A DNA stretch of 63,717 nt, counting the filler, from Perkinsus chesapeaki ATCC PRA-425 (taxonomy: Eukaryota > Protista > Perkinsozoa): assembly GCA_013115145.1 (NCBI GenBank). It is 7 parts of 7 records of this genome, joined end to end, with 100 filler letters (N's around TTAATTAATTAA, not from the genome) between each part and the next. Parts side by side here need not be neighbours in the genome. Positions count along the whole stretch, not along the records: positions 33,413 to 58,157 come from JAAPAO010000538.1; 6 more parts are not named here. One strand, written 5' to 3'. The position numbers and the translations under genes were made by a program. Positions within the stretch are counted from its first letter, which is position 1, and every line of letters starts with the position of its first letter. Below the pieces are notes generated by a model. It ran no database searches. It had not been told where the DNA came from and saw only the letters and a program-made list of their open reading frames with translations. Positions 1 to 63,717 of this stretch are shown here, in pieces.

Positions 1-537
1 TGCAACCAACACACAACGTGCGCTCCCTACAAGCACGCTATTTTACGCTACACACAATATCTTGTGCTACACAAACCTTACTAGTTTACCGTTTCCCTTT
101 CCTTTGAGTCGGTATAGCTTGTAGCTTACAATTGGACCAATTCAGAAGAACTCCCTCTGAGAGTACGACTTGTCAAAGACATGTCTCCAGCTTGTCGACC
201 ACAAGGTAAGAATCTTCCTATTACGCGGAACAGAACACAACAGAACTGAATGCAGACCTATTGGGACTTGTCTAACATCGATCTAGACCCAAAAGTGGAA
301 TTGTGAGCTGCTCACCATGAGAATGTATTATGGAGAATATAGTCATGACAAGTTGACGAGGGAAGAACGAGTTGTCGTATCATAGACGGCAAGCCTACAG
401 GTTTGACAGGCAACGAAGGCCGATCCTTCAATACGAGAAGTAACATAGTTAAGTAGTTTTAACGAAACTTCTGTACTGACACGAATACGGTCCTCAAGCA
501 TGGACAATGTATTGCTTCCACACTCAAGACTCGAGCC

Positions 538-1674
538 TCAAGTAGCTCCTGCTCTTAGCTTGGCGTACCCAATTCTCTCACCATCTTCATCAAACTCGAA
601 GTAGTTACCGACAAGGGCCGTGTCCGGAATAATCCAACAATTAAAATCCACAAAAGTGACTCCAAGGAGACAAAGGAGTTGGTCCTTCCCAAGGAAGTAT
701 CCCTCATGTCGTATCTCAATTCTGACCTCGTCATCGGCAGTTCCAAGCCCAAAGTAAAGAATTGGCATGAACTTGAGATAAGCACAATTGAAGGCGTACG
801 AACCGGGACCATACGGTATGATGTCCACAATAGCTTCGGCTGCTTCGCTCGCCTTCTTCCTGATAGCCGACATAATAGTTCGCTTGTACCATTGTGGAAT
901 AGTTACTGTGTTAGTGCCGCTATCTATCTCTGCTCTGCCATCAGCCACATTCGTCCTCTCATCGTTCTCAAACGCAAAAAATCCAATTCTTACTTGCCAC
1001 CCGAGTCGCTTTGCATCGATGACGGGTATATACCTCAATGGGGCTTCGTATACAGATGGATCGCCTCGGCCCAATAAGAGATATCCTTTGTATTGCGTAG
1101 GCACATCACTGTTATCAGGTTTAAGGTAGAGGGCGAAAATGTTACCGCTGAGCGGCTTGGAGGGGTTGACCATAAGCTGCTCGACAAAAGAAGGGAACCT
1201 GTCTAGAGATGGTCCAGGGGATAGGCCGAACAAGGCACGAGGTGGCACTGAGTATGGAGGTTGTCTACAGATAAGGCCGAATGTTGTACTGGCTGACAGA
1301 AAGGTGCCAAATCCCACATCCCCCGATGAGGGAAAGATACCAACAGAATAGCCATCGTTGAATATGCAAGTTTCAATGTCAGATTCCTTAGGATATGGCA
1401 GCTGGCGATCGTAGCATCCAGCATAGAGAGATTCACATCTTTTACCAACTAGCTCTTCATACCACGTCTTCCACACAAAGATGGAAACCTTGGACTGGGT
1501 GTCGACGATAACAGTCTGTTCCTGATTATCTACCGGTAACTTGTGATAGAGTGAAAAATCATTACCTACGGTTGGGCGGAATATTTCGAGTCTAAGAGGC
1601 TCACATACCACCAACTCAACAACAAGAGAAACAGCGGCGCACCGCGCAAGCCAGAGATATTGCTGAAGTATCAT
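538..1674 (-). CDS. Pepsin-like (A1) aspartic protease, single exon, with N-terminal signal peptide
   Basis: 378-aa ORF; hydrophobic N-terminus; lobe motifs VIVDTQS and AEIDSGT; GxLxLG (GYLLLG), WQV and IIPDTALVGNYFEFD..RIGYA C-terminal pattern. Confidence 0.9.
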   Translation of the reverse strand: MILQQYLWLARCAAVSLVVELVVCEPLRLEIFRPTVGNDFSLYHKLPVDNQEQTVIVDTQSKVSIFVWKTWYEELVGKRCESLYAGCYDRQLPYPKESDIETCIFNDGYSVGIFPSSGDVGFGTFLSASTTFGLICRQPPYSVPPRALFGLSPGPSLDRFPSFVEQLMVNPSKPLSGNIFALYLKPDNSDVPTQYKGYLLLGRGDPSVYEAPLRYIPVIDAKRLGWQVRIGFFAFENDERTNVADGRAEIDSGTNTVTIPQWYKRTIMSAIRKKASEAAEAIVDIIPYGPGSYAFNCAYLKFMPILYFGLGTADDEVRIEIRHEGYFLGKDQLLCLLGVTFVDFNCWIIPDTALVGNYFEFDEDGERIGYAKLRAGAT

Positions 1675-2471
1675 CTCTACTGTAAATGATGACTTGGCGG
1701 TTTTGATCTTCGAGTTTGCTTTGTACTGTGCGTGCGTGCCATGTCGTGACTCGTTCAGTCACGAGTGTTCGCGAAGGTTTGACCATCGACCAACACTATA
1801 AATAATAGAACCAAAGGTATTATTTACCAGGCTTATGGTGCAAGCATGCGTTTATGCTGTAGAAGAGATTCATACATATCAGACGGACGCGTGAAATACA
1901 AAGTGCCTTTAGTGATACTACGTATACACATGCAAAGTTTATACAAGGTAATCTTCTCTGAGAAGACTTCTCACTGTTCTAGATTCAGACTCTGAGACCA
2001 CCCTGCTCACTTTTTACCGCCACGGAGATGTATGAGCCGAGAATCTCGAAACAAGAAGTGTTCAACGAGTTTATAGTTGGTAGAGTGCCGCCGTTAGGCG
2101 ATCCGAATCGTACGTAGTTATCGCGTAGTAGCATGTACAATGCTCCTTTGAGTACACTGTTCATGTTTCAGCGGCAGCCCCTCTCATGAGAGCTTATTCA
2201 GCATTAATAGTTGGAAGAAATTCCTTTACATCACATCAGACGTGTTTGAAGAGACGCATTTAGATTCTAAATTTTACAACAGCAGCAGTGTAACAGGAGT
2301 TTAACCACAACCGCCATATTTCAGCTGAATGCTTCCTGGCGTAATAATCGTGGAATGTTGCATCGCTCCGCTGTATAGGCATGTCACATTCCGAGGCTTT
2401 GTACCGCTACTATACTTGCATGATGAATTCCATAACATAACACTGTCATCTACAAGATACGTATGAAACTC

Positions 2472-3609
2472 TTAGTCAATTTCGTCACACTCGTCGAGGC
2501 CCTTCTGCAATGCATCACGGTCTAATGGTCCGGTCCCGACAAATAGTATCTGAAACGGTGAGCTCACATTACGTAGTAATTATCAGCAGTCGTTTACTTT
2601 AGATTTTGTATCGGCATCCACAGGGATAGAAACCTCTACAACTTCGAAGAGCTCGCCTACGCCCTGTATAGCGCACCATCCTGCATCAGATGTCTCGACC
2701 AATCCTTTCAATCGATAAACCTGAAAGACCCGTCCTAGATTGACAGCAGCCAGCTGTCGCTACCTCGTTGCCTTCGTCACGGCCCCACAGGACCGAACCA
2801 AGCCATCGTTCCAATGCAGGCTTCTGAGGCCGCTTGTCGTTACAATACAAAACGACATGGTCGACGTGAACGTGGGTGTCTGCCGGCGGTAGGTCTTTCG
2901 CGTTCAGTTCGAACGACCGTGCCGTCGTGTTTCCGCTGTATGCCTGCCTATCCAGGACCATCGTAGTAATCTTTTCCAACGAGTCTTGCCCGCTGAATTC
3001 CGTCAGTTCAACGGTAGCGTCTGGATTCGTCGCCGCGATGACCTTTCTGGCCGTTTCGATTTCATCGGAATCGCAAATATCGCACTTGTTCAACAATACC
3101 AAATCAGCGCAGCAAATCTGTCGAACAGCTTCCCTGGATGAGCTCCCCTCTGCCAGAGTATTTCCTGTGCCATACAAAACACTGGTTATGTTCTTAGAAT
3201 CGACAACAGTAACGGTTGAGTCCAACCGGAGGGGCGTCTCCAGCTCAGAATCGAGCCATAGAATCTCGATCATTTTCACGGGATCTGCCACACCGGAAGT
3301 TTCAATTACGATTTGGTCGAAGTTTCGCTTCTTGAGCATCGCCTCGAGACCAGTGACGAGATCATCGCGTATCGTACAGCAAAGGCATCCTCCGGGCAGC
3401 TCCAAGAGCACGTCGCCGATAACATTACCATCACTGTCGGTGAGGACTGGGGACTCGATACCCATGGACTCATAGCCCATTTCGTTTTGAACTACTGCTA
3501 TTTTCCTACCACTTTTCAGGAGGTTTTGTATTAGTGTTGTTTTGCCGGAACCGAGGAAACCGGTTATAACAGTAACAGGAACTTCAGCTATGGATGGATC
3601 AGCTGGCAT
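2472..3609 (-). CDS. cobW: CobW/ZNG1-family G3E GTPase (zinc metallochaperone), 3 exons
   Basis: [35 protein letters not shown] in the ORF; spliced C-terminal exons read [17 protein letters not shown] and [21 protein letters not shown] (CobW_C); first ATG at 3609. Confidence 0.92.
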
Positions 3610-4152
3610 GAGCTTGGTAAACGTCAAACTGGTATTAACAAAGCGTCACCTACCCGTACGATAACACCATTCATTTTTACACTTCAAGTGGCAGGGAGTA
3701 TCGGGTAAAGTTTCAGAAACGCCAGAAAAAGATAATTGATCCCTCCAATAGTGCCGGCAGGAGATATGGTTCCACCGAGCAGAACAGTGGGGATGTACGT
3801 TAAATTAGATATTTGGAAACCTTTTTTCATAGAGAAGCCGACGAGGGGAGAAAATGCGCTAAGCCGCTCCATGGTCGCACAACAATTTAAAAGAAGCGAC
3901 CACAGCTTGAGTGTCATAGCGGAGAACGGAGCTATCTCGAGAAAGGGATCATTCGGTGGTACTATTAGATAACATAGCGTACATAAAGCAGTATTGGTAA
4001 CAAAAAAGGCGGAACTGGTGAAGCTCAAGAGAGCATCTTCGGCAGTTTCATGACACTCAAATCGATTACAATGGCGCTCGCTTTTGACGTGTCTCGTTCA
4101 CCCGAACCCAACCAACTGCGACCCCACTTCCGGTACTCCTTTGCTGTTAAAT

Positions 4153-5835
4153 ATGACCATTGACGTCGAGAAGAAGCTCACCATGTCGCTGGACGATATC
4201 GTCGCAGCTGAGAAGTAGGCGAGGGATCCCTCTCATTTCGTTAACATTGGCAACGGTGTAAATGTGAATGCGCAAGGACAGACGTGTGTGCTAGTGGGAG
4301 TCTATATTAAGATAGATATTAAATGATCGTTATGACTTATTAGTTTTAAGAAGGTATTTGAATAAATCATTTGCCATTAATCTGCATCTCTTCACTCGCC
4401 GTTTATATGAGAAGGAAACTTTAACAGGTGGATGCGTATGCGTGCAATTCTCATACCGCTCCTTCCGTTCCTTTTGGCTTCCTTGATGCGAATGGCGACG
4501 CTTAGGAGCTCGCCTGTCTGAGCAAATCCCGTGTGGAGTACTATTCGCCCACGGCTGTACCATTCTATGCTATTAAATATTACATTTGTGCATGCGTGCT
4601 GCCTCTCAGGCCGAAGCGTCCTGTTCGAGCTGCTACTGGTGTTAAGAAGACTGTTGGCCCTATTCGTAAAGGTCGTGGTGCTACTATGAAGGCAGCTGCT
4701 CAGCCTTACAACAATAAGAACAACAACAACAGTCGTGGTGGTGGTGGTCAGTGGCAACAACAGCAGCAGCAATCGTCGTCTTATGGGAAGAACTGGCAGA
4801 GTGGCTCTGGCTATCGTGGGGGCAATCAAGGGAAATCTAACAGTTATGGAAGTTCGAAGAGTTGGGGAGGGTCATGGGGAAGCAATAATTGGAAGGGCAA
4901 CAACAACAACCAATCTTGGAATCAACATGACAATCGGGGTGGCAATAATGAGTATGATGGTGGCAACAACAACAATGGTAACTCCTACTATGCAAGGAAC
5001 GACACCGGTTACAGGCAACAGCAGCAGCAGCAGAACAGCTCTTCGGCGACTCAGCAGCAAAGTAGAGGTGGTGGTGGTGGTGGAAGAAGGCGTGTTATCG
5101 TGACGAACATTCCCTATGACCTGACATGGCGTGAGATCAAGCAGGCATTCTCAAGTGTTGGAACAGTCGTCCATTGCGAAGTTGACTCATCTGGACCAAA
5201 GGGCGCTAGCGCCAACTTGACTTTTTCTGGTACCGTAACGGTGGAGGAGAAGTTGCTCATGTCGTCATCGCTCGCGCTGGTGCTCGTCTTTATCATCATC
5301 ACTGCTATATGGCCAGGCTTGTTGTTGTTATTGTTGCTGCTACTACTACCGACGCCTGCGATGATATCGTCGTATATTGTAATCATTAGTTAGGAAATGC
5401 TACCGGAAATAACTGTGATAACTAGGCCCCCGCCGCCGCCGCAGCAGCAGCAGCCTGTAGTGGGCTTTTACAAAGGAAGATTGAGGGCTGCTGCTGTTGA
5501 CAAATGATGGTTGTTGGCTGGAAGTCAAAGAACATTTCAATTTCATCATAATTGAACAACTTGGCTTTTGCCGCCAGATTAATTTTTAATATTATTTTCC
5601 GCGAAGGGAAAACAACAACTTATCGTGAAGGGCTCGAACTGCTACTACAAAGATTATTATAATTATGTCCAGTGTGGGATTCGAACCCACGACCATTGTT
5701 ATGGTCATTATTATCTAATAATAAATGATATTCTTTTTGGTGCTTTTTGCAGACCCCAGCGGTGCCAGGCAAGCGGTTGAGCTCTACGACGGTGGAGATA
5801 TGAACGGTCGAAGAATCCACGTTAATTACGCCTAA
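4153..5835 (+). CDS. RNA-binding protein with N-terminal MSLDDI motif, N/G/Q-rich low-complexity region and C-terminal RRM (Aly/REF-like), 3 exons
   Basis: Exon 1 MTIDVEKKLTMSLDDIVAAE; exon 2 ends RVIVTNIPYDLTWREIKQAFSSVG..ANLTFS; exon 3 after tttttgcag reads DPSGARQAVELYDGGDMNGRRIHVNYA*. Confidence 0.8.
5666..5694 (-). pseudogene. Isolated tRNA 3' fragment (T-arm plus acceptor strand), antisense within the RRM-gene intron
   Basis: Minus strand GGTC GTGGG TTCGAAT CCCAC ACTGGAC A: perfect 5-bp T-stem; no 5' half upstream. Confidence 0.7.
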
Positions 5836-6111
5836 AGACTAGGCCCAAGGTAGAAGTGACGCTACCGCCGTCGAGGATAGGAATTAAAGGTCAGGTAATG
5901 TGATTGCTGATAGGCTGATGATGACGAGAATACGTTTGGTCTCCTCCTCCTCCTGCTACTACTACTAGTATGGCTCCACTATCGTGTGGGGATCTCTGCA
6001 ACAATATTGTACTTATTATTTAGTGGTGTAGTGTTGTTATATAATGGGAGTGATTGGCAGCGTTTTCGGTGTCATTGCCGTCGCGGGTGTGGTCTGAATC
6101 ATAGAGAGAAT

Positions 6112-8280
6112 GGCGTTAATGTCTCCCAGTAAGTTGACGAGGCTGGATGCCCATTATATTATTGCTTGTAGCATCGTCGAATTACACTGGTTATTATTCG
6201 TCACCAACACATTATAGAGGGTCCCGAGGGAAAGGTGGTCGAGGGTTCGAATCCTCCCGAGGGTATTTTGTGGCTGCTCTCAGGCGGCGGGGCGCATGAC
6301 CGGACGGCACTGCTGGAGCAAGGCATTCCGCCTGCAGGGAGCATCGAACTGGCCAAGTTTTGCGAGAAGCTTTTGCGCGAGTTGTATCGGCAGCGGATAT
6401 TTCCGGATGTAAGGAGGGAGCGGTATGAAGATGTTTTGCACGCATGCACAAGCAGTTACATAATATTAAACACCGAGTGGCTGAGATAGTGATGAGTGGC
6501 AGTGGTGGTGGTCAGCAACATCATCATTTGAATAGTAACAAGAAGAATAGCTGGGTTGGATCGCCAACGCTTGAAAAAGGCATGACCAGGATAATACAGT
6601 ATTTCGCAGCACCTTCGCAAGCGGCAAAGTAAGCAGGTTAGGGGAAGTAGTTAACTGAATGACTGTATGTTTGGAACAAACTATTTACCTTGAACATTTG
6701 CAATAGTTAACCCGATCTCGTCGTTTGCCGTCTTTCGTTGCCCGCCGGCTCCTCCTTTTGTATCAGGTATGCCGTAATAGCGGATCCTCATATCACCCAC
6801 ACTTACCGGGAGGCAACACCCTTCCCAGTCGCCGTTGATGAGCCAGCACCAGATGTGGTAGCATTAGAAGCCATATTCGCCCGGATAAGCAAGAACGGTC
6901 AGAACTGCTGCGTTCTGTTCCGCGAAACTCCGACGGTTCCGATCGCCTTTGACGGTAGTGCTTTGGTGGTCGCTGAGGTGGTGACTGGTGTTCCTTCAGG
7001 GCCGTTTTACTTTATTAGTCCGCATGCCGACGATATATACACGAAGTCTATGTGGGAGGCATTCAAGCAATATCTTGATAACGCGCTGGAGGAGGGCCGA
7101 AGGGACTTGTAGGAGGGCACCTGGAAGGCGGGCTGCCTTCCGATGGTGTATGGGCATTTGCGAACGTTGAGTTGCCCCGAATGTTTTAGAAAGTTAGTAC
7201 CTTGTTGCTCGAAGTTAGGAGTATGATAGAAGGGCTCGTCCGCTCCTCTCCACAGCCTCGTTTCAACTTCAGATACATCTTTCCTAAGGGAAGATACTCC
7301 TGCGCGCACGCGCTAGAATCTCGTAAGCTTCATTTCTTTAAAGGCCTTACTATGGGACATCTCATTAACGTTGTACAATTGGCAATGAGCAAGTAAGCCT
7401 CCGGTGTATAGTCTGCATGATGGTGGGTATTGGTGGTGCCAGATATAGTTTGCTTATGTTTGATGAGGACAAGTCTATAAGGCCACCGCAAGCAGCTCAG
7501 AAGGTTATACGTAGTCAACAACGAAAGCCTTCGGAAGAGTCCAAGCTGTAAGGGTTATCGATTGCGCTGGTCGACGGTGAAGTTACGTTGCCGCCCGTTG
7601 TGGCTGTCATTGTTAACCGTATTGCCGTTGGCAGCGTGAAGAGGGTAATGAATTTATTATACTACAATTAGAGTATATAGAGAAGTTTGGCATCACGAGC
7701 TAGTTTTATGGCGCACCATATATTAATCAGAATCTGCAAAATGGTATCTTTCGACCGTTTCATTTATGTAGCTCCGCAGCGGGTAGAATGGTTGTAGATT
7801 ATGTGGGTGTAGTTATAAGCGCTTGAGTATAATAGATATTGTGTATTGCTGATGTTTGGTTATTGTTTTTGTTAATGTTATAGGTATCAGCGAGATGGTG
7901 GACCGTTCATAGGCAGTTTGGACGAGCTTAAGTTCTGTCTCCAAGTTATATTCCAAATCGAGGCGTCAGGCTCCATTAGCATGTGTAGTAGAAAGGAGGG
8001 CATACCTCCACTGGGGGACCGAATGCTTTCTTGATCAGGCCGAATAAAAAATATGATTTCTCAGTATTGTCATCGGCAACTCTCCGAGACCAAATTCGGC
8101 GAGAGCCGATTGTCTGACCTAATGGCCAGACCGGAGCTCCAGGATACCGTAGAGGTAGCAGGACCTCAGTCAGTTGTTTGGTCATTTGCTACCTCCTCCT
8201 CGTTCAGTTGGTCCGCACGTGCGGTTCTACGCCTTGGCTGCATCCTCGTGGCACAGAGGAACCGACACCGCAGTTGTTGA
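6112..8280 (+). CDS. OHA + OST-HTH (LOTUS) domain protein, multi-exon; boundaries approximate
   Basis: FPKGRYSCAHALESRKLHFFKGLTMGHLINVVQLAMS resembles the OST-HTH-associated domain; RIKNMISQYCHRQLSETKFGESRLSDLM fits the OST-HTH LSET..G.S.LS.L pattern. Confidence 0.7.
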
Positions 8281-8610
8281 TCAGGCCAGCACAGGGTCTG
8301 GTTATCTCATCAGAGCCTCTCACTGAGGAGGTAGACCGGCAGTGGTGGGGAGAGAAGAGAAGAAGGCATTGTGTGTTGCTTCTAGGTTGCAGCAGCTTGG
8401 TCTCGATCGCGTCGTTTGCCGTCGCCTGATTCGTATCAGCGCGGGGGGAAGGAGCGTCAAGGCCTCACTTTGCCGGGTTTGGGTGGAGAGGCTGCTGCTG
8501 GCTCTCCCACTCATACCGGGTACGAGTATCTGGTAAGATAGGATAGCAGTGGAGGTTTAATAAGTGTTTGACAGCGGTCGCCAACAAACGCCAGTACGAG
8601 CACATCGTCG

Positions 8611-9274
8611 ATGGCGTCTGTGATGACGCCAATGGCTCACGGCGGTGTGGCGGCTCATGACGATCTTTTCGGGTATAGTCCAGCCGAAGGCTACGAGAGC
8701 AACAGCCAGACGCGGTCACCATGGTACCACCAAATGGTCGAGTACCACAAGGATGATCGTTTAACGGGCCCAAATGGGCCCTCAGTTGAGCAGCAACCAC
8801 CAATGGCTGGTGCGTGGCAAGCGGAGATGGAGAGGCTCGAAAAAATTGCTGAGACCGACTCTGCGATCTCTGATGTAGGAAGGGTTTGGGGAGAGTGGGA
8901 TTTATTCCTGGCAACAGGTTCTATCGGAGCTGGCCAAGCTAGTGGCCGCCGAGCTGGGCCCTGTCGAACCTGATGAGGGACATGTCCAGCCTGAAGCGAC
9001 AACAGTAGCTGTTGCGGTGCAGAGCTCAGCGGCGCCGGCGGCGGTGCCTCAGGAGAATAACATTATTGTCGACCTATCGAACGAAACAGTTGTGGAGAAC
9101 TCAGATGAGCACCTCCTGTTGTCGCCGACGAAATTGTCGTTATTGCGAGAACTACTAGAACTCCATGAGGACCATGGTGGTGAGGTCGATGACTCGGGTG
9201 GCGTGGTGCAGCATCGATATGATAGTGGTGCTGGATTCGCGACTAATGGGGGGTTCAACCCAATGTTGGAGTAA
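8611..9274 (+). CDS. Hypothetical acidic protein, 2 exons
   Basis: ORFs 8611-8973 and 8942-9274 join through a GTAGGA..caacag intron: ..DSAISD|VLSELAKLVAAELG.. Confidence 0.55.
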
Positions 9275-9652
9275 AGTTGGTGAACGATTGTTCATCTTCA
9301 CTGTCGGTGATATAATTTATCACCGTCATCATGCTCATGCACAACGGTAATGGTAAACTCATTACGCGTTACGTGGTCGTCCAAGATCGTGGACAATTTC
9401 TCATACCGCTCTTTTCTCTCATCGCGGGCAGGGTAGCACCTGCTGGCGATGATGATGTTGTTTATTTATGTTAATCATTCGTCTTCTGAGTCGGTCAGGT
9501 CATCGGTCGTCGTATTCACTGCGGCTACTTTCACTTTGTACCTTGCATATCTATCGGTTGTGATCCTCCCTGCTGCTTTGAGTTGCAGTTGTCAACTTTT
9601 GTTGCACAAAAACTGTCCCCATTTCGGAGATATTTATTTTTATAATTACGTA

Positions 9653-11695
9653 ATGGTAGGGCCGATAGAGAACGAAGCGATGGTCCTGCGTAAAGTGGAT
9701 GACATGTCGCTGGAGTCCAAACCGATCACCGGCTCGCTATCCCCTGGTCAATGCCTCATTCGCGTGAAGGCGTGTGGCATCTGTGGGTCGGATGTCCACT
9801 ACTTGAAAAGAGGCCGCATTGGAGATTTCGTAGGGCAGCAGCAGGATGTGTAGGGTGGCCGCAGCAGCATCCTCGTTTAGAGTGTCAGGAATCCTATGGT
9901 GATCGGACATGAGGCAGCTGGGATAGTGGAGGCTGTTGGAGATGGTGTTAATAATGTTAAGGTGGTAGTGCGTGCGTGTATTACTTGCTCCTGCTTTCTG
10001 GTGCATTGTTGGGTACTGGATGATAGCATCTGCTGCTTTGTAGCCGTGGCTGTCGGGTGCCGCGTAGTTCTGGCTCGGAGGCGGACTAAATTATTGCGAA
10101 TGTGCGGTGATGCCAGGGAGTGTGTGGACGAACGAAGATACGAAGATCTGCGCCCAAAAATTAGCTACATCTTGTATTGGACTTACTCTACTAGACTCTC
10201 AATTATAGGACCCTAGGCGTGTTCGGTCAGGTGGGCGATAGGGTGGCAATGGAGCCAGGTGTGCCCTGCGGTCACTGCGATCTCTGTAAGAGTGGCAAAT
10301 ACAATCTTTGTCCTGATGTGAAGTAATGAACTCTGCGGCATTCGATATGTTAAAGAGTCTGATCGCTTTAGGTTCTTTGCGACGCCCCCAATTGATGGCT
10401 GTCTGGCCAACTTTGTTATGCATCCCGCAAGGTTCTGTTTTAAGCTGCCAGAGGACATGACGCTGGAGGAGGTAGATGAGGCCACCTAAAAGAGCTTATA
10501 GTGCAGCTTAGGGTGCAATGTGTGAGCCGCTATCAGTAGCAGTGTACGCATGTGAGACTAAGGCTAAGGTTAAGGCAGGGGATAAAGTGGTGGTATATGG
10601 TGCCGGGCCAGTGGGTGGGTGTAGTCGAGGGAGGACTGGTAGCCTGGCGCATCTGGACCTTTCGTTTGAATGGTCATCATGCTGTTGTGGTTGTTGTTGT
10701 TGATTGAGAGCTGCAAGGGAGTGCAGTTGTTAGAAGGACTGATGTGCTCTTGTGGTTGGTGGGAATCAGTTGATTCACGAATCTCCTGAATTACATTGTG
10801 AGATGTTAGATTTTGGGAGCCTTCCAAAATTAGGATGATTATCATCAAAATTTGGACTTCAAGTGATTATATGTCCTTCTCGGACGCACTGTAGGTTTCT
10901 CGCGTCCGACCATGTATGAGAAATTAACTCCTGAGGAAGGGTGATGGATGCGAGCGAGGGTCTGTTTCTGACTTTCGTCCTTCAAAACGTACATCTGAAT
11001 TGGCTGTCTGTTGCAGGGTATTCCCTCAGGCACCATGACAGCAATGGTGGCCCAAGGGATGGGAGCTTCTCGTGTGATGGTATGTGATATAGACTCATCT
11101 AGATTGGATAAAGTGAGGTCCCTATGCCCACAAGTGGAAGTGCTGAATACTAGGGAATTAGGGGGCTCAGAGCAGACCGCAGAGGCCATCAAGTGGGAGA
11201 GCCATTTAGTAAAGGCTTGTGGTGATCTCTACCGTAGGGGGGAGCTTGCTTCCTTTGCGGACTGCTCCATTGATTGCAGTGGAGCAGAGTCTGCTGTGCA
11301 ATCTGCCATTAAATCGACCAAGTCGGGTGGAGTGGTGTGTCTAGTCGGCATGGGTACTCCCGATATGACTTTGCCGATTCTGAATGCGGCCATCAGAGAG
11401 GTTGATATCAAAGGCGTCTTTAGGTAGTAGGATAAATTATTACTTTTAATCCGATCGTTCTTGGTAGGTATCGTAACACCTATCCGACATGCATTGACCT
11501 CATCAGCAATAAGAAAGTCAATGTGTTGCCGTTGGTCACTCACAGGTATGCCATGAAGTGTGTTTGGTTTATGCTGCGAATTGTGATAGATATTCCTTTA
11601 CGAATGAGGATATTCTGCAAGCATTTGAGGACTGCCGTAGAGGGGAAGGAAGAGACGGGCGCAGCACCATAAAGTGCATGATAAACATTGATTGA
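9653..11695 (+). CDS. SORD: Sorbitol/L-iditol dehydrogenase (Zn-dependent MDR), copy 1, multi-exon
   Basis: VKACGICGSDVHY, MVIGHE, CGHCDLCKSGKYNLC, CEPLSVAVYAC, VYGAGPVG, IREVDIKGVFR, ending KCMINID*. Confidence 0.93.
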
Positions 11696-12087
11696 CATGA
11701 TAAGCTGTTGAAGCGATGCAACGGCGGCAGTTGGTGATGATTCATTGTCTGAGTTTCTAATGTTCCTAATGGGGTGATAGAGTTATGACAGGTGAAGTTT
11801 GCGCTTCGGCAAGAGTTTCAGTGGCTTCGTGGTGGCAGCATTCCAATTGACACAGTGAATTTTTGTTAACTTTGTACTCATTTAGACTGTTATCATATAA
11901 GTCATAACAGCGTTATGAACGTAGCGGGAGAATATGAGGGAAGTCGTCCTTGCTTTGTGGTTTTGTTTTACAGTAATGTTTTCATGAGATGTTATCTTGT
12001 CAGAAATCATGGTTTGTTAATCGAGAGATTAGTGAATATGGGGAGTCTGTGGAATTCTACAAAGATCAAGTCCAGGCGAAATATATA

Positions 12088-12159
12088 TTCCACGGCCGGG
12101 AATTGAACCCGGGTCTCCTGCGTGACAGGCAGGAATACTAACCTCTATACTACCGCGGA
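12088..12159 (-). tRNA. tRNA-Asp (GTC)
   Basis: 72-nt cloverleaf: TCCGCGG/CCGTGGA acceptor stem, CCTGC-CT GTC AC-GCAGG anticodon arm, CCGGG TTCAATT CCCGG T-arm. Confidence 0.92.
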
Positions 12160-12762
12160 CCTGTTTAGAATACTCTGACATAATACTCATCCTCTCGTGA
12201 CGCCTCTAGTCCCACGTCTCCGCCAATTTGCGTTCATGTCGCAACAGTTCGGTGAAACATGTGCATGCTCGATACGTTGTTACAAAAGTATATGTTATCG
12301 ACTATGGTTTTATACAGCCATCATACACGGTACATCAGCCGATTTATACACCGTTTCATCGACCAGGAATTCAATTGTGAAGAGGTCTCACTTCTTTACC
12401 TTACGCGGAAGTTAGGTGCCGCGACATGTCACTTATAGACTACATCAAACAAGATTGAGTAGTTACCTTCAATCTGGCTTCAACTTTCAACACCGGAAGA
12501 TCACCGTGACAGTGAATGCTTAAATACTATCCACTGATGAATGTGTGACACAAAGCTGCTGTCCCCTTCACCCTGCCATCACAATCGTAAAATCTTACAG
12601 TAACAATCAGAGAACGACCCACTAGCGAGCTTCTGAACACTGTAGCCACGTTCGCTTGGCTCTTGACTTCCGCAGTGTTTACATGTCGAACAGTCAAATC
12701 CCAGTTCATTACTGAATATGCTTTCTACATCACAGAAATTCTTGACCACAGCAGGTCCCGCC

Positions 12763-14628
12763 ATGCAAAGATTCGCAGCCTTAAGCGGGGTACATTACAA
12801 CTCGAGAACTTCCTTCAGTGACTCTTTCTTTATTCAAGGTATCCTGCGCGCGATATTTATCAACCGCTGCTAACAAGCAGCACCCGAAGCTCTTCGTGCC
12901 GAGGCAATTCTCCACAGCAGCCCCAGCTATGATGGCCGACACCAACAAGGGCATGATCGTGCGCGGCAAAGATGACATGTCGATGGAAGACCTCCCGATG
13001 CCCGGGGCGCCACAGGCTGGGGAATGTCTTATTCGAGTCAAGGAGGTCGGCATTTGCGGATCTGATGTCCATTTCTATAAAAATGGCTCTGTTGGAGGAT
13101 ACGTAAGGCTCTTGCTTACCTAGGTGCGTTAAGCTATTTCAGGATGTCAAATCGCCAATGATCATTGGCCATGAGGGAGCTGGAATTGTTGAGCAACTCG
13201 GCGAAGGCGTTACTGGCCTTAAGGTAACAGGCTGTGTATCTTAAGCTGCGCCGAAAGATTCATTCCAGGTCGGCGACAGAGTAGCCTTGGAGCCAGCAGT
13301 CCCTTGCGGCCACTGTGCTCTGTGCAAATCGGGCAGATACAATCTTTGTCCCGAAATAAAGTACACTTTATGCCAACCTCGACGTCACTATTCTCTCACC
13401 TTAGGTGCTTTGGCACCCCGCCAAACAATGGTTGCATGACACGATACGTTCGCCACCCAGCTTCTATGTGCTTCAAGCTGCCCGATAACGTCTCCCTTGA
13501 AGAGGTGGATTCTTAGGCATCTTAACCACTTCATAGTTTCTTCTTCAGGGTGTTATGATCGAGCCATTGGCAGTCGCCGCTTACGCGTGTATCAACCGAG
13601 CCGAGGTTAAGGAAGGAGACAACGTCCTTGTGTTCGGTGACGGTCCCATTGGTGGGTCAATAACCTTTTCCAGCGTCACGTGACGATATGCTTTCAGGAA
13701 CGATGTCGGCCATGGTAGCATCTGCGTTGGGTGCCAACAGGATCCTCGTGTGCGGTCACCATACTGACAAGCTTGAGGGTATCGTAGAGGACTGCCCAAA
13801 GGCTGAGATACTCAACGTTAAGGGCGCCGGAGACTTCAACAGCGTCGCCGACAGGATCAAGTAGCGGCATTAGCCAAGCCGAGCTTTACCGTATATCTTT
13901 CATGCAGGAGCGTGTTTCAAGGCCCTGCTGACTGCGCAGTTGATACTACTGGTGCTCAGGACGCTGTTTCAGCGTGCATTAGGGCGACTCAATCAGGTAG
14001 CCTTGTCTTCTATTTAGTAGTAGAGTTGTTGATGTTCTGCGGTAGGTGGCAAAGTTGCCATGGTTGGTATCGGAAAGGTTCAGATGGAGTTACCTGTTAT
14101 CGATTCTATTGTTCGTGAAGTTGACGTCAGAGGCAGTTTTAGGTGGGTAGCAGCGTACAGTAGTTTCGCCCAAAGAGTCTTTCTCGATTGGCCGTGCTAA
14201 GGGTGGGTTGAGCCACCCGTCATTGTCTTAAGCTAAGTCTATTTGAAATTTGCTACGACTTGAAGTTAAATTAAATACATATGCTCTGATGCCAATTGAC
14301 GGCACACATTCTTCAAGTGGCGGATACTGTAGAAATCTCTCTATTTGGCTTGTTAATGGCGTTGGCTGGTTAAAGATGCAACTTGGTATGTACCTGCACA
14401 GATTCTGTCACACCTACCCTACATGCATTGACATGATCAGCAGTGGTAAGGTTAATGTGAAGCAGCTTATCACTCATAGGTATCATACCGCTCTCTCCTC
14501 GAACTTGTCAAGATTCAATCAGGTATCACTTCAATAACGATGATGTGTTACAAGCCTTTGAAGACTGCAGCAAGGGTGTTGGCAAGGACGGTCGTTTCAC
14601 TAACAAGTGCATGATTGATATCGATTAA
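12763..14628 (+). CDS. SORD: Sorbitol dehydrogenase, copy 2, with N-terminal mitochondrial-type presequence
   Basis: Spliced start MQRFAALSG|VSCARYLSTAANKQHPKLFVPRQFSTAAPAM; then VKEVGICGSDVHF, MIIGHE, CGHCALCKSGRYNLC, IEPLAVAAYAC, FGDGPIG; ends KCMIDID*. Confidence 0.92.
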
Positions 14629-15122
14629 CTTACTTCGTTCTTCTAGTTGTTCCTTCAATAGTAGCTATCTTCCCTTCAGAACCAGAATCATAAACAATCA
14701 ATTGTCATTATAGACTTTCACCACCAACCCAGAGCTTCTAGTTGGCAGTTCGTCAGGGGTAGACGATGGCTTCCTATCAACCTTCAGTTTGCTCGTACTT
14801 GGGCGTATCAAAATTGTTAGGAGGCTGCTCTTGGGGAGCCCAGCCAAGGCGTCTTTATGGTATTCTCAATCGTTAGTAGTGAGCCATGTGGATCGATGGG
14901 TTCCCGTCTTCACCGAGTGCTTGGGTAGCCTTGTTGTTGCCGGAGTCCACTCGTAGCGGTGAATCTGTTGGTATTGGTAGTGTACTCCTGTTCCTACGTC
15001 CGCGGTTACCGTCATTATTCGATGTAAAGTGTGGGACATTGTCCTCTACCCTTCTTTGTGCTAATATGGTCTAGGCATTGTGACACCACCCTCAGCTAGC
15101 GCTCCAAGCTAGTGGCCTCCTC

Positions 15123-15179
15123 CTGTTAGACTGCTCACTGTTAGACTGCTCACTGTTAGACTGCTCACTGTTAGACTGC
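15123..15179 (+). repeat. 15-bp tandem repeat (CTGTTAGACTGCTCA) about 3.8 copies
   Basis: Directly visible. Confidence 0.9.
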
Positions 15180-15650
15180 ATGCTGCATGCCTATGCTTGG
15201 TTCTAGTTTCCCTTCTTTCCCTCCCTCAAATGCTTACAATGTCCTCATCTCGTTGTATGGTGTGTATGGCAGCACCAGTAGTGACGAAATGCTCTGCAAT
15301 TAGAGGGGTAAGATGCAGTTTAAATTAGTGTTAGTCTATGAACATAATGCTACTGAGTGAAGTTACTGTACGGTGGATTGAATGGGCTCCTCATTTACCT
15401 CTTTTGTCGGGTAGTCCAGAACTTGGCAGTGTCGCCGCGGTGTGGGTAGGAATTGTACACTTTACAAATTAAGTAATGTTATTAATGATTAAACAATGTA
15501 TTAAATGTTTAGTAATTTAATTGTACATTTCAGTGCCAGTGATAATTAAACGAGTGTGTCTTAGAATGGACGGCGCAGAAGCACTATAACTTTTCGCTTT
15601 GTTATTTGACCAGGAACTGTACGTCTGTATAGGCTCGTAGTGAAATATAG

Positions 15651-18250
15651 ATGACCAACTTTGCGGTGTTCATCATCCAAAGCTCAGTTAGCTATACAAT
15701 AGCGCTCACACTTACAGTTGGGTTCTTGATGGGGTCGTCGTCCTCGTTCAGGTGACCGCCAGGAGCCGAAGGCTGTTCTCTTCTACGACTACATCGCGTG
15801 CCAGGCAAGTACCTTTGCTCTTCACACCAGGACCACTAACAACGACCTCGAAGGTGAAGGAGGCCATGCTAATCGACTTGGGTAGTCGAGACACTCGGTA
15901 AAACGGTGATGTTATTGGCCATGGAAAACTCGCGCAGATTCACTGACGTCGTGGTGGACATCCGCAACCAGCTCCTTGCCATTGGCGGCGTCTCCAAAGA
16001 GGACGGTTACGAGGTGAAGCGATTCGTGGAAGGGTTGTTGTTTGACGTTGTACATTGTTTCTCTGTAGTGCGTCATTGTCCAAGGAGCGGGCACCCACGG
16101 CATCGAGGCAGTCCTTGGTAGCGCCATACCACGTGGAGGCAAACTACTTATATTGGCCAATGGAGCGTAGGGCTTCGATATGCTTATGAACTGCCTATTG
16201 CCACATTTCAGGTACGGTGTGAGGCAATCTCAGATTTGCGAGTACCTAGGCATCGACTACAAGCTGATTGATGTACTCACCTTCTCGCTGCTACATTATC
16301 GTTGACCTTTCCTTTCAGTTCACCGACAGGAAGCCTGTGGAGGTATCGGCTTTGGAGAAAGCATTGGCTGAGGACTCTGCTATCACCCATGTCGGCATGA
16401 TACAGCACGAGACCACCGCTGGTAAGCGACCATGGCTTCATTTGCCGGGGCGCGGCGAGTCCAGAGTTGACTTGGAGTAGTATTCGTTACTGGGACAACT
16501 AACGAAGAAGTCTATAAACTTCTTAGTTTGATAAATTCGTTGAATATATAATAGAAGACCACTCACCGTCGCTCAGGTATCTTGAATGACGTCGAAAGTA
16601 TCGGTAAATTTTTGGAGAAGTATCCGAAGGTCGAGCTGATCGTTGATGCTATGTCAAGCATGGGTGCCTATGATATGAGGATGAAGGAGTGGAATGTCAG
16701 GTAGGCAATATCTTGTCAGTGTATCATATGTATGTGTATGAGGAGCAGCTGCAGTTCATATGTGCGTGTATGAGCAGCAGCAGCAGCAGTTCATATGTAT
16801 GTGTATGAGCAGCAGCTGCAGTTCATATGTATGTGTATGAGTAGCTGCAGTTCATATGTATGTGTATGAGTAGCTGCAGTTTATATGTATGTGAATTTCA
16901 AACAATAAAGTAGATGTCTATCGGTAGCTATACTACTGGCACTCCCGTATGGCCTTATTCGCAATATGAAATATCCATAGACGGGTCTTAGCGGTATGAC
17001 GAGGAAAAGTCGGACTACTCCTGGTGCCTACGTTACTGTCCACAAGCCACAGTGGCATGTCCTCTGCGCTGTTCTCTTAAACTCTCCCGTAGCCCATATA
17101 GCGTTGCTTCAGTTACGCCATCTCGAGTGCTAACAAATGCATCGAAGGCGTCCCTGGTTTTTGCTTTGCTCTGTGCAAGCGATCGAGTCTCCTGGCCTCC
17201 GAGGGGAATGCCAGGAGCTTCTGTCTCGACCTCTACGCCCAATGGAAGGGACTAGAGACCACCGGTACGCCTTGATCAGCCCTCGCCGCTGCGACAGTTA
17301 GTTTGGACAGGTCAATTCCGGTTCACACCACCAACGCACGTTATTCTAGCTTTCAACGAGGCACTAAAGGAGTGGACAGCCGAGGGCGGCTTGCAGGGGC
17401 GTTATAACAGATATAAGGAGAACTACGATGTAGGTGCAAGACATAGGTGACGGCCTTTGAATGATGAGCTGTTGTTTCATGTCAGATAATAAGTACTGGT
17501 ATGGAGGAGATGGGCTTCGAGTATTACATAGATGCCGAGCATAGAGGAGTTATTATTACCACTTTTATGCAGCCGGCTCATATGCCTGGCTGGGACTTCA
17601 ACAAATTTTACAAGTTCCTTGGTAAGACTGATGTCGCTGATGGAGTTCAAGTCTTTCATAAAATGAGAAGTGAAATCCTTTTTGATTAATAGTGCTCGAG
17701 ATATTGCAAAGTCCGATCAGTTTTCCTTAGGGAGTCGCAGAGGAAGATCGAATGTTCCCAGAATAAATGCATTTGCCCGTCAAATTTTGACGTTTTCGTT
17801 CGGTCTAGGAATATTTTTTCGATCCAAATTTCCGCTGTATCTCCTCTGCACTAGAAACACTTCTGGCTTCCCGAGGAGCTCTTGTATGTGAGGCTAGACA
17901 AGTCCTTGCTTGCACCGCCTCTCATCGAACGATAACGTGCTTTCGACGTTGGTGGGAAGACTCCAGTGTAGTTTTCGAGGATATCTGGCATCCCAATGTT
18001 GCTTGATTGTTACGTTTGAGTTGTCTCCTTGTAGGTGACAGAGGCCTCGTCATCTACCCTGGCAAGCTGTCGAGCGGCCTATCCTTCAGACTTGGAACCA
18101 TCGGTAGAATAGCGCCCGAGGACTGCCGTGAGCTGCTCGGTAAGAAAGAGTGCAGGCGACCGGATTCGAGTGTTGGTCTTTTTAGGTGCAATTAAAGATG
18201 CCCTCGAGGCAATGGAGATACCGACCCCGATACCCCCTCCAGCGAACTAG
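15651..18250 (+). CDS. phnW: 2-aminoethylphosphonate:pyruvate transaminase (PLP, class V), multi-exon
   Basis: [54 protein letters not shown] (PLP lysine), [30 protein letters not shown]. Confidence 0.93.
16724..16893 (+). repeat. Intronic minisatellite, 29-35 bp units with a variable internal GCA tract, about 5.4 copies
   Basis: TCATATGTATGTGTATGA-(GCA)n-GCTGCAGT repeated inside a phnW intron. Confidence 0.9.
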
Positions 18251-18755
18251 ATCTTTCATTATCTTAAACGGTGTGCTCCTCTCCTTCTTTTAAGTTTTAT
18301 TAAGTATCATACAACAGTGTTTGTTAGTAGTAATAAGTCAATCACGGAGTGTGTCATTTGCCCATCTTGGTGAACAACAGGGAATCATCTAGCCTCGTTG
18401 AAATGCGCTCCTCATGCAGAAACGGTTTCCGAGAATATCTTCCTACGGTAAAGAGGAAAATCAAACGCATTTTTCCGTACGTAGTGCCATGTTCCTCGGT
18501 AGCTCCCAGAGCCTGTTCTGGAATACTAGTCTCAACAGCATACATGCCCAACGCTTTGCCGCGGTTGTGCTCTCTTAGAGAGCCTCTAAAGCATTCTCTT
18601 GATGCCCCCAAACTGTATGTTGCCCTATTGTTAATGTTCCTCTACGATACCCTTGTCTGGCATATCCCTCCAGAAGTGTCTCTCCTCGCGGTTACTAGTA
18701 GGAGTAGCACCATCACATGTTGCCTAGGGGGAAAGTATGGTTGTTAGTTTTTACA

Positions 18756-20496
18756 ATGTCCTCTCGTTTGTGGTGCATCCTCATCGGTCTGCCACTTTTC
18801 GTATCTTCACTTTATTCGATCGCTGACGATGACGACTATTGTTTCCGCCGTCCCTTGATGCCCTATCCTCGGCTGGACAATCCCTCTATGAAGCTGGTGT
18901 CTGTGCAAGTGTATCTACGCCACGGTCAAAGAGACGAGTACACCCACCACGAATGCTTCCCAAACGCCGAGCAAGTGGACTATTCTCGCGAGTGCGATAA
19001 GGTTCACGTTGACTACGCCATTGATGAGGTCACCGCTCTATCGGGTATGAAGTTTCGCAAGGTCTTTGTTGACTTGAACGGCAGCAACACATGCGAAACG
19101 GGCCAACTCTTGAACGGTGCTCAAGACCAGATGCGAAGGGTTGCCGACTGGCTGCGGGAGGCATACGTTGGCGATGCTGCTTTAGGTGGAGAGGAGCTGG
19201 AGCTGATTTCTACCGACAAGAGCCGCACTCTGGGCTCCCTGTACGGAGTTGACTACCTCTTGGCCATTTACATTGGGAGCCTTCAGATACTATTTGTTAT
19301 CAGCCTTCACTCGGCCACAGGACCAGCTGCCGAAGACGTTAGACGTGAAGGTTCAGGATTCTTACGAAGATGCTCTGGGGCTCAACTATGTCGACTGCCC
19401 GAGGGTTAAGGCCCTCGATCAAATGTCAGTCCTCACCACAGAACAACTGGACCTTGCTGTTAGGTTCAGCAGGAGCGAGTTTGTAGCGACTCAGTCAAAT
19501 TCTGATTCCTATAAGCGATGCGCTGACTTGTACACCGAGTTGGTTGGTGAGGCATGCTCTTGACAGTTGATCAGATTTCCCCCTTAGGGCCGGTTCGGTT
19601 CGATCTCTCCGCCGCAAACGACTGTTTTCTGACGCAGTACTGCACAAACTCGAGCTACCCTCCTGGCGTCAGCGTTACACCAAAACTTTTCAATTGTGTC
19701 ACCAACATGCGCGCCGAAAGACGCTTTGTCGAGTACGGCTTCACGGGCTTCGCCGCCGATCCGGATCCATCATGGACGGTCGACCAAGCCTTAGAGAAAT
19801 GCAGGCTCCGCATCGCACCGGTCAGCACGGAGCTCCCGCTCACTGCGGAATCTGTGGGCAGGTCGTTCGAGGGCTGCTCGGCCGTGCACAGTCGACCAAG
19901 AAGCTGTATTTGATTGGCACACACGACACAACAGTGGCCTGTCTCCTACAGAGCCTCGGAGGTGTAAGACAATCGGCCACCATGCTTTAACTGCATTTCC
20001 TATTGTAGCTGTGGGATGGCCATTGGCCCCACTACGGCGAGACGGTGGCCTTGGAAGCATACGAGTCCACTGCCGATGGACAGCGCTATTTCCGTCTGCT
20101 AAGGAATCATAATATTATTCCGTTCCCTGGGTAACCTCCCACTGCGATGTCCAGCCGAGTGCTGCTGCTCTCAGATGTCCCCCAGGTGAGCCTTGCCCAT
20201 TATCAGTTTTGGAAGGCTTCGTCAAATCGGAGCCTATATTGGCCAGCGAGGCTTATCGCCATCACCGATGTCGTGACGTTGCCGACCTCCTCTATGACGA
20301 AGCCCCTCAGCCGGTCGAACCACCGTAAGCAGTTTTTGTGACGATTGTTACTGCTCCAATCAGAGCCGCCACGTTACCTCATTTGCTGTTGTGGACTCTG
20401 GTAGCCTTCATGCTCGGTGGGGTCATCGGTAGATTGTCAAGGCCCAGAAAGCAGCAAGAAGAAGTTGACGCTTCCGACGGCTATGTTAGAATCTAG
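18756..20496 (+). CDS. Histidine acid phosphatase, type I membrane protein (lysosomal acid phosphatase-like)
   Basis: Signal peptide MSSRLWCILIGLPLFVSSLYSIA; YLRHGQRD; ISTDKSRT; GTHDTTV; last exon gives TM LLLWTLVAFMLGGVIG and tail ..DGYVRI*. Confidence 0.88.
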
Positions 20497-20585
20497 TTCG
20501 AAAGTTTCGTTTCCAGAACCTCACATCCGTCGCGTTTTGCACCTGGTGGTGACTGAGCGGCGAACAGCGTCAATTACTCCGTACA

Positions 20586-21837
20586 ATGTCATCAACTAAT
20601 TCGTCCCCATGCCGCTATATCCAGCAGCAGCAGCAGCACTCCTCCACGGAGCCTTTCACTCCCCCCAGACGCGGGGTCTTCCTCACCAACTCGTGGGAGC
20701 TTGGCCCCAGCTCCGCCAGATACCTGGATGTGAATTCCTGTCGGGAGTCAATGGACCGCATTAAGGTATCCTCAGACGTCATCAGCGCACATGGTATCGA
20801 TCAGTTCCAGCACCGCATCTTGACCGCGCCTGTCGACGGCGAATTGGTCGAAGTAGGCGTTTAGCGTTGACAGAGTGAGGTGTGAGATTCAGGGTGTGGT
20901 CCCGCCTCCAGACGTCAGCGCCTTCACGAGGCACAGAAACAAGCTACAGCATTTCCAGCATCTCATTACCAAAGGCCGTGCGGCAACCGCTGAGGACGAG
21001 GCAATAGTGGAACTGTATAGAGGTCAGCGACACGAGTGTCCACCTTGGAAATGTGGTGGCGCTACTCAGATAATCTAAGACAGATGCTCTCAGAAGTTCA
21101 AGATCGGATATCCCATTCCACAGAGCATCGAACTCCGTCGCCCACTCGTTTGCTCCGTCTGGCTAGAAGATGTAACGGTCAGCTACTCTTGACTATACTT
21201 GTGGGTATATATGCCTTCAGGCACGTCACGTGATGTAGAGCAGCCTTCAGAAGGGAGCATTCTGGAGCTTTTGCCGAGTCCTGTTCCATCGAAGTCGGTG
21301 CCTCCTCAAATGATAAGAGGGTGATCGACGAAGGCATGCCTCAGACACCTGACATGCGTAACAGGTTCCGTCTGCGCTCCCCTCCGAGGCCGGCCCCATC
21401 GATGTTGAAACGGTCTGGGAGCACCGGCAACTTGGGCGTGGGAATGTTAGAAGTTGAAAAACTGCACGCAATGGCAAGATCTCAGCTAGTGTATTGCTAG
21501 TCTAACGGAGTCTTATTAGTTAAGAGAACGTGATAAGACCATAGCAGCCTTACAGAGGGAGAACGCCGTCCTCAGAGGAGGTCTGATGTCGCTTTACCAT
21601 TGATAATAGATTCTTATGCGTAGGCTGCCCGCGATGTGGTGAAGCATCGAAATCTCTAAGCGATTGTGTAATTAGTATGAGAGATGTCCATTCAAGAGTT
21701 CTGAAGGTAAATCCGCGAGCGACAGTTACTGTATTGCTTTTGTTCTCGTTTAGGCAATATCAGATTTGCCTTCGTTGTTGAAAGAAGAGGAATCCCTCAT
21801 AGCCAAGCTTAGTCATTTTCGGAAGCATCGAGAATGA
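20586..21837 (+). CDS. Hypothetical protein with C-terminal coiled-coil-like region, multi-exon
   Basis: First exon ORF 20586-20864 ends at a GTAGGC donor; later exon-like blocks end ..LKEEESLIAKLSHFRKHRE*. Confidence 0.45.
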
Positions 21838-22550
21838 TGACGTGAAAATTGAATCCACTTTCATGGTATGTTAGACCATGTTGCGTTCGGGAGTACAGGA
21901 TCGATGAGGTATGTCCACTGATCTACAACCCTTGTAGGGATTGCTTACTAGTAAATTCCCGTTGCACAGTAACATCATCTAGATGCAAATTAGTCGTAAT
22001 TTAGGCTTCTGCTATCGCAAAAGTATACGGCTTAACAAGGAAGAGACATTCAACTTGTATCGAAATGTGTTGCTGTGGAATAAGAATGTATCGAAAGACA
22101 GGTGGTACCAATTCGGTGAGGCGAAAGAGATACCGTTTAATTCCGATCGTTTCTCTCTACCGAGCGACAAGCATTGACCCGATGAGCTCCCTCACCAAGT
22201 GTGCGAATTCGGCTTGAAAGTGATCTGACTCCCCTATCTTCAACGTGGGACCCACAGTCGGGAACAACGGGCGACGATGGGGATCAGCTACTATCGCGTC
22301 GACAAACGGGCGTGACCTTCTAAGACTAGATCATAGAGTCACGACGGGATATTGAACGCTTCATATCAGTTCAAACGAAAAGAAAACGAACTAATGTACA
22401 TTGGCGAATGCAATGCACCCGCCAGCGCAGACTCGATCGATTTCACGCTATGCACGCATGCGCAACCGCATCCAGCGGAGCGAAGCACCAAAAAGGAGAA
22501 TAGTGAGGCGACTGAATGGAAGCAGCGGGGCGAATGATACCGTACCCATC

Positions 22551-22622
22551 GGTTCTATGGTGTAACGGTTAGCACTCCAGACTCTGAATCTGGCGATCTG
22601 GGTTCAAATCCCGGTAGAACCT
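22551..22622 (+). tRNA. tRNA-Gln (CTG)
   Basis: GGTTCTA/TAGAACC acceptor stem, CCAGA-CT CTG AA-TCTGG anticodon arm, GGTTCAAATCC T-arm, T discriminator. Confidence 0.95.
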
Positions 22623-23058
22623 TTACACTGAAGGACCACTTGCTAATATAACACATACTCACATGCATCAACTGCCTACACTTTCAAGAGTTCTAACTCT
22701 GCGATGGTGATTAATGCTAGACGTGGTCATCATGAACTGATCATGCTACCTCTTAAGCGCTACAGGAACACGTATCGAACTGGAAGCGGGATCTATGCCT
22801 CATCGATGCACGTATATTAAAACTTCGACCTGATCCAGTCGACTCTGCTTTCGTGCACAACTTCAATATGTAATTTAAAAGATAAGCTTTGGCGAGTGTT
22901 CACCTCAGTTCAATATAGAGTATCCCATCACAACTAGTATAACTCAACTCAAAAAGGTAACTGGTACTACAGGGCTGATGCTCACCAAATATCTTCACCA
23001 CTTTTACCAGCAAAATCTTCATACTACATTGGCAGCCGTCACCACCCCGATCCTTCCC

Positions 23059-24842
<1,784 letters not shown>

Positions 24843-25260
24843 GAAGTTATTGACGAAAGTGAACAGAGCAACAACTTCGGCATTATTATTATCATATCAA
24901 CCAATACCAATATTAATGTTAACCTCCTCCTTATATATTCAACGACAACCCATACAACCATATAACCGCATAATGGCTGCTTTCACAACATTACCGGCAG
25001 ATGTTAATATCCCCTAGGGTGGCCCTCGTGGCGACGGTTTTAATTATACACTAAGACGAGCGTTCTTCTTGGTGTTATCAATCCACATCATATCTATTAT
25101 CTCCCATTAACAGATATCTCAATTGCCGATAACGACAACAATACCATAAAGAGTAGAGATAATAATGAACGCAGACGATCGAAACACAGCGAGATCGCCC
25201 GGGCGTGCGCATAGTTTCCGGGCGAGCGAGAATTCAACAACGTATCTTCACAAACGTGGT

Positions 25261-27450
25261 TCAACCCGCGCTGAGTCGCTTGGAACGTTTCAAAGATCGT
25301 TCTTGGAAGGCCTCCCCGGGAGGTATTAATTGACCATAAGATTAAATATCGGACCCGATGGAGTCTAGAATAGCCAATGTGAATCACCACCTGCCTCCCC
25401 CAGTAACGATAACACTGTGTGATGCAGAAACCAACGGCAGTCACCACAATTTAAACACATTCCACCATGTACTTTCACGATTGCCATCTCGAGGAGTTGC
25501 TTCACGTAACCTAAACTCGACCTAAAGATACGCCTATCCATCGGTGAGATACCGAGATAGCTGAGCATTGGCAGAAGCCAGCGCCTTTTCTGTCGATGAT
25601 AACTTCATCAGTGTCTCCGTGTAAGCCTGGTCAAGTGCACCGATCCTAAAATAATACGTAAAAATCAACTAACTGGGCAACCCACCTGTTCTCGAATTCC
25701 AGCTGCCGCTCACACATCTTGAGCCTATCCTTATGATGGTAATGATTAACCGCATAAACACCTACACAACGCCCACCTGGCCACATGTTTAAATAGCAAC
25801 ACCCCCACTAAAGATTACTAAGGTCAACCGTAAGCTCCATTATCAGACAAGCAAGTGTGTCCCAGTATACCGTGAAACCGTCAAGAACTCGTTTGCACTA
25901 TTCCGCGAACATCTTAGAAGTTCAATTAATTTTGCGCGATCTACAGTAATTGAGCCTCACTGCTATGGAGGTTACTTAACTCCCTTTACTTACTTCCGGC
26001 ACCAACAGTAAGAGCAACACAAGCAGCCACCATAACAATAGGCAAGGCACGACTACCCTGCTCATCAATCAACCTGAATAAACTATGCACGATATCTCAT
26101 TGAGTTATAAAGACTGGGGGAATACTACACCATTTAAAGATCTAGATAGTACCGAATTAATGCAGCCCAGACCATTTTAGTGTCCGCCCTCTAACTAGAT
26201 TCTTGGCTTATATCAATTAGGACATTGAAACGATTTATTACACTGATTAAAGGTTATCAATGCCCCAGTCCAGTGAGGTAGGAGAGGATTCCATATCTAT
26301 TGTGGAGTGGCTAAGGAGTGGCTGAAACCGTAATGCTACTCGCTGAGGTGACCTCAATAGGAAAAGTTGAATAATTTTTGTCATTTCCCCCGGGCTGCCT
26401 AAGCTCTAACAACTTAACACCTACTTGTCAGCCCACTCCTTCTCCATCAATTGATAGTCTCTCTTAATGTCATCCAGCTCCTGTTCTAGGTCCTAAAGTT
26501 GCACTATAATCTATTAACCACACAATCCTACCTGCGACCGTAGCCGCCATGCCACCAGCTCCTCCGATTCAGGATCCGGAAGCTCATCAAAGCCGCTGCG
26601 CCCGACTGAAAGAGCAGTGAATCCATCAAGTCTTGATGATCAAGACCGCTGCTAGTTAACGGTCCCTTCAAGTGGCATAACGTTGAAAAGCGCTAGCATT
26701 CTGTTGTTTCGGACACCTCTCGCCTGCCGTCGAGCAGCTTCAGGAATGTTCCGGAATCGCCAAGCATATGACCGTACAACTCATTTTCCCTTCCCGATGT
26801 ACTATTTCATGAAGCACCCCATCACTCCATACCGCTCTTTTCTTTCATCTCAGCTCTAACCTCCGCTAGCTGCTCTTCCATTTTCTTCATTTGCTTCTCA
26901 GCGTCCTCTAAATACATCACCTCTCACGCATCCACCACCAATTCTCACCAGCCGCCTTCTTTCCTTCAACCAACGCCTTCTGCAATCCCCCTTTAAGGGC
27001 CGCTGACTCCTCATTTGCACGTCTGAATCCATGAGCAAGTCGACCAAACAGCAGCTAAGATTCCCCACCGCAGAGATGCGCGCAAGCTATCTATCTCGCT
27101 CACCAAGACGTTTACTCTGGACTCGACAGCCTGAGAGCTCCGGTGAATAGTCAAACCGATCGGAGAAAGCTACCTCCCTCTTGAGCTCCGCGCTACTAAG
27201 AGGCCGGCGACCAATCAGAGAGCCAACACCTTCGCTGGCAGCGGCCATGCTCTCTACAGGCGTACGTGGCCGCTCCGAACTAAGATACCTACGCAGCAGT
27301 TACGAGCATGGTTTAAGCTAAGATACTCACTCTGACATAGATGGTATCTTAGGTGAAGGCGTTCGAGTTCGGTAATATCTCATTGCAACGCACCATGAAG
27401 GATTCGCTCGAATTGCCGAGTGTCCAGCGGCGAACATGGCCGTTAAAACC
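25261..27450 (-). CDS. Hypothetical coiled-coil protein, multi-exon; boundaries approximate
   Basis: Exon-like blocks with GT-AG ends: RYYRTRTPSPKIPSMS, YLSSERPRTPVES.., EDAEKQMKKMEEQLAEVRAEMRKKR, ..AFQERSLKRSKRLSAG*. Confidence 0.4.
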
Positions 27451-27637
27451 AACTTGCAAAAACGCATCGTATCATTGCGCTCTAGAAAATTACGTTCCTC
27501 AGCGTGATGCTGTCGGAAGATGCCCTCGGGAATTGGAATAGGTTCCAAGGGAAAACGTCTCAAATACATCCTCATCGCCAAAATAGATCTTTACTGGATG
27601 CAAGCAGTCTGTAGAAGAAGCAATCACAGGTGCGGAA

Positions 27638-27701
27638 ATATAAGAAAGCGTCCTTCAAGTGTAGAGATATAAGAAAGCGTCCTTCAAGTGTAGAGATATA
27701 A
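27638..27701 (+). repeat. 29-bp tandem duplication
   Basis: ATATAAGAAAGCGTCCTTCAAGTGTAGAG x2 plus a partial copy. Confidence 0.9.
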
Positions 27702-28671
27702 CGACCAGTTTAATAGAAAATATGCCCCCAATGAAATCCGAAACATAGAATGGACTCCCTCTCTCCACACTTGAGCACGTGCCCCCAAGCACGACGCGCT
27801 CGAATTATTGGGCCAACCTAATATGAAGATGATACCCCAACGGAAGGATTCTACAGCGATGGAGACTTCCACCCTCCAACCAGATTGTCAGGACTAGATA
27901 ACTCAACCGCGGAGGCATGACAGAAAGTGAGCAACTGTTCCGAACGGAGTTCCCAATACAACACAGTGGTGATGTCTCTCACCATGATTCTCAACTATAC
28001 ACTTAAAGTCTCAGTGGCCCCAGGACGGGGCACCATATAACCAAGACTATAACTGCAGCAGGCCGGCGGCAGATGAAGCGTGATATACAATCTTATTGGC
28101 GACTTGCCGCTCGCCGGACCTACTGCGACTACACGAACGATGACCTCGACGATCTACATGACAACAATTGAAAAGAGATAATTTTAAATACACTCCCACT
28201 TAGCTATGATAATATCGATCACGCGATCGATTCGTTATCATTGGTTCCTTCTCTGACCTATAGCGACAGAAAAGGTGAAGACAAGCAGATAGGACAAGTC
28301 AAGCAAGACACGCGAGGACGACGACATAATACACAACTACAACTACAACGCCGTCGCCGCCGCCGCAGGTATATAGGGCTATATGAGGAATCCTTTCAAT
28401 GGTAGTTGTTGTTTATTATTAAATCATCATAACCATTAACAACAAACGGTTGCAGGCGCTCCATTATCATCACCAGCTTTGGAATGGTGCGTACGGAATC
28501 TCCGGTGCCGAGGGAAAAGGTAATCACTGCCATGTCTATTACTAATCACAGTCAGAGGCAGCAACAGCAGCAATAGAAGGTAAGCTTTATAAATACACAG
28601 AAAATACTTGTAGAATATCATCAATAACCAAACGGTATTATTGAAGGGGTGCTGATGGTATCAGTGATGAG

Positions 28672-28716
28672 CTGAAAATAAGAATGCCGCAGCCGGGAAT
28701 CGAACTTGGGACCTAC
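28672..28716 (-). other. 45-nt GT-AG segment made of a tRNA 3' half (candidate tRNA-derived intron)
   Basis: GTAGGTCCCAAGTTCGATTCCCGGCTGCGGCA TTCTTATTTTCAG; host gene structure unresolved. Confidence 0.55.
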
Positions 28717-30149
28717 TGTATATTAAACCAATTCCCTGTCTATATAGCCATAACTGGCCATACCTGCCCCAATGCTTCCAGTGGTGCTTGTCGAGGCATT
28801 CGAATATGTTCCTAAATAATACAACGAGGATACCCTAGTTGATGGAGCTTGAGCGTGCACTCCACTCCACGAAAGATACTCCGTTATAGAGAAAACAGGC
28901 GCCGGTTGTCTTGCAACATCCCATGTGACCTCGGCGTTGAGAGAGCTCCCAAGATCCCTCATTGCAGTGTTTTTGAAGAAGTACCGAAGACACCTACAAT
29001 CCACTCGGGTAACTTTCGCATCAGCAGCGCGTCTTGCTCAACTGCGCCTTTCTTTATTGAAATTAGTAACTTTCTGTTCTCAGCAACTTTCTTCTACTGT
29101 TCACCACAAATAAAGACTTTTTCAAGTACAATTCCCATGCCTTCTTATATTATCCCACGCCTGCTGCTTTATCATTGCCGGTGCTATACAACTATAAAAT
29201 ATAAGAGTATGCGATATACACTATCTAACCATCTGATGTATCAATATATCCTATATAGGGAATTTAAGACATTATATTTTACATTATAACCTCCCAAACT
29301 GACGCCTCTATGCCTGTCGTCGGAGAATTTATTACCTTTCCAGACCGATCTCTCACAAAACATTCCGAAAAATCCTTCCCTCGTAGCCAAGACTGCCCCT
29401 ATTACCCTGACACCATTCCGAAGCCGTTGCATTGGTGGCCGCCGCCTTGCCAACTGGCATGCTCTCTGGCATGCTGCCATTCCAATACATTTGGGTAGAG
29501 TTATAATCGAAATGCCGTATATAGTCTTGAGAGCGATGATTATGATGATGATGAGAACGATGGCGAGTAGGATATTCACCAGGCCTCTCCACAACAGGTG
29601 CGCTAAAATCCGCTCTCATAGGTGGGACTGCTGCCACTGGACGGTTCGCTGGTACTGGTGCCGGGATGACCTCCCCCGTTTTACACAGTACTTGACTGCC
29701 ATCAGTTCTCTTACACAGTACATGGGCTCCTCGTCGTCGAGCCTAACATCGACCGAGTTACATTATGTGCGCTAATATCCAAGCTTTCATTCTGCAAACT
29801 ACCCTGCCGCCGTACCCCCCTATCGTAGCTCAACAATTCCGGTTGGGATTATACCCTAGCTGACTCTAGCCACCGTACTAGGATATATATCGTTACATAT
29901 ACTCATTACATCACAGCATTATAGATACACTAAATGAACTTCCAAGCAAGTTAAATACGGTAGAAATATATTCGATGCCAGCAGCTACGGTATGAATAAA
30001 TTACTCGTATTTTTCACACAATTTTAGGCCTACTAAATTATCCACGAACCACAAGAATCGTTCTGTTGATTAAACATGTGTTTTCTTTAATAAGGAGACT
30101 GCAGTTAGTTTAGTCGTCACAATTATTTCTATATCGTCTTCTCCCTCTA

Positions 30150-31150
30150 CTACCTTTTTAGCTAGGGTCAGCATGTTATCAATAAGCTCCTTACTCATGC
30201 CTTCCCTATCGACTTGTCGTCCCGGAGATGGTCTCTCCTACATTGATTAATCATACCAGACTTCCTACCAATCATGCCTACCTGCAGAGGCGGGCTCAGC
30301 TTTAATACCATCTTAGGCTCGGCTCCCCGAGTCCTCGAAGCAACCCTCGTCAGAGTGTGACGTCCACTTTTCTTACGCCGACGAGCGTCGTCCAGTAAAG
30401 AACGAGTCAGTCTGGGGGATGGCGGAGTGTTGAAAACATCTGAAACGCGCGATGGATGCTAGCAGGTATCCCTTCACAGTAAAATACTATTATCGATAAC
30501 TCGCCCTCAATGCCTACGACAACTCTGCCTAACAATTGCTCTTGGTTGTCGAACAGGACAGAGCATTGAATAGTTAACAACGCTGATGATTCCCTACTGA
30601 GATCAGCCAAGCTTGAACTACTATAAAAGGCGGGATCCTCAAGCCTAATTCATCTTAGTAGGGAATTCAACGACAACAGTAAGTAACCCATAACCATATT
30701 ACGCTCAGGATCGGTTATAGCCTTAACCTTATTCCTTGAATGCAGAGATGCCGGCAGTCCCTCATTCCAATATCCCTGCGGTCGACTGTTAGGTACGAAC
30801 GGCGGCGGTGGGGGCGGGGGCGGGGGCGCTTGTCCAGGGTAGACCGTGTCCATAGGGGGTCCCATTGGAGGATGCCTTATAAGCCCATAGGCAGTAGGAT
30901 CGAAATTACACGGTCTATTGTTGCCCTGTTGTTGTCGAGTCTAATAATATATATACCTTATATAGGTGTATACCCTAACTAACCTGTGGAGGTGTTGGTC
31001 GAAGGTAAGCAGGGGGGATAGAGGATGCTGGCGCAGAGGGCGCTGGTACTATACCCTTTCCAGTACTTCTATAATATTGCTGACTATCTCGGTTAATACC
31101 ATTCCGAGGGGGCCGCAAAGGGGATGTGTATTGCTGGCTAGACGCGGCTA
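30150..31150 (-). CDS. Hypothetical proline-rich protein, partial model
   Basis: ORFs 30650-30865 (PPPPPPPPP..KAITDPERNMVMGYLLLSLNS) and 30407-30610 flanked by splice signals. Confidence 0.35.
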
Positions 31151-31688
31151 TATAGTCACATGGCCGAGATTGACCATAGGTTTGGAGCCTAAGAGAATCA
31201 TAGCTTCATGTGTGCATTATACAGACGACAAAGATTCGAAATGAGGTTGGTATATTACTCAGAAAAGGGACCTCGTCTTGCTGGTGAATCAAAAATTGCC
31301 CCTGGAGGTGCCCAACTGGCGTCCGTATAAGACATACAAAGAAACCACTGCCAATAACGCTCAATTGTAGGAACTGGTATCCGAGGTCGAAGGGTGCAAG
31401 GTATCCAGTACGTTAAATCCCGGTTGCCTGCTCCCCACCAAGGCTTTCCATCCCAGGAAAGACCATCAGTATCTTAAAGCGATCAAGCGTACGTAGCTAC
31501 GAATTTATCAAACTAAGTTACTGTAGTCTTGACATAATAATAGCGCCACTCACACACATTGTGGCTGAATCCAGCTCTAACGATTATATGCCGTGCAAAA
31601 ACGTCCCAAACAAATTGTGAGGGTGTGATGTTGTCGGACGGAGCGAAGCGGGACAGCGTTCGCACAATTGTGTCAAAGATACTCTTTG

Positions 31689-31788
31689 NNNNNNNNNNNN
31701 NNNNNNNNNNNNNNNNNNNNNNNNNNNNNNNNTTAATTAATTAANNNNNNNNNNNNNNNNNNNNNNNNNNNNNNNNNNNNNNNNNNNN
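31689..31788. other. Assembly spacer (N..TTAATTAATTAA..N, 100 nt); identical spacers at 33313-33412, 58158-58257, 59845-59944, 61258-61357 and 62542-62641
   Basis: Identical length and a central linker with stops in all six frames. Confidence 0.98.
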
Positions 31789-32553
31789 ACCCCAATTTCA
31801 TATACCAAAATCTCAATCCACACTTTTTCACACAAGCATATCTCGTACATTTTCATTCCGTGCTGAACTGAAAGAAATCGCATAAGTGTACGAGCCATCG
31901 GGTGCACGAGTTCGAGGAGTACGAAATCAAACTGAACCAAATCCTCGTGTACGACACTCCTATGAACGAAGTTTTTGCGTACTACTTGGCCCGGAACCTA
32001 TTTTTGGTGTATCACATTTTGTCGACAGAGATTTGAGTGTACGGGAATTTGGTGTACCAGTTAAAGGTCAAAAATTCCGTGTATGAGTTTCATGTGTACG
32101 TAATTCATGTGTACCAATCGTTATACACCCTATCCTGTTATCATCCACGTTCAACGATGATCAACTTATACTTTCCGCTATGTCGTAGCTTAAATTCTAC
32201 TACTTCTCGACAACGATCTCTCCATGACTATAGTAAATGTCTGTCGAAGTGGCACTCAGAGTGATAACAGGATGCCAACTTGGCATTGCCAAAATCTGAT
32301 GTCCGGGTAGACTGTAGCAGCTCAAGTCGTTGAATGGATAGTCAGACTACCATAATCTGCATTATACAGACTATGAAGGCTGCGTAGGCTAAGGATCATA
32401 GCTAAGGCGGAGAGCGTAATAGAGAATAAATTCCCTAGTGGCTGCCTCCTCCCCGTGGAGCTACCAAAACTGACTCGTACTCTTCAACGTTCAAGTTATT
32501 TTCACTTCCTTCGCACGATAATCTGCCCGTCGCTTGAGTCGAATATGCGATAC

Positions 32554-32647
32554 GGCTCTTAGGTTGCTGTTCGCGTCACACTGGGCAAGGAAGAGGGCTC
32601 TCAGGTTGCTGTTAGCGTCACACTGGGCAAGGAAGAGGGCTCTCAGG
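32554..32647 (+). repeat. 42-bp tandem duplication
   Basis: GGCTCT(T/C)AGGTTGCTGTT(C/A)GCGTCACACTGGGCAAGGAAGAG x2 plus a partial copy. Confidence 0.85.
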
Positions 32648-33412
32648 CAGCGAGAAAATATTTTTTAGACTCTTGCGAAATAGAGGTTGACAGCATTTAG
32701 CAGTCTAACTGAGCTCATGGGGACGCCTAATCGAGTGAGGCTGTGTGGCAAGACTGAATACTTCGAGTCCTAGAGATGGAGCTTGCTGTTGCCGGTAGTT
32801 CACTCATAGGGATGAACTCAAAGCAAGGGAGGGTCAACAAAGGCTTCTATTCGATCTTCAGCTATGGGGGCGAATTAGTTACGTAATAATCGATTAACCG
32901 CGCAGAGTCGAGTGGAGGCGGTAACACTTGCGCCATTGTGTTTTCGTAGTTGTACACAGGCCCTTGGTTGCGTAAGTGAATTCTGCTAGAAGGAGTAGGA
33001 TCTCTTGAGACTGGCTACATTCGTTTTTGATAAACCCTGATAAACAGTGACAATAACAGTTTAGGTATTAAACTCTCGTTCTGAAGCTGCACATAGAATG
33101 GATAGTCTAACTAAGCCAATTTCGGCGTTGGACTATAAACTCACACACACACGCGTCATTTGAGTGGCACACTGAGAGAGTTACTCAACGTGACTCCTTG
33201 TGACAGAAATAAGAGTAAATGAGGAAAGCTGTAATCCATAAACAAAAGCTCATACCATTAGCCTCAGTTTGAGGCCGTCAAAGCATGTGAGTCAGGTTCT
33301 GACTGCCAGAAANNNNNNNNNNNNNNNNNNNNNNNNNNNNNNNNNNNNNNNNNNNNTTAATTAATTAANNNNNNNNNNNNNNNNNNNNNNNNNNNNNNNN
33401 NNNNNNNNNNNN

Positions 33413-33623
33413 GCTCAGTGTAGGTTTCTATCAGCGCTCAGTGTAGGTTTCCATCAGCGCTCAGTGTAGGTTTCCATCAGCGCTCAGTGTAGGTTTCCAT
33501 CAGCGCTCAGTGTAGGTTTCTATCAGCGCTCAGTGTAGGTTTCCATCAGCGCTCAGTGTAGGTTTCTATCAGCGCTCAGTGTAGGTTTCCATCAGCGCTC
33601 AGTGTAGGTTTCTATCAGCGCTC
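33413..33623 (+). repeat. 23-bp minisatellite, 9 copies, truncated by the contig edge
   Basis: GCTCAGTGTAGGTTTC(C/T)ATCAGC with a single variable site. Confidence 0.95.
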
Positions 33624-33654
33624 TGTTGTGTTGTATAGTAGTCCATCCTCGTAG

Positions 33655-36307
33655 CATTCCCCTAAAGTCAGTAATAGATCATCCCCAAATAATATGATGA
33701 TCTACCCTCGCCCACGATGGTGGTTGTCGTTCTATGACCTCGTCGATATCGTTTATGCGATTGTCCAAGCAATAGTCATGGCTATACCAGTAGTGGCTCC
33801 CCCTAACCCCAATGCCTGGTATGTGCCTCTTATGGTAAGGCTGGCTAAGAAGCGTTAGCGCCGTCAGACTCCCTCTTCTATTAGGTATTCATGGGCCCGT
33901 CAACTGCACCTCTTGCACCTATGGAGCCGATACCAATGATTATCATCTCCATCGTCTGCATGCTAATGTTTTGCTTCCCGTGTGCCATCGGCTTTCTCGT
34001 CCATTACCTCGGAATGGTGGCATCTGGTGGAACTATGAATCGTGCTTGGGCTTGCTTCGCTGTCCTGCCCTTCACTATGCTGCTTTCTCTGTGTCTTCCA
34101 GAGGCTCGTACTAAGTTCAGCAAGGTTGTATCTCCTGCTCTTATAATGGCTTTCTGTTACGTGCCCGTTGGTTTCTATATGCAGGACCCTTACCTCGAAG
34201 TCGGTACCATGCTACTCTTAGCTCTTTGGTTGCTTGCCATTGCGTGCGGCGTATCAATTGTCTGGAAACTGCTCCACTGGATACCGTACAAGGGACCAGA
34301 ACCACCTCAAGTGTTCGCCTATACATATGCTGACTTCTTCGATATTCTTATCGGTTACTTCGATTCCGCTACCGACCACCCTGAAGTGATTAAAACTACC
34401 TTCGATCAGTTCAATGAAGCGTGCATGGCCCTTGCTCCATGCAAGAAAATATCTCCCCTTGAAAGCGAAGTCATGTGGAACATGGCGGGTGAACTCCTTG
34501 CTCTTTATGACTGTCTTAATGAACATCAGTTCGATCGTATCACCCGAAAGGTGCTTTGGCAACCTTTGGCATCTGAAGTGCTCGATATTCGCTCTGCTGT
34601 GGGACGGGTGATGAGGAAAACCGCTGACGGTGACCCCATAAGAGCAGACATGAATATACAAGAGGATATCGATGCCCTCCAGAAACACGCGGGCGAGGTG
34701 TCCGATACCTTACGAGATTGCCAGGCTCTCGCTGGTAAGGAGCTTGATCGAGTCCAAGTAACTCGTTTTTATTATGCCATCGAGTCGATTCTGTCAATAG
34801 CAGTCTTGGCAGAGAAATACCGAGTTTTGCATGTGAAAGCTGATGAAGCGGCAAAGGAGAAGGCTGAAAAGAATAAGGTAAGCCATAAAGAAAACTGACA
34901 ACGTTATTTTCACTTCTTCAGCAACTGAGCCTCTGTACCAAAACGGCCGGCCTAAGCAAGACCATTTGGAGTGCGATAAAGGGATGGTTGAAGCGGCCAC
35001 TCTTTGATGATCTTCATGGCTCCTCCGATCTTATGTCTCGTATGCGAGTTCCCCTTCGAACCGCCTTTGGCATGAATATTCTTTGCACTATGCTTGTACT
35101 GTGGGGTAACTACAGTGAGATTGTCAGACTTCATGGCTTCTGGGCGGTTATACCACAATACGTTCTTTACCTACCAACTGCTGGTGCCACTCTATTAAAA
35201 GGAACTAGACGTATGATTGGCACCCTACTAGCTGGAGTGGTGTCAGTGCTCTGCCTTTACCTGCATCCTGGCAATATGGCAGCCTTCTTTGTTGAGAACA
35301 TTTTGTTCGTAATCATTGCAAAGCTCGGCCTAAAGGACAAGAGGGTCGGCTACGCTGCTTATGTGTTCTACTTTACTTGGTCAATCATAGGATGGGGATC
35401 TATATTGGTGCCCATGCCCGAATCGCAGCAGTTACAAGTAGCACTGTGGCGTCTTGTCTTCACCACCGGCGGTGTGCTCCTAATGCTTCTTTCGAGCTGC
35501 TTGATATTCCCTAACTTCGCTGCTACTCAATTGATCGAGGCTAGCAAAACATCCATTGAAAGTGTGGCAGAAGATGTGGCTCCCCTTCTACTTGGTGGGT
35601 ACTTGAAAGATTGCGAAGGAGAGGACCAACGACTTGCTGCCCTTGTCGAAAATTGGCAAAACTTTGGCCGAGAGGCATACAATCAGATAGCCTCTCGCAT
35701 TAACTTGAAGATTGATTCAGCTGCTGAGATAGCTGTTTACGGTAGACTTCATTTGGTCCCAGAGCTGAGCAAGCGTGTTTGGCGAGAACAGAAGTACATC
35801 ACCAACATTCAGCGCAGCGGTCTTGTTCTCTTCACTTCGGTGATCGTTCTCTACCCTCACGCTAAAGATCCGCAAATTCAGGACCTCTTCCGCCCTGCGA
35901 CAGATATAATAATAGCATTTGGTAAAGCTGTTCAAGCTTCCGGTACAAGGATGACGGAATTCCTCAAAACCGGTGTCCTGTCCAATGTGTCTGCGGCCGA
36001 TGATGATCTCCACGTTGAAGTTCAAAGATGTCTCGAGGCCATGCACGACTTGCAGGATAGAATCGCGACTGAGTTCTTGGCGAATCCAAACAGGCAGGGT
36101 GATCCATCGGCCATTATGAAGCTGTTCCATGCAGCTTATGCTCTATGCGACTTCGCCACTTCCTGGGAAGAGCTGGAGAATGCCCTTCTGGGCAAAAGGG
36201 TTCCTTGCGAAATGGCTGAGAGTTTACCTAATGAAGGTTCCTCCAATCCTTCTCAGACGGTTCCTACGTTGCGAGGGAGGGTACCATCTTCAGCTACTAC
36301 AGCCTGA
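33655..36307 (+). CDS. ALMT / aromatic-acid-exporter (FUSC-like) multi-pass membrane protein, possibly 5'-truncated
   Basis: ORFs 33891-34898 and 34988-36307 join in frame via GTAAGC..cttcag (KNK|QLSLC); GFWAVIPQYVLYLPTAGATLLKGTRRMIGTLLAG matches the ALMT/FUSC WAV..GAT.KG..R..GTL motif; two TM clusters. Confidence 0.75.
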
Positions 36308-38311
36308 ATACGTCATTCATCCTGTTGCGTTGGCTACAACTGTGACTGTATTCATTTAGAAAACATTATCTTCGTATTCTAAATTGCTGTGGTGCTAGTC
36401 AGTCATAAGAGACGGGATCTGGTACAAACCAGTCTAAAGGTATAATACGTAATGGATGGCGAAAACAACACTACCGAGTCGTAAAGCGAGGTTAGTTGCG
36501 TTACTCGGCGACGAAGGTAGGATGCCTGTCACATTGGGATGTTGAATAGCCCTACCGGAGGCAAACTGGCTAAGCCGCGCAACAAATATCCGCTACGCGT
36601 ACGGAAAGCGCACAATCCTCTGAGGCGCTAAGTCAGATCGGCAGTTGTGCATTGCGGAGCTTGCCTCTTGTTATGTACCCTCTATCGAATGCTTGTCACG
36701 CTTAGATTGTTGTGGCAAGCGTCGGACGATCGTCATTCGTTCACCGGTCCCCCTCAGTGGAGCGAACCGACCCGCCTACCCCGACAACAAGCTTCACGCT
36801 GCGCTGGCTTGGAACGCTTTTTCCAGTGCAGAAAAGCCATTCCCTAGTTCCAAGCTAGGTTGCTACGTGCTGTTCAATAAAATACAAGGCACGGCATGCC
36901 CGCCCGCAGTATTCTCTTGGTGGCTTCAATGTGAGATTTTTCTCACCGTAGGATGCATGAGTTACTTGATCGTGTATTGATCTGCCTCTAAGTTACCTAA
37001 CAAGCGGGTCACACAAACTGCACCATCAGAGAATTTTGCTACTACAACAAGCTGCTAATAAGCAAAGCGACATTGCTGAGAATGGCACAGGTTATTAAGT
37101 AGTCGTTGCAGTGCAGTGTCACGCGAAAGTGACCCCTTTCGAATGATGGTGCGCAAGCCCATCAGTAGCTGTACGCTATAACGCATTTAAAGTACAGTTG
37201 CACGCATATACAGCACTTAAAACAGATCGCTTGCATTTCGGTGACATGCAACACTTTTCATGATCTTTCGTTTGCAGACTTCTTCTCTCCTTCCAGCGTA
37301 TCCTCTATCGATCCCTGAGTGGCCCTGAGAAGGAGGGCAGTGGTGTGCCCGCTGTTCAGCACTGATAGTTACTCACCTTATGGGTTTCTGTGAATCGAAC
37401 ATAGAATGGGGGCCGATCCCACCCATTGAGCAACCGACTCCTTTGAGCCGCTCAAATACTTTACGATTGGGTTGTATCGGTTGTGAGTTTGGCACGGTCC
37501 GCTGCCAACGCACACTTCGTCATGAGGAGGGTCTACGCCTACTAGCTGCTTCCATGTATTATGATCGTGGATGGTAGCCCTCATTGAGGGCTGTATGATA
37601 TCCAGTCCTCGATCCCTGCCAAGCAAAGCTCACCATTGCGTCGGTACAGCGGTCGCGCACAAATGGTCAGAATTGTGACAGCTGTCCCGTTTCCTTCCTT
37701 GATTGATACGGCCTCTAGTTTCAAGGGTTGCCATCCGCGTCGGAATTTCATACCGTATTGGTTGGCACCCACCATACGTTTTTGCCTCCGCAGGTCTTCG
37801 CTCCTGTTTATAGTAAGTGCAATAAGATATGCTAGCAGCGCTGTCTCGGATACTGCAGTAGACTATGGCTATCATACACTGTATGATGTTCGCTATGAAA
37901 TTGCCCAACGTCATAATTAGCTTTCATTTTGATGACCGTTACATGCCTTCAGAGGTTTATTACTGAGTCGGTATTAAACCTCTGAAGTCATGTCAGTAAT
38001 TCTATGAACGAATTCCTGCTGTATACTTGGGTAGGGACAAATACGAGCCAACCTCGCTGGAAGCAGGCAACGGTTGGATTTTCACAATTCTCAAGCTTCA
38101 TTCCTAGCATTAGCAACAGACGTATTAGTGGTAGCTACTTGGTTAGGAGGCTTGAGCAGCGACACCGTGCTAGCTGTTGGAGTATTCCGTTAGCGTCGCC
38201 ACGCAGGCGACCCAGATGATATGCCATTCAACTTGTGTTTCACCAATAACGTGTAATTTGGGGGTTATCGCGAGTGTTCTAGTTGAGGGTAATCGCTCAT
38301 GTCTATCTCAG

Positions 38312-39708
38312 CAGCTGAGTCTCTGGACCAAGATGGTGGGAGGACTTAAGGTCATTGGAGGCGCTGTGAAGAAATGGTTGAAGCGCCCGCTGTTTAACGA
38401 TTTGCACGGCTATTCCGATCTTATTTCCCGTATGCGAATTCCCGTACGAACCGCTTTAAGCATGAGTATAGTTTGCACTATGCTTGTACTGTGGGGTAAT
38501 TACAGCGAGAATGTTAGACTTCATGGCTTCTGGGCGGTCATACCACAATACGTTCTTTACCTACCAACTGCTGGTGCCACTCTATTAAAAGGCACTAAGC
38601 GTATCATCGGTACCTTACTTGGTGGCGCGTTGGCAGTGCTCTGCCTCTACCTGCATCCTGATAATATGGCTGCCTTCTTAGAAGGCCCTTCTATGTTGAA
38701 AATATTCTGCTCGTTATGGTAGCGAAGTGTGGTTTAAAGAACAAGACTATCGGCTACGCTACTTACGTATTCTCTTTTACGTGGATGATCGTTGGATGGG
38801 GTCCATCATGATACCCATGCCCGAGTCCGAGCAATTCTCAGTGGCCTTATGGCGTTTCGTCTTCACCACTGGCGGTGTGCTTCTAGTTATCCTTACCAGC
38901 TGTCTTGTCTTCCCGAACTTCGCTGCTATTCAACTAATCAAAGCGAGTGAGAGGTCTATTCAAAGTGTGGCTGAAGGCATTGCTCCCTTTCTGATTGGTG
39001 GCTCTCTTAAGCAGTGCGAAGGTGACGACGAGCGAATGGCTGCTCTGCTGCAGAAATGGCAAGACTTCGGCCGAGATACGTATACCGAGGTAGCTTCACG
39101 TATTAGTTTCATGGACGATGCCTCTGCGGAGATCGCTGTTTATGGTAAAGTCCATTTGGTGCCCGAGTTGAGCAAGTGGATTTGGTTGAAGCAGAAATAC
39201 ATAACAAACACCCAGCGAAGCGGCCTCGTACTTCTCACTTCAGTGGTGAAACTTAACTCACGCTCAGGACTCGGAGATACAAGAGCTTGTTAGCCCAGCC
39301 ACGCCTAGAATGCGCTCTTACGGAAAAGTTGTTCAAGCCTCTGCGACAAGGATGACTGAACTGCTACGAACTGGTGTCGTGTCCAGTTCCCTTGGTGTTT
39401 CCAATGCCGACGATGATCTCCATGTTGAAGTACAGAGGTGCATCGAGACCATGCAGGAGATGCAGAACCGCATCACCGATGAGTTCTTGGCGAGTCCTAA
39501 CACAAGTGGTGACACTTCTGCCATCATGGAGCTGTTTCCTGCAGCTTACGCATTAAGTGACTTTGCTCTTGTCTGGGAACAGCTGGAAAATGCACTTATG
39601 GGCGAGAGGCCCCCCTGCGAACTTGTTGAGCGCTCGCAACATACCGCGAGCTCTAGCGCTTCTGGAGCGGTTCCTACTCTGCGAGGGATCGCACAGCCTT
39701 CATCCTGA
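38312..39708 (+). pseudogene. Frameshifted partial duplicate of the last exon of the ALMT-like gene
   Basis: Colinear with 34922-36307 from the splice acceptor; 14-nt insertion near 38678, 1-nt deletion near 38800, 2-nt deletion near 39255. Confidence 0.85.
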
Positions 39709-40599
39709 CCAGCATGATTCCGTCGTCAGTTGAGTGTAATGGGACGGCTATGTCTTTATTCAGAAAGGAACTTTATCCGCATCCTTTTCGGTATCAATTT
39801 GAATGTCATGTTAATGGGAGTTTCGACAACCCAGGTCGGCTGGTAGCCAACGTAAGCTGGCAAATGCAGAACGGTTCATCACGATCCGGAAGTCCCTTGG
39901 GTGGTAGACTAACATCGCCAATGGTCTGCTTACGATCACGGTTATATCATGTTTGCAATTTGTAACAGCAACTCGATGAGGCCCGGTAAATATCCACTCT
40001 TTCTCGGCATGTTCACTAAGTCAGGCATCAAGCTGGGATTCATCGACCGTCATAGGGAGCTAAGCGTTGACCTCTGGTGACCACTGATGACTTCTTCGCT
40101 CTTGCAGTTCTTCACCATCTGCTTATCGTCTGCCCCTTCCGTTCAAGAATCTGAACGTGAATGTGCCGAGTGAGGTACTATCAGATGAATAGACGCTGAC
40201 GAATACAGTCTCTGAAACTTCACTGACCTTCGGAGTTCCCACAAGATTCGATTGATGCCAGCGGAGAGGATTTTGTGATCACGTAGCTTTCATCGGCGCA
40301 CGCTTCAGGTTCTGGCCAATGACACCAACCCCGCACGTTCACATCTCGCGCTTATGCCATTCCTAATGGCAACTTTGACCTCTAACTCGAAAGCTACCGT
40401 GGGGTAGCCTATCAACATTCTCCTTTGTTTTCTATCGTGGCCTGCATCGGCATGTTTCGCCGCCACGTACGGCGGTACGCGACTTATTTGCTCCACTAAC
40501 TCAACGCGACTCCCGATATTATCGACACCAATGACGTACAACAACGTGAACACGTGAATGCTACTAACACTTTACTGATCCACATCATCATCACAGAAT

Positions 40600-43500
40600 G
40601 CTATAGACTCAACCATTGAGGTTATTCCCTCCTAGCTCCGAGTAACCGCTGTATTTTGGCCGGTCTCGGTCACCTATCATAACCAATACTGACCACTGGC
40701 TTCAATACCTACTCATAGGATGGGGCCGCCTAGGGAAGGCTCCCTGTGTGGTGCTGCTGAGTTCCTCCACTATAAGGGAGCTTTGTCTAAAGTCTCTGTC
40801 GAAAGGACGGTTGCCGAGAGCTCGGATGTTAGTCGGTTGCCTGAAAAAATGTGAATCACCAGCATCTTGAAGCACCTTACCCGAGCCCGAGCGACGGAGG
40901 CATACCATACCCCTGTCGGCCGAATCCAGCTTGATACAGTCCAGAAACCTTATCGCCGGGCAGCTGAATACATCAGAATCAAATTCGCTTTTCAAAGGTC
41001 CAGCTCACCAGAACTTGATCCCTTGCTTGCTTAATCATATGTCTGGGATCGGCCAGCTCCACCTCTCTATGCCGGAGAGTCTAAGACACACTGGTCGTAT
41101 CACAATACGCCCTCTTTGCCTACCTGCTGCATTGCCTCCATTTTACTAGCCATCTCCAACAACTTGGTCTGCATCGTCTGATTGTCCCTGCGCATCTCCA
41201 TAACCCCAAAGTCGGCGTGCCAACTCACTTAGCAAGCATTTGGTTATCACTAACGAGCTGGGATGTCTTTGTTTGATGGTATCGCATTTCCAACATCAAG
41301 TGCTTCATATCCTGCTGAGCATTCAGCAGTGCCTCCTAATAAATGACAGCAATTAGGCACTCCCAAGCTGACCGTAGCGCCACCTGAAGGTCCTTCACTT
41401 GCTTATCAGCCCGGCCACTCGCCACCAACGCAGCATGCCCTAGATGACCGGTCTCCAATATAAAGCATGCCCACTCTCCTCCTCCTCACCTCCCTTGCTA
41501 GCTCCTCCAGCGGTTCCTGTCCCTCCACCACGAGCGCCCGCCGCAGCTTCGTTCTGCAGTTTAATAATCTCATGATTAAGTTGATGTATAATATCATTCT
41601 GTTGCTTCATAACCTAACACTCGTATAGATACGACACTTCCACTGGGAACCTCACCGCCGCCGCGTTATTTAGTGGCCGATCGGCCACAGCAGACTTGTA
41701 CATTTCAGCCTCGGCCTGCTTGGCCGCTAACAGCCGTTTGAGCCCTTCAATATCGGCAGATTCATCGCCTTTGCTGGTTTTCAAAGCCAGCGCAGTGCTC
41801 CCAGCAGATCTTTGCTCTCTCTTCTTCAATACAAAACCTATATGACCATGGTGAGCCCAAAAGCCTACTGCTATTAGCCTGTACTATGTAACTATAGGAA
41901 TATTACTAGTATTAATAATCCCATAGTATTATAGTAGTAATTATTAGAACAATTTACTACCATATACGACTCCTAATCTCACAATCTTAGTAATTCATCG
42001 ACGTAAATGTGCCTCTATTTCACATTTTCAAGTGAGAATCGGAATCAGCGAGATCTCTATGCCAATGCGTTATTGATTCGCTAACTATAAGTTGAGCGGG
42101 AGCCAGGTACAGCAGCAGATACGTTCCAGGTTCTTACACTTATTAGTCGACGAGAAATCGTTGAAAAAGTATAGCAATAATTTTCAATGTGAATGGCTAT
42201 ATCTATGCCCCCAAATTCGTGACGCCTACCTTTAGTCTTAAGACGGCTAACTTCCATTTTAGCCACTTCCAGTTCTCCTTGCAAGCATCCCCGACGGATC
42301 TCTGCATCGGTGAGATCCTTCTGCAGCTTAACTATCATCTGTGCCTCCTCTCCTCTTCCATTCAGTTGCTCCTCCAGACGTGCAAGTTCCTACACAAATA
42401 GCATACCCTCCAGCAGTAGCCTCGGTCTCACCTCCTCCTTGGCCATGATGGCCGTCTGTAGTTGTTGGATTTGCAGCCCAAACAGACCTTGAGGCTCCCC
42501 GCTGTTGGCTGCCGTACCGCCGGTAACCGCTTCGAGAAGATCCTCTGTGTCGGCCACATAATCCTGAAATGGCAATTACTTCTGTACCCGGGAAAACAAC
42601 GACCACTCATCAAAGCTACTATGCACCCAACCATTAGATGACAATAGCTACAGACTTCCAGCCTAGGTTGGGAAATTGAGGGTGCTGGTACGGTATCAAT
42701 ACTACCAGATTCCGGGCTTACATAGAAAGCGTAGAAACCTCCCTCAAGTCCCTCCTGGGCTGCATCCAGGCACCTCACCCTTACCTGTATAAAGTCTATT
42801 TCCTTCTGTAACGTCCTCATTGTCTTAATCAAAGGATGCATAGCATCAGCCTCCACTTCCTCTTCGACCTTCTCAGCATCTTCCTCCCCCTGAGCCCATC
42901 CCTGCTCCCCTCATATTTTCACTTCCTTACCTTTTTCCCTCCCTCCTCATCAACATCTGATCCACCACCGTCTGCTGCCTCAGCAGCAGCTGCTGCCTCC
43001 TTCGCCGCCTCCTCAGCAGCTATCCTCTTCTGTTCAGCCTCTATTTCCCGAGCCAACCCTGTCGCCATGACAATCGAATTCACCACCTCCTCCATCGATG
43101 TTATCATCTCCTCAGCCTTCTCTCGAGACGGTACCATATCCGTCTGGTCTCCGACATGGAACCCGATCTAACACAGCCACCCTATATTATAGTTAGTATA
43201 ACTTATATAATGTTAATTATAGATAAAATGTTGATTAAAGATATAATGTTAATTATAGATATAATGTTGATTATAGATATAATGTTGATTGAAGATATAA
43301 TGTTGATTATAGATATAATGTTGATTATAGATATAATGTTAATTATGGATATAATGTTGATAATAAAATATAATACTACTTAATAGTAATATAAATAAAA
43401 TCATTTGTATATCACAAACTGTATTATATATACTGTACAAGTGGACCAGCACTGCTGCTGGTGTCCGTGCTCAACCCACCTTAACAAGATCCCTAAGGAC

Positions 43501-43951
43501 CCTATGTGCTCTCCTAGCCTCCACATTGGCCCCGGCCGCTTGAGAATTAAGCTCCTTTATCTGTCCTTCCAAATCGCTCAACTTCACCAGTATCGGATTC
43601 CTCGCTTGCTCTTCCATCTGAAACAATACGATAACCCACCGACTATGGGACCGAACTGTCTGCGGATGGCAGTGAATTCACGGTCGATAGAAGCATGTCG
43701 AAGCAGTTCCATTTGAATACATCGGCGATGCTACCCTAACCACAGCGTTGTACTTCCACGCACAGTAAGCCTATCAAACGGCGAGAGCGTAGCCTCACCT
43801 CGGGCAACTCGGCATCTTTGATCGATCCTCGTTTCTGCTTGCCATTGCCACTGCCCTTCGCCATCGCCTCCTCCTCTAGAAGCTCATTAGCTCTATCCTC
43901 CTCCTCCTCAGCGAATGCAACTACTTCTAAGAGTGTCTCGCAAATACCTGA
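40600..43951 (-). CDS. Hypothetical large coiled-coil protein, multi-exon; boundaries approximate
   Basis: E/A/K-rich exon-like blocks with GT-AG ends, e.g. EIEAEQKRIAAEEAAKEAAAAAE, LQIQQLQTAIMAKEE, KLQKDLTDAEIRRGCLQGELEVAKMEVSRLK. Confidence 0.45.
43207..43365 (+). repeat. AT-rich 18-bp minisatellite, about 9 copies, intronic
   Basis: ATAATGTT(A/G)ATTATAGAT units. Confidence 0.9.
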
Positions 43952-44070
43952 TACACACAACGTGCCGGAAGCCGCAACAGGGATATAAAAATAAGTCGAC
44001 CTACGTCGTACGAATACTTAATAATAAGATTCACAAACAGAAATGATCAATTTCAATGATGTAATTATTA

Positions 44071-47000
44071 TCAGTAAATGGAAGCTGTAGAAAAAGAAAG
44101 CATGCACCAGTAAAAATACACAGTTATCGATTTCCTACGCTCCATAGGCTCCACCAGGCTAATAGCGTTCTTTGCACTGATGGTTCCCTTCCGTTTCAGT
44201 TGCTCTTGTATAAGGTCCGCTTGACTTGAAATTTTCCTCTGTTGTCCCTCCCCGTCAACTCCGGCACTCGAGGTTGTTATCGAAGTGCCGTGCAGGATGC
44301 TCAACTCAGCCTCGAGCTCTTGGATGCGCTCCAGCTGAAAAAAATGATTCGAAATTCCACCAATGGGGATCGAACCCGGGACCTACCATATCGCCGGAAT
44401 CATCGCCCATGGCACCACCGACGCTCATCACTCCCAAGGCCTTCAGGTGGCATAAATCCTGATCAGCCCTCTCCTTGAATAACCAAGTCTGTAACGTCTC
44501 TGTGTCCGATATCCTCAGCTCGCCTCTCTCTTGGAATGAGAACAAGCCAGACCCCTCGTGTTCCCTCATTATTAACTTGTAGGTCTCATCTCCAACGTGA
44601 GGATGAGAAGGCACGCCGGTCTCAGCAAGCCAGCCGGCTATTTGTACGCCGGGGCCGAAGAACGCGTATTGGGGTGCCTTCACTCGTCCGCCGATAACAC
44701 CAGCATAGGCAACGCCGGTATTAACTCCGATCTTCAGTTTTAAAGTTTGACCGGTACTGCCTATCTTCAACTGTTCGGCTAAAAATACGGAATAATACTG
44801 GAACCGAGAATCGAACTCGGGACCTACTGCGTGTTAGGCAGTCGTCATAACCAACTAGACCATTCCAGCGATGACACGCTTAATTTCACGAAAGACTTGC
44901 CCGTCCATTTCGCTTACCTTTCAAAAGCTTGTTGGCGAATCTCAAAGCGACCTCCGTGTGCTCGTCATTTGTCGACTCGTGACCGCAGATCGCCAAGAAT
45001 CGTTCACCATTCGACAAAACCGGATACATGCCATTGTCCTTGCTGAGCTGATCGAAACTGTTCGTCATTTTATTCATTAATACGACCAATTGAGTGACCG
45101 GCACCGCCTGACCAGGAACCAACAATGCATATCACTCTGCAATGGACTTAACTGAAATTCGCCGTTTAGCGTTTATGACACCTCGGATGTATGGAAAGCA
45201 GTTCAAGTATGATTTAACATTCTTTTATTCTAAATTATTCAAATTAAATATTATTTATATTGAATCCAATATTAAGATCATGCACGCACTAGATCTTCGA
45301 TCGGCGGGTGCGCTAAGGGCATGAAAAATTGCCCCGCAGCGCCTTTGCCGAGGTTGCCATAATCAGCAGTCGACTAGGGCTTGCAATAGTGAGTATAAGC
45401 AACACAACGTCATCGGTGAGTTCTCTTACTTGTGTTATCAGCTCAAACTGGTGAACCACCGCCGAAACACAACTGACGGACTCCAACTTATCAGCTATCA
45501 TTGTTGCTCCTCCTCTTAAACGATCGATTATGAACTTTGGCATTACTCTGCCCATCACCTACCACAGACACACCTTCATTCCCCCCATAGAGGTAATACA
45601 ATAACAACCATTATGTGGCGGCGCGCATCCAAACAACCGGTCTTTAGTATATGTTATAATGCAAAATATGGCATTGCATTCAGACTACTGTACAGCGACC
45701 TTTCAGAAAAGTCATGGAATACAAGAAAGGAGGAAGAGTATCTCCGGTATTTGACAAGAGGCTTTCGCCTCCATAAGGCCTTCCATTTTCTATGCTATGA
45801 TGACCATACGGTAGGAGCCAGACAGAAGGCCAGATGGCCCAAGAAAAACATATGTGTTGCCGATTGGGTCGTATAGAATAACAACACTAAGGAAACTAAG
45901 ATCGCCGACATTCTCACCTCATAATTCACTTTAGCCTTGTTCTCATGCTGGACGTGATATCGATTCCGTATAAGTGCAAATATGTGATCAACAATAATAG
46001 GAAGATTCTCCTCCGTAACCGGCTTGGAATATACCGCTGTTGCTCCTCGTCTGATGGCATCGACTCTGCTGGCGGAATCAGTCGACTTCGTCACAACAAG
46101 GACAGGCACCTGACAGGCTCTGAAATCAACTTCACAGATATTCTCTCTGAACAGGACAGCTAGGCCCACAAAGCCGAGATATGAAAGCATCTTCTATAGA
46201 TTCCTATAGACTTATATAGACTTATAGAGACTTATAGAGACTTATATAGACTTATGTAGACTTATATAGACTTATATAGACTTATATAGACTTATATAGA
46301 CTTATATAGACTTATATAGACTTATATAGACTTATGTAGACTTATATAGACTTATATAGACTTATATAGACTTATATAGACTTATGTAGCCTTATATAGC
46401 CTTATATAGACTTATGTAGACTTATATAGACTTATATAAACTTATGTAGACTTATATAGACTTATATAGACTTATATAGACTTACATTTCGCTATGGAAT
46501 ATATAGCAACTATGAGAGACACCTGTTGCTCAATATAATGCCCAGACTTTTCTGCCTATATGAAATAGTGGCAGCAAACCCATGCTATACCAACGCTGCT
46601 TGACACTGCTACTGTATTATAAATCGGGAATTTTGTGGCGCGTGACTCCTCACCTCCGGCGGTTTCTCCCTTCTAAACTGGCTTAAAAAGTCCAGTCCTG
46701 GCAAGCTTCCCGGCAGCTCCGTTTCCATAATAACAATATCCGGCATCGGATGCGTGTTGAAGTAGTCCAAAGCCGCAAAGCCATCAGCCACAGTGTTAGT
46801 CTTATAAGCTCTATCCACCAGCATCGGCCTCAGCAGCGTTGCAGTGTCATCGCAATCATCGATAATAAGCACCTCCTTAACTGATAGCTCGTTGATGGTA
46901 TTCTGCAGATCTTCTTCATCATCACCTTCACCAGCAACTCCCTCATCAGCCATAACCTGATCGATGAGCTTGTGGTCTCCACCGAGCCAATGACCTGCCA

Positions 47001-50000
47001 TTTTTTGAGCGAGCTCCTTCTTCTGGGCCCGACGCTTGGCCCTGGCATCCACGACCTCTCTGGCGTTACAGACCAAGTCGATGAAGAAAGTCGCTGAGAA
47101 CGATACGATATGTTATATTTTTACCATCATGCAAGCAAAAAAATATCCTTTTCTTAAAAAACGTGCACAAGCTGCTCTGAAAGATTATCCCAACGGCAAG
47201 AGTCTTCGTCCAAGACACCGATCGACTCAACCGGATTCACATCGCTCGCGCAGTATGAAACCGTTCCCATTCCCACATAAAATGATCAACTGTAACGCTT
47301 CTCTACGGCTTCCTAGATATCCTATATAGCGAAGGGATGCACCGGCAACTCAGACTTAACCAGATTTAAATCAGGACATACAGGAGCCAGTGCAACGCTG
47401 GCCGGCGATAATGCGAAATTAGGGTTTGGTGTTCGGGTTTCGGGTTTTCCATCACCTCCACCTACTTCCTTTCCCCATTTCAGATTCGCACCACAGCCTT
47501 CCACCATGCAGATTGATGACCTCATTCGACACCGACAACCCCAAGCCAAGACCTTCGTATCTGATCGCCCGGAGCTGGCTCAACCTCGGGAGCAAAAAGT
47601 GCAAAGTTAACAGGACGGGAATGTTCGTTGGCATGGAAGAAAAGGATATCAAAAGATAGGTTAAGCGAGCGCTTGATGCATCCCATGAGGAAGATTCGGT
47701 GTTCTTCTGAAAAACTTGAGGAACTTCTTTAACACTTAGCAACTTTGAAACTTCTATGTGATACGAATTCTTGTGAAACGGCTAGACTGGAGTTATGATT
47801 TCTATCACAGCTGTGCGTTGATGTTGTGAAAGTCAGGCTTCAACCTATGATGCGCCTTAAACCTCGAAAGGAATTACTTCCGATTCTCATGATCATCATC
47901 TTCCTGTTCGAACTCCGTGAAGATGCGCTTCACATTCTGGTCGGCAATACCAATACCAGTGTCCACTATCTTTATTAGAACCTAAAAATGCTCCATGCCG
48001 GGATCGAACTCGGGACCTCTTCCTACCCCTCTCGCCTTCCCTTTAGTCATAACCTTCACAGAGCCTTTAGACGTGAACTTGCATGCATTATTAATCAATG
48101 CTGACATCACGTATTCCAACCTAAGTCACGCGCCATAAAACTCGACCTCTACTGTGGAGCGAACTACACTTAAGTGAACACAGGGGGAGAAGTACAAGTC
48201 ACCACACAGTGATTTTTATAATAAGTTATGATCTATAAAAGAGGAGGAGTATACAACAACACTGTATATGCTATCATTAGACAATGTACTTATAAATCAG
48301 AGGTCACGCGACAATCATCTAGTTTGAATCTCGAATAGTTACTAAAAAATCTCCGTAGCTGGTAAGATTTACCTCGGGCTGGTAAGATGCGCCAAAATGG
48401 AAAAGACGATTCGAAAACGTTACCATCAAATCTACGTTATTGAGAGCCTGTTAATAAAGAGAAAGGATGGAATACGAGAATAGCCAGCAAAAAGGAGAAA
48501 ATAAGGAATTCACCCTCCTTAAGAAGCGTCACCTTTTTCCATTGCACATTTCTGATAGAAAAAGAGTGTCTATTCGTAGAATAGACACCCGAGAGGAAGG
48601 CCAAAGATTCTCTTGCCTGTCCTTGTCGCCCTCCACTTCAGGTGCGGCCGGATCCGGAAAGAACTCGAGCTCGACTTTGTCCTTCTTGATTTTCCTCCCG
48701 CGCTTGTCGACAGCTTCAACCATCTCCGCACAGACATGCTCACAAATCTCATTCATCTACTTCAATCAATCAGTCACGCGCCACAAAATACCTCCTACCT
48801 GAACCATACCAAAGTTAAGCTGCATTTTCTTAGTCTTCAGTGCTGCCATGTCCATAATCTCGTTCACCAACGCCAACAGTCGGACCTTTAAAAAAACTTC
48901 GCTCCGCTAGAACCCCCTCCGCCTTACCGCGCAATTGTTAATGATATCCAAATGCTTCTTCCGGCCAGCATTTGGCTCCGTCATCCTCAGTGACTCCGAC
49001 AGGCCGATGACGCCATTCAAAGGCGTTCCTGAAAGGCACTGCCAAAACGTTCCCCACAGACGTCCCACTTAGTTCATGATTCACAGTGGCCATAAAACTG
49101 TCCTTCTTTTTCTCCAGTTCACATATTTTCGTGCAGTCCCTCAGTATGGCACAAAGCGTGTAGTCGGCCGGATCCGAGTCGAAACTGAACAACAATTTCG
49201 CACCAGTAGCATTCTACAATTTTTCACAGGACTTAAAGAGGAACCTCAAATGGTCCAAGAAGGAGCGCGTGTGGCGTTCCTTCGCTCTAAGGACATATTT
49301 CCTAACAAAATTCCCATGGTACCTCCCCCGGATTGGGAATAGTCTTTCGCCTCGGGCAACACTCGCCCCAGTTTTATTACAGGATAGATACATATAAGGA
49401 ACTCGGGGTGACCTGCCCATCCTTATGCTTCACTTCAACATTCCTAGTCTCATCCACATGTACTCCTGAACCATAACAATTAATACCATATTTCCGTCAA
49501 CTCTTACTAGGTCGCCTATTAGGATCGGTGGCCATGGCCTCGTCCGCTTTCTTAACAAATTGCTGAAGCATAGCGTCGTGCGCTACTGCCACTCTATCCG
49601 GCATCAACATCTTGATATCTCGACCGATCAACTCGTCTGCTTTGAACCTGAGAGCTTTCGTTATGAACTTTCATGCAATCTATACGTCAAAAAAGGAGAA
49701 TACTATTTTAGTGGTATCTTCACGAGTGGGAGATAATACGAGCAAACTTGTCGGCTAAAGACTAGAAAGATCAAAAAAATTTACTTTTCCACCATTTTAC
49801 TAACTATTTCTAGTAATTTTTCAAACTTTACTTTTCTTACAAAATGATAAAGTAAAAATCCGAATTTGTAATACCAATATTCCATAATTGCGTATTGGCA
49901 ATGTTCCAGAAATTTCGAGTGGGCCGGAGAAGGTCTCGCTACCGTGAGCCGACGACTGTCGAAATGTGCCACTGGGATTGACACCTCGCCTTGGCTTTGA

Positions 50001-50651
50001 AAGATGCGAAATCCAGAATCGATTTTTCTTATCTTCGATAAGACGATTGATTCATTAAGGGATGCCACTGACGTGTATAATTTCTTCTGAATGAGTATGA
50101 CGTCCTAACAAAGTCGAAATTACTAACTTTCGAAAAGTTACTTTTCTCAATCTAGTGGTCCACCAAACAGATACTGAAACATAGGGGATCGATAGTAGAC
50201 CAGTTGGGAATCGACATGAAATGCGATACCAGCATTAACAGAGAATTCCGCCGAAATAGCAAAGTATACATCTGTTTAAGAGACACGTCCTATGGAAGTT
50301 TACGATGATACCGTCAAAATACGTTTTATTGACATCTGTCAAACTATTGCTATTTTAGAGGGAACACCCCTAAGCAAGTTTAGTCTGTAAAGATGAGTAT
50401 CTTTTAGAAACTAAAAAAGATACGTTTTACTAACTTGCGTAGTAATTATTTTAACATTGGCGTATCTTTTAATCCTTGCTCTATTATATATTCCTAATAA
50501 CATCTTCCCACTATTACCCAGTCCAAGCCTCTGATTGGCTATTCCCGTAAACTATCTTTCCTTGTCGATCAGCCAGGATTACCAAGTCATCTGAGATCTC
50601 GGCAAAGGAATCCATTCCCCGCCAGAATGGATTATTTTGGCAGTCGACCAT
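44071..50651 (-). CDS. Hybrid signalling protein: PAS - HisKA - HATPase - receiver - class III nucleotide cyclase-like domain, many exons; ends approximate
   Basis: PAS SDDLVILADRQGKIVYGNSQSEAWTG|FKADELIGRDIKMLMP; H-box ATVNHEL|RTPLNGVIG; N-box LINNACKFT; G1 IVDTGIGI; G2 GLGLGLSV; receiver VLIIDD..PDIVIME..|VLVVT..YSKP; cyclase LKIGVNTG..YAGVIG..PQYAFFG. Confidence 0.88.
44335..44386 (-). other. 52-nt intron made of a tRNA 3' half
   Basis: GTAGGTCCCGGGTTCGATCCCCATTGGTGGAA TTTCGAATCATTTTTTTCAG; removal joins ..SGDM|LERIQELEAEL in frame. Confidence 0.8.
44796..44869 (-). tRNA. tRNA-Val (AAC) inside intron 44779-44917 of the kinase-cyclase gene, same strand
   Basis: GCTGGAA/TTCCAGT acceptor stem, ACTGC-CT AAC AC-GCAGT anticodon arm, CCGAG TTCGATT CTCGG T-arm. 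Confidence 0.93.
46191..46484 (+). repeat. 10-bp tandem array (CTTATATAGA), about 29 copies, in the intron splitting the receiver domain
   Basis: Directly visible, with CTTATGTAGA and CTTATAGAGA variants. Confidence 0.95.
47982..48026 (-). other. 45-nt intron made of a tRNA 3' half
   Basis: GTAGGAAGAGGTCCCGAGTTCGATCCCGGCATGGAGCA TTTTTAG; removal joins KGKARG|VLIKIVDTGIG; unspliced it ends in an in-frame TAG. Confidence 0.85.
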
Positions 50652-50973
50652 AGAGAAGAATCTTAAGCTCAAGCTAGTCAGATACGTCGAAGCTGAGGTA
50701 TGTGGCCTTAAAGTCGATTACAACGCTCGAACGTAGGGAGACTAGGGAGACTCTGATAGCATCTTGCGCTCTTTCGTAAACTTGAAGTTTCTCATCGACA
50801 TTCGCTTGTGCCCCTCGATTGCTTATTGGAGGCCTTCGATTCTGAATGAAGTATCCTTAGGTTACACATGCAATATACAAGATAGGTCAGCCTAAAATCA
50901 TTTAAGCGACGCTTTAGGTCTAATAACCTATGAGGATTCTCGCTTCAGGACATATTGGCGGTCCCTTTCCCCT

Positions 50974-53900
50974 ATGTCCGAACAGCCTCTCTACGACGAG
51001 TTCGGCAACTATATAGGGCCCGAGAGTGACGTGGACGAGGCCTCCGATTACGAGAGTAATACAATAATAATTATACCGTATTTCCTTCAAATCCCGTCTC
51101 TATAGGCTCGGCCAGCGGCTCCGAATATGGCGGGGAGGCCTCCGCTCAGGAGCCCGTCCCTATGGACACCACTGAGGACAGCGGGCCAGTGGAGCAAAGG
51201 ATCGTTCTTGCCGAAGACAAGAAGCATTATCCCGATGCTGATGAAGTGTATCCGGAAGCAGACGTCGTTTTCCAGGTAATGAGGGGAGACCGCACTGCGA
51301 AGATTTTTAAAGTATCTTTCAGGACGAGGATACTCAGCCTATTACCCAACCTATTATAGCACCGACTAAGACATTCGACTTCGATAAGCTCGAGAAAGAG
51401 GTCAGTCCCCGTATGAATTTCCTTTGAAGCTCTCGCACAGGTACCGGAGCTGGTCTACGATTATCATTTCCTTGCCGGGCTGATGGAGCATCCAAGCCTC
51501 ATCAGAAACGTAGCGCTCGTGGGCGCATTGCATTCCGGAAAGACGCTCCTGTGCGATCTATTGGTCTCGCATACGTGGGCAGACCGGGCCAAGAAATTGG
51601 GGAATCTTGATAAGGAGGTTAAATATACTAATTTCCGCGAGGATGAAATTGACCGGGATCTGACCATCAAGTCAACGCCACTGTCTCTGGTGCTGACTGA
51701 TACCGACGATAAGAACTACCTCATTAACGTTATTGACACTCCCGGGCATCCTAATTTCCAAGACGAAGTCACAGCGGCTTTGAGGGTCTCTGATGGCGCC
51801 GTTCTCGTGGTTGATTGTGTGATCGGTGTTACTGATCATACCAAGCGGTTGGTAAAGCACATGTTGTCGGAAGGGCCGAATATGAAGTAACAGGTTTGGA
51901 GGGGAGAGGGGGCCTTATTCCTGGTCAGGTTTGTAGTGGTGCTATCTCAACTCGATCGTCTTGTTCTGGAACTCAGGTTGCCTCCTGAGGATGCATACTT
52001 CAAATTGAGGTAATATATGTACGGGGAGGCGGGGCTACATCGGCCTCGGACTGGTGGAAGCGATTTCCAATTTGACATTGGTACATTTTCAAATGCTGTA
52101 TTTGCGATAAAGTCCGTATACTGGCGACTTCCCTTTAGCGGGAATCTCTGTGGACCTTGTTTGACATAATATTAGTAATGGAATGCGACACATTGGTTTT
52201 TATGAATTTCTTGGGGTTGCCCATGACGCTATTTCTATAAGGCTCAGGAATGCTAGTGAGATAGAGGAAGTCCTTGTTGTAGAATCATGGAGGGTTTCTA
52301 GTGCGATAATGGGAGATACAAAGTGCTTGTGGGAAAAAAGGTCAACGAACCACGCCTCAATTTTGCACCACATCTCGGTGTCGCTTCGTCTGTCTCTGAG
52401 CGATCAAGTCTAATGTCATTATTCATAGGTATGTTATCCAAGAACTCAACAGCTACATTAGGGAGCAGTGCGAATTGATGGGCCTAAATAAGGACGACTA
52501 CGTTGTGTCACCTATTAGAGGAAATCTAGCCTTTGCTAGTGGCCTCTACCAGTTCGTATTTACCACATATTCTTTCGCGAAGTACTACGTCGAGGCCAAC
52601 ACGGATGCATTCCGCACCAGCGGTGGCGACCAGAATGCTGAGAGCAACAGCCTACCTGCCGCCTTTGGAAGGGCATCTCAGGAGGGCGGCCTCCAGGCGC
52701 ATCAGGTCAATGAGTATGCAAGGCGATTGGCTCGGGGCATGTGGGGCGATGTCTGGCGAGATAAGAGGACTGGACAATTTGTGAAGTCGCCACCAAAGGA
52801 CCAGGGGGAGGTTCAGAGGACTTTTGTGGAGTTCTTCCTGATACCGTTGTATAAGATGATCGGACATACAATTGGAGAGGAGCAGGAATCCCTGCAAGTG
52901 ACTTTGGGGGATGTTGGCATTTATCTCTCGCAGAAGGATTATTATGCGAAGTCAACAAAGTAATAATGGAAATGCAAGGAGGCCGTCAAATTGATTGTAC
53001 ATATCGGCTTTCATTTCTTGGTTGTTGTTCGTACGCGTTTTGCAGCGTCTGAACAGAGGGTGATATAAAGTAGCAAAGCTCTTTGATGGCGTGAGAAATA
53101 ATAGTGAGCCAACCATGCATCTTGAAAGTGCTAGTATTCGGCCCATAGACTTCGTGTGGTGTGATATTATATTACTTATCTTCAATTATTTACGCTTATG
53201 AGATAGTTAAGCTTAAACGGGTGAAGCCGACGAAATCGCCCTCTACGGCTGATCTGGAAGTTCTGTTGGGAAAATCCCTCAAGCATAGAAGATAAACTAC
53301 TTTGTTAAGAGTGATGTCCTATTGGCGGTTTTTATTTCAAAAATGTTACTGTCGCGAGATTCGCTTCCGAGCAGATAGTAGCCAATTTCAGGTCTTTGCT
53401 GAAGAAAGTGTTGTCACAGTTCTTCGGCGGTCCACAGCCGTTGGTCGACCAGCTTGTCGCAAAGCTTCCCAGTCCACAAGAGAATGCTGCGGTAATTCAC
53501 TCGCTTGCATTTGGTCAGTTATTTTAATGTTCAGAATAAGATAGCGAAGATCTACTCCGGGAATCAGACGGGACAGATCGCAGATGATATGCGAAATCTT
53601 CGAGCGAATGGTGAGCTCTTGGTCCACACTTCCAAGAACTATCACAAGTAAGAAGCGGATACATGGGAAAGCATCAGGTGCTGCCAAGGAATGAAAGTTT
53701 GTTTCCTTTTGGCCTTGGGGCAAATTTCCTGACGAACTTTTCATTGTATCGCCTCCGCATTAGGAACAGATATATGCCCAGAGTCTGGATGGCTTCTTGG
53801 TCGGGCGGAGGAAGTTGGAGTCTCTGTGGGGGAAAATCTTTACCAACTCGTTAAATTTTCATGAGGCAAATGTAGAGACAATTTGCCTTTGGAAATTGAT

Positions 53901-56419
53901 AGCAATTTCGTGATTATTCCTCTTTTTTGCGAGCTCTGTGATGGGAAAGGGCGTCACTGTTTAGCAGCTTTGGCCTCAGGTCTGATATGTCCGGTTTCGA
54001 TCTCTTCGGTCGGGTTATGTCCGGCACTTTGAGGGTCGGCGACAAAGTGAAGTAAGATATACCTTTCCGTGGGTTCACTGTGGAATGTTATCCTATCAGA
54101 GTCCTCGGTGAACGTTATACCCTAGATGACCCAGAGGACTCCAGAGTCGAGACCATCACAGAGCTTTGGATATATGAGGGGAGGTACGGTTATGGTGGTG
54201 GCATTGATGTTGGCATTCGAGTGGAGTTATTGTAGATATCGTGTTGAAGTATCGCATGTTCCGGCTGGCAACTGGGTGCTAATTGGCGGATCGTTGGACT
54301 CAGCTGTGGTGAAGACAAGTAGCAGGCCGCCGTCCAGGGTGTCCTTGGTTATATCGGAGAAATTCTTAGAAGCGATGTTTTACGGTGGAAAAATTATACT
54401 CGAAGCTCCCTCTTGAAAACACCGGACGGTTCCCTGGTATTGCATGATTCTGTTATATTAAATTTGTTGATGAACTTTGTTACTTGACAGCTGATACTAT
54501 AATGGTGACCTTGACTGATTCAGCATTCGCCATTGATGTCACTCTCAATCTTGACTGTAGTTTGGATATCATTTCTTAGGCACCATTATTGCGGCTGATA
54601 ACACGGATGCAGTGGAGATTTGCAGACCTCTCAAGTTTGCTACCACAGGATCTCTTAAAGTAGCTATTCTTTCCTCACTGCTCGCTACGTCAATATCAGA
54701 TTGCTTGCGAGCCTTTGAACCCGTCCGAGCTTCCCAAGATGCTTGAAGGGCTTAGGAAAATCGATCGGTATGGTATCTTAGGTTGAGCGTGCATGTAGCA
54801 GCAGCATCCTGTCAGATCGTTCCCCTTGGTACAGTGCAAAGTGGAGGAATCTGGCGAGCATGTTATTATCGGCACCGGCGAGCTTTACATGGATGTAGTT
54901 CTCCATGATCTTAGAAAACTCTACGGCGATATTGAAATTAAGGTAAAGCCCCGGCGTGGCGTGGCTGAGGGAAGTTGATGTCAGGTGTCCGATCCGGTAG
55001 TGCCGTTCTGCGAGACTGTTATTGAGACGTCACAGTTCAAGTGTTCGGCGGAAAGTACCAATAAGCAGGCTAAGCTGTACATGATCGCGGAGCCACTAGA
55101 AAAGGTGAGTTCACACAACGGGTCTGTGGCTATTACTATTCTTAGGGAGTCGCTGAAGCCATCGAGGCAGGCGTTGTGACCGGGCTTACTCCTCCAAGGG
55201 AGCGAGCTAATATATTCGGCAAGGAGTTTGGTTGGGACAAGCTGGCTGCTAGAAATATATGGTAACTGTCCGATCTCAAACCTCGTGTGTGAGATTCTTA
55301 AACCAATTCTTTTGCGGAGCTCGGCTTAGTTACATGTACTTTTGGAGGAGTTACTTGAGAATGTGTTACCGATCAAAAGCACACTGCTCGGCTTGTTGTC
55401 AGGGCGTTCGGCGCCGATCCTATCAACGGTACTAATATACTCCTCAATGAGACTCTCGCCACTGACGCTGAGGCCAGGAACTCCCTCAATCTGGTAGGCT
55501 TGATCGCTGGAGTAGTGGTATTGATTTCCCCTCTAGATCCGCGACAGTGTTGTGTCTGGTTTCCAATGGGCGACCCGCGAAGGCCCTCTTTGTGAAGATA
55601 ACGTTCGAAACGTGAAGTTCAAGTTGCTGGATGTGGTCACCTCCAATGTGACGGTAAGAGAGTTCCGCCGTTTATGATCCGCAAAGGAGCTTACATCCTG
55701 TCAGGCGGGCGGTATTGGTCTTGGCTCCGGGCAGATCATTCCGGTAGCTCGGCGTGTTGCTTACAGCAGTATGTTAATGGCGACTCCAAGGTTGATGGAA
55801 CCGATGATGTTTGCTGAGATTGACGTAACTAAACAAGTGTTGCTCCGAATTGTATTTTCGATCTTTAGTGTCCAGCTGATTGCGTCTCAGCAGTTTACAC
55901 GGTATTGTCTCGACGACGCGGTCATGTTCTGAAGGATGTTCCAAGAGTAAGTCAAACTAGCTCATCTTGTTCCATATCATGTTCTTCATTCAGCCTGGCA
56001 CACCGCTTTTCTGCGTCTACGCCTACATCCCTGCCATAGAGACCTTCGGTTTTGAGACGGACCTCCGTACGCATACCTCCGGCCAGGCATTCGGTACCAC
56101 TGCCTTCGACCATTGGTGAGAATCTTCGGTTTGTCATGTCTTGAAGTGGATTCTCGCAGGTCTGTCGTGCCCGGTGATCCCTTGGACTCGTCCATAATCT
56201 TGCGGCCACTTGAACCTGCACCACAGCCCCACCTCGCCAGAGAGTTCGTAAGTTCTCATTCAAGTGAAGATCGTTAAGGCTAATTTTGAGGTGTAGGTGA
56301 TCAAGACGCGCCGCCGTAAGGGCATCGGTGAAGACATCAACGCTCATAAGTACTTCGACGACCCGGAGCTTGTTCAAAGGCTTCAGGCCGAGGAGGAGAC
56401 GGCGGCCGATGTGTTCTGA
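50974..56419 (+). CDS. EFTUD2: U5 snRNP 116-kDa GTPase Snu114/EFTUD2, many exons
   Basis: [17 protein letters not shown]; EDKKHYP; [14 protein letters not shown]; TIKSTPLSL; [13 protein letters not shown]; [17 protein letters not shown]; [15 protein letters not shown]; [12 protein letters not shown]; ATPRLMEP. Confidence 0.96.
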
Positions 56420-57354
56420 TCTACGTCATTACCTGCTGCTATTACTTCTGCTGCTGCTGCTGTTACCCCTCTGGAGTAGATACGTACTAGTTTTAGGAGT
56501 TAAACCAATATGGGTTTCAAGACAATGGCAGTTGTGTTAGTAAACAAGATTTGAGCTAGAAAGCTCTACGGCACACAACATCTGCCCCGTTGCTCATTGC
56601 TCGTAGATCAACTACATAACATACCTGACTTAGAACAGTATAGGAGGCTCCTTTTGCATGGTTAATTGTGACGTCCTGACTACGACGAGCTCGATTATTA
56701 TCGAGTAGCCCGTAGATTGTCAATCTCAATACCAAGCGTGGCAGCTCCATGCATTGGGTTTGCTTTGCACTCGCCGTTGTGCAGGTTTTAATTTTACCAC
56801 TTATTCGAGGCATGTCGGACTCCGTTAACTCTCCGGTCCATCTAAGCTGTCCCGGGGACAGTTGTCGGCAGCTGCTGTCGACCCATGCTGCATGGGTGAA
56901 GGCGGGCTTATCGTGGACCCTGAAAGCCCATATCGTATGCCAACGTTTGGTTGACTGTATGGTCGCTTACAACTGGAATTTACAATGGGATGAAGCTGCT
57001 CGCTTCAAGGCGAGGGCCAACAGTACCGCCAGTCATCCAGACGATGATTCCAGTAGCTCCAGCTCATCAAGTGGCGGTGTCGAGTGCTACAACTTGGTAT
57101 ACTACATATTATGATCAGTTGCAGCTAGTAAGCTATTATATTGCGTTGTCACCAACCCAAAACTTGGGTCTAGTGCGGTATGCGTGCGCAGGCACGTAGT
57201 ACAAAGCGCGCAGAATTTTGGGCGAGCGAAATTTCTTGTAAAAAAACGTTTGACATATATATTCTGAATCCCCGTAATTTTCTCTATCGGATAGTGTCAT
57301 TAGTTTTTTGTAAGAATTTTTCTCACTTCAGCCCCACCAAAACATACCCGTGGC

Positions 57355-58083
57355 GTGCCAGCTGAAGTATGCAGAAGCGATGCTATGGTCGTCCAGAAGG
57401 AAGAGAAAGATCCGTCTGTCTGCTTCCCAAAGGTGTCACAGATCCCTCAGAATCACTCCAAGTTCCCTCTTGTACGAGAATGGCTATCGAAAGGATCAGT
57501 TCACTTCTTTGTGCAACTGCGTGGCAATGAACTCCTCGCCCTTTAGAAGAAGCAAAGTATTGAAGCCCGTCATCGACCGCTGCAGTTGGAGACCATAGAC
57601 GTTGTCACATCTGGTGTTGTACTTGCCACCTTCACATTGACTGTTGAAGTTGCTGTCAACGACGTTCACGTTAAAATATCTCGAACCAGCGGCAAGTTGG
57701 ATGTGATCGTGCCGGAGTCCAACTCCTGCCCACTAGGGCCTCTCGCTGGCGACGCCCTGCCACGCTGCGTCTTCGGTGCCCTTGATTGAAAAGAGGTCTC
57801 CATGGTACCAAGCGTGTCCGACAAGATGGCTGAATCTATGGGCGACTCTTCTGGTTGGATGAACAGAGGGCTTTTTGGTCGAATGCTACCTTTGAAGGTT
57901 ATAGGAAATAAATACACAGGCGTGAATCAACTGAGAGAGTCACTCGCTCTCGTCTATTCTCTTGCTATTGCCGATCGCACCGCTGGTAAGAGCTTTGGCG
58001 CCCGCGTGATTTTGTCTTTGGCACGCGGTACTTCTACACCATTTCAAGATCTAATTAGTAAAAGCCAAGACCAAATTAGTTAA
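57355..58083 (+). pseudogene. Intronless reading frame of unknown family interrupted by two in-frame stops
   Basis: ORFs 57355-57546, 57586-57789 and 57802-58083 share one frame, separated only by TAG (57544) and TGA (57787). Confidence 0.5.
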
Positions 58084-58084
58084 C

Positions 58085-58157
58085 GCCCAGAACAAATTAA
58101 TATAGCCCAGAACAAATTGGTAAAAGCCCAGAACAAATTAATATAGCCCAGAACAAA
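58085..58157 (+). repeat. About 20-bp tandem repeat (GCCCAGAACAAATTAATATA) at the contig end
   Basis: About 3.6 copies visible. Confidence 0.85.
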
Positions 58158-58257
58158 NNNNNNNNNNNNNNNNNNNNNNNNNNNNNNNNNNNNNNNNNNN
58201 NTTAATTAATTAANNNNNNNNNNNNNNNNNNNNNNNNNNNNNNNNNNNNNNNNNNNN

Positions 58258-58602
58258 GATGATGATGATAAGACTAAGGTTATTACCAACAACTACAAGA
58301 CCGAGTTGGGCTCATCCAAGATAGCTAATATTCGTGATGTTACTCTTGGTTATGATTCAAGAAATAAGGATAAGAAGTCAACCTTACCAGTTACTCCTGA
58401 TGCTCAAATGATTACTCTATACTTTGATAATGATGCCACTGTCACTGTTCGTGGATCTGGTACTGAGCCCAAGGTAAAGTACTATTGCGAGGCGAACGAT
58501 AAAGAGAGTATGGAGAAGGCTGAGGAGAAGTTGGATGTTATCGTTAATAATGTTATCGATTATTTCCTACAACCCAAGAAATACAATTTGGGTACTCGAT
58601 AA
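58258..58602 (+). CDS. PGM2: Phosphoglucomutase/phosphopentomutase PGM2-like, C-terminal fragment
   Basis: IRDVTLGYDS..LPVTPDAQMITLYF..TVRGSGTEPKVKYY; open from the contig edge. Confidence 0.88.
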   Translation, partial: DDDDKTKVITNNYKTELGSSKIANIRDVTLGYDSRNKDKKSTLPVTPDAQMITLYFDNDATVTVRGSGTEPKVKYYCEANDKESMEKAEEKLDVIVNNVIDYFLQPKKYNLGTR

Positions 58603-59746
58603 ATAATAATAATAACTGCTAATAATGATGATAATAAAGTATAACAACAATTCATCATTATTAATTTATTATTATTTTCATCATCACTATTATTATCGTT
58701 CCCGGAGAATTCTGTGGTTCGAATGTGATGTATATTATCATAATAATATTTACCCATTCTGCTTTATCGGGTTTACATTTTATATACGATACCTTTCGTA
58801 TCCCAATTTATTCAATAATAAATGTTCTTGTGTTTGTTCCGTTCTCCCGGGGGATCCAGAGTGATGTGGTATAGAAGAGAATGTTTCTATAGCATCACTC
58901 AATGGTTGCTGCACTAGAGGCTTTACAGAGCACTTTCAACCAATCTCAGATTTTAAGCACGATGCAATAGAATAGGTTAATCTAGGCGAAGCTAGAGAGC
59001 GTGAAAAGCACTTTCAAGCCTGAACCAGATCATTATGGAATTAAGGTGTTGATGAGATGACGTGTAGAAGGCTTTTATGATGGCAACTCGACGATATGAA
59101 CGGCTACTTCAGTTTGGCACTTCTCTTCAAATGCTATCAATGTTGAGTGTTCATCGTTAATTAGTGTATGGGAAAAGGAGATACCGATCCACTTTTGATA
59201 ACGCTATTATACGAGCATGCAGAAAGACTATCGATATCTTCACTGTTGAGGAGCGTGTCGCATAATGCGTAAGTTGAAACCATCCGCAATCTGGGACGTT
59301 ACTGTGTGCAGCTAGAGGACTGTTAATGGACGTTCAAATGCCTCGGAAATAATTAAAGCAAGAATTGGTAATTAAATCCGCATCATCTTGCCCAAGTTCA
59401 GAAATAGTGTATTTCTTAAAATTAATGGAGATAGTACTTTAATAAGTATGAAGTCATCGACCACTCACAGTTAATACTACTAGTCTCTTGTGGTTTCGAA
59501 GTCTAGACTTGCCTGACGATAATTTAAGCATATATCAGAAGGGACAACGATTGTGTTATTCTGTCTGTCTGTGATTGTGGTAGTCTTATTTCCGAGCTGT
59601 GGGCTAGTAGTGTGTATAATATGCGTATTGTATGACAAGTAGATCAATCGATGTAGTTGATAACTCTTCTTTAGTATTATTCCCTTTATATGGAAGGTTA
59701 AGTTGTTTGTCATTGCAGTTCTATTTATTAATTTATATTTATTATT

Positions 59747-59844
59747 ATGTCTTCTTCTTCTGTTTGTAATAGTACATCAGAATCGTTAGCTGTTAAGAAT
59801 TGGCTCTCTCTCGATTTTGATAAGAATACTCGTAAAGAGGCGCA
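59747..59844 (+). CDS. Probable N-terminus of a further PGM2-like gene, truncated by the spacer
   Basis: MSSSSVCNSTSESLAVKNWLSLDFDKNTRKEA resembles the PGM2 N-terminal WL..D...TR.E helix. Confidence 0.5.
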
Positions 59845-59944
59845 NNNNNNNNNNNNNNNNNNNNNNNNNNNNNNNNNNNNNNNNNNNNTTAATTAATTAA
59901 NNNNNNNNNNNNNNNNNNNNNNNNNNNNNNNNNNNNNNNNNNNN

Positions 59945-61257
59945 TGGATTGCTCCTAATGGTAACTATTCAGTACATACTTGTTTAATGGAAATTGAATA
60001 TCAAGGAGAAGTTACTAAATTATCTATGGCTCATAGTTGGCCTGTAAGACATGCTCGTCCATGTGTTGAGAAGCTTCCTGGTATTGCTCCTATGCTTACT
60101 TGTCAACGTGTTATTGATGCTTTATTCCCAACTACTCTTGGTGGTACTTGTGCTGTACCTGGTGCTTTCGGTTGTGGTAAGACTGTTATCTCACAATCAT
60201 TAGCTAAATATTCCAATAGTGATGTTGTTGTTTATGTTGGTTGTGGTGAACGTGGTAATGAGATGGCTGAAGTGTTAACTGAATTCCCTCAACTTACTAC
60301 ACTTATTAATGGTAAAGAAGAACAGATTATGCAACGTACTACTCTTGTTGCTAATACTTCTAATATGCCTGTCGCTGCTCGTGAAGCTTCAGTCTATACT
60401 GGTGTAACAACTGCTGAATATTTCCGTGATATGGGACTTAATGTTAGTATGATGGCTGATTCTACTTCTCGTTGGGCTGAGGCACTTCGTGAAATATCTG
60501 GTCGTTTGGCTGAAATGCCTGCTGATTCCGGTTATCCTGCTTATCTTGGTGCTCGTCTAGCTTCATTCTATGAACGTGCTGGACGTGTAAAATGTATGGG
60601 TTCACCTGATCGTGAAGGTGCAGTTACTATTGTTGGTGCTGTATCTCCTCCTGGTGGTGATTTCACTGATCCTGTTACTTCAGCTACATTATCTATTGTA
60701 CAAGTGTTCTGGGGTCTTGATAAGAAATTGGCCCAAAGAAAGCATTTCCCTGCTATTAACTGGAATATATCCTTCTCAAAGTATACTCGTGCATTAGAGC
60801 CATTCTTCAATAAGTATGATCCTGAATATTCATCACTTCAACAAAAGGTTAAGAACATACTTCAAACTGAAGATGATCTTCAAGAGATTGTACAATTGGT
60901 TGGTCGTGATTCATTATCTGAGGATCAGAAATGTACTTTGGAAGTTGCTCGTATTATTCGTGAAGATTTCCTTCAACAGAATGGTTTCAGTGATTATGAT
61001 TATATGTGCCCATTACCTAAGACTGTTGGTATGATGAAATGTATCTGTCACTTTTATGATCAAGCACAAAAGTGTTTGGCTGAAAATCATGGTGATAAGA
61101 CTATTGGATGGGCTCAGATTGCTACTGGTTGCCGTGATGTTATTATTGCTATTACCAATATGAAGTTTGAGATGCCACAGAATAGTGAAGAGTACTTTGA
61201 GAAGTTCTTTGCTAATCTTGTTAACCAGATTGATAATAGCTTCCAAAAGCTTGTTGA
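59945..61257 (+). CDS. vatA: V-type ATPase catalytic subunit A, intronless fragment truncated at both ends
   Basis: WPVR..RP; GAFGCGKT; [15 protein letters not shown]; [18 protein letters not shown]; [33 protein letters not shown]; AQRKHFP. Confidence 0.97.
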
Positions 61258-61771
61258 NNNNNNNNNNNNNNNNNNNNNNNNNNNNNNNNNNNNNNNNNNN
61301 NTTAATTAATTAANNNNNNNNNNNNNNNNNNNNNNNNNNNNNNNNNNNNNNNNNNNNCTAACAACCTAGAACTGGGTGGGTCGGGTAGGGTTAACACTCA
61401 GGTATCGTCCCCATATGCCACTATTCAATCTTCACCTCAGTCGAACTGTGAACTTGCCCAATAAATTGACCGCGTCAACCATTCACTCGTCCCGAGTTGG
61501 TATCGGTCATCGGAAAGGTAGTTGCGCATTATCCAATCGGTGGATGGTTGCGCGCAGTTGCTGCAATGTTTTACCCGTGTGAGTACCTTGTTCCAGGAGG
61601 GCAGCTCATACGACTACAAGTTGCTGCCTGCACTGCTAGAGTTGTATAGCATATATAGAGCCATATAAATGTGATGGAATATGAGTCCGTTTTGTTCGCT
61701 TTGAGCCTCGTGCTCGATTATCGCGCCTAACTAAGCGACCTAACTAACCTTCCGTATCACCGCACCCTTAG

Positions 61772-62541
61772 ATGTTCACGTCAAAAACAGACAACGTCTC
61801 AGTTGTGAACTGGTTGACTCGTAAAGAGAGGCGCCATTGGATCCGCGTAACAGGGATCTGCAAGCATGCGGTGGAGTCCCGCCTGCAGTTGATTGAGGAT
61901 TGCTGTTTGCGCGGCCAACCACCTCTGCCTGATCGTTACACATGTTGCTATTCACGCCAACGAGTTTACCACTCGCTATCACTCGGATCCGCCGTTGATC
62001 AGCCGTTGATGGCACCGTTAGCTAAAGCCTTGCGTACCCTGGAAGCGCCTTCAGGCGAGGCTTGCGCCGCCGGCGGAGCCGCTTCGCTACACCCAGCTAG
62101 CGACGAACGCCAGGTGCACGACTGGTTAGCGACCTTGCCAGTTCGTGACGGACGTGTGGTCGTGCCACCACAGGATCTTCCGCGGGTGTTACGCGCTGTC
62201 CATGATCACGAGGAATCCAAAGCTTTGTTTGAGGAAGTTCGGGTGTGGATAGATTGTCCCGGCCTTGCGGCGGCATGTCGTGCCATAATTAGCGCTTGCA
62301 TCGATTGCCAGGAAGGCAAGGCTATGCCCGGGGATGCCCAGGGTTCCCGCTTGTCCCGTTGCGTGCTATCCCGCGTGCCCCCCATGTCTTCGACGGAGTC
62401 CATCTCGACATCTGCGGCCCATCTGTCGGCAGGCCGACAGGTTGACACGATTCTATTTCATATCCGTGGTAGATAGTGCTACGGGGTTTTCGTTAGTGGG
62501 AACGTCACTCCACGCACCAACGGGTACGTCGTTACGCGTTT
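61772..62541 (+). mobile_element. Degenerate LTR-retrotransposon pol remnant (RNase H end, integrase Zn finger, start of core)
   Basis: LRAVHDH..CPGLAAACRAIISACIDCQ (HHCC); frameshifted FDGVHLDICGP and YFISVVDSATGF. Confidence 0.8.
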
Positions 62542-62735
62542 NNNNNNNNNNNNNNNNNNNNNNNNNNNNNNNNNNNNNNNNNNNNTTAATTAATTAANNN
62601 NNNNNNNNNNNNNNNNNNNNNNNNNNNNNNNNNNNNNNNNNAGCAACGAGGTTCGGCGTCTCAAGCTCAGTTTAGAGCGCGGAGTGCGAGCCAGCCAACC
62701 CCCTCTGGCTGCAGGGCCCCCCGAGTACCAGAGCT

Positions 62736-63635
62736 CTAAACCTCCAGATAGCCACGGACAACGAGAGCCTCACGGCTAGCCTTCGACAGGCGACCAGTAG
62801 CGGTAAGCTTGACCTTCATGATAATCTTGGCTGCCTCCCTGACCAGCGCCACCGCACCGTCCGGGCTATCAACCGCCATCAACGTAGAGCCATCGGCCTC
62901 CAACCACACCGGCATGGAAACCTTGCCGTCACCGGAGTCCAACACATGGACGAGACAACGGGGTCCGACAACATCAGAAACCAGAGCCAGGACATCAGCC
63001 CCCGTGCACAATCGGACCAAAACGCAGTCACCCTCCTCCACATTTCCAACATCTAGTTCGCCTTCCACCGCCAACGCCGGCCTCTCTCGATCAGCGACTT
63101 CTTGCCTAACCTCCAAGTGGTGCGCGGCCACGGAAACCGAATAACCAGGCGGAGAGCCCAACGGATGCAGACGGCAGCTGAAACCAGCTAACTTGCCAAG
63201 GTAGACGAAAGGGCCATTGGACACGTCCACACCGAACACCTTCACAAGCTCGCCCTCAATAGCCCGAGCCCCCGGGCGCCTCCAGACCATGAGAGTGCCC
63301 TCGGGGATATCGATCACGTCCTTCTTACACTTTCGTTCCTCAGCAAATCGACGAACCGACTCGCCGATGTGTTTCTTTAAAACACACAGTCGCTCCTTGC
63401 CCACTAAGTCGTCCACCAGAGACCGCACAATAGCCACGTCAGAGGGGAGAACGTCCATCGGCGAAGGGACTGGCCCTAGTGAGCCAGATGCCTTGCCTAG
63501 AACTGTGAGGGAAACCGCCTCAGCCAAAGTCAACGCTCTTGTACCGAAGGTCAGTTCGGCAGAAGAGCCTCCGGAAGAACGGACCGCGGTATTGACAGCC
63601 ATCTGCGCGAAGCGCAAGGCAACGTCCCAGGGCAT
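62736..63635 (-). mobile_element. LTR-retrotransposon integrase C-terminal half with a long extension
   Basis: WDVALRFAQMAVNTAVRSSGGSSAELTFG matches the post-catalytic integrase segment; short purine run AGAGGGGG about 30 nt after the stop. Confidence 0.7.
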
Positions 63636-63717
63636 GTCGAGAACTATTGGAGGAATCGGCCGGATCGGGAACTGTCATATGACAAACGCAAGGGTAACCG
63701 TTGGATCAAACTCTAAC

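Follow-up and report, generated by a model that had tools for sequence, protein, structure and literature searches.

Short introns of a Perkinsus chesapeaki gene derived from the 3′ parts of tRNA genes

The host gene and its two tRNA-type introns

The window is a stretch of 63,717 nucleotides, filler included, from Perkinsus chesapeaki ATCC PRA-425 (GCA_013115145.1), and the locus described below lies in the part taken from JAAPAO010000538.1 (positions 33,413 to 58,157). On this P. chesapeaki contig, the host gene occupies the minus strand (Table 1), and its domains are Pfam matches on the exons. In tblastn searches, the P. marinus and P. olseni proteins P0157 and P0151 match the host gene, and annotations of its orthologues divide it into two or three separate genes. 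In the paralogue P0173, the host-gene architecture is present within one single protein. The exon that encodes the cyclase domain shares 94% identity with the P. olseni protein P0001.

An intact tRNA-Val had been recognized within this gene in an earlier sequence-only reading, and both ARAGORN and Rfam identify it on the minus strand. In the gathering and E-value scans of the piece against Rfam, it is the only match. The tRNA lies on the same strand as its host intron, with the acceptor AG located directly after the tRNA T-run. This intron is 136 nt long in both P. marinus and P. olseni. As seen in the three-species alignment, the tRNA-Val has 100% identity to its counterparts in P. olseni and P. 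marinus, and the surrounding intron sequence is unalignable. The paralogue P0160 also contains an intact tRNA gene within an intron, namely an antisense tRNA-Phe. ARAGORN output under relaxed settings was mostly noise.

Table 1. Positions of the host gene and its features along the window
Feature	Position	Strand	Description
Host gene	40600..50651	−	PAS, HisKA/HATPase_c, receiver(s), class III cyclase, coiled-coil tail; limits approximate
Intron A, 52 nt	44335..44386	−	Donor GTAGGT = tRNA positions 42–47
B-box / T-loop core of intron A	44366..44376	−	tRNA positions 52–62; exact GGTTCGATCC, pattern match
Cyclase-domain exon	44387..44778	−	Between tRNA-Val intron and intron A; Pfam Guanylate_cyc, E = 5.6e-12
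Intron hosting tRNA-Val, 139 nt	44779..44917	−	Frames join across: ...KLLK/AEQLKIG
tRNA-Val(AAC), intact	44796..44869	−	ARAGORN; Rfam RF00005, 64.5 bits
Intron B, 45 nt	47982..48026	−	Donor GTAGGA, tRNA positions 44–73, TTTTT, AG
B-box / T-loop core of intron B	48000..48010	−	tRNA positions 52–62; pattern match

Two short introns of the host gene, A and B, had been proposed to be built from tRNA 3′ parts. The comparison with sister species that was suggested as a check places both at identical positions in P. olseni and P. marinus, but yielded no orthologue lacking them. In the three species, intron A measures 52, 47, and 48 nt and intron B 45, 48, and 49 nt, and the flanking frames are conserved. 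Since these lengths differ by non-multiples of three, A and B are real introns. In addition, two independent annotations (P. olseni and P. marinus proteins) join ...DDSGDM/LERIQ... across intron A. An in-frame TAG stop closes intron B, which interrupts the HATPase_c profile at positions 38/39; its removal restores HATPase_c. These comparisons show A and B to be genuine GT-AG spliceosomal introns. The two tiny RNA runs listed for P. chesapeaki (X1 and X2) contained nothing from the stretch. A tRNA 5′ half exonised upstream of intron B was considered and rejected; the spliced HATPase_c spacing matches that of the paralogue within 2 residues.

Intron A, read from 44386 to 44335, begins with GTAGGTCCCGGGTTCGATCC, and its first 20 nt match tRNA-Val positions 42–61 at 18 of 20 sites. 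Its donor is followed by a T arm, an acceptor strand, A, a T-rich tail, and CAG. Intron B contains AGGTCCCGAGTTCGAT, an exact 16-mer in common with tRNA-Val, after which come an acceptor-like strand, A, and TTTTTAG; its tRNA part comprises the variable loop, the T arm, the acceptor strand, and the discriminator A. A covariance model of tRNA positions 44–73 built from four genuine Perkinsus tRNA 3′ halves only (R1) was run over 193 kb, where it matched intron A with 21.1 bits (E = 0.0025) and intron B with 17.8 bits (E = 0.027). Taken together, the sequence at these positions, the R1 matches, and the three-species comparison bear out the earlier proposal and show that A and B derive from the 3′ part of tRNA genes. 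The similar segment at 28672–28716 that the earlier reading had also named lies beyond the piece covered here. The further claim that the donor coincides with the junction between anticodon stem and variable loop holds for intron A but fails for intron B, the donor of which is located 6–10 nt upstream of the variable loop.

Neither intron gave an Rfam match in segments of 120–130 nt around it, even at E ≤ 10, and neither forms a complete cloverleaf. A 95-nt ‘tRNA-Gly’ reported over intron A by relaxed ARAGORN was dismissed, with its 6-nt acceptor pairing and an extra loop of ~27 nt. A split or permuted tRNA gene was rejected as well, given the lack of 5′ halves in 206 kb and the weak 6-nt ARAGORN pairing at intron A. 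The T loop as a branch point was set aside owing to its poor fit to YURAY and the location of the core in the 5′ half of the introns. The 3′ end of intron B is of the gene type (A-TTTTT-AG, without CCA), and the sense copies of the paralogue end likewise. Since A and B lack CCA, their source would be a gene or a primary transcript rather than a mature tRNA.

A set of tRNA-half introns in both orientations

In the 193 kb searched, R1 found 10 true tRNAs and about 25 partial copies at E < 1, and its E-values went down to 3e-6. It matched the orthologues of A and B and about 20 further copies. A model of the matching 5′ halves (R2) found the same 10 tRNAs, but no 5′-half relic better than E = 0.39 in 206 kb. 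The earlier view that the introns form a family gains considerably from the paralogue P0160, where at least 12 of the 42 introns are of the tRNA-3′-half type (5 sense, 7 antisense), and from one further member, antisense, in an intron of the Brix gene, in a sample that is small and gene-biased, covering two paralogous loci in three species. Similarity among these introns is confined to the tRNA core.

Within five rebuilt gene models, the partial R1 matches all lie in introns, and they mostly fill introns of ≤80 nt (P ~3e-4 per gene). One copy, in a chromo-domain gene, is located within an open reading frame and not in an intron. No copy is present in 13 kb at an unrelated locus of this genome, and the density is uneven. 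The Perkinsus donor consensus is G/GTRRG; GTAGG ranks among the three most frequent donors, and introns have a median length of 52 nt. The T-run of the tRNA-type introns could also be the pyrimidine tract of the intron. A and B thus belong to a set of such introns that is Perkinsus-wide and occurs in both orientations. A full-text literature search turned up no account of spliceosomal introns derived from tRNA, whether in Perkinsus or in other organisms, and the set is apparently undescribed so far.

Conservation of the B-box block

Between the species, four-fold-site identity is 0.36–0.50, neutral sites being close to saturation, and ordinary introns are unalignable. Among orthologous elements, B-box identity is 63/66 for antisense and 87/110 for sense copies (79–95%), i.e., the antisense copies are no less conserved than the sense copies. 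The corresponding identities are 0.39–0.50 for the 3′ strand of the T stem and 0.45–0.48 for the acceptor. Since the B-box core is conserved whereas the complementary stem strand and the acceptor drift, selection acts on a DNA motif and not on a hairpin. Hairpin conservation was rejected, as positions 63–65 drift neutrally. The different acceptor strands had earlier been taken to imply different source tRNAs; this does not follow, since the acceptor drifts at the neutral rate among orthologues and is unreadable in this respect.

The B-box consensus GGTTCGANNCC is present without a working class III gene, and the orphan motif is conserved between species beyond the neutral rate. Conservation reaches somewhat past the classical 11-nt B box. 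The core of intron B is kept in all three species. P. olseni retains that of intron A as well, but in P. marinus it has partly decayed, so that the constraint is not universal. Most plausibly, the B-box block (approximately positions 44–62) is a putative TFIIIC site within the gene, similar to an extra-TFIIIC (ETC) site. ETC sites are orphan B boxes that are conserved between yeast species and are mostly intergenic. Like them, the elements described here contain an isolated B box without a working tRNA gene, conserved amid drifting surroundings, and would be DNA sites working in either orientation. In contrast to ETC sites, the motif here lies within, and largely forms, short introns of protein-coding genes.

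Origin of the introns

The account that we consider rather probable is that A and B, as GT-AG introns derived wholly from tRNA-gene 3′ parts, arose by insertion of partial copies, with the B box subsequently held by selection. In this scenario, 5′-truncated or partial copies of tRNA genes would have entered coding sequence prior to the divergence of the Perkinsus species, some of them perhaps from a tRNA gene already present within the same host gene. The insertions would have survived because the local sequence could be spliced as a minimal intron of ~45–55 nt. In sense copies, GTAGG at the junction of anticodon stem and variable loop may serve as the donor and the T-run with AG as the 3′ end, and in antisense copies, the complement of the T stem and acceptor (GTGGG, GTAGG) may provide the donor. 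After insertion, tRNA identity would have decayed, and purifying selection would have preserved the B-box block as a DNA motif.

P. olseni and P. chesapeaki have their introns at identical positions. Over ~790 aligned residues, the two paralogues share almost no intron positions. Such almost wholly paralogue-specific positions fit gain after duplication and, to that extent, the intron-gain route put forward in the sequence-only reading; no gain event was caught, however, as all members seen predate the split of the three species. No species-specific presence or absence of a tRNA-half intron was found among the three species, and insertion is thus not directly shown. Target-site duplications, a transposon hallmark, were not seen by eye at the intron junctions. 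An outgroup homologue has no introns, which is weakly informative since its genome is compact. The pattern would look no different if the paralogues had lost complementary sets of introns, or if older introns had been invaded and had then shrunk.

A history without any gain can also be envisaged, in which complete tRNA genes located in older, longer introns died and the introns shrank to ~45–50 nt, deletions leaving only the part under selection, i.e., the B box. Each of the two host genes does contain an intact intronic tRNA gene, in sense orientation in one and antisense in the other, and selection on the B box would explain the survival of the 3′ part. Furthermore, the tRNA-Val intron has an internal GTAGGT, and deletion to that point would produce a 49-nt copy of the intron A design, while the paralogue intron at residue 611 retains an anticodon arm and possibly D-arm traces. 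However, many precise deletions with exon ends kept in frame would be needed, 5′-half relics are absent from all of the ~25 elements, and the near lack of common positions implies that the ‘old’ introns themselves postdate the duplication. Decay in place therefore seems to us doubtful. The sequence-only reading had instead regarded the sense tRNA 3′ end with its terminator as a ready-made donor/polypyrimidine/AG cassette. This is indeed the organization of intron A and of the residue-303 intron of the paralogue, where the tRNA 42–47 junction forms the donor and the T-run with AG the 3′ end, and GTAGG, a frequent Perkinsus donor, fits the donor consensus. Yet the tRNA part of antisense copies, which account for 7 of the 12 paralogue members and the Brix member, gives neither the proposed donor nor the T-run and AG, so that a ready-made cassette is not required. 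Intron B and several other sense members also take their donor from outside the tRNA part. As the sole mechanism, the sense cassette is improbable.

Two further explanations were weighed. The elements could have been retained because a tRNA-like T arm in the intron RNA is processed by tRNA enzymes into small RNAs, or because the introns supply split-tRNA halves, and some copies do have a fully paired T stem, e.g., the residue-303 intron in P. olseni. Nevertheless, the neutral rate of the T-stem 3′ strand indicates that pairing is not maintained, antisense copies fare at least as well as sense ones, and matching 5′ halves are absent nearby, which together make a functional RNA very unlikely. 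Less credible still is a chance or convergent resemblance, by which a GGWTCGAWCC-like Perkinsus intron motif would merely look like a T loop. ATCGAT and GATCGA words are enriched in the paralogue introns; however, R1 was trained on real tRNAs only and still gave the low E-values above, one copy has a Glu-type anticodon arm, and the copies carry an AGGTC variable loop, a 7-nt acceptor-like strand, the discriminator A, and the T-run in register.

Insertion of partial tRNA-gene copies, the reading preferred here, can be compared with known systems. Dada transposons target the many tRNA genes of P. marinus and are 4.7–11 kb long, and Perkinsus has unusually many tRNA gene copies, with tRNA genes involved in DNA rearrangements (PMC3706591). 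Dada elements insert into tRNA genes, whereas nothing of that kind flanks the tRNA-half introns. Like tRNA pseudogenes and SINEs, the present elements come from Pol III tRNA genes and are dispersed in the genome. Unlike SINEs, which have a tRNA 5′ part (A and B boxes), a non-tRNA body, and a tail, they are 3′ halves only, 30–50 nt long, with the native T-run; a tRNA-derived SINE was rejected on this length and on the lack of 5′-half relics by R2. Parallels in behavior are found in introners (Micromonas, Aureococcus, fungi, and dinoflagellates), where many introns of one genome have a common inserted sequence, as do at least 12 P0160 introns, A, B, and the Brix intron. Introners also occupy lineage- or paralogue-specific positions, can be spliced in both orientations, and partly supply the splice sites through the insert. 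In the present introns, by contrast, the common module consists of ~30 nt of tRNA-gene sequence and is no transposon bounded by terminal repeats or target-site duplications; moreover, these copies are old, with a likeness confined to the tRNA core, and no mobile master element was found. A text search of two large introner surveys found no mention of tRNA, SINE, or Perkinsus.

The origin of new spliceosomal introns is a long-standing question, for which transposon-type introners and double-strand-break repair are well-documented sources. Introns visibly derived from the 3′ parts of tRNA genes would extend these sources to Pol III genes. They would also form an intron cohort that is dated and tagged by its sequence, in a parasitic alveolate located at the base of the dinoflagellates. 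In practice, introns of 45–52 nt, some of them frame-keeping, are easily mis-annotated. The strong conservation of an orphan B box in minimal introns is a separate surprise, and suggests a role for Pol III factors as markers of Pol II gene bodies in the Perkinsus lineage. Tentatively, a burst of intron gain from tRNA 3′ fragments in either orientation may have preceded the species split, with the B boxes co-opted as TFIIIC sites in Pol II genes. If so, many minimal introns would double as chromatin or transcription landmarks.

The host gene and introns A and B

The piece carrying the kinase-cyclase gene (33,413-58,157) comprises 24,745 bases with a G+C content of 47%. The protein of its cyclase exon shows 94% identity to a Perkinsus olseni entry, and the best-aligned exons of the whole gene share 84–89% identity with P. 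marinus and 89–91% with P. olseni, values that mark it as belonging to a third species. The orthologs of the ~860-nt intron in P. marinus and P. olseni measure only ~40 nt, and the repeat-filled intron between the receiver-domain blocks corresponds to one of 49 nt in P. marinus. In the P. olseni assembly, the receiver-domain exon block has the opposite orientation to that in the window and in P. marinus and is annotated as its own minus-strand gene; either the inversion is genuine or the region is misassembled. The contig end with the ALMT/FUSC-like genes is not syntenic with the Brix/RPL23/clathrin neighborhood of P. olseni and P. marinus.

Features of the window and of related Perkinsus loci (L001, P. 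olseni host-gene locus; L003, L004 and L005, paralog loci of P. olseni, P. chesapeaki and a second P. olseni; P0160, the P. olseni paralogous protein)
Sequence	Position	Strand	Feature
window	33413-33623; 58053-58157		tandem arrays of 23-nt and 21-nt units, one per contig end
window	34988-36307; 38177-39293	plus	two adjacent ALMT/FUSC-like transporter genes
window	~50651 to 40600	minus	host gene: PAS, histidine-kinase ATPase, receiver and class III cyclase exons, coiled-coil tail
window	43205-43374		tandem array, 18-nt unit, 9 copies, within coiled-coil tail region
window	44386..44335	minus	intron A, 52 nt; starts GTAGGT (tRNA positions 42-47)
window	44796-44869	minus	intact tRNA-Val(AAC), ARAGORN and Rfam; single intact tRNA found
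window	44917..44779	minus	tRNA-Val host intron, 139 nt; same strand as tRNA-Val
window	46205-46484		10-nt tandem repeat TATAGACTTA, 28 copies, in intron between two receiver-domain exon blocks
window	48026..47982	minus	intron B, 45 nt; donor a few bases upstream of tRNA-like part
window	49650-50511	minus	intron of ~860 nt
L001	8843-9271		inverted receiver-domain exon block
P0160	residues 303, 575, 611, 649, 918		sense tRNA-half introns (n = 5)
P0160	residues 208, 463, 813, 870, 1103, 1315, 1628		antisense tRNA-half introns (n = 7)
L003; L004	13686-13757; 14546-14622		residue-611 intron
L003; L005; L004	3267-3296; 3571-3600; 744-773		tRNA-like copy in chromo-domain gene
L003	13291-13343; 15552-15603; 15751-15816		repeat modules of paralog introns
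L004	12316-12524; 14980-15020; 15734-15893; 17178-17236		repeat modules of paralog introns

In the intron hosting the intact tRNA-Val gene, the acceptor AG comes almost directly after the T-run of the tRNA. After its opening GTAGGT, intron A runs through a T arm and an acceptor-like strand to an A and a T-rich tail. Intron B has an exact 16-mer in common with tRNA-Val, then an acceptor strand, an A, TTTTT and a terminal AG. Neither intron was reported by the full tRNA model of Rfam. A 30-position covariance model trained on four genuine Perkinsus tRNA 3′ halves (Val, Glu, Arg, and Phe) scored 21.1 bits for intron A (E = 0.0025) and 17.8 bits for intron B (E = 0.027) in a search of 193 kb. The tRNA resemblance is real, and the sequence together with these scores bears out the tRNA 3′-part content that the sequence-only reading had assigned to both introns.

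Comparison with the P. olseni (L001) and P. marinus (L002) orthologs places both introns at identical positions in all three species, with conserved flanking frames and lengths of 52/47/48 nt for intron A and 45/48/49 nt for intron B (P. chesapeaki first, then the two orthologs). The annotated P. olseni and P. marinus proteins have an exact ...DDSGDM|LERIQ... join across intron A. Intron B carries an in-frame TAG at its end and splits the HATPase_c profile between positions 38 and 39. The two RNA runs listed for P. chesapeaki contained no sequence from this stretch. The comparative evidence is good and argues for A and B being introns.

A family of tRNA-half introns

The proposal that these introns form a family is upheld in two paralogous loci of three species, plus flanks. 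A first further copy lies antisense in an intron of the neighboring Brix gene in P. olseni and P. marinus. The exon structures of the paralog P0160 and of its orthologs from P. chesapeaki and a second P. olseni assembly were rebuilt from annotated proteins; the tRNA-3′-half core is present in at least 12 of the 42 P0160 introns, and several of these 12 are 44–53 nt long and made of tRNA-half sequence alone. Another intron of this gene contains an intact tRNA-Phe in antisense. Over 193 kb, the 3′-half model found 10 true tRNAs and ~25 partial copies at E < 1; within five rebuilt genes, all its matches are intronic, mostly in introns of ≤80 nt (P ~3e-4 per gene). The elements are specific to the 3′ half, since a 5′-half control model of equal power, derived from the same four tRNAs, recovered the same 10 tRNAs but no relic better than E = 0.39. 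Copies are unevenly spread, and none occurs in 13 kb of an unrelated locus from the same genome.

The residue-611 intron retains a Glu(TTC)-type anticodon arm besides the T arm, and in P. chesapeaki a weak 5′-half match begins 13 nt within the upstream exon; this intron may preserve the remains of an almost complete tRNA. A copy in a chromo-domain gene (T arm, acceptor strand and TTTTT; 22.8 bits) lies within an unbroken reading frame of conserved length, its T-loop bases at synonymous sites being identical across species, and may be an exonized tRNA fragment. Other modules also recur among the paralog introns, namely AAATCGATCA...GGGCGCGCGCTTTT, the palindromic ATCGATCACGTGATCGAT, runs of TTTTCCGGAAAATTT, and ATCTTGCAATCTTGCATTT. 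Despite near-saturated neutral sites, conservation between P. olseni and P. chesapeaki extends to some of them, and these modules may represent further families of intron-building elements.

Conservation of the B box

At four-fold degenerate sites, P. olseni is 36% identical to P. chesapeaki and 50% identical to P. marinus, and ordinary introns are unalignable between species. Twelve orthologous element sets were compared by tRNA region, antisense and sense separately.

Identity within orthologous element sets by tRNA region
Region (tRNA positions)	Antisense	Sense
Variable loop (44-48)	0.77	0.88
5′ T-stem (49-51)	0.94	0.73
B box (52-62)	63/66 (0.95; binomial P ~7e-16 against 0.5)	87/110 (0.79)
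3′ T-stem (63-65)	0.39	0.50
Acceptor (66-73)	0.48	0.45

Thus, the primary sequence around CCnGGTTCGAwyCC is conserved in either orientation; the hairpin as the conserved unit is ruled out by the 3′ T-stem values. Since conservation falls on this sequence, the acceptor strands (0.45–0.48) cannot serve to identify source tRNAs, and the earlier suggestion that their differences imply different sources is not supported. The conservation of the B box points to a role at the DNA level. Because the B box is defined as the site where TFIIIC binds, an orphan-B-box (extra-TFIIIC-like) function with putative TFIIIC binding is our preferred interpretation. The constraint is not absolute: the core of intron A has decayed in P. 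marinus.

Origin and age of the introns

Introns A and B occur in all three species and the paralog intron positions are all common to P. olseni and P. chesapeaki; therefore, the elements are older than the species split. Aligned over ~790 residues, the paralogs have at most one to three of ~27 intron positions in common, indicating that, in both genes, most introns date from after the duplication or have been differentially lost since then. An outgroup homologue is without introns, which carries little weight because its genome is compact. The assemblies behind L003 and L005, both labeled P. olseni, diverge in the paralog gene at 19% of four-fold sites and at 5% of residues, and may represent divergent haplotypes or cryptic species.

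We think that an intron-creating insertion is the simplest reading of the origin, because nothing but tRNA-derived sequence makes up the minimal members. Alternatively, older introns may have been invaded by tRNA sequence and then have shrunk; a single deletion to the internal GTAGGT of the tRNA-Val intron would leave 49 nt arranged like intron A. Intron A of P. olseni agrees with tRNA-Val at 22 of the 30 core positions (manual count from the sequences), and may thus be a local copy of the neighboring tRNA-Val gene.

Under insertion, the tRNA 3′ end with its terminator had been proposed to act as a ready-made donor/polypyrimidine/AG cassette. Among 111 rebuilt introns (median 52 nt), the donor consensus is G|GTRRG and GTAGG ranks among the three commonest forms, so the tRNA junction G-T-A-G-G fits the consensus. 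The proposed identity of donor and junction holds for intron A but not for intron B. Antisense members take their donor from the complement of the T-stem/acceptor, and several sense members, including intron B, use a donor that lies beyond the tRNA part; only some of the family is therefore accounted for by the cassette idea.

To date, unusually many tRNA gene copies have been described in P. marinus in the Dada transposon paper (PMC3706591). Full-text literature searches, the Perkinsus intron survey, the Dada and Amoebophrya genome papers and the two large introner surveys yielded no description of tRNA-derived spliceosomal introns. We file the tRNA-half introns as a new form of repeat-derived introns, with an orphan-B-box aspect added.

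What the first reader, a model, noticed from the sequence alone, without database searches (positions are those of the whole stretch)
44071..50651. PAS-histidine kinase-receiver-cyclase fusion in an alveolate-like genome
Seen: one gene with a FixL-like PAS, an intact H-box (NHELRTP), N/G1/G2 boxes, a receiver and a class III cyclase fold. Known: two-component signalling is considered absent from apicomplexans; a kinase-receiver-cyclase module occurs in algal histidine-kinase rhodopsins (2c-Cyclop), where a rhodopsin is the sensor. No rhodopsin-like TM region is visible here. Inference: a soluble gas/redox/ligand sensor, possibly acquired laterally and then heavily intronized.
Basis: partly seen in the sequence, partly recalled or inferred. 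Interest (0 to 1): 0.78.

Follow-up and report, generated by a model that had tools for sequence, protein, structure and literature searches.

The report
Perkinsus sensor kinase with dead cyclase
This is a real, single, intron-rich gene of the shellfish parasite Perkinsus chesapeaki that joins a FixL-like, probably heme-binding sensor to an intact histidine kinase, but its receiver and cyclase parts have lost their catalytic residues, so it is unlikely to make cyclic nucleotides, and fusions of this kind were already reported in Perkinsus.

Summary
On the minus strand a 32-exon gene starts at 50651. It encodes PAS, HisKA, HATPase_c, receiver, class III cyclase-homology domain (CHD) and a roughly 680-residue helical tail, with no membrane segment.

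The piece is a Perkinsus chesapeaki contig. The gene is already annotated as FOL47_008411 (1529 aa, hypothetical protein).

Orthologues lie in conserved synteny in P. marinus and P. olseni, where annotation splits them wrongly. A paralogue and an Oxyrrhis marina transcript have the same architecture. Kabbara et al. 2018 already reported Perkinsus histidine kinases, one of them with a cyclase domain.

What appears unreported:
- The kinase motifs are intact.
- The receiver has Glu at the phospho-Asp position.
- All six canonical cyclase catalytic residues are replaced, in every family member examined.
- Even so, every domain is under strong purifying selection.
- The PAS core matches only heme PAS sensors (FixL, EcDOS) in the PDB, with the proximal His aligned.

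Most likely it is a soluble gas- or redox-regulated histidine kinase and scaffold with a pseudo-receiver and a pseudo-cyclase, not a 2c-Cyclop-like cyclase. No RNA data were available. Interest is moderate.

The parts
40609..50651 (-). Whole gene: 32 annotated exons, ATG at 50651, stop at 40609-40611. Equals Perkinsus chesapeaki FOL47_008411 (P0269, 1529 aa).
   Evidence: P0269 lies on a contig of 24,745 bp, the exact length of the piece. Every exon maps exactly. Stop codon read.
49120..50651 (-). PAS domain. Exons about 50518-50651, 49509-49647 and 49381-49463, plus the start of the exon beginning at 49184. The His68 codon is at 49578-49580. Intron 1 is 870 nt here but only about 40 nt in the sister species.
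   Evidence: Pfam PAS_9, PAS_4 and PAS. FixL and EcDOS alignments place the proximal His on His68. Foldseek top hits are FixL and DosP. Intron lengths.
48799..49184 (-). End of PAS plus HisKA (DHp). The H-box His179 codon is at 49076-49078. NHEL|RTP is split by a 43-nt intron.
   Evidence: HisKA 57.6 bits against a cutoff of 26.9. DNA read. Residue coordinates.
47467..48756 (-). Kinase linker and HATPase_c exons (48617-48756, 48024-48120, 47877-47978, 47467-47559). Holds N box N330, G1 D357, the F box and G2 G388.
   Evidence: HATPase_c 83 bits, profile positions 3-107 of 111. Motifs compared with relatives.
47094..47465 (-). Intron between the G2-box exon and the receiver exon. This is the junction that decides one gene or two.
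   Evidence: Donor A|GTA and acceptor CAG|CN are conserved in three species. The split codon reads ACG, ACC or ACT, always Thr. The HATPase_c profile runs across the junction to residue 423.
45918..47093 (-). Last HATPase_c strand (TTFFIDLV), linker and receiver domain. Exons 46654-47093 and 45918-46109, separated by an intron holding a (TCTATATAAG)n repeat. Glu540 (46723-46725) sits at the phospho-Asp position. The DD pair, Thr570 and Lys592 are kept.
   Evidence: Response_reg 64.7 bits. Alignments to PhoP, TM0468 and Spo0F and to bacterial receivers.
44387..45558 (-). Class III cyclase-homology domain. Exons about 45433-45558, 44913-45110 and 44387-44778. Substitutions: V661 for metal Asp1, L701 for Lys/Glu, E705 for metal Asp2, A772 for Asp/Cys, Q779 for Asn, W783 for Arg.
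   Evidence: Guanylate_cyc 79.2 bits. PDB alignments. Alignments A1. AlphaFold and Foldseek. Coordinates.
40609..44334 (-). C-terminal tail, residues about 865-1529 in 16 exons. It is rich in Ala, Glu, Leu and Gln and partly heptad-like. Motifs such as LVEPME and HP(I/L)(I/L) are shared with Oxyrrhis.
   Evidence: Exon map. Composition and a crude heptad scan. Conservation. No Pfam hit.
49235..49300 (-). Annotated mini-exon (P0269 residues 121-143). Probably not coding.
   Evidence: No aligned codon in P. olseni or P. marinus. The direct junction CT|GTAA...CAG|T TTC GAC is conserved in three species. pLDDT is below 40 there.
48121..48616 (-). Probable GC-AG intron. The annotation instead reads 27 extra residues (292-318; 48534-48615) up to a downstream GT.
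   Evidence: The donor is AG|GCAAGA here and AG|GTAGGT or AG|GTAAGC at the same codon in the sister species. The extension is absent from all relatives.
46957..46998 (-). A 42-nt in-frame stretch (residues 449-462) that is a GT-AG intron in both sister species. Here it starts with GC, so it is either a GC-AG intron or exonised.
   Evidence: It is absent from P0157 and holds a stop in P. olseni.
44796..44869 (-). tRNA-Val(AAC) gene inside the intron between the second and third cyclase exons, on the same strand as the host gene.
   Evidence: ARAGORN on the window. Found at the orthologous intron in P. olseni and P. marinus. The sequence is identical across the three species.

Best explanation
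This is one gene of Perkinsus chesapeaki (FOL47_008411) for a soluble protein of about 1,470-1,530 residues. It belongs to a family shared by Perkinsus species and the early-branching dinoflagellate Oxyrrhis.

Shown:
- The domain order is PAS, HisKA, HATPase_c, receiver, cyclase-homology domain, long helical tail.
- The kinase has every catalytic motif.
- The receiver has Glu instead of the phospho-accepting Asp.
- The cyclase-homology domain keeps the class III fold but has lost both metal-binding Asp, both substrate-specifying residues and the transition-state Asn and Arg.
- All domains are under strong purifying selection.

Inferred:
- The PAS binds heme through His68, as FixL and EcDOS do, and reports O2, NO, CO or redox state to the kinase through the short PAS-DHp helix.
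- The kinase autophosphorylates on His179.
- The attached receiver cannot accept the phosphoryl group in Perkinsus. The phosphoryl group therefore goes to a separate, unidentified acceptor, or the kinase acts mainly through conformation.
- The Glu-receiver acts as a fixed, phosphomimetic-like module. The dead cyclase domain serves as a dimerisation, scaffold or nucleotide-binding module that, together with the tail, positions the kinase or recruits partners.
- The protein is not expected to make cAMP or cGMP.
For: One gene:
- P0269 maps exactly onto 32 exons.
- The last HATPase_c strand (TTFFIDLV) is encoded on the same exon as the receiver, and the Pfam HATPase_c match crosses that junction.
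- The junction's splice sites and its split Thr codon are conserved in three species with third-position variation.
- The window and P. olseni have no in-frame ATG upstream in that exon.
- The Oxyrrhis transcript P0285 (1410 aa) carries the whole architecture in one ORF.

Kinase intact.

Pseudo-receiver: Glu aligns with the phospho-Asp of PhoP, TM0468 and Spo0F and of bacterial receivers. The same Glu is present in P. marinus and P. olseni.

Pseudo-cyclase:
- AC8 and sGC beta1 alignments show VQIAGW where the canonical motif is VN.ASR.
- The RhGC alignment shows GE where the canonical motif is GD.
- Multiple alignments show all six positions replaced in the orthologues, the paralogue, Oxyrrhis and two metagenomic or transcriptomic relatives.
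- The fold is intact.

Selection: pN is 0.04-0.10 against saturated pS of 0.71-0.89 in every domain. The cyclase domain is the most conserved, at 93-94% amino-acid identity.

Heme PAS:
- Only FixL and EcDOS match residues 40-120 in the PDB (E = 0.008, 0.39 and 0.67).
- His68 falls on RmFixL His194 and EcDOS His77.
- The first 24 Foldseek hits are heme PAS domains.
- This His is conserved in P. marinus, P. olseni and the paralogue.

Soluble.
Against: - No transcript data exist for this species here. No RNA run was listed and nothing was laid on the gene, so all splice junctions are inferred.
- P. marinus and P. olseni annotations split the locus.
- Heme binding is only inferred. E-values are modest and the PAS model is poor (mean pLDDT 57.6). 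In Oxyrrhis the His is not at the same alignment column.
- An intact, conserved kinase next to a receiver that cannot be phosphorylated leaves the phosphoryl acceptor unknown.
- The function proposed for the dead cyclase domain and the tail is conjecture.
- A non-canonical catalytic activity of the cyclase domain cannot be excluded from sequence alone.
Confidence: 0.6

Rival explanations
1. It is a working two-component cyclase like 2c-Cyclop or cyanobacterial CyaC. The PAS-controlled kinase phosphorylates the attached receiver, which switches on cAMP or cGMP synthesis by the cyclase domain.
For: The domain order is the same. The kinase is intact. The cyclase fold is well preserved and strongly conserved. 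Kabbara et al. read such alveolate proteins as two-component systems coupled with cyclase activity.
Against: The receiver has Glu, not Asp, at the acceptor position; in 2c-Cyclop D1092 is required. All six canonical class III catalytic residues are replaced (Val, Leu, Glu, Ala, Gln, Trp). The paralogue is degenerate too, so a complementing heterodimer of the two is unlikely.
Confidence: 0.07
2. There are two or three adjacent genes, not one: a PAS-kinase gene and a separate receiver-cyclase gene, as annotated in P. marinus (371 aa plus 1091 aa, 200 nt apart). They might be separated by spliced-leader trans-splicing of a polycistronic precursor.
For: P. marinus and P. olseni annotations split the locus. 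Perkinsus uses spliced-leader trans-splicing (own knowledge). The receiver exon has an internal Met (QKM) that could start a shorter product.
Against: - The P. marinus start codon lies 17 nt upstream of a conserved CAG acceptor, and the window and P. olseni have no such ATG.
- The kinase models end before or inside the G2/G3 region, which would leave HATPase_c without its last strand.
- The split Thr codon and the TTFFIDLV strand are conserved.
- The P. olseni split coincides with an inverted segment in that assembly, while another isolate's model joins receiver and cyclase (P0001).
- The Oxyrrhis transcript is fused.
Confidence: 0.08
3. The architecture is as in the best explanation, but the PAS is not a heme sensor. 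It binds another cofactor or a small ligand, or only mediates dimerisation.
For: - Sequence matches to FixL and EcDOS are weak (E = 7e-5 to 0.7).
- A flavin PAS (MmoS, 3EWK) scores equally on the N-terminal half.
- The Oxyrrhis relative has its His displaced in the alignment.
- The PAS model has low confidence.
Against: The Fα-helix segment carrying LMP...HD matches only heme PAS proteins in the PDB, with the ligand His aligned. Heme PAS structures take the first 24 Foldseek ranks. There is no LOV-type Cys motif.
Confidence: 0.25

Closest known systems
Perkinsus marinus histidine kinases PmariHK1-3 and Vitrella VbrasHK1 (Kabbara et al. 2018, PMC6324907)
   Same: Alveolate histidine kinases that are not apicomplexan. 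PmariHK1 has a C-terminal cyclase domain. The P. marinus orthologue of this gene lies in conserved synteny (EFTUD2, kinase, receiver-cyclase, Brix, L23). A P. olseni paralogue has the same PAS-kinase-REC-cyclase order.
   Different: The paper lists domain architecture only and reads it as coupling to cyclase activity. It does not note the lost receiver Asp or the lost cyclase residues. The P. marinus orthologue of this gene is split in the annotation, so PmariHK1 is probably the paralogue (inference).
2c-Cyclop, two-component cyclase opsins of Chlamydomonas and Volvox (Tian et al. 2018, PMC6284317)
   Same: Kinase, receiver and class III cyclase domain in one polypeptide, with an intact H-box and G boxes.
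   Different: 2c-Cyclop has an 8-TM rhodopsin sensor, needs the receiver Asp (D1092) and makes cGMP. Here the sensor is a soluble PAS, the Asp is Glu and the cyclase residues are gone.
Dictyostelium adenylate cyclase R (ACR) and cyanobacterial CyaC (PMC3009899)
   Same: Kinase-receiver-cyclase fusions. In ACR part of the relay is degenerate, and the DHp domain serves dimerisation of the cyclase.
   Different: ACR is the mirror image: its kinase lacks the phospho-His while its cyclase is active, and it is membrane-bound with 7 TM helices. CyaC has a working relay and an active cyclase.
FixL and EcDOS/DosP heme PAS oxygen sensors
   Same: The segment G..E(L/V)IG.(D/N)(I/L).(M/I)L(M/I)P....(A/E)H(D/P) matches, with the proximal His aligned (His68 to RmFixL H194 and EcDOS H77). 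As in FixL, the PAS is joined directly to a HisKA kinase.
   Different: This is a eukaryotic, intron-rich gene. Heme binding is untested. Identity is only about 16-21% over the domain. The output is not a FixJ-type response regulator.
Pseudo-receivers with Glu at the phospho-Asp position, such as plant pseudo-response regulators (own knowledge, not tested here)
   Same: A receiver fold that keeps the acidic pair, Thr and Lys but has Glu in place of the phospho-accepting Asp.
   Different: Unrelated lineage and context. Here the pseudo-receiver sits between an intact kinase and a dead cyclase domain.

Membership tests
HisKA-type sensor histidine kinase | DHp domain with a phospho-accepting His in an H-box | tested here: met
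   HisKA 57.6 bits against a cutoff of 26.9. The motif is VNHELRTPLNG, with His179.
HisKA-type sensor histidine kinase | Catalytic ATP-binding domain with N, G1, F and G2 boxes | tested here: met
   HATPase_c 83 bits. The motifs are INNACKF, VDTGIGI, FTEFEQ and GLGLGLS, conserved in the relatives.
Hybrid histidine kinase (kinase plus phospho-accepting receiver) | Receiver domain with the conserved phospho-accepting Asp at the end of beta-3 | tested here: not met
   The fold is present (64.7 bits), but Glu540 aligns with the Asp of PhoP, TM0468, Spo0F and bacterial receivers. The Oxyrrhis relative keeps Asp.
2c-Cyclop (two-component cyclase opsin) | N-terminal 8-TM rhodopsin with a retinal Lys | tested here: not met
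   No hydrophobic segment. The protein starts 14 residues before the PAS domain.
2c-Cyclop (two-component cyclase opsin) | Receiver Asp required for cyclase activation, and an active guanylyl cyclase | tested here: not met
   Glu replaces the Asp, and the cyclase catalytic residues are replaced. The requirement is described in PMC6284317.
Class III nucleotidyl cyclase | Cyclase-homology fold | tested here: met
   Guanylate_cyc 79.2 bits over profile positions 4-182 of 183. Model pLDDT 87; TM 0.80-0.90 to Cya, GC-A and RhGC.
Class III nucleotidyl cyclase | Two metal-binding Asp, transition-state Asn and Arg, and a substrate-specifying pair (Lys/Asp or Glu/Cys) | tested here: not met
   The six positions hold V661, E705, Q779, W783, L701 and A772.
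FixL/DOS-type heme PAS sensor | PAS fold with the proximal heme His on the F-alpha helix | tested here: met
   His68 aligns with RmFixL H194 and EcDOS H77. These are the only PDB hits for residues 40-120. Heme PAS domains top the Foldseek list. E-values are modest.
FixL/DOS-type heme PAS sensor | Actual heme binding and gas-dependent switching | not testable with these tools
   This needs spectroscopy of the recombinant domain.
Perkinsus/Oxyrrhis PAS-kinase-REC-cyclase-tail family | Same domain order plus the family-specific degenerate cyclase motifs (CGH, EGSGL.F.ERG) and tail motifs; synteny for the orthologues | tested here: met

The most novel reading that the evidence does not exclude
The cyclase-homology domain of this Perkinsus/Oxyrrhis family is not a relic. 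It may be a repurposed output or ligand-binding module, since a conserved Cys-Gly-His...Glu-His cluster replaces the metal-Asp region. In that reading it is driven by a heme-PAS oxygen-sensing histidine kinase. Perkinsus would then have locked the intervening receiver with Glu (Ser in the paralogue) while Oxyrrhis still uses Asp. That would make it a previously undescribed oxygen-signalling pathway in an alveolate parasite that does not work through cyclic nucleotides or a classical His-Asp relay.
Probability: 0.25. Interest if true: 0.55.

Novelty: new variant of a known kind. Interest (0 to 1): 0.4.

Why it matters
- **Annotation.** Evidence from three species argues that the P. marinus and P. 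olseni models at this locus are wrongly split, and that two or three segments of the P. chesapeaki model are probably intronic.
- **Caution about domain lists.** The published inference that alveolate two-component systems are coupled to cyclase activity would not hold for this family. The receiver Asp is lost only in Perkinsus. The cyclase chemistry is lost in every member examined.
- **Biology.** It gives a concrete, testable candidate for an oxygen or gas sensor in Perkinsus, a parasite of oysters and clams that lives in hypoxic host tissue and for which CRISPR editing exists (PMC8062965, listed).
- **Pseudo-enzymes.** A strongly conserved pseudo-cyclase and pseudo-receiver next to an intact kinase is a clean case for studying how dead enzyme domains are kept as signalling modules.

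Tried and rejected
- **RNA evidence.** The look-up of sequencing runs listed no holder of the stretch. It gave only two 5-Mb runs of the same species label, and nothing was laid on the gene.
- **First cyclase exon alone against the PDB.** No hit. Its alignment rests on Pfam and multiple alignments instead.
- **PAS structure.** The model has low confidence (pLDDT 57.6), so I used the Foldseek ranking only as supporting evidence.
- **Supplement of Kabbara et al.** It is not held, so I could not tell whether PmariHK1 is the orthologue or the paralogue.
- **Inverted repeats at the P. olseni inversion breakpoints.** None found, so a real inversion and an assembly error cannot be told apart.
- **Pseudogene.** Rejected. 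The ORF is intact over 32 exons, and pN is far below pS in every domain.
- **Complementation of the dead cyclase domain by the paralogue.** Rejected, because the paralogue is degenerate too.
- **Kinase phylogeny to test lateral transfer.** Not attempted. The best hits outside the family are bacterial hybrid kinases at 23-29% identity, which is uninformative without broad eukaryotic sampling.
- Searches used single exons by reference or the database protein P0269.
Full report
**What is there**

In the range 43,900-51,000 the minus strand carries a string of short open segments separated by GT...AG stretches. Scanned one by one against Pfam, these segments hit HisKA, HATPase_c, Response_reg and Guanylate_cyc. 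The reading frame opens with ATG at 50651. About 320 nt upstream, on the other strand, a Snu114/EFTUD2-type GTPase gene begins. That leaves no room for an upstream membrane sensor.

**Identity**

- A full HMMER search with the largest cyclase exon found one close cluster, from Perkinsus olseni at 94% identity. All other hits were at or below about 40% identity and E = 1e-15 or weaker.
- A word search seeded with the P. marinus relative returned P0269, "hypothetical protein FOL47_008411 [Perkinsus chesapeaki]". It is 1529 aa, and UniRef names it "histidine kinase". It lies on a contig of 24,745 bp, exactly the length of this piece.
- P0269 maps without mismatch onto 32 exons from 50651 to 40612, followed by TGA.
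- So the gene is real and already in GenBank.
- Pfam on P0269 gives PAS_9 23-91, HisKA 170-231, HATPase_c 317-423, Response_reg 491-600 and Guanylate_cyc 650-835, all above or near the curated cut-offs.
- Residues 850-1529 have no Pfam family. They are rich in Ala, Glu, Leu and Gln and partly heptad-like. The protein has no membrane-type segment.

**One gene or several?**

P. marinus annotates a 371-aa PAS-kinase and, 200 nt downstream, a 1091-aa receiver-cyclase. P. olseni has three models. Five observations argue that these splits are artefacts.

1. In P0269 the HATPase_c profile runs to residue 423. The exon boundary is at residue 416/417. The last strand of the ATP-binding domain (TTFFIDLV) is therefore on the same exon as the first half of the receiver.
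2. In all three species the upstream exon ends ...GG(A/G) A|GTA(A/G)G and the receiver exon begins ...CAG|C(G/C/T) AC(T/A/C) TTC TTC. The split codon reads ACG, ACC or ACT, always Thr. This is what a real, selected junction looks like.
3. The window and P. olseni have no in-frame ATG upstream in that exon. The P. marinus "start" sits 17 nt before the acceptor.
4. The P. olseni kinase model stops before the G2-box exon. In that assembly most of receiver exon 1 is inverted in place. Another P. olseni isolate has it collinear and joined to the cyclase (P0001).
5. An Oxyrrhis marina transcriptome contig (MMETSP0469, P0285, 1410 aa) carries PAS, HisKA, HATPase_c, REC, cyclase domain and tail in a single ORF.

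No RNA data for this species could be reached. The junctions therefore remain inferences.

**Refinements of the annotated model**

- Residues 121-143 and 292-318 of P0269 have no counterpart in P. olseni, P. marinus, the paralogue or Oxyrrhis.
- At the second site the sister species splice at AG|GTAGGT or AG|GTAAGC. The window has AG|GCAAGA at the same codon, which is most simply a GC-AG intron that the gene finder could not use.
- Residues 449-462 correspond to a GT-AG intron in both sisters and also start with GC here.

**State of the catalytic sites**

- **Kinase.** The H-box (VNHELRTPLNG, His179), N box, G1, F and G2 are canonical and conserved in the relatives.
- **Receiver.** In alignments with PhoP, TM0468, Spo0F and bacterial receivers, the phospho-accepting Asp column holds Glu540 (DIVIMETELPG). 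The acidic pair, Thr570 and Lys592 are kept. P. marinus and P. olseni have the same Glu. The paralogue has Ser, a metagenomic relative has Ala, and Oxyrrhis keeps Asp.
- **Cyclase domain, fold.** The fold is certain: model pLDDT 87 and Foldseek TM 0.80-0.90 to mycobacterial Cya, GC-A and rhodopsin-guanylyl cyclases.
- **Cyclase domain, residues.** Every canonical residue is replaced:
  - metal Asp1 is Val661;
  - substrate Lys/Glu is Leu701;
  - metal Asp2 is Glu705;
  - substrate Asp/Cys is Ala772;
  - transition-state Asn is Gln779;
  - transition-state Arg is Trp783.
- **Rest of the family.** The paralogue, Oxyrrhis and two further relatives are degenerate at the same positions. They share new motifs instead, such as (I/V)CGH and (E/D)GSGL(F/Y).F.ERG.

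**Selection**

Against P. olseni and P. marinus, synonymous differences are saturated (pS 0.71-0.89). Non-synonymous differences are 0.04-0.10 in every domain. The cyclase-homology domain is the most conserved, at 93-94% amino-acid identity. The degenerate domains are therefore functional in some non-canonical way, not decaying.

**The sensor**

- With residues 1-175 as query, RmFixL is one of the two best PDB matches (E = 7e-5), and EcDOS follows.
- With only the core (residues 40-120), the sole PDB matches at E up to 10 are RmFixL (0.008) and EcDOS (0.39, 0.67). His68 falls on the proximal heme ligands His194 and His77; I counted these from the chain offsets.
- The AlphaFold model of the PAS is poor overall (pLDDT 57.6, with the core at 70-83). 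Even so, Foldseek ranks FixL, DosP/EcDOS and another heme PAS in the first 24 places.
- His68 and the downstream R-N-V-E-V-K-H-K-D-G segment are conserved in the three Perkinsus orthologues. In Oxyrrhis the His is displaced in the alignment.
- I read this as a probable heme PAS, at about 0.5-0.6.

**Mechanism proposed**

A soluble dimeric kinase has autophosphorylation on His179 set by the ligand or redox state of a heme PAS, as in FixL. In Perkinsus the attached receiver cannot take the phosphoryl group. It is a fixed Glu module. The phosphoryl group must therefore go to an unidentified separate acceptor, or the kinase signals by conformation. The dead cyclase domain, which in real cyclases is an obligate dimer, and the long tail most likely provide dimerisation, scaffolding or partner binding. 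Cyclic nucleotide synthesis is not expected. The domain anatomy and residue states are shown. Heme binding, the gas signal and the output are inferred.

**Comparison with the known**

- Kinase-receiver-cyclase fusions are known from cyanobacteria (CyaC), Dictyostelium (ACR) and green algae (2c-Cyclop).
- ACR is the mirror image of this protein: a dead phospho-His with a live cyclase.
- For alveolates, Kabbara et al. 2018 found no histidine kinases in Apicomplexa or Symbiodinium. They found three in P. marinus, one with a cyclase domain, and seven in Vitrella, one with kinase-REC-REC-cyclase.
- The library searches I ran turned up no paper reporting that this family carries a pseudo-receiver in Perkinsus, a pseudo-cyclase in all members, a FixL-type PAS, and an orthologue in Oxyrrhis. 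No search was aimed at pseudo-cyclases or pseudo-receivers as such.

**Lateral transfer**

The closest kinases outside the family are bacterial hybrid kinases at 23-29% identity. That is uninformative. Any transfer would predate the Perkinsus-Oxyrrhis divergence, and the gene now has 31 introns.

**Verdict**

The thing is a new variant (dead receiver and dead cyclase) of a known kind of fusion, in a lineage where the fusion was already reported. Interest is moderate.

Noticed in passing
window 44796-44869 (-); L001 10420-10493; L002 11172-11245: A tRNA-Val(AAC) gene sits inside the intron between the second and third cyclase exons, on the host gene's strand. It is at the orthologous intron in P. 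olseni and P. marinus, with identical sequence.
   Followed up: partly
window 48001-48017 and 44367-44383 (-); L001 8219-8235 and 10902-10918; L002 9375-9391: A 17-mer like a tRNA T-arm or Pol III B-box (GGTCCCGRGTTCGATYC) lies in two very short introns (45 and 52 nt) of the gene. These two and the tRNA-Val are the only three matches in the 58-kb window (expected 0.02). The one in the N-box/G1 intron is kept at the orthologous intron in all three species although synonymous sites are saturated. The T-stem pairing is not kept, but the B-box core is. They could be TFIIIC sites or remnants of a tRNA-derived element.
   Followed up: partly
window 48615-48616 and 46997-46998 (-): Two introns that begin with GT in both sister species begin with GC here (AG|GCAAGA and ATG|GCAGGT). 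The gene finder appears to have worked around the first by adding 27 residues and to have read the second as coding.
   Followed up: partly
L001 8843-9277 (P. olseni JABANP010000174.1): About 435 bp holding most of receiver exon 1 is inverted in place in this P. olseni assembly, with one breakpoint inside the exon (FLSQ|FRREKPPE). This gives a spurious 158-aa Response_reg gene on the opposite strand. Another isolate is collinear (P0001). No inverted repeats flank it.
   Followed up: partly
window 46210-46500: About 30 tandem copies of the 10-mer TCTATATAAG (minus-strand reading) lie inside the 544-nt intron that splits the receiver domain.
   Followed up: no
window 49648-50517: Intron 1 is 870 nt in P. 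chesapeaki but only about 40 nt in P. olseni and P. marinus. It is probably an insertion. Its content was not identified.
   Followed up: no
window 33891-36307 and 38177-39708 (+): Two tandem copies of a gene for an ALMT/FUSC-type membrane protein (Pfam ALMT 4e-14, FUSC_2). The second copy is split over three ORFs, so it either has introns or is decaying.
   Followed up: partly
P0274 (P. olseni FOZ63_011044, 1718 aa): The paralogue's annotated model is fused to a replication factor C subunit 4 and a SERF/zf-met2 protein at its C-terminus. This is almost certainly a merged gene model.
   Followed up: no
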